From positions 1-25,456 of the forward strand of contig JBBSZB010000085.1 in assembly GCA_038044965.1 (NCBI GenBank): a DNA stretch of 25,456 bases. Direction: 5' to 3'. Positions 1 to 25,456 of this stretch are shown one piece after another (the first letter of the stretch is position 1; each line of letters begins with the position of its first letter). The stretch comes from Nanobdellota archaeon (lineage in GTDB: Archaea; Nanobdellota; Nanobdellia; Pacearchaeales; GW2011-AR1). The notes beneath the pieces are model-generated. The model saw only the letters and a list, made by a program, of their open reading frames with translations, had not been told where the DNA came from and did not search any database. Position numbers and translations under genes: made by a program.

Positions 1-16
1 GATTACCTCTTTTGCA

Positions 17-40
17 TTAGTTTAGTTTAGTTTAGTTTAG
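17..40. repeat. Pentanucleotide microsatellite TTAG(TTTAG)4
   Basis: Read directly from the sequence. Confidence 0.9.
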
Positions 41-51
41 ATTATTGCTGG

Positions 52-76
52 ATGTTTTTAAGTTTTATAGTGATTT
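52..76 (+). repeat. 25-bp direct repeat copy 1 (ATGTTTTTAAGTTTTATAGTGATTT)
   Basis: Identical to 1235..1259; the two copies bracket the MNT-HEPN pair. Confidence 0.9.
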
Positions 77-217
77 TAACAATATACCCTTTTGATTACA
101 CTAATATATTGGCTTATTTGAAATATTATATAGAAGAGTTTAACATAACAAAAATAAAAACAATTGTTTTTATATAAAAACAATAAGTTTATAAAGATAA
201 AAAACAAAAACAACTGT

Positions 218-769
218 ATGCAAGAATCAAAGTTTATTAAATTTGTAGAATTTTTTTTAGTTAATCCCTACAAAGAAGTATATATTAGAGAACTATCTAA
301 AAAATTGAAGATCAGCCCATTTGCAACTAAGAAATATGCTGACATTTTAGTAAGAGAGGGCTTAATTTTAGATGAAAAAAGGGCTAATTTAAGATATTTA
401 AAAGCAAATACAAATAATATTTTTTACAAACATTTAAAAATATCTTACAATCTTAGGCAATTGCTTAAATCCGGCTTAATAGAATTTTTAAAAAATAACC
501 TTGTGAACATTACATCAATAATTTTGTTTGGTTCTCTTGCTAAAGGAAACGATACAGATGAAAGTGATATAGATATACTCATTATAGGAAAACAAAAGCA
601 TTTAAGTTTAAGTAAATTTGAAGATGAACTAGATAAAGAGATTACACTTCATTTCTTTAGTTGGAGTGAATGGAACAGCAAGGCGAAAGAAGACCACCCT
701 TTTTATTATGAAATAATAAATTATGGCATTCCATTATATGGAGAACTGCCTTTAACAAAATGGAAATAA
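218..769 (+). CDS. Winged-HTH plus minimal nucleotidyltransferase (MNT) antitoxin
   Basis: N-terminal HTH (YIRELSKKLKISPFATKKY) and exact GS-X10-DXD motif (GSLAKGNDTDESDID). Start moved from 164 to ATG 218 because TTTATAAA lies at 188..195. Confidence 0.88.
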   Translation: MQESKFIKFVEFFLVNPYKEVYIRELSKKLKISPFATKKYADILVREGLILDEKRANLRYLKANTNNIFYKHLKISYNLRQLLKSGLIEFLKNNLVNITSIILFGSLAKGNDTDESDIDILIIGKQKHLSLSKFEDELDKEITLHFFSWSEWNSKAKEDHPFYYEIINYGIPLYGELPLTKWK

Positions 770-1185
770 GAAATACTGAAGATTGTTTTAAATTTAGGTT
801 ATTAAGGAAAATAAAGCCAGATAAATCTAAATCTGGAAAATCCATGGAGATTGCAGAAAGCAGGCTTAAAAGAGCAAAAGAGGCGCTAAAACTGAATATT
901 TTTGATTTTGTTATTTTAGAATCTTATATGTCCATGTTCCATGCATCCAGAGCATTATTATACGGAGATGGGATACAAGAAAAAAGCCATTATGCAATCT
1001 CAGTTTATCTTAAAGAAAAGTACTCTGACAAAATTCCACTTCCTGTAATAAATTTTTTAGAGATACATAGAACCGAAAGGCACGAAGCAATGTATGGTTT
1101 AGAGTATCAGCCCGGAAAAAATGATGCTGAATTGGCTTTGAAAGATGCAGAAATCTTTATTCGGGAAATTAAAAAGATTCTCTGA
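760..1185 (+). CDS. HEPN domain protein (UPF0332/COG1895-like), partner of the MNT
   Basis: Overlaps the MNT stop; SYMSMFHASRALL and KSH motifs; R-X4-Y motif (RHEAMY, aa 107-112). Confidence 0.88.
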   Translation: MEIRNTEDCFKFRLLRKIKPDKSKSGKSMEIAESRLKRAKEALKLNIFDFVILESYMSMFHASRALLYGDGIQEKSHYAISVYLKEKYSDKIPLPVINFLEIHRTERHEAMYGLEYQPGKNDAELALKDAEIFIREIKKIL

Positions 1186-1234
1186 GATTTTCCTTATTAT
1201 TGTGTATTGTTACATTAGCTTAAACTACTAATTT

Positions 1235-1259
1235 ATGTTTTTAAGTTTTATAGTGATTT
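1235..1259 (+). repeat. 25-bp direct repeat copy 2
   Basis: Identical to 52..76; a further partial copy GTTTTATGGTGATTTAT lies at 1290..1306. Confidence 0.9.
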
Positions 1260-1364
1260 ATAGTATTTTTAAGTGATATGTTATGATTTGTTTTATGGTG
1301 ATTTATTTGAGGAAGATTTTTGATGCCAGAAAGGTTTAAATAATGTTATATCATTAGATATAAC

Positions 1365-1655
1365 ATGATTCAAGAAGAAAAAAAAGAGATAAGGGGGATA
1401 CTGCGTTTTCCTAGATTAGACACTGTTTTAATGGTAGAAGAATTTATAAGGAAAAATGATGGGGAATATAAAAAAAGAGCTTTATGGGAAAACCTTCCAA
1501 AAAGAGTAATGTATCAGACTTTCTGTGTCATAATTGATTATTTACTGTACTCAAGAAAAGTCAGCATTGATTCAGAAGGGAAAATAGGTTGGATCTACTA
1601 TCCTGAATCTGCACACTATTATTTTAAAAGGAAAGACTTATCAAGAAAGAAATAA
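1365..1655 (+). CDS. Small predicted winged-helix protein, putative antitoxin/regulator
   Basis: TATA (TTTAAATA 1335..1342) upstream; helix-helix-helix then beta-hairpin pattern (KVSIDSEGKIGWI); 1 nt before a RelE-like gene. Confidence 0.6.
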   Translation: MIQEEKKEIRGILRFPRLDTVLMVEEFIRKNDGEYKKRALWENLPKRVMYQTFCVIIDYLLYSRKVSIDSEGKIGWIYYPESAHYYFKRKDLSRKK

Positions 1656-1656
1656 A

Positions 1657-1992
1657 ATGATAGTATCTTCAGAAACTAGATTTGTAAATAAAACTCTAAA
1701 AGAAACATTTTACAAGTTAGAAAATGGAGATACTTCTGAAAAAGAGCTTTTTAAGTTTATTAATCAAGCTATGGATAACATTGAAAAAAATGTCTTTTGT
1801 GGAGTCCAAATACCTAAAAGATTAATACCAAAAGAGTATACATCTAAATATGGTACAACTAACTTATGGAAATATAACCTTCCAAATAATTGGAGGCTTA
1901 TTTATACAATACGTGGAGGCAAAGTATTAGTTATAAGCATTATTCTTGAATGGATGGATCATAAAGATTATGAAAGAAGATTTGGATACTAA
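1657..1992 (+). CDS. RelE/ParE-superfamily toxin-like protein
   Basis: 111 aa with C-terminal LWKYNLPNNWRLIYTI...DHKDYERRFGY pattern typical of RelE-fold proteins. Confidence 0.65.
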   Translation: MIVSSETRFVNKTLKETFYKLENGDTSEKELFKFINQAMDNIEKNVFCGVQIPKRLIPKEYTSKYGTTNLWKYNLPNNWRLIYTIRGGKVLVISIILEWMDHKDYERRFGY

Positions 1993-2051
1993 AAATATGC
2001 TGGGATAAAATTATAATATATGTTAGAAAAATATAACAACTATTAATTTTC

Positions 2052-3017
2052 TTAATTTTCAATCACGTCTCTTATGTAATATCTTTTTTCATAAGGTGAA
2101 TTGTTTAGATGAATTTTTATGAGGAGGTCTATGATAATTCCGAAACTGAAAAACATAATTCCCATTAGCATGAAAAAAAATCCAAGTATGAACCATGCAT
2201 TATTACTTAAGTCCATTTGATTGAATATTCTTTCATAAAACATCCATAATTCTATCAATGAACCTAGAAAACCTGAAAACAATCCTAACTCACCGAAAAT
2301 ATGCAAAGGTCTCTGATAATACTTCTGAATAAACCAGACATAAATCAAATCTATAAAACCTCTTAGTGCTTTATTATAACCATATTTTGTTTTTCCAATT
2401 GTTCTTGGACGATGATTAACTTCTATTTCTCCAATCCTGAAACCTTTCCATCTTAACATAGCTAAAATATATCTATGCATTTCTCCCCAGATATCAAGAC
2501 TTTTAATTGCTTCTCTTCTATATACTCTTAAAGTGCATCCAGTGTCATGCACATTGTCTTTAATTAAAAATTTTCTTAGTGATCTTCCGATTCTTGTAAG
2601 AATTTTTATTCCATTTTTATCTTTCCTGTTTTTTCTCCATCCTGCAACAACATCCAAATTTTCCTTTTCTAATTTTTCAATCATTTTCGGAATATCATTT
2701 GGATCATTTTGCAGATCAGCATCTAAAGAAATAATTATCTCTCCATTTGAAAATTTAAAACCAGCGTCAAGAGCAGTTGCCTGGCCATAATTTCTGTTTA
2801 AATTTATTATAATAATCTTGCAATTATTATTTTCTTTTTTTAATTTTTCTTTGATTAATTTTTTTAATTCTTCTAAAGTATTGTCTGTTGATCCATCATT
2901 AACATAAATTATTTCGTAATTTTGTTTATTTGATGCTAACAATTTATCCATAACTTTTTTTATTTCATTATGCAAAATAATTAAATTACCATTTTCATTA
3001 TAGCATGGAATTACCAA
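2052..3017 (-). CDS. Family 2 glycosyltransferase (polyprenol-phosphate glycosyltransferase, DPM1/ArnC-like) with C-terminal TM helices; probable true start at ATG 3049 via a frameshift
   Basis: (KYSL)VIPCYNE, YVNDGSTD, RNYGQATA, DADLQND, DTGCTLRVYR and EMHRY motifs; two C-terminal hydrophobic helices. Confidence 0.92.
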   Translation of the reverse strand: MVIPCYNENGNLIILHNEIKKVMDKLLASNKQNYEIIYVNDGSTDNTLEELKKLIKEKLKKENNNCKIIIINLNRNYGQATALDAGFKFSNGEIIISLDADLQNDPNDIPKMIEKLEKENLDVVAGWRKNRKDKNGIKILTRIGRSLRKFLIKDNVHDTGCTLRVYRREAIKSLDIWGEMHRYILAMLRWKGFRIGEIEVNHRPRTIGKTKYGYNKALRGFIDLIYVWFIQKYYQRPLHIFGELGLFSGFLGSLIELWMFYERIFNQMDLSNNAWFILGFFFMLMGIMFFSFGIIIDLLIKIHLNNSPYEKRYYIRDVIEN

Positions 3018-3218
3018 AGAATACTTAATGTTTTTTTCACCTCTTCCATGTATAATACTTAGGTGTTCTGTTTATAAAATCTTTATTGTTCTAACACTTA
3101 TCTTCATAACAGTTATGTTCTAAAAGTAGTTAAATTTTACTACTATTCCTGGGTTAATACAATTTAAATATAAGTCCTTATTCTAATTAGTATAAATACC
3201 TTTAAAAAAGAGGAGAAG

Positions 3219-4055
3219 ATGGAGAATAAGTTAAAAGTTGTGTCTGTGATTATTTCAGTTTCAATCATAATTCTGCTTTTTGTGGCAGGGCCTGCAAATG
3301 CTTTTGTTTTAGGGCTTACAATTAATGATCCTGTAGTGAATAAGGGGGAGATTGTAGAGTTTAGCGTTTCTACTCAAATAGAACCAGAAGAGGTATTAGA
3401 TATAGACAAGTTTGTACTAATTTTAAATGGACCTGAGGTTCAAGAATGTGAATTTGATGTTAATGGTAATATAATATCTGGCTGTAAAGGGATAAGCATA
3501 GAAAAGTTAGCTTCTTCAAACAGCAGTATTTGTCCTGGCTATGGGTATGGTTATTGCCAAGGAGTTTTAGAATATAAAATAAGACTTGACAGTGGGGAAT
3601 ATCTTGGAGGAGTTTATCACACTAACTTAAAAATGATTATTGGAGAGAGTGAATTTGAACAACAAGGACAAGATGTAATTATAGGAATAACAAGTTTACA
3701 AGGATGTTCTTTGAGGGCTGAATATGGAACTTTCAGTACAGAAGAGATTAACACTAAAAATAACAAACTAAACTTAAACGTACCTTTACGAAATGCAGTT
3801 AATGGCGGCAAGGGGTATATAATAAGCCAGTATAAAAAAGGAAGAGCTGTTTATCAGTTTAATATTGCTTCAGTAATTGAAAATGATGAAGATCATGCTA
3901 TAATAATTGCTAAAGGAGATTTTAAGCTGGATGGCGCAAATAAAATACAGGAAACTTCAACAATATACTTAGACAAAGTTAATATGGTTGTTAATGTAGA
4001 TGGCTCGACATTTGATTTAAATGAAATGCCGGTTTATTTCATGAGGAGATGTTAG
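3219..4055 (+). CDS. Exported/membrane-anchored hypothetical protein
   Basis: SD-like GAGGAG; N-terminal hydrophobic segment ending ANA; beta-rich body, CPGYGYGYC motif. Confidence 0.75.
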   Translation: MENKLKVVSVIISVSIIILLFVAGPANAFVLGLTINDPVVNKGEIVEFSVSTQIEPEEVLDIDKFVLILNGPEVQECEFDVNGNIISGCKGISIEKLASSNSSICPGYGYGYCQGVLEYKIRLDSGEYLGGVYHTNLKMIIGESEFEQQGQDVIIGITSLQGCSLRAEYGTFSTEEINTKNNKLNLNVPLRNAVNGGKGYIISQYKKGRAVYQFNIASVIENDEDHAIIIAKGDFKLDGANKIQETSTIYLDKVNMVVNVDGSTFDLNEMPVYFMRRC

Positions 4056-5180
4056 TTAAAGCCCATAATCTTTTTTGTACTTAGAATCAAAATGAATTTT
4101 TGCTCTTGATTTTGATCGTTTTCTTGAGTATTTGCTTACTAAATGACGGAATTCATCTTTAAGATATTTAGTTTTATAATAAACTCCAGTTAGGTCTTTG
4201 TAAGCTGAATCTATTACATCTGTTTTTCTTGGGTCTATTCTTTGATGGTAAGGCCTTGCTTTTAACAAAAGATAAGAAGCTATAGGACCTAAAATAAACA
4301 GCACTAGTATTGAAACAGCTCTTCCAAGCAAGGCTGCTGAAAGAGAGCTTACTGGAGAAATTCCTAAGATAAGTGATGCAAATACTATAATTGCCTCATT
4401 TATTCCAAGACCTGCAGGTGTTACAGCAAGAATTAATCCAACCATTCCTATTGATGACAAAAACACTGCTTCTATGAAATTAAGGTTAATACTAAAAATT
4501 CTAAACTGAATCATAAGCATTATTGCTCCGATTATTACCTGAACAAATGAAAGAATAAATGTATAGACTATTGTTTTCCTGTGTTTTCTTATAATATAAT
4601 ATCCATTAACTATTGCAATAAAATAATTTAGTATTTTAAATCTTGTATATGGTAAAATTTTATAAAAATAAACCATAATTAAACAAATTATAATAGTTGC
4701 AGTAAATATCAGAAATATTGGGAGATTAAAATTAGAAGTGTATATGAATATAATTGAGCTTGATATAATGCCGAGAATAGCTGCAGCAAGAAAAGCCATT
4801 ATATAGTTTGCAGAAATAGCTGCAACAAAATCTGTATATGATGAGCTGTGTTTTTTATTAAGATAAACAGCTCTTGCAGCAAAGCCTCCTTTGAATGGTG
4901 TTATTAGGTTATAAAAACCAGTCATCAAAGCCATAGCTATAGATTCAAAAACTCCGAGTTTAATGTACAAAGGTTTTAGAAGAATTTTTGTTGTCAGACC
5001 TATTACAAAATAGCTTAATATAATTAAAATAATTAAAACAAAAATCAGCCAGAGAGAAACCAAAGATAAACTCTTAAAATCAGTTCCATGCAGATATAAA
5101 TATACTAATAGCCAAAAAACAAAAGCACATAGAATAAAAATACTTAGAAATTTCTTAATATCAAATCTAAATTTAACCAT
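4056..5180 (-). CDS. Lysylphosphatidylglycerol-synthase TM / UPF0104 flippase-like membrane protein
   Basis: Many hydrophobic segments; NLITPFKGGFAARAVYL and TPAGLGINEA motifs of this family; extra basic C-terminal tail. Confidence 0.85.
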   Translation of the reverse strand: MVKFRFDIKKFLSIFILCAFVFWLLVYLYLHGTDFKSLSLVSLWLIFVLIILIILSYFVIGLTTKILLKPLYIKLGVFESIAMALMTGFYNLITPFKGGFAARAVYLNKKHSSSYTDFVAAISANYIMAFLAAAILGIISSSIIFIYTSNFNLPIFLIFTATIIICLIMVYFYKILPYTRFKILNYFIAIVNGYYIIRKHRKTIVYTFILSFVQVIIGAIMLMIQFRIFSINLNFIEAVFLSSIGMVGLILAVTPAGLGINEAIIVFASLILGISPVSSLSAALLGRAVSILVLFILGPIASYLLLKARPYHQRIDPRKTDVIDSAYKDLTGVYYKTKYLKDEFRHLVSKYSRKRSKSRAKIHFDSKYKKDYGL

Positions 5181-5344
5181 TTTAATATCTCATTATTTTA
5201 ATTTAGTTCAGTTTTTTAATTACCTTCTTATAATGCTTTATTTAATTAACTTATTTAAATTATTTTTGTAATTGTTACATTTAATATAATAACATCTCTA
5301 CCTCACTTAATATTAATTTTATGTTACATTTAATTACTTATTTT

Positions 5345-5713
5345 TTATTTGTTTTTCTTCTTGTAATTTCTTCTTGAAAAAATAGCTATAAACTTATCAT
5401 CTATTTTATCATCAATCTTTTTTGTTTTTTTAGTGTTTAAAACACTTCTTCTTAAAATATCTTCAATTTGCTCACTTAGAGTTAAAAGATTTTTATTTGA
5501 CCTTTTTTCCAAAACATTCAGAACATCTGAATCCAAATAAATAGTTATTTTATTTTTTGATTTTATTCTTATTTTAGCTGTTGCATGGGAAAATGCATTT
5601 TCAATTTCCTGAATAGACCATCCTTTTTCTAAAAGAGGCTTTCTTATTGCATGATCAGTGTAACCTCTTTTTCTTGCTTCTTTGATAAAAGCCACCAGAT
5701 TTTTATTGGACAT
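5345..5713 (-). CDS. Ribbon-helix-helix (CopG-like) DNA-binding protein with N-terminal helical domain
   Basis: KITIYLDSDVLNVLEKRS...LSEQIEDILRRS fits RHH; N-terminal FIKEARKRGY...LLEKGW helical motif. Confidence 0.7.
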   Translation of the reverse strand: MSNKNLVAFIKEARKRGYTDHAIRKPLLEKGWSIQEIENAFSHATAKIRIKSKNKITIYLDSDVLNVLEKRSNKNLLTLSEQIEDILRRSVLNTKKTKKIDDKIDDKFIAIFSRRNYKKKNK

Positions 5714-5717
5714 TTTA

Positions 5718-6146
5718 TTAACCTAAAATATTAAAGTTATTTATCTTTTTAAATTCTAATCTTTTCTCAGATTCTATAAAAGTTATTTTGAAATGATCAA
5801 AAAATCCTATTCTCCCAATTATCAATGGTACATCTTTATTTATTGGTATTAAAACAGGAATATTAAAAGAGTAAATCTCATGTCTTTTCCCAAATTCTAT
5901 ATTCACTTTTCCTTCCCGACTTTTTATTGGTTTTCCTGATATGCCCGAAACTTCATTATATCCTGTGTATTCTATTCCTATTTGATCTGCAATTTCCTCT
6001 GTAATTATTGTTGTATCAGATCCTGAATCTAACATTCCAAGAACAAGAATAGTTTCTTTTGATTTTAATACTAAAGGAATTATTGGTTTGTATATGATTT
6101 TACCTGATTTCAACCTAACAGGCCTATACTTAAAACTAATTGACAT
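5718..6146 (-). CDS. Retropepsin-like (clan AA) aspartic protease
   Basis: Catalytic LDSGSD motif and LIIGR motif. Confidence 0.88.
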   Translation of the reverse strand: MSISFKYRPVRLKSGKIIYKPIIPLVLKSKETILVLGMLDSGSDTTIITEEIADQIGIEYTGYNEVSGISGKPIKSREGKVNIEFGKRHEIYSFNIPVLIPINKDVPLIIGRIGFFDHFKITFIESEKRLEFKKINNFNILG

Positions 6147-6147
6147 T

Positions 6148-6360
6148 TTAATCTATAGAAAGAACTGACAATCTTGCATCTGGCAATTTTCCAAAAAGAG
6201 GCTTTTCATTTGGGTATTTTGCCTTAGCTTTATTATAAATTTCTTTAAATGATTTTCCATTAGCTATAACTTTACCATTTACAACAGCTATCCATTGTCC
6301 TGCATATTTTGTCATAACTTCTTCAGTTAGTGATTCAAAATTATCTATTATTTTTTGCAT
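6148..6360 (-). CDS. DUF5678-like small protein
   Basis: KYAGQWIAVVNGKVIANGKSFKEIY pattern; 1 nt from the aspartic protease; upstream TATA at 6381..6390. Confidence 0.8.
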   Translation of the reverse strand: MQKIIDNFESLTEEVMTKYAGQWIAVVNGKVIANGKSFKEIYNKAKAKYPNEKPLFGKLPDARLSVLSID

Positions 6361-6390
6361 GTTTTATATAATATTTTAAATTATTTAAAT

Positions 6391-6702
6391 CTATTTCTTT
6401 CCCTTTACTGACGATGAAGAGACATAAACCTTCTGGACAGCGAAGCTTTTGTAAATTCCCTCTAAAATATCTGTTCCTGCATATCCTGCTAAAAGAGATA
6501 TTCTATAGTCAAAGTTAAATATTAATCCTGTGAAAATTCCTATAACAACAGCAACTAAAACTGTAATGATATAATAACCCCATAAAATTTTTCTTCTTAA
6601 TGATAAAGCCTTTAGTAAACCAATAAAACCTCTTGTCAAACCTCCAAGACCTCCTAAAGCTGCTGGCAAAATTAACTGCTGAATTAAATCTGAACTTACC
6701 AT
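6391..6702 (-). CDS. Small membrane protein (about 3 TM segments)
   Basis: Gly-rich hydrophobic helices, LLAGYAGTDILE; TATA at 6724..6729. Confidence 0.75.
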   Translation of the reverse strand: MVSSDLIQQLILPAALGGLGGLTRGFIGLLKALSLRRKILWGYYIITVLVAVVIGIFTGLIFNFDYRISLLAGYAGTDILEGIYKSFAVQKVYVSSSSVKGKK

Positions 6703-6885
6703 TTTATCTCTTTTTTATTATCAATATAAGGTTAAGAGTTTTTTAAATGTTTTTGATATAAGGTGTTGTAAACTTAAAACCACTTATTGTAAAACCTATT
6801 ATATTTTTTGATACAAAATGTATTATAAATTATGTAATACTTAGGATTAAGTAATCATAGGATATTTTTTATTTATCCGCATTAA

Positions 6886-7800
6886 TTATAGAATAAATCC
6901 TATTAATGGACTTGCTGCGAGATGTAATTGCCTCATACAAACTCCCATATGGTAAACCAAGACATTTTCTTTTTTATTATTTTTTTCTAATAATGGGTAT
7001 AGATTTTCTTTTATGATTCTATTCTCTGTTTCATGAATCCTCCCCAGAGGTTCTATTTTTCTATTAAAAAAACATTCTTTTAAAATACCAAACATTGAAT
7101 AAGCATCTTTTAATAATTTTTTAAGTTCTTTAGAATAAACAGATATTTTATTATTTTCCAGAAATTTATTAAGGTGGTATAATTCTCGCTGGGCATTTAT
7201 TAATACCATAATAAAATTTAAGAGCATTTCAGTATTTTTTACAGGCAATCTTCTCTTAGCGATTACTCTTCTGCAAAAACTTTCGTATTTGAATATTCTA
7301 TCTTCTACTTCATAAAATAATTTAGTATTTTCGTTATTGCCTTCTAATCTTTTTGCGGTTAATTCAAATAATTCTTCTATATTTTGAAATAGCTTTCTTA
7401 GTATATTATCAAATTGATTTTCAGAAGGTTCTGTTATATTTTCAATTATACAGTAATTCTTTTCTGTTTTTATAACATCAAAACCAATTATCTTGTCTCT
7501 AAGAATATTTTGTAAGATATTGTATTGCTTTTCGTTGTTATAATTAATTTTTATTCTGTCAAATCCAGAACTACATAGATTTCCTACCAAAACCCCAATA
7601 GTTATTTCAGAATCATTGATTAAGTTAACTTCACCTTCTATTTTTTCATTAATTGAGCTGTCTGTGCTGATTACTAAGTCTTTCCCTTTTTCTTGGACAT
7701 CTATATCATCACCCTTTTTTATGCCTTCTTGCTTTACCCATTTAGATGGAAGGCTTACAACAATAGTTTGATTTGCAAGCTGGATAGCTTTTCTTTTCAT
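6886..7800 (-). CDS. phoU: Archaeal phosphate-uptake regulator (AbrB/MazE N-terminus plus PhoU-like domain)
   Basis: RKAIQLANQTIVVSLPSKWVK...KKGDDIDV AbrB motif followed by long helical PhoU-like repeats. Confidence 0.8.
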   Translation of the reverse strand: MKRKAIQLANQTIVVSLPSKWVKQEGIKKGDDIDVQEKGKDLVISTDSSINEKIEGEVNLINDSEITIGVLVGNLCSSGFDRIKINYNNEKQYNILQNILRDKIIGFDVIKTEKNYCIIENITEPSENQFDNILRKLFQNIEELFELTAKRLEGNNENTKLFYEVEDRIFKYESFCRRVIAKRRLPVKNTEMLLNFIMVLINAQRELYHLNKFLENNKISVYSKELKKLLKDAYSMFGILKECFFNRKIEPLGRIHETENRIIKENLYPLLEKNNKKENVLVYHMGVCMRQLHLAASPLIGFIL

Positions 7801-7928
7801 ATTCTTCTTTATTTTCTAAAATATATAAATTTTTCTATTCTTATATATTATAAGTTAGTATATATACTTTAAGGGTAAACTATATAAAAAAGTCTTCATT
7901 CTTAAAATTAATGAATGAAAGGAGGTAA

Positions 7929-8126
7929 ATGAAAATGGGAGATACTAAAACATCAAATACAACCAGTGGTTTAGACCGTTTACTTGGAATTAATACATCT
8001 ATAGCACAAGACGATAAAGGTACTGGATATGGTGCAGGAAATAACCAAGATGAGGCTAATAAAAGTGCGTATGATCATTGCCAAAGAGCAGATCGAAATG
8101 ATTCTAACTATGTAGCAAAAAAATAA
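7929..8126 (+). CDS. Small hydrophilic hypothetical protein (start may be ATG 7935)
   Basis: TATA at ~7881..7890, perfect SD GGAGGT at 7921..7926, T-tract after the stop. Confidence 0.75.
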   Translation: MKMGDTKTSNTTSGLDRLLGINTSIAQDDKGTGYGAGNNQDEANKSAYDHCQRADRNDSNYVAKK

Positions 8127-8148
8127 AGAACAACTTGTTAAAAAATTA

Positions 8149-8169
8149 TTTTTTTCTTTTTTTCTTTTT
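8149..8169 (+). terminator. Oligo-T archaeal terminator candidate
   Basis: TTTTTTTCTTTTTTTCTTTTT ~20 nt downstream of the 8126 stop. Confidence 0.55.
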
Positions 8170-8302
8170 ACCACATACAATCGTTTATTACCTTTTAATA
8201 TTTTATGAGTAAATACCTCCCAACTTACAAAAGATTTTAAGTTTGGTGGGTGGCAGTAAGTTTTATAGATAAAAATATAAGTCTATTTTTTATTATATTT
8301 CT

Positions 8303-9064
8303 ATGAAAATCGTAGCAATTGGTGGTGGAGAAATAGGAAGACCAAATAATAATGGTGGAAGGTATCCTATTGAAACTCGAGCAATAGATAAAGAAATAAT
8401 CAAACTTACTGGTAAGACTCACCCAAAAGCACTGTTATTACCCACTGCTTCTGGAGATTCTGAAGGATATTACTCAACGTTTGAAAGATATTATGGAAAG
8501 ATGTTGGGATGCAAGACAGATGTTCTTTATCTAATTAAGGAAAGACCATCAAAAAAAGAGATAAGGAGAAGAATACTTTCTTCAGATATCATTTATGTTG
8601 GTGGTGGAAACACTTTGCGAATGTTAAAGTTATGGAGAAGATTAGGAGTAGATAAAATGTTAGAGGAAGCTGGAAATAGAGGAATTGTTTTGTCTGGATT
8701 AAGTGCAGGAGACATATGCTGGTTTGACTATGCAAATTCTGACTCTATGAAGTTTGGACCTAAGAAACAATTCAAAATGATTATGCTTAAAGGTTTGGGA
8801 TTTATCCCTTTAATGAGTTGTCCGCATTATAATGTTGAAAAAAATAGGCATGGTTCGCTTAAAAAAATGATTCAGAAACATGGGGGTGTTTCTATAGCTT
8901 TAGATAATTGTGCTGCAATTGAAGTTATTGATGATAAATATAAAATTATTACTTCTTCTTCAAATGCAAAAGCTTATCGAGTTCATAGAAAGAATGGAAA
9001 AGTTATAGAAGAACCATTACCTCTTGATAAAAAATTTAGACCTCTTGAGGAATTAATAGTTTAG
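8303..9064 (+). CDS. pepE: Peptidase E (family S51 dipeptidase)
   Basis: PTASGD, IYVGGGNT, nucleophile GLSAG and PHY motifs. Confidence 0.9.
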   Translation: MKIVAIGGGEIGRPNNNGGRYPIETRAIDKEIIKLTGKTHPKALLLPTASGDSEGYYSTFERYYGKMLGCKTDVLYLIKERPSKKEIRRRILSSDIIYVGGGNTLRMLKLWRRLGVDKMLEEAGNRGIVLSGLSAGDICWFDYANSDSMKFGPKKQFKMIMLKGLGFIPLMSCPHYNVEKNRHGSLKKMIQKHGGVSIALDNCAAIEVIDDKYKIITSSSNAKAYRVHRKNGKVIEEPLPLDKKFRPLEELIV

Positions 9065-9069
9065 TATAA

Positions 9070-9727
9070 TTCTTTAGATTTCCACTAGTCTAGGACTAGT
9101 GGCGTAATCTTTTTCTCCTTGGATTAATTAGCATGAATGAGCTTGTTATAGCTCATTGAATAATCAATGATAGCTGTAGCTTTCTCAGATAATTAAACTT
9201 TTCGGAGGTTAAAATGAAAACAAATCCTGTAGGATACAGCTCAATGGTTGGAGAAAGTTGGCACCATTTTTCATTCAAAGTGAAATACTGCCACCCAATA
9301 TTTGAAAATCAAGAAGTTCGAGAAGCATGCAATAAATATTTGATAGAAGCTTTTGAAAGAAATAAGCTAAGGTACGAAGAAATAGGTTTTGATAGAGATC
9401 ACGTACATGGAATGATTGATATAGGATTATACAGCAGACCACAAATAGCTAAACTTGTAAAAGGTTATGTAGCCAAGAAATTATTTAATCAATTTCCTGA
9501 AATAAAAAAGAAATACTTTTATGGAAGTGGTTTATGGAATCCTGCGTCATGGATTGATGCAGTTGGAAAAAATAAGGATTTCATGAAAGGATACATAAGG
9601 AAACAAAGATATTACATTAGGAATGTCAATCAATTAAAGTTAGAAGATTATTTTTGATTTGCTCATGCCACCAGTCTATAGCGAGCCACTATCAAATACG
9701 GGCGAGCGGTGACTGGTGGTAGTTGAC
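9070..9727 (+). mobile_element. Compact IS200/IS605-family element carrying tnpA only
   Basis: Left hairpin CCACTAGTC-TAG-GACTAGTGG (9082..9102); right hairpin CCACCAGTC...GACTGGTGG (9668..9719) followed by TAGTTGAC. Right end 9727 is well supported; the left end is approximate. Confidence 0.8.
9214..9657 (+). CDS. tnpA: IS200/IS605 Y1 (HUH) transposase
   Basis: HUH motif DHVH, LWNPASW, catalytic YIRKQ; SD GGAGGT upstream. Confidence 0.93.
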   Translation: MKTNPVGYSSMVGESWHHFSFKVKYCHPIFENQEVREACNKYLIEAFERNKLRYEEIGFDRDHVHGMIDIGLYSRPQIAKLVKGYVAKKLFNQFPEIKKKYFYGSGLWNPASWIDAVGKNKDFMKGYIRKQRYYIRNVNQLKLEDYF

Positions 9728-9871
9728 AGATAAGCACAAGGAAAACTAGCCATTCTTTGTAATTTTAGTGGAGGCATTTTTATATTTAACTAAACAAATA
9801 TATTATAATAGGTTTTAATATTTCGGGAGAACATATTAATGCTTATAAACAAACATTTGCCATATAATCAA

Positions 9872-10234
9872 ATGAAAATTAAGCCTCTCTTAAAATTGAA
9901 AGATGCTCTCCAAGAGTTGGGAAAGTTTTATGAAATGCGTAAAATGCCTTCTAATGGAGAACTAAAAGAAATTTATGAAACAATATCAGAAAAATGGTAC
10001 AAATCCAGCTGTATAAAACTTAGAGCAGATATTATAAGAGAAACTGGATTATTAGCTGAATGGGATGGAAATAAAACCCCTCAACAAGATTTTATAACTT
10101 TTATGCATGATATGGGAAATCTTTTAGATAAACTAGAAGAATCAGAACCAAAACATGCAGATATTAAAAAATATCAAAGAGAAGTTTATTCTGATATTGA
10201 AAAAGTTGTTGCAAATTATCGTGAAAGGGATTAA
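9872..10234 (+). CDS. Hypothetical protein
   Basis: Open frame; start set to ATG 9872 from TTATAAA at 9843..9849. Confidence 0.75.
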   Translation: MKIKPLLKLKDALQELGKFYEMRKMPSNGELKEIYETISEKWYKSSCIKLRADIIRETGLLAEWDGNKTPQQDFITFMHDMGNLLDKLEESEPKHADIKKYQREVYSDIEKVVANYRERD

Positions 10235-10244
10235 AAATCCTGAG

Positions 10245-10330
10245 CTTAGTATAATTTATCCTTAAATGCACAATATCTTTTCCTTATTTAACATTTATTA
10301 ATTTGCAGATTAATTTCAATTTGTATTTAT
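10245..10330 (+). repeat. Intergenic repeat family copy A
   Basis: CTTAGTATAAT...CAATATCTTTTCCTTATTTA...AGATTAATTTCAA, aligning with the copies at 23863, 23971 and 25282. Confidence 0.8.
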
Positions 10331-10344
10331 TAATTTTTATCATA

Positions 10345-10429
10345 TGTAAAGTAAATCTTGTATCTTAAAATAATTTATTTTTAAACATCTTTAAAACATA
10401 TCATAACTTTACCTTATTTATTATTAATT
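10345..10429 (+). repeat. Intergenic repeat family copy B
   Basis: 10345..10388 matches 11996..12039 at 38/44; CCTTATTTATTATTAATT (10412..10429) is identical to 23899..23916. Confidence 0.78.
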
Positions 10430-10647
10430 TTATTATTAGTTCATAGATTAATTAACATTAAACCAGATTAAAGTTGATTAAATAGATTTATCTTGAATTT
10501 GTCAATATTACATGTGTTTCATTAATTCATAGATTAATTAAATTATATTTATAACATTTTCAAATATACCTTAGATTACTTAGAGGTTAATTTTGATATT
10601 ATTTTCAACATAGTAAATATTATAAAGCCTCAATTCAAAAATGTTTA

Positions 10648-11151
10648 ATGTTTCCGCGCAAAAAGCCTTCTATGGCAGAAGAAAGAGAAGTATCAAATAT
10701 ACTTAAATATGCTATTCCTTATGAAAATGGAACAGAAGCTAAAAAATGGGGTCGTGAGAGAGAGATAAGCCATTATGCAGACAGAAATGTGAACTATGGA
10801 GAGTTTACAAAGCCAAATTATACACCAAGAGAAGTATATGTAAATCAAAATGGTGGTATAAGCCTTATTTTTGTAGAAGGTGCAGAACCTGAAATATTGA
10901 AAAAAGAAATAAGAAAACATATTGAAAATCTTTTAGAAAAAGTTAAAAAAAAGAATCTTGCAGATTATCTTGAGATAACTGCGCCTTCAAGAAATCATGA
11001 AGTTGAACAAGAAGTAACTATTAATTATAAAAAGCCAAAGTATGCTATTGAAAGTGCAATGCTTGATATATTTTTAGCAAAATATGGGAAAAATCTGTTA
11101 GATTATACTAGTTCTTTTAAAAAAAGGAAGAGGAAAAGGAAAATAGATTAG
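10648..11151 (+). CDS. Hypothetical protein with basic C-terminus
   Basis: 167-aa ORF with TATTATAAAG ~25 nt upstream. Confidence 0.75.
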   Translation: MFPRKKPSMAEEREVSNILKYAIPYENGTEAKKWGREREISHYADRNVNYGEFTKPNYTPREVYVNQNGGISLIFVEGAEPEILKKEIRKHIENLLEKVKKKNLADYLEITAPSRNHEVEQEVTINYKKPKYAIESAMLDIFLAKYGKNLLDYTSSFKKRKRKRKID

Positions 11152-11242
11152 TATAAAATTGTTATTTATTCTAAAATTATTATTAACTTAAAAGTGGTAT
11201 CAAAATCAGAAGATTTAAATATATAATAATTATCCTGATTTT

Positions 11243-11638
11243 ATGGTAAAATTAATTAATATTAATAGAATTCCTCTGTTTGATATAGGCACAACATTAG
11301 CTGGGATGTATATAGGTTATAATCATGGAGTTGGTATTGAAACTAGTTGTAATTTAGATAAAATTTTAACAATGGGCCCGGCACTAACAGCTTTAGGCGT
11401 AACTCCTCTTGCTATGTTTAGTGGAAAAGCATTTAAAAAAACTGGTCTTGGTTCTCTAGAGCTTGGAATAGCTGACTCTGCAATAAGAATAAGAGCAGAT
11501 AGTGCAATTTCTTCAAGTACTACAGCTAAAGATATTGGAGCAGAAACTCTTACAATAACTGGTAAAACAATTTTAGAATCTGCTGCAGGTTATGGTATAG
11601 GTTATGGTTTAGGATATTTGACTAAGATTTATTCTTAA
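11243..11638 (+). CDS. Gly/Ala-rich hypothetical membrane-associated protein
   Basis: 131-aa ORF, upstream ATTTAAATAT, GxGxGxG-rich hydrophobic C-terminus. Confidence 0.75.
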   Translation: MVKLININRIPLFDIGTTLAGMYIGYNHGVGIETSCNLDKILTMGPALTALGVTPLAMFSGKAFKKTGLGSLELGIADSAIRIRADSAISSSTTAKDIGAETLTITGKTILESAAGYGIGYGLGYLTKIYS

Positions 11639-11692
11639 ATATTTAATAATTTAGGAGAACATTTTTAAATTAAATAAATATCTCTTAAATCT

Positions 11693-11977
11693 ATGGAATA
11701 TGATAAAATAAAGCCTGGACAATTTTACTGGTTTAATTCAGATGGTTCAGAACCAAAAAATAAGGAAAGAAAAGAAATTGCATATATTTGGGGTGTAAAT
11801 AAAGAAAGGGTTATTTTTGAGTCTAATAACCAGATATCTTCAACTCAAAATTGTGAAACTTTTATAAAAGAATTTATTCCCAATAGAGATATAAATTCCT
11901 CTGAGATTTCTGACTTGACAAAAGAATGGGTTAATAATCTGGTTGCAATTCTTGGAAGAAAAATTTCAGAAAAATGA
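11693..11977 (+). CDS. Hypothetical protein
   Basis: 94-aa ORF with TTTTTAAA ~25 nt upstream. Confidence 0.7.
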   Translation: MEYDKIKPGQFYWFNSDGSEPKNKERKEIAYIWGVNKERVIFESNNQISSTQNCETFIKEFIPNRDINSSEISDLTKEWVNNLVAILGRKISEK

Positions 11978-11995
11978 ATCTTAAACATTTTTGTG

Positions 11996-12075
11996 TGTAA
12001 AGTAAATTTTTGATTTTAACATAATTTATCTTTAAACATACCACACTTTTCCTTATTTATCATTCATTTATGGAT
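11996..12075 (+). repeat. Intergenic repeat family copy C
   Basis: TGTAAAGTAAAT...TAATTTATCTTTAAACATAC...ACTTTTCCTTATTTAT, shared with copies B and D. Confidence 0.8.
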
Positions 12076-12189
12076 TGATATTTATTATATTTATGAGATT
12101 TTCAAGAACATATAAAGTTGTTAAAATGTTAAGTTTGATATTTGACTTAATATGAAAAAGTTATTAAACTGTTACATATTTTCTTTAGT

Positions 12190-12675
12190 ATGAAAGGTGT
12201 GAAATTAAATGCTATAATAGCAATAGTTATTTTATTAGCCGGAATTATTGGGTTTGTGTATTACATTAGCCCACAAATATTTGGAAGAGTAATTGATTCT
12301 GTTGTTTATGATGGAACAAATGATAAAGTAACAACTGAAACATTCCCAGAATATCTTGAAAAAAATTCTTTAACAAGAGATTTACCTAAAGATGCTTCAG
12401 TTTTAGTAAGAATTTATAGTAATGAAAAAAGTTATAAGTATTATATAACTGGCAGAAGTGTAGAATTTATTGAAGATCAACAAAATAAAAAATCAGACAT
12501 TGAAGTTGGCTTTCCATTAGAATATCTTTCACAATTAAACGGTGTTAATATGTGTGATGTTGCAAAAGAAATACATGGGCAGGAGGATTTATCATTTAAA
12601 ATTAACATTGATAAAATAAGTTTATTCTGGAAATATATGGGTGTGTTGAAATATAGAAATTGTCTTGGTTATTAA
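12190..12675 (+). CDS. Membrane-anchored hypothetical protein (possibly SCP2-like fold)
   Basis: N-terminal TM helix; TATA 12161..12168; the fold suggestion is pattern-based only. Confidence 0.7.
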   Translation: MKGVKLNAIIAIVILLAGIIGFVYYISPQIFGRVIDSVVYDGTNDKVTTETFPEYLEKNSLTRDLPKDASVLVRIYSNEKSYKYYITGRSVEFIEDQQNKKSDIEVGFPLEYLSQLNGVNMCDVAKEIHGQEDLSFKINIDKISLFWKYMGVLKYRNCLGY

Positions 12676-12740
12676 ATTTATGTGATAAAAAATATACTTT
12701 ATATTTTTTAATTCATCTGATTTAAGTAGCACTAAAAAAC

Positions 12741-12770
12741 TATTTCTTCGGCGATAATAATGTTTAAAAA
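12741..12770 (+). promoter_or_regulatory. 30-bp promoter/operator motif incl. TATA box, copy 1
   Basis: TATTTCTTCGGCGATAATAATGTTTAAAAA; 28/30 identical to 18111..18140; ends 23 nt before ATG 12794. Confidence 0.8.
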
Positions 12771-12793
12771 CTTCTTTTTATCAAGAAAGTTAT

Positions 12794-15700
12794 ATGGGGT
12801 CAAAAAAGAGTCTAGCGATGTTTATATTAGCAATAGTCTTAGTTCTTCCTTTGGCAAGTGCTGTTAGTGATGTTGCTTATCTTTATAAAAATGATATAAG
12901 AGTTGATCAAAACATAATCAATGAATTTAATTCTTTAGGCTTAAGTGTTGATAAAATACAGGAAAATAAAATTTCAACAACTGCTTTTTCTGAATATAAA
13001 ATGATATTTGTTGGAGATGAGCTTTTCAATAATCCTTCAAGAATACCAATAGGACTAAAACCTACAATTATATCTAATTATTATCATGGAGCTGTTTTTG
13101 GATTAACGGATAGTGATGGCATTTCTCAACTAGCTAATAACCAACCTTTAAATGTTAATAAAAACGGGCAAATTTTGCAAGTTTACACAGATGCTTTCTA
13201 TAGCGCTGGAAGTTCATTAGCAATACCTTATTATTATTTATCAGATGAAAATAAAGCTATAGGATTTACAAAAACTGCTGGAACTTATACAGGAAGTTCG
13301 GGTTTAGACATAGGAGATGTAATTTCATATGCTTCTAAAGGAACACAATTAGTAAATGGCAGGACGCTTAATAATAAAGTTTGTTTCTATGGTTTGGAAA
13401 CCATTAAAAATGGAAAGAGAAGCAGTGATTACTGGACGCCTGCTGCTAAACAAATGTTTGAAGATTGCGCTGCTTTTGTAATAACACAGTGTAGCAATGA
13501 TAGTGATTGTAATGATAACAATGCCCATACTAAAGATATATGTCTAAATCCTGGTAAGATAAATTCTCAATGTACTTATCAGAACATAACTTGTATAACA
13601 GATAGTGAGTGTAATGATAGCAATGCAAGAACAGTAGATCAGTGTATTAATGCAAATACTACATCAAGTTATTGCAGAAACACAGAAGTAAACTGTTTAT
13701 ACAATAGTGATTGCGGAGCAACTGGATTTATTAATTCAACTTTTTGCTTTAGTGATGATGTTTACAGAAATTTCCAAAATGCTACTTGTATAAGCCCTGG
13801 AACTTTACAAAGCCATTGTGATATAGAAGTAAATTCAAAGTTAATTGAACAATGTTCAGACACATGTTCAAATGGGCAGTGTGTTGATATAACCTGTTAT
13901 AATGATGGAGAGTGTAATGATTCTAATGCTTATACTAAAGATATATGCTTACATCCTGGAACAATACAAAGCTCTTGTACTTATCAAAATATTACATGTA
14001 TAACTAATGTTGATTGTAATGATGCTAATGCTTATACTCAAGATACATGTAAAAATCCTAACACACCTCAGAGTTATTGTGAATACAAAGACATAGTATG
14101 TATAACTAATGCTGATTGTGATGACAGTAATTATTTAACAAATGATATTTGTTTAAATCCTGGAACAATACAAAGCTCTTGTAATCATACTCTTGTAGAA
14201 TGTGTTTATGATGCTGATTGTAATGATAATAACACAAGTACAATAGATAGTTGTGTAAGCAATATATGCCATCATGATCAAATAAAATGTTTTATAAATT
14301 CTGATTGTGGTGCAAATTCTCAAACTGGTTTATTTTGTTCAAATGATAATGTGGCTCGAAACAGCACAACTTATACTTGTTTAAGTCCTGGAACTAAAAA
14401 TAGCTATTGTACTCAAAATAATCAAACCAATACAATAGAACAATGTAATGATATTTGTTCAAATGGGCAGTGTGTTGATATAACTTGTAGTTATGATAGT
14501 GAGTGTAATGATGAAAATGGAAGAACTATAGATAAATGTGTAAATCCTGGAACAAGTGCTTCGTTTTGCAGAAACACAGAAGTAAATTGTTTGAATGATT
14601 TAGACTGTGGAATAACTGGATATATTGAAGAAAACTTTTGTTTTAGTGACGATGTTTATAAAAAATATCAAAATTCAACTTGTATAGATCCTGGAACTTT
14701 AGATAGTTATTGTATACTTTCAGTAACTCCTCTTAAAACTCAGGAATGCAGCGATGGTAATAGTGAAACTTATGACTATTGCTCTCCCGTTATAGGTGAT
14801 GGTGCAATATGTAAGCATGATTTTATACAATGTAGTAAAGATAATGATTGCGGGACAACTCAATTAGTTAATGAATTTTGTAAAGGAGAAGATTTATGGG
14901 GCAATTATAGTGTGCCTGTATGTTTAGATGAAGGAAGTATTGATAGCCAGTGTTCATCAACAAATGAAGAAAATTTTATTGAAGAGTGTGATTTTGGATG
15001 TAGTAATGGTCAGTGTATTCCACCACAATGTACACAGAATTCACAATGTGGAAATGTAAGTGTGTCAAACAATTGTATTGGAGATGATTTGAATGTTACA
15101 ACTACAACTCCTTTATGTTTAAGTGGAAATTGCGGACAGAATAAAAATTCTCAGATAACAATTTGTGAGTTTGGTTGTAGTAATAATCAGTGTAATCCAC
15201 CTGAATGTACTCAGAATTCACAATGTGGAAGCTCTACAGAGGAAAATTTCTGTGTGGGAAATGATTTGCATATTTTAACAACTAATCCTATTTGCACTCA
15301 AGGATCATGTGGAAACAGCACTGATGAAGAAATTATAAATTGTGAACTTGGATGTTCTCAAGGAGCATGTTTAGAAGGTGGGCATGATGTTGCTTTAGAT
15401 GATAGTTTTGGAAATACTGGAATACAAATTAGAAAAACTTCTGGAGAGGTTGTATATGGTAATTTAATGTGTAATGAAAAATATAAAATAGATGTAGAGC
15501 CGAGAAACCTTGGAGACTTTTATGAAAATGTTACATTTAATGGAAGCATTGATGGATTGAATTTCCAGCATAATGACATACTTAATTTTGCTCCTGGAGC
15601 TTCTAGTATTAAGACAAAAATAATAAACATGACTCTAGCCCAAGGAGTATATAATATTAGTGTGCAGGCAAATATTAATGTAGATGATGATTTAGATAAT

Positions 15701-17380
15701 AATAAAGTTTCAAGAAGTGTTAGTGTTATTTGTGAAATTCCTGAATGCAGTGAAGATGAAGATTGCGGAGATATTGAAAGTACAATTACATGTGTTGGAG
15801 ATGATGTTGTAAATATAACAACAATTCCCCAGTGTATTTCAGGAAGCTGTGATGAAGACACTATTAATAATACAATAGAATTTTGTGAACTTGGATGTTA
15901 TCAAGGAGAGTGTATAGAAGGCGGGCATGATGTTGCAATTGATAAAAACTTAGCAAATAGTATTGGAGGAATTAAACTAGAATATCCTAATGGAACTAAT
16001 ATACCAGAGCATGAAGCATTAATGTGTAATCAAAACTATAAAGTAATTGTAAATGCTAAAAATTTAGGTGACTTTTATGAAAATGTTACATTTAATGGAA
16101 GTGTTGGAGGTTTATTATTCAACCATAATTCAATAACTAATTTTGCTTCAGGAGATTCAAGTTTGAAAACAAAAACACTTAATTTCTCACTTATTGAAGG
16201 AATGTATACTATAAATATAAGTGCATTAATTCCAATTGATGATAATTTATCAAATAATAATGCAAATAGGCATGTCCATGTTTTATGTCCAGCACCACCA
16301 CAATGTACTCAAAACTCTCAGTGTGGAAGTGTAAATGTGTCAAATAGCTGTATTGGAGATGATTTAAATGTTACAACTACAACTCCTTTATGCTTAAGTG
16401 GAAATTGCGGGCAAAATAAAAGTTCTGAGATAATAATTTGTGAGTTTGGATGTAGTAATAATCAATGTAATCCACCTGAATGTACTCAGAATTCACAATG
16501 TGGAAGCACAATTGTAAATCATTTATGTGTTGGAGATGATTTGCATAATACAACTATAAGTCCTTTATGTACTCAGGGAACATGTGGAAATTCAAGTTCT
16601 GAAACTATAGATTATTGTCAGTTTGGTTGTGCTAATGGACAGTGTATACCTTATAATCCAGAATGTGGTAATAATATTTTAGATGCTGGAGAGCAATGTG
16701 ATGATGGAAATCTTGTAAATGGAGATGGATGTTCATCAACTTGTCATACAGAAACATGCCAGGATGTATGTCAAGCAAAACCATTTGCATTTGATTTACA
16801 AATAGACAGAAGCAGTAGTATGGGATTACCTTTTGGGTTTATTGGATGGTTTCTTCCAAGACCTCCTAAAATACTTATAGCACAAATATCTGCAACTAAC
16901 TTTGTAGAAAAAGCTTTTAATAAAAATCCTAATACTTTAATTGGATTGACTACTTTTTCAAACACTGCTGCTAATATAAGAGGCCTTACAAATAATGAGC
17001 AGTCTTTGAAAAATGGAATATGGTCTATATTTGTGTTCGGCGGAACAAATTATTATAATCCTATTGTTCAAGGTGTAGATAAACTAGACACACCTGCAAA
17101 TACAAACAAGACAAAGATAATTGTGTTCCTTTCTGACGGAAGACCAAATGGATTTGATGGAGTGATTAAAGCAATACAAGCAGCTAATTATGCTAAACAA
17201 CATAATGTAAAAATAGTTACAGTTGGAATTGGCGGGCCTATTAATTTGAATGAAGAATTATTAAAAGATATGTCTAGGATAACTGGCGGAAGATATTACT
17301 TTGCAAGCTCTTCTATAGCTTTACAAGGAATATATAATAATTTAGCTGAAAATACCTGCCAAGAAATTTGTAGTGTTTAA
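12794..17380 (+). CDS. Giant secreted cysteine-rich repeat protein with two Ig/CARDB-like domains, a myxobacterial-type Cys repeat and a C-terminal VWA domain
   Basis: Signal peptide; ~114 Cys by hand count in CxxDxDC repeats; two GGHDVA...Ig-like blocks; ECGNNILDAGEQCDDGN; MIDAS DRSSS, GGTN, FLSDG. Confidence 0.9.
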   Translation: MGSKKSLAMFILAIVLVLPLASAVSDVAYLYKNDIRVDQNIINEFNSLGLSVDKIQENKISTTAFSEYKMIFVGDELFNNPSRIPIGLKPTIISNYYHGAVFGLTDSDGISQLANNQPLNVNKNGQILQVYTDAFYSAGSSLAIPYYYLSDENKAIGFTKTAGTYTGSSGLDIGDVISYASKGTQLVNGRTLNNKVCFYGLETIKNGKRSSDYWTPAAKQMFEDCAAFVITQCSNDSDCNDNNAHTKDICLNPGKINSQCTYQNITCITDSECNDSNARTVDQCINANTTSSYCRNTEVNCLYNSDCGATGFINSTFCFSDDVYRNFQNATCISPGTLQSHCDIEVNSKLIEQCSDTCSNGQCVDITCYNDGECNDSNAYTKDICLHPGTIQSSCTYQNITCITNVDCNDANAYTQDTCKNPNTPQSYCEYKDIVCITNADCDDSNYLTNDICLNPGTIQSSCNHTLVECVYDADCNDNNTSTIDSCVSNICHHDQIKCFINSDCGANSQTGLFCSNDNVARNSTTYTCLSPGTKNSYCTQNNQTNTIEQCNDICSNGQCVDITCSYDSECNDENGRTIDKCVNPGTSASFCRNTEVNCLNDLDCGITGYIEENFCFSDDVYKKYQNSTCIDPGTLDSYCILSVTPLKTQECSDGNSETYDYCSPVIGDGAICKHDFIQCSKDNDCGTTQLVNEFCKGEDLWGNYSVPVCLDEGSIDSQCSSTNEENFIEECDFGCSNGQCIPPQCTQNSQCGNVSVSNNCIGDDLNVTTTTPLCLSGNCGQNKNSQITICEFGCSNNQCNPPECTQNSQCGSSTEENFCVGNDLHILTTNPICTQGSCGNSTDEEIINCELGCSQGACLEGGHDVALDDSFGNTGIQIRKTSGEVVYGNLMCNEKYKIDVEPRNLGDFYENVTFNGSIDGLNFQHNDILNFAPGASSIKTKIINMTLAQGVYNISVQANINVDDDLDNNKVSRSVSVICEIPECSEDEDCGDIESTITCVGDDVVNITTIPQCISGSCDEDTINNTIEFCELGCYQGECIEGGHDVAIDKNLANSIGGIKLEYPNGTNIPEHEALMCNQNYKVIVNAKNLGDFYENVTFNGSVGGLLFNHNSITNFASGDSSLKTKTLNFSLIEGMYTINISALIPIDDNLSNNNANRHVHVLCPAPPQCTQNSQCGSVNVSNSCIGDDLNVTTTTPLCLSGNCGQNKSSEIIICEFGCSNNQCNPPECTQNSQCGSTIVNHLCVGDDLHNTTISPLCTQGTCGNSSSETIDYCQFGCANGQCIPYNPECGNNILDAGEQCDDGNLVNGDGCSSTCHTETCQDVCQAKPFAFDLQIDRSSSMGLPFGFIGWFLPRPPKILIAQISATNFVEKAFNKNPNTLIGLTTFSNTAANIRGLTNNEQSLKNGIWSIFVFGGTNYYNPIVQGVDKLDTPANTNKTKIIVFLSDGRPNGFDGVIKAIQAANYAKQHNVKIVTVGIGGPINLNEELLKDMSRITGGRYYFASSSIALQGIYNNLAENTCQEICSV
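15020..15232 (+). repeat. Intragenic duplication copy 1 (213 bp)
   Basis: About 90% identical to 16295..16507, no indels. Confidence 0.9.
16295..16507 (+). repeat. Intragenic duplication copy 2 (213 bp)
   Basis: See copy 1. Confidence 0.9.
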
Positions 17381-17419
17381 TTTTAATTATTTTATTTTTA
17401 ATAAATTATAATATAGAAA

Positions 17420-17755
17420 ATGGGTAAAGAAATAACACTTAAATATAAAATTGGAAGAATTGCACTAGGTGTTGCTTTAGGTGTAGCAGGTATAGGAGCA
17501 ATAAAAGGTCTTGATTATTACAATGCCAAGCATCGAGATAACATGCCTGGAAATGCTGGATATTTATCTTTTGATTCTTATGGCTTAAATCAACTTCATG
17601 CAGAATTCAAAGAAGTCCAAGCTAAGCATGAAGAACTTATGCAAGAGTATAAAGATCTTGAGAAGATAACCAAAACTTTTAAAGAAACAATGGAAGATCT
17701 TAACTCAAGCCTAAAGGAAACAAACCTAAATGAACAAAATAATACAGTTCATTAA
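17420..17755 (+). CDS. Hypothetical protein with N-terminal TM helix and coiled coil
   Basis: IALGVALGVAGIGAI followed by a heptad-like charged helix. Confidence 0.75.
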   Translation: MGKEITLKYKIGRIALGVALGVAGIGAIKGLDYYNAKHRDNMPGNAGYLSFDSYGLNQLHAEFKEVQAKHEELMQEYKDLEKITKTFKETMEDLNSSLKETNLNEQNNTVH

Positions 17756-17778
17756 ATTTAACTTTTATATTTATTAAG

Positions 17779-18062
17779 ATGACTAGAGATAATTTGTATA
17801 TAGGTTGTGGGGTAAGATCCTATCATATACAAAGTGATAAAATAAAAAAGTTAAGTCTTCAAGCAGTATTTATCCAATATTGGCTCAGTCACTAGAACAA
17901 GCAAATAAAAAACTTTCTACTTATTTAAATCAAGTTGGCTATCCTTTAAATTTTTGGGGCAAATTTGAGATTAGGGAATTAAAAGTTGGAAAAAGGACAA
18001 TTCCTCTTGAAAAAAGAGTGGAAATCATTGAGGAGATTTTACCTAGTAGATTAATAAGATAA
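17779..18062 (+). pseudogene. Split ORF (frameshifted at A-AAA-AAG, 17844..17850), ~94 aa if rejoined
   Basis: ATG 17779 frame stops after 38 codons; the -1 frame is open from 17841 to 18062 and contains the listed 60-aa ORF. Confidence 0.45.
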
Positions 18063-18110
18063 TTTTTAATTAATGGTTTTTGTTGTTGGAATTGGGTAAC
18101 AACAAAAACA

Positions 18111-18140
18111 TATTTCTTCGACGACAATAATGTTTAAAAA
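18111..18140 (+). promoter_or_regulatory. 30-bp promoter/operator motif incl. TATA box, copy 2
   Basis: TATTTCTTCGACGACAATAATGTTTAAAAA upstream of the 18182..22865 operon. Confidence 0.8.
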
Positions 18141-18181
18141 GGAAAGTTTATGTCATACCTAAAGAGTAATACTAAAACAAA

Positions 18182-18856
18182 ATGGAAAAAAATATTGCTT
18201 TGTTAGGAGTTTTGATAGGACTATTCTTGGTTTTATTGAGTTCTAGCTTTCTTGTCAGTGCTGTAACTGGGAAAATAGGAAATGGCAGAATGGTACTAAG
18301 TATGGAAGTTGGTGATACAATGAACAGATATGTTAATGTTATAAATGATAATAATGAGCCAGTTAATATCACTCTTTTTGTCACAGGTGATTTAAAAGAT
18401 GAAATGAAATTAGAAGAAACAAATTTTATACTAGAACCAAATACTGAAAAAAAAGCTTATTTTGTGTATAAGGCTAAAAAAGCTGGAAGTTATGAAACTA
18501 AAGTAAATGTTCAGTTTGCTCCTTTAAATGCTAAAAATGGTGTTGGACTTTCTTCTACTATTATAATTAATGTTTATGGCCAGGGTGATTTACTTGATGA
18601 TAATACAAATAATAATAGCACTGATTCTGAAAATAATACTTCTGGAGTGAATATAAGACCAAATATTGGAAGTGTTATAAAAAATACTGAAAATGGTAAA
18701 TTTAAACCAATTTATTTGCTTGGAATATCAACAATAATTCTTTTATTGGTATTTCTAGGACTATTATACTTTATTTATTCTAAAAAAACGAAAAAGGGTG
18801 AAAAAGGAGGTGTTGCAAATAATGGCAATAAAATCAAAAAGGAAATTAAGAAATGA
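18182..18856 (+). CDS. Secreted single Ig-like domain protein with C-terminal membrane anchor
   Basis: Signal peptide, beta-rich ~110-aa domain, N/S/T linker, TM helix and Lys-rich tail. Confidence 0.8.
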   Translation: MEKNIALLGVLIGLFLVLLSSSFLVSAVTGKIGNGRMVLSMEVGDTMNRYVNVINDNNEPVNITLFVTGDLKDEMKLEETNFILEPNTEKKAYFVYKAKKAGSYETKVNVQFAPLNAKNGVGLSSTIIINVYGQGDLLDDNTNNNSTDSENNTSGVNIRPNIGSVIKNTENGKFKPIYLLGISTIILLLVFLGLLYFIYSKKTKKGEKGGVANNGNKIKKEIKK

Positions 18857-21800
18857 GCAGTTTTCAAAAAATATTATTTATAATTATTGCAACATTCTTA
18901 GTAATTTTATTTTTAAGTATAGTAAGTGCTAAAGATATAGCAATTATTCTTCCTAATTCTCAAACTCCTGCTGGAGAATTAATTCCAACTATAACTAGCC
19001 TTGGATATGATTATGATATAATTTCTGAAGCAGAAATAGCTGGAACTAATTTATCTTTATACAAAGCAATTCTTGTTGGAGAAGGAAAGTTTATCGCTCC
19101 TAGTAATATTCCTGTAGATAAATATAATTCTCTTGTAATGAATTCAAAACACAGAATAGATTGGGGATGGAGTGCAAGAATATCACAATATTCAAGCCCT
19201 ACTTCACTAAATAAAAATGTTCAATTAATAAGCCCTATAACTCAAAATCTTCCAGATACATTTAGTGGATATAGTAGATTTGATCCAGATTTAGTAACAT
19301 ATGTTCTTAATGGTAAAAAACCCACAAATATTAAAATAGCTGTTTATAGAGGAACAGTTGGTAATAGTGTTATTGCATATTTATATCCTGGAGCTAAATT
19401 CTTAAATAATAAAGTTGCTCAGGGTAGAAGCCTTTATTTTGGAATGATTGACAGCAGATACTGGACTGATGAAACAAAAACTGCATTTGAAAATTCAGTT
19501 GTATGGATTGCAGACGGAGAAGATAATGATGGAGATGGCTATTATAGTAATGATTGTAATGATAACAATCCTAATTTGTATCAAAATCTTCCAGGTTATT
19601 TAGATAGCGATGGTGATGGATTTGGTTCTGGAAGTCAGATAATGATATGTTCTGGAGATGAACTTCTCACAGGATATTCAGAAATAGACGGAGATTGTAA
19701 TAATTTAGATTTTAGTGTAAATCCTTTAGCGGAAGAAATACCTTATGATGGAAAAGACAATGATTGTTCTCAAGGAGATATGAGAGATGTTGATGGTGAT
19801 GGGTTTGATGCTGAAATTGTTGGTGGTGAAGATTGTGATGATTTAGATGCAGAAATAAATCCTGATGCTTTGGACTTAAATATGAATTGTATAAATGATG
19901 CTCCTATATTTACTGGAGATATTGATGACTTGGAATGGTATGAAGATACAAATATCACACTTGATTTAAGTAATTATTTTGAAGATCCTGAGAATGACCA
20001 TCTTTTCTATGGGATAAATGCAACATCTAATGATAAAAATATAACAGCTACTTTTCATGGAAGTAATGTTACATTTACAACTACAAAAGACTGGTTTGGT
20101 GAAGACTGGGTTGTATTTTATGCTTCTGACGGAGAAAAGAAAACAATTAGTAATAATGTAACACTAACAGTTTTATCTATGGCAGATTATCCTGTATTTA
20201 ATATCATAGGAAATCAAACAATAAACGAAGATAATAATTTAACTTTAAACTTATCTCAATATTTCAGTGATCCAAATGGAGATGTTTTAGAATATTTTGC
20301 CGAATATCAAGAAGATAATTCACATTTAGATGTTTTAATTAATGGAAATACTGTTAAAGTAGTTCCTGAAGAAAACTGGTTTGGAGAAGAAATGTTATCC
20401 TTTAAAGCAAGCGATGGCGAGCATGAAACTATTGGTAATAATTTCAGCATAAAAGTTAATTCAGTTAATGACAAACCTGTTTTAAATATAGTAAATAAAA
20501 ATATCTTAGTTGTTGCTGGTGAAACTCTACAAATAGAAACAAGTGCTGAAGATGTTGAAGATGGAAGTTTAGTTGTGAATTATTCTTCTCCTGTTGATGG
20601 TAATGGATATTGGGAAACACAAATAGGAAATGAGGGTAATTATAAAATAAATGTTAGCACTAAAGACAGCAATAATGTTTTTTCAAGTGATATTGTCAAT
20701 ATAAATGTTATTTCTAAAATAGTTATAAATGAATTTGTTTCAGATTCTGATGAAGAATGGATTGAGCTGTATAATACTGGCAGTACAAGTGTAAATCTTA
20801 ATGGATGGGCAATTGAAGATGATACTGGTAATAATTATAGCTTATCTGGAAGTATAAACGGAAAAGGTTTTTTTGTTATTGATGATTATCCTTTCCAGCT
20901 AAATAATCTTGGAGATATAATAATATTAAAACATGGAAATTCTGTAATAGATAGTATAAATTATGGAAATTATGACGACGGAAATACTGAAGATAATTTA
21001 CCAGCTCCTGGAAATGAAGAGTCTTTAGGAAGAATTACAGATGGTAATGAACAATGGCAGATATTTGCTCATCCAACTAAAAATCTTCCTAATAATGCCG
21101 ATGTAATTTCTCCTATTATTTTATTATTATCTCCCAATAATACTGAAGTTATTAATGTTAGGAATGTTTTACTAAGATATAGTATTGAAGATAATTCTAA
21201 TAATTTAAATTGCCAGATTTATACAAATACTCAGGGTAATTTCAAATCTATAAACACCCAAATAGTTAATTCAAGTACTAATGATTTTCAACTTACAAAT
21301 TTAATTGATGGAAGTTATAAATGGAATGTAAAATGCTCTGATTCAAGAAATAGTGTTTTTGCAAATGAAAATTATACTTTTACAATCAGTGCTCCGGATG
21401 CACCTATATTACAGACAATAGGAGATAAAACTGTTCATGAAAATAGTTTGGTTACATTTAAAATTCAGGGAAATGATCCTGATAATAATATTTTAGTTTA
21501 TACTGCAACTGGTTTACCGGAAGGAGCTGAATTCAAAAATCAAGTTTTCTCGTGGATTCCTAGCTATAATCAGTCTGGAATGCATGAAGTAACATTCAAT
21601 GTTAATGACTCTGAATTTATAATAAGCCAGAAAATTAAAATAAATGTATTAGATACAAAAATACCTCCTAGTTTCAAAGATGCTACTCAGTGTGCTAATA
21701 AAAATAACAGTATTGCTTTAAGCATAGATAATCCTGATGAAGATGATGAATTTAATATTTTAGAAAAAATAAAAGTAGAGTTAAACATAGAAAATAATCT

Positions 21801-22662
21801 TGCTGATGATAGTGATTTTGATGTTGAAGTTCATTTGTATGATACAACTAATGAAGAATCAATTGAAAGTATGGATGATAGTATTGGTGTGGATCAAGGA
21901 GAGAACGAGGATCTAAAATTTGAATTAGAAGTTCCTAAGAAAACTGATGAAGACAATGAGTTTGTAATATATGCCTATGCTGAGGGGGAGAATGGAGAGT
22001 GTAATTCTGAGTATGTAGATGTAGATATTAAGAGAGAAGATGATTTAGTTGAAATAAGCAGTATAGATTTAAGTTCAACTAGTGTAAGTCCTGGAGAAAA
22101 TGTATTAATGCAAGTTAAAGTGAAAAATCTTGGAGCTGATGATCAAGATGTTAAACTTAAATTAGAAAATTCTGAACTTAATTTAAGTTTTGAAACAGAA
22201 GAGTTCAACTTAGATAAATATGGAAAAAAAGATTCTAAGACAATAGAGTTTAACATACCTATACCTACAGATGCTGAAGAAAAAAATTATACTTTAACAG
22301 TAACTGCTATTTACAATGATAAGGTAAGTGATGAAAAAACAATAAATGTTGTAAAATCAAATACTAATTCCAATACAAATACTGATACAATGCTGATAAA
22401 TGACCTTGGGAATATTAATTTAGGAAGTGGAAGTAATGAAGATTATTCTAATTATGAAAAAGTGGACAATGGTTTGATTCAAATTGGAAATAATAAACCT
22501 TCTACAACTTATTCAAATACAAATAATGTTCAGTATTCAATAAAAGATAATCAATATGAATTAAGTGAAGATTCTAAATATCTGTTTGTTGCATGGATTA
22601 TTGTTGGAATTGGAATGTTTATATTAATTATTGGACTAGTAGTTGCTGTGATTAGGAGATGA
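18853..22662 (+). CDS. Large membrane-anchored surface protein/adhesin (Ca-binding DxDGDG repeats, cadherin-like repeats, lamin-tail domain, Ig/CARDB-like domains)
   Basis: Signal peptide; DNDGDG/DSDGDG/DVDGDG repeats; INDAP/VNDKP repeats; IVINEF...EWIELYN (LTD); C-terminal TM plus RR; ATGA overlap with the upstream gene. Confidence 0.88.
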   Translation: MSSFQKILFIIIATFLVILFLSIVSAKDIAIILPNSQTPAGELIPTITSLGYDYDIISEAEIAGTNLSLYKAILVGEGKFIAPSNIPVDKYNSLVMNSKHRIDWGWSARISQYSSPTSLNKNVQLISPITQNLPDTFSGYSRFDPDLVTYVLNGKKPTNIKIAVYRGTVGNSVIAYLYPGAKFLNNKVAQGRSLYFGMIDSRYWTDETKTAFENSVVWIADGEDNDGDGYYSNDCNDNNPNLYQNLPGYLDSDGDGFGSGSQIMICSGDELLTGYSEIDGDCNNLDFSVNPLAEEIPYDGKDNDCSQGDMRDVDGDGFDAEIVGGEDCDDLDAEINPDALDLNMNCINDAPIFTGDIDDLEWYEDTNITLDLSNYFEDPENDHLFYGINATSNDKNITATFHGSNVTFTTTKDWFGEDWVVFYASDGEKKTISNNVTLTVLSMADYPVFNIIGNQTINEDNNLTLNLSQYFSDPNGDVLEYFAEYQEDNSHLDVLINGNTVKVVPEENWFGEEMLSFKASDGEHETIGNNFSIKVNSVNDKPVLNIVNKNILVVAGETLQIETSAEDVEDGSLVVNYSSPVDGNGYWETQIGNEGNYKINVSTKDSNNVFSSDIVNINVISKIVINEFVSDSDEEWIELYNTGSTSVNLNGWAIEDDTGNNYSLSGSINGKGFFVIDDYPFQLNNLGDIIILKHGNSVIDSINYGNYDDGNTEDNLPAPGNEESLGRITDGNEQWQIFAHPTKNLPNNADVISPIILLLSPNNTEVINVRNVLLRYSIEDNSNNLNCQIYTNTQGNFKSINTQIVNSSTNDFQLTNLIDGSYKWNVKCSDSRNSVFANENYTFTISAPDAPILQTIGDKTVHENSLVTFKIQGNDPDNNILVYTATGLPEGAEFKNQVFSWIPSYNQSGMHEVTFNVNDSEFIISQKIKINVLDTKIPPSFKDATQCANKNNSIALSIDNPDEDDEFNILEKIKVELNIENNLADDSDFDVEVHLYDTTNEESIESMDDSIGVDQGENEDLKFELEVPKKTDEDNEFVIYAYAEGENGECNSEYVDVDIKREDDLVEISSIDLSSTSVSPGENVLMQVKVKNLGADDQDVKLKLENSELNLSFETEEFNLDKYGKKDSKTIEFNIPIPTDAEEKNYTLTVTAIYNDKVSDEKTINVVKSNTNSNTNTDTMLINDLGNINLGSGSNEDYSNYEKVDNGLIQIGNNKPSTTYSNTNNVQYSIKDNQYELSEDSKYLFVAWIIVGIGMFILIIGLVVAVIRR

Positions 22663-22865
22663 ATTCTGATAGAAAGTATAATGGTGATATTAATGCTGGT
22701 GAGTTGGGAGCTGATTTAATGGGGTTTTATATTGGGAGTGAGTCTAAAAGAATTTATGACAATTCCAAAAGGGCAATTGATGAAGGTATTGAATTAATTG
22801 TTGATATAAGGCAAGAAAGAAAAAGTCAAAGATATCTTAAACATGTTATGGGTTTGCCTGTTTAG
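22659..22865 (+). CDS. Small hypothetical protein
   Basis: ATGA coupling to the adhesin stop with AGGAG upstream. Confidence 0.6.
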   Translation: MNSDRKYNGDINAGELGADLMGFYIGSESKRIYDNSKRAIDEGIELIVDIRQERKSQRYLKHVMGLPV

Positions 22866-22900
22866 TATTTTTATCATAACAAAACAATTTAAAGAGTAAA

Positions 22901-23167
22901 TTATAAATTTTTTACAACTAAAGGAATATTTTTCAAGTGAAATACAGCATTAAAGAATATTATAGAACAAATTCCTAAAACCCCGGCAGATATTACAAAA
23001 ATTGCTCCCATAATGTTAAAATCATCTAATCTTATTTGTTTTGAAAGAACAGCAATACCTAAGCCAATTACATAGGTAAACGCAATAATCACAGAAGTAG
23101 AAGCAACAATAAGATATTTTTGAAATTGTAAATCTAAAATATTTTTCTTTTTAGTTCCATCGTCCAT
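22901..23167 (-). CDS. Small two-TM membrane protein
   Basis: Two hydrophobic helices; ATG 23167 lies 1 nt after the stop of the upstream gene (the track starts at GTG 23176). Confidence 0.75.
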   Translation of the reverse strand: MDDGTKKKNILDLQFQKYLIVASTSVIIAFTYVIGLGIAVLSKQIRLDDFNIMGAIFVISAGVLGICSIIFFNAVFHLKNIPLVVKNL

Positions 23168-23168
23168 T

Positions 23169-23345
23169 TTAATCACTAAAAGCCCAAGCCATCAGAATTA
23201 TTCCAACGACAACAGAAAGTCCTGTTATTGGTAAACCAATTAAGTATTCTCTATTTAGGAGTATTGGAATTGTGCCTGTTATTCCAAATAAAGTTAATAT
23301 AACACCAAGAACACCCCATATAGTTTTATTTTTCCCCTTAACCAT
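23169..23345 (-). CDS. 58-aa two-TM membrane protein missing from the ORF track
   Basis: MVKGKNKTIWGVLGVILTLFGITGTIPILLNREYLIGLPITGLSVVVGIILMAWAFSD*; GGGAGTGA SD-like sequence before the ATG. Confidence 0.75.
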   Translation of the reverse strand: MVKGKNKTIWGVLGVILTLFGITGTIPILLNREYLIGLPITGLSVVVGIILMAWAFSD

Positions 23346-23457
23346 TTCACTCCCTTTTTTTACTTTTTAAATTAAGATTCTTTGCTTTAAATTTCTTTTG
23401 TTTCTGTTTAAGCATTAATTAATCCCGTATAATCTCAAAAATCAAAACACTTATAAA

Positions 23458-23529
23458 TAAACCTTTTAACGGAAAGGTTTACAAAATCAAAAACAATAAC
23501 TTTAAAATAAACCTTTTAGAAAAAGGTTT
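23458..23529. repeat. Two REP-like palindromes in ~50-bp tandem units
   Basis: TAAACCTTT-TAACGG-AAAGGTTTA (23458..23481) and AAACCTTTT-AGA-AAAAGGTTT (23509..23529). Confidence 0.85.
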
Positions 23530-23538
23530 CCAAAAGTC

Positions 23539-23545
23539 TTATAAA
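23539..23545 (+). promoter_or_regulatory. TATA box of the SRP RNA gene
   Basis: TTATAAA ~20-26 nt upstream of the RNA 5' helix. Confidence 0.6.
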
Positions 23546-23564
23546 CACCTTATTTCTTGAAATT

Positions 23565-23826
23565 GTGTAGACTAGGCCGGCACGTTAGCTCTGTGCCATT
23601 TGCTCGCGAGCTTTAAGCAGGCTGCAAGGAGACGAGTGACTCAAAGTTTATTGAGTCTTTATTCGGACGTTGATGTTTTGTCCTGTTCGATCGTGCTCCT
23701 GCAAACTGGGTCAGATCTTGATCGAAGCAGCCCTAACCAGGAAACATGGTGCTTACAGGGTAGCAAAGCGGAGAAAGATTAAAGGTAGCTCAATAAGTTT
23801 TGAAGAGCAGATCTCTGAGTCTACGC
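23565..23826 (+). ncRNA. ffs: Archaeal signal recognition particle (7S) RNA
   Basis: Terminal helix GTGTAGACT/AGTCTACGC; Alu helices GGCAC/GTGCC and TTGCT/AGCAG with loop-loop complement AGCTC/GAGCT; long helix 5; helix 8 GGGTCAG...AGCAGCCC with asymmetric loop, then ATGGTGCTT as in archaeal SRP RNAs. Confidence 0.92.
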
Positions 23827-23862
23827 TGATTTTTATAAAAACTCATTTAAATAAACCTTAAA

Positions 23863-23916
23863 CTTAGTATAATATACTTTTAAACATACAATACTTTTCC
23901 TTATTTATTATTAATT
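23863..23916 (+). repeat. Intergenic repeat family copy D
   Basis: CTTAGTATAAT...TTTAAACATAC...ACTTTTCCTTATTTATTATTAATT. Confidence 0.8.
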
Positions 23917-23970
23917 AATATTAAATTGTATTTATGATATCTCCTTTGTTTAAACCAAATCTCTATTAAT

Positions 23971-24047
23971 ATAACTTATTTTTAAATTCTGCAATATCTT
24001 TTCCTAATTTATCATTTATTTATAGATTAATTTCAACTTTCATTTAT
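23971..24047 (+). repeat. Intergenic repeat family copy E (left direct repeat of the pilin gene)
   Basis: 23976..24036 is identical (61/61) to 25287..25347; 74/77 over the extended match. Confidence 0.95.
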
Positions 24048-24096
24048 GATTAACCATTCTAAAAAACTATTTAAATTCAATTTAACTGTTTATTTT

Positions 24097-25266
24097 ATGC
24101 TGAATAAAAAAGGAGTTAGTGATGTTATTACAACTGTTCTACTTATTCTAATTGTTTTGGCAGCTATTGGAATTGTGTGGATGGTTATATCTAATTTTTT
24201 AAATGCTAGCACAGAACAAATTAGTTTAGGAGTTGGATTTTCACAGTTAGACATTATTGATAACTCCTTAAAATATTTCCCAAATGATTCTATACAATTG
24301 AGAGTTAAAAGAGATTCAAATCCTGGAAATATCACTGGTTTAAGAGTAATAGTTGAAGGTTCTAATGGAGAGACTCAGGCTTATGATGTAGATATTGAGA
24401 TAAAAGAGTTAGAGACTAAGACTATTAGTGTTCCTCTACAAGGAAAAGTAATTAATATTACTAAGGTTTCAATTGCTCCAAGAACTCCTATAAACAATAA
24501 AATAAAAACTGGACAGATTGTTGATGAAGAACATTTAAGCCAAGAGGTTGTTCCTGGTGAAGATCCTATTAACGCACTTATTATTGCATCACTTGCAGGT
24601 TATTGGAGTTTTAATAATGACAATGGAAATACTGTGATAGATAGTTCTAAGAATGGAAATAATGGAATAAATACTGGAGCTACCTTAGTTAGTGGGAAAA
24701 CTGGAAGTGCTTATAACTTTGTTAGTTCAAGTAGCAGTCATATCAGTATTAGTGACAGTGATATTTTTAACTTTAATCCAAATTTTAATTATAGTTATGA
24801 ATTCTGGATAAAACCAAGCACTATAACTGAATGGAATAGTGTTTGGACTCAACAATCGAGTACTAATCCTAATGATTTTTTTATTATATATGCTCAGACT
24901 ACTACTGACCCTGGTTGGGGGGCTGTTACAAAAGGTATTAGCGCTGGAATAGGAACTGGTAGTGCTAATATCTTTCAGCGTACAAAAAATAATGTTATTG
25001 ATGTGAATAATTATTATCATATTGTTATTACATACAATTCTTCAAAAGTTCAATCACAAAGATTTAATATATTTGTTAATGGAACTGATCAGACAGACAC
25101 TACAACTACTAAAGGCCAAGGAGTTTTATCTACTCTGAATCCAGCGACAGTTTGGTTAGGTGGAAATTCTTACTGGGGCGAATATTTCAATGGTGAAATT
25201 GATGAGGTTAGGGTTTATAACAGGACTTTAACTGACCAGGAAGTCAGTTATTTGTATACACATTAA
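24097..25266 (+). CDS. Type IV pilin-like protein (class III signal peptide) fused to a LamG/concanavalin A-like domain
   Basis: MLNKKG/VSDVITTVLLILIVLAAIGIVW prepilin motif; LAGYWSFNND...GKTGSAYNF...FNGEIDEVRVYNRTL LamG motifs; start at 24097 from TTTAAA 24070..24075. Confidence 0.92.
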   Translation: MLNKKGVSDVITTVLLILIVLAAIGIVWMVISNFLNASTEQISLGVGFSQLDIIDNSLKYFPNDSIQLRVKRDSNPGNITGLRVIVEGSNGETQAYDVDIEIKELETKTISVPLQGKVINITKVSIAPRTPINNKIKTGQIVDEEHLSQEVVPGEDPINALIIASLAGYWSFNNDNGNTVIDSSKNGNNGINTGATLVSGKTGSAYNFVSSSSSHISISDSDIFNFNPNFNYSYEFWIKPSTITEWNSVWTQQSSTNPNDFFIIYAQTTTDPGWGAVTKGISAGIGTGSANIFQRTKNNVIDVNNYYHIVITYNSSKVQSQRFNIFVNGTDQTDTTTTKGQGVLSTLNPATVWLGGNSYWGEYFNGEIDEVRVYNRTLTDQEVSYLYTH

Positions 25267-25281
25267 ACCTTTTGCTTTAGA

Positions 25282-25358
25282 ATAATTTATTTTTAAATTC
25301 TGCAATATCTTTTCCTAATTTATCATTTATTTATAGATTAATTTCAATATTCATTTAT
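25282..25358 (+). repeat. Intergenic repeat family copy F (right direct repeat of the pilin gene)
   Basis: See copy E; begins 15 nt after the pilin stop. Confidence 0.95.
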
Positions 25359-25409
25359 AACATTTTTAAGGATATTACTGAGTTAATACTACAAAAACTT
25401 ATTTAAATA

Positions 25410-25428
25410 AACCTTTTAGGAAAAGGTT
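25410..25428. repeat. Third REP-like palindrome
   Basis: AACCTTTT-AGG-AAAAGGTT with the same AAATAAACC lead-in and CAAAA tail. Confidence 0.85.
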
Positions 25429-25456
25429 CCCAAAAACGAAAGTTACAAAACAATCT

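Follow-up and report, generated by a model that had tools for sequence, protein, structure and literature searches.

A Pacearchaeota SRP RNA without helix 6 and with a UGAU loop on helix 8 suggests a two-component archaeal SRP

The RNA encoded at positions 23565-23826 on the forward strand of the window (the whole stretch of DNA analyzed, 25,456 nt) is a real archaeal SRP RNA, and the same genome encodes SRP54 and FtsY. The 262-nt gene, delimited by the archaeal covariance model and by covariation, specifies an Alu domain, helix 5 and helix 8 without a helix 6. With a probability of about 0.75 we read it as the working SRP RNA of a tiny Pacearchaeota archaeon (Nanoarchaeota/Nanobdellota, DPANN) with a two-component SRP (SRP54 and RNA) that is archaeal in sequence and Bacillus-like in architecture, and whose helix-8 tip, freed of the constraints of helix 6 and SRP19, samples bacterial loop classes. 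The architecture is seen directly in the alignments. That the RNA functions is what we would expect from indirect signs in the sequence, namely a conserved TATA box, covariation and a single gene copy in the genome (707 kb, 28% GC, 82% complete).

A search by E-value with the Rfam model Archaea_SRP (RF01857) gave a full-length match at exactly 23565-23826 (+), with 70.8 bits and an E-value of 1e-15, bearing out the identification as SRP RNA made in an earlier note on this DNA. The score lies below the RF01857 gathering score of 96.5, and a search of the whole window at the Rfam gathering threshold returned no match. Ten of 61 SRP RNAs from close relatives reach this cut-off; across the class it is passed by 86 of 151 genomes despite the same 40-position deletion, and the scores of relatives go up to 175 bits. 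The GC content of the gene is 48%, against 25% and 16% in its flanks. A predicted archaeal promoter at 23530-23545 (+) consists of an A-rich BRE-like stretch and a TATA box (TTATAAA at 23539-23545), 26 nt upstream of the RNA; by pattern, 46 of 48 loci of the order have a TATA-like box whose start lies 25-31 nt upstream. The T run at 23830-23834 (+), 3' of the gene, may be a terminator, to judge by its sequence, and is incompletely conserved among relatives.

The surroundings of the gene have features of their own. A palindrome, AAACCTTT-N3-9-AAAGGTTT, stands in two copies (23459-23480 and 23509-23529) just 5' of the SRP RNA promoter and in 43 copies genome-wide; it might be a REP-like element or a regulator site. 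A 25-nt AT-rich repeat unit ending in TAAATAAACCTT flanks the gene on both sides (23441-23465, 23491-23515 and 23835-23859), apparently resembling duplicated promoter (BRE/TATA) modules. Big surface or secreted proteins are encoded around the SRP RNA gene, at 12794-22662 and 24046-25266 of the window. The surface proteins nearby include one of 1528 aa with a VWA domain, one of 1269 aa with Ig, cadherin and lamin-tail domains, and a laminin-G protein whose N-terminal region, judged by eye, is like an archaeal pilin-type signal.

Helix 1 and an Alu domain with a loop-loop pseudoknot, features of archaeal SRP RNA, are present, and helices 1-4 and the pseudoknot covary. The 5' strand of helix 1 (23565-23573, +) pairs with 23818-23826, with two-sided changes at 9/9 pairs. 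The Alu 5' domain (23575-23623, +) comprises helix 2 (23575-78 with 23620-23), helix 3 (23579-97), an AUU junction (23598-600) and helix 4 (23601-19); its helices are 96%, 98% and 80% paired. The 5-bp pseudoknot (23587-91 with 23608-12) shows 100% pairing across 46 sequences, with compensatory changes at two pairs, and is intact, as the earlier note had stated; the AUU that the note saw in place of the Alu UGU does occupy the U-turn position. The UGUNR U-turn of archaeal SRP RNA is thus absent, with CAUU in its place. This position varies in the family (CAUU, CAUC, UGUU, UGCU, UAUU), and its junction falls 2 nt short of the UGUUAC or UGUAAC common elsewhere in the class. Because deviations from UGUNR are common in archaea and documented in several archaeal orders (PMC2905702), we regard the AUU as ordinary variation. 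In one relative (G043; L020:1501-1772, minus strand) an additional 11 nt, hairpin-like, are inserted where the Alu U-turn junction lies, and in another (G345) helix 4 is extended.

Helix 6, with the GNAR loop that archaeal SRP RNAs carry on it, is absent and not shortened, and helix 5 runs straight into helix 8. Model, folding and covariation place the strands of helix 5 at 23628-23701 and 23738-23816 (+). In the RF01857 alignment 0 of 40 helix-6 positions are filled, and the insertion point would be at about 23695/23696. The 5e motif, defined as four pairs interrupted by a 3-nt bulge (PMC2905702), is present at 23680-83 (GUCC) with 23758-64, and 43-46 of 46 homologues from the order maintain its pairs. 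The rod structure as a whole is 89% paired in these 46 homologues, compared with 74.5% in shuffles and 38-51% in slid controls, shows two-sided changes at 72 of 91 pairs, and is recovered unaided by RNAalifold; the helix-5 pairing of 23674-23686 with 23755-23770 has a probability of 0.67-0.89. Covariation among relatives, a check that the earlier note had proposed, supports helix 5, the pseudoknot and helix 8.

From the same letters the earlier note had drawn a different fold, with a short helix 6 (GGAC/GUCC, 23665-23683) beside helix 8, both tipped by UUGAU loops whose new tertiary contact would replace the SRP19 clamp. We give this fold scarcely any credence. GGAC and GUCC can pair, the inner A-U and C-G columns are pairable in 44 and 46 of the 46 homologues, and UUGAU does occur twice; but the pairing has a probability below 0.01 (0.006-0.007), forcing it costs 4.2 kcal/mol, its outer pairs are broken in 18 and 15 homologues, and its 81% pairing among them compares with 80% when shuffled. 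The same bases form covarying helix 5, where the GUCC strand pairs with 23758-23764 in 43-46 of 46 homologues as part of the 5e motif, and this covariation refutes the short helix 6. What was taken for a second UUGAU loop is a conserved unpaired UGA of helix 5, found as UUGAU in only 8 of 46 homologues and most commonly as UUGAC. The repeat is itself unremarkable, since any shuffled version of this RNA has about 27 different 5-mers in two copies. With a single apical loop and a second UUGAU that is not conserved, a contact between two such loops has no basis. Of the note's title claim, a short SRP RNA with both tetraloops replaced by UUGAU, the RNA and the helix-8 loop stand, and helix 6 and its loop fall away.

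The helix-8 sequence given in the note is confirmed; divided as CAGA-UC-UUGAUC-GA-AGCA, it is in exact register with E. coli 4.5S RNA. The helix (23702-23737, +), whose stems are 98-100% paired with compensatory changes, comprises an asymmetric loop (23702-07/23734-37), a stem (23708-11/23730-33), the SRP54-binding symmetric loop CAGA/AGCA (23712-15/23726-29), a 2-bp apical stem and the apical loop UUGAUC (23718-23723). The symmetric loop has the form CAGR/AGCA in 77 of 96 RNAs. In the apical loop UGAU, of the URRU type, stands for GGAA, and a U-C mismatch stands for the C-G closing pair; the GRRA tetraloop of helix 8 is absent, with U(UGAU)C in its place. The 2-bp apical stem has a probability of only 0.41-0.43 in the single-sequence fold; among the 46 homologues its pairing is 100%, with covarying UC/GA and CC/GG forms. 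That covariation contradicts the tip of the single-sequence MFE fold, GAU-CUUG-AUC with a CUUG tetraloop, which has a probability of 0.11-0.13 and breaks the symmetric loop, and which we rejected.

Within the family sample the tip is UGAY (UGAU or UGAC) in 28 of 28 RNAs and exactly U(UGAU)C in 25. A census of 97 RNAs of the class found GGAA or GGGA in 59 and UGAU, UGAC or UGAG in 38; the loop always measures 6 nt between stems, the second tetraloop base is G in 97/97 and the third is A in 94/97. The class also includes C(UGAC)G and U(UGAC)G as intermediates, and the closing pair decays to U-C, U-U or G-A. On an FtsY tree of 31 taxa, whose genomes were chosen to cover both loop types, the loop class changes about six times (5-7 in bootstraps), and at least two of these changes are forced by well-supported branches. 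The exact 20-nt pattern of the helix-8 tip also matches bacterial genomes and, among the matches checked, Rfam-confirmed SRP RNAs with the same tip come from Bacteroidales, Acholeplasmataceae (Acholeplasma), Phycisphaerae, Clostridium and Peptoniphilus. According to the literature, bacteria widely use URRC as an alternative, and URRU has been described from Bacteroidetes and Firmicutes (PMC4091067); a 2010 archaeal survey lists GRRA only for helix-8 loops (PMC2905702). Given the bacterial precedent, the loop change alone is a modest one. The backbones of GNRA loops are mimicked by UNAC loops (PMC5311481) and, over a C-C pair, by a CUAACC hexaloop (PMC12550061). By analogy, the U(UGAU)C tip probably adopts a U-turn of GNRA-like form above its U-C mismatch.

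The 3' strand of helix 5 contains a GUGC-like motif (23749-52), which we take to be the counterpart of the E. coli distal site, assuming the roles that G83 and C86 have there. The C of this motif lies 30 nt after the tip loop in 90 of 97 RNAs, the same spacing as that of E. coli C86. The motif is consistent with a preserved distal activation site as described for SRP RNA (PMC5454536).

The loss of helix 6 extends well beyond this genome. It is missing in 97 of 97 aligned SRP RNAs of the class, from 47 families, and the distance from 5e to the symmetric loop is 31-34 nt in all of them, where the RF01857 consensus has 75; it measures 31-32 nt at 115 of 120 metagenome loci. A pattern scan of metagenomes yielded DNA contigs only, each at least 1 kb long. 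Matches in the order are 260-272 nt long and full-length RNAs of the class 260-279 nt, with one exception of 320 nt, which was rejected as a helix-6 carrier because its extra length is an intron-like insert within helix 8. In that RNA (G425; L201:130-449, minus strand; same class) 46 nt are inserted in the SRP54-binding loop and form a perfect bulge-helix-bulge (a CUGG/CCAG helix with UCA and AGA bulges); once they are removed, the RNA is of ordinary form, 274 nt long and tipped by C(UGAC)G, and the insert resembles a tRNA-type intron. The helix-8 pattern is also carried by records titled Methanosarcinales, Dojkabacteria or 'bacterium' (L089, L153, L106, L087), one of which (L089) is an archaeal SRP RNA without helix 6; some of these titles look like mislabelled Nanoarchaeota bins.

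Four closed single-contig genomes from two families (G341, G354 and G363 of family f30, in which 0 of 12 genomes have an SRP RNA, and G326 of f19) gave neither an SRP RNA nor an SRP54 M-domain match. Since these four genomes gave no match to either, the RNA tracks its protein partner, and a loss of the whole SRP is possible in these four. G072 (same family, 2 contigs, 93% complete) has SRP54 and gave no SRP RNA match by model, pattern or BLAST; some other genomes counted as having no match (G005, G007, G063) are filter misses or contig breaks. A literature search, largely outside subscription journals, turned up no account of DPANN archaea that have lost helix 6 or SRP19, and SRP goes unmentioned in a 2026 preprint on 208 complete Nanobdellota genomes.

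A check of the genome for SRP19, SRP54 and FtsY, proposed in the earlier note, found the latter two. SRP19 was not found in this 82% complete genome, either as a profile match or by its loop-1 motif. PF01922 matched 0 of 301 genomes of the order and 0 of 151 of the class, and NF001973 matched 0 of 401 phylum genomes above its cut-off; these samples overlap, the phylum sample amounts to about 400 near-complete genomes, and kin among them are not independent. The searches used a loose first filter; NF001973 gave matches in all four archaeal controls, and PF01922 missed the Sulfolobus control. Two weak NF001973 matches in the phylum were at chance level and proved to be an MCM-like ATPase and an unrelated ORF. 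Given the completeness of the genome and the loose first filter, a very divergent SRP19 is formally possible. The SRP19-independent SRP suggested in the earlier note is nonetheless supported: the whole of helix 6 is gone, and neither the genome nor the phylum sample yielded an SRP19.

SRP54 (G000:C12) and FtsY (G000:C74) are closest to archaeal structures, and the SMT and RIAxGSG motifs of the SRP54 M domain are intact, as in M. jannaschii. In alignment, K309 and R312 of FtsY correspond to K399 and R402 of E. coli, whose numbering was verified against the gene itself, and the equivalent of K406 is P. In E. coli, K399 and R402 tether the tetraloop, where changes as mild as GUAA lower activity about 20-fold; mammals have lost such use, and the lysine, also found in mammalian SR, hardly matters there (PMC6781444). 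The K399 equivalent is K in 31/31 FtsY proteins, whatever the loop type, and in alignments also in P. furiosus and Sulfolobus FtsY. A search for a co-evolved change at this lysine gave none. As the lysine occurs in other archaea and in mammalian SR as well, its conservation permits a tether and does not prove one. The ftsY gene adjoins srp54 in 12 of 30 relatives; in G058 just 5 nt lie between its end and the 3' end of the SRP RNA gene, and in G043 the distance to that gene is about 2 kb.

In the two-component SRP that we favor, the SRP54 M domain would bind the CAGA/AGCA symmetric loop without SRP19, and an RNA-only Alu domain would reach the ribosome factor-binding site, as in Gram-positive bacteria. 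The exposed helix-8 tip may then act as a transient electrostatic tether for FtsY through K309/R312, after which the GTPase pair would move to the distal site 27-30 nt downstream. With neither a helix-6 adenine nor SRP19 to fit, the tip would be constrained mainly in shape and charge, and so could switch between GNRA and URRC/URRU as in bacteria.

The same architecture would also be compatible with a tip that has lost its role, FtsY being recruited without an RNA tether as in mammals and green plastids and the loop drifting neutrally. The roughly six changes of loop class on the 31-taxon tree and the decay of the closing pair would fit such drift, and there are parallels in the mammalian SRP, which ignores tetraloop mutations (PMC6781444), and in plastid loops, which vary freely (PMC4091067). 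Yet the loop is constrained, with a fixed length of 6 nt, G and A at its second and third tetraloop positions in 97/97 and 94/97 RNAs, and only two loop classes, the same two as in bacteria, of which UGAY is fixed throughout the family sample; we therefore think a functionless tip unlikely. Less likely still is that the helix-8 tip or the Alu domain is bound by another protein, either an SRP19 changed beyond recognition or a small basic protein of different origin, with U(UGAU)C as its recognition site. Near-invariance of the loop in the family (25/28) would suit a binding site, as would the GNRA-like hexaloops that serve for protein recognition in phage boxB RNAs (PMC12550061), but the identical loop occurs in bacteria without SRP19, the genome yielded neither an SRP19 match nor its loop-1 motif, and the two weak phylum matches were chance hits on other proteins.

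Acquisition of the SRP RNA or its S domain from a bacterium with a Firmicutes-type large SRP RNA would account for the URRU loop as well as for the absence of helix 6, and the Bacillus-type architecture, the 20-nt helix-8 pattern shared with bacteria and the scores on bacterial models (RF01854, 52 bits, cut-off 60; RF00169, 34 bits, cut-off 40) could be read that way. Against it, the archaeal model scores higher despite the deletion penalty (70.8 bits, with relatives up to 175), the promoter is an archaeal TATA promoter, and SRP54 and FtsY are closest to archaeal structures; moreover, relatives with GGAA have the whole architecture, and the loop intermediates lie within the class. We consider such a transfer extremely improbable.

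Compared with the canonical archaeal 7S RNA (RF01857; M. jannaschii, A. fulgidus; PDB 1LNG, 2V3C), the RNA shares helix 1, the Alu domain with its pseudoknot, a long helix 5 with 5e, the helix-8 symmetric loop, and archaeal SRP54 and FtsY as partners. It differs in that the 40 nt of helix 6 are absent, leaving no GNAR loop and no A-A clamp, SRP19 was not found, the tip is UGAU rather than GGAA, GGGA or GAGA, and the score is below gathering. With the bacterial large SRP RNA (RF01854; Bacillus scRNA) it has in common a length of about 265 nt, an Alu domain with helix 5 and helix 8, and the lack of helix 6 and SRP19, and the large SRP RNAs of Clostridium cavendishii and Peptoniphilus (L124, L142) have U(UGAC)C and U(UGAU)C tips; its sequence, promoter and partner proteins are archaeal, however, and its score on that model remains under the cut-off. 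As helix 6 and the GRRA loop are missing, SRP19 was not found and the bacterial large-SRP model gives 52 of the required 60 bits, the RNA is a variant and not a full member of either family. The small SRP RNAs of Bacteroidales (RF04183), with URRC/URRU loops (PMC4091067), have an identical helix-8 tip including the U-C closing mismatch but, unlike the present RNA, are hairpins of about 95-108 nt without an Alu domain. In Thermoplasmatales the helix-6 loop is AAAG, which shows that the SRP19 site can erode, and deletion of srp19 in Haloferax shows that SRP19 is dispensable in archaea, where SRP54 binds RNA without it (PMC2905702). These organisms keep helix 6 and the srp19 gene, whereas here both are gone in all sampled members of the phylum.

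How this state arose bears on the history of the particle. A helix-6-free, SRP19-free SRP might be the ancestral (LUCA-like) archaeal form, shared with Firmicutes, with helix 6 and SRP19 arising only once DPANN had separated from other archaea and eukaryotes, and with the bacterial RNA-tether mechanism still in use, here with a URRU loop. We hold this as a minor possibility: it depends on the absence of helix 6 in all DPANN phyla and on a DPANN-basal archaeal root, and the present data come from one phylum. Reductive loss in symbionts is the more likely history.

According to reviews, the archaeal SRP has a 300-nt RNA whose helices 6 and 8 are held together by an A-A contact, one probably present throughout the archaea, and SRP19 is reported from all archaeal subgroups (PMC2905702). 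The phylum-wide loss contradicts this account. In annotation, RNAs of this kind will be missed at the Rfam cut-off, which 10 of 61 close relatives reach. The series GGAA, C(UGAC)G, U(UGAC)G and U(UGAU)C within one class is a ready natural set for testing loop requirements. A large phylum lacking helix 6 and SRP19 would amount to a natural two-component archaeal SRP, allowing direct tests of what helix 6 and SRP19 contribute, of whether helix 6 is a late addition, and of whether archaeal FtsY, given an exposed loop, makes use of the tetraloop tether of bacteria.
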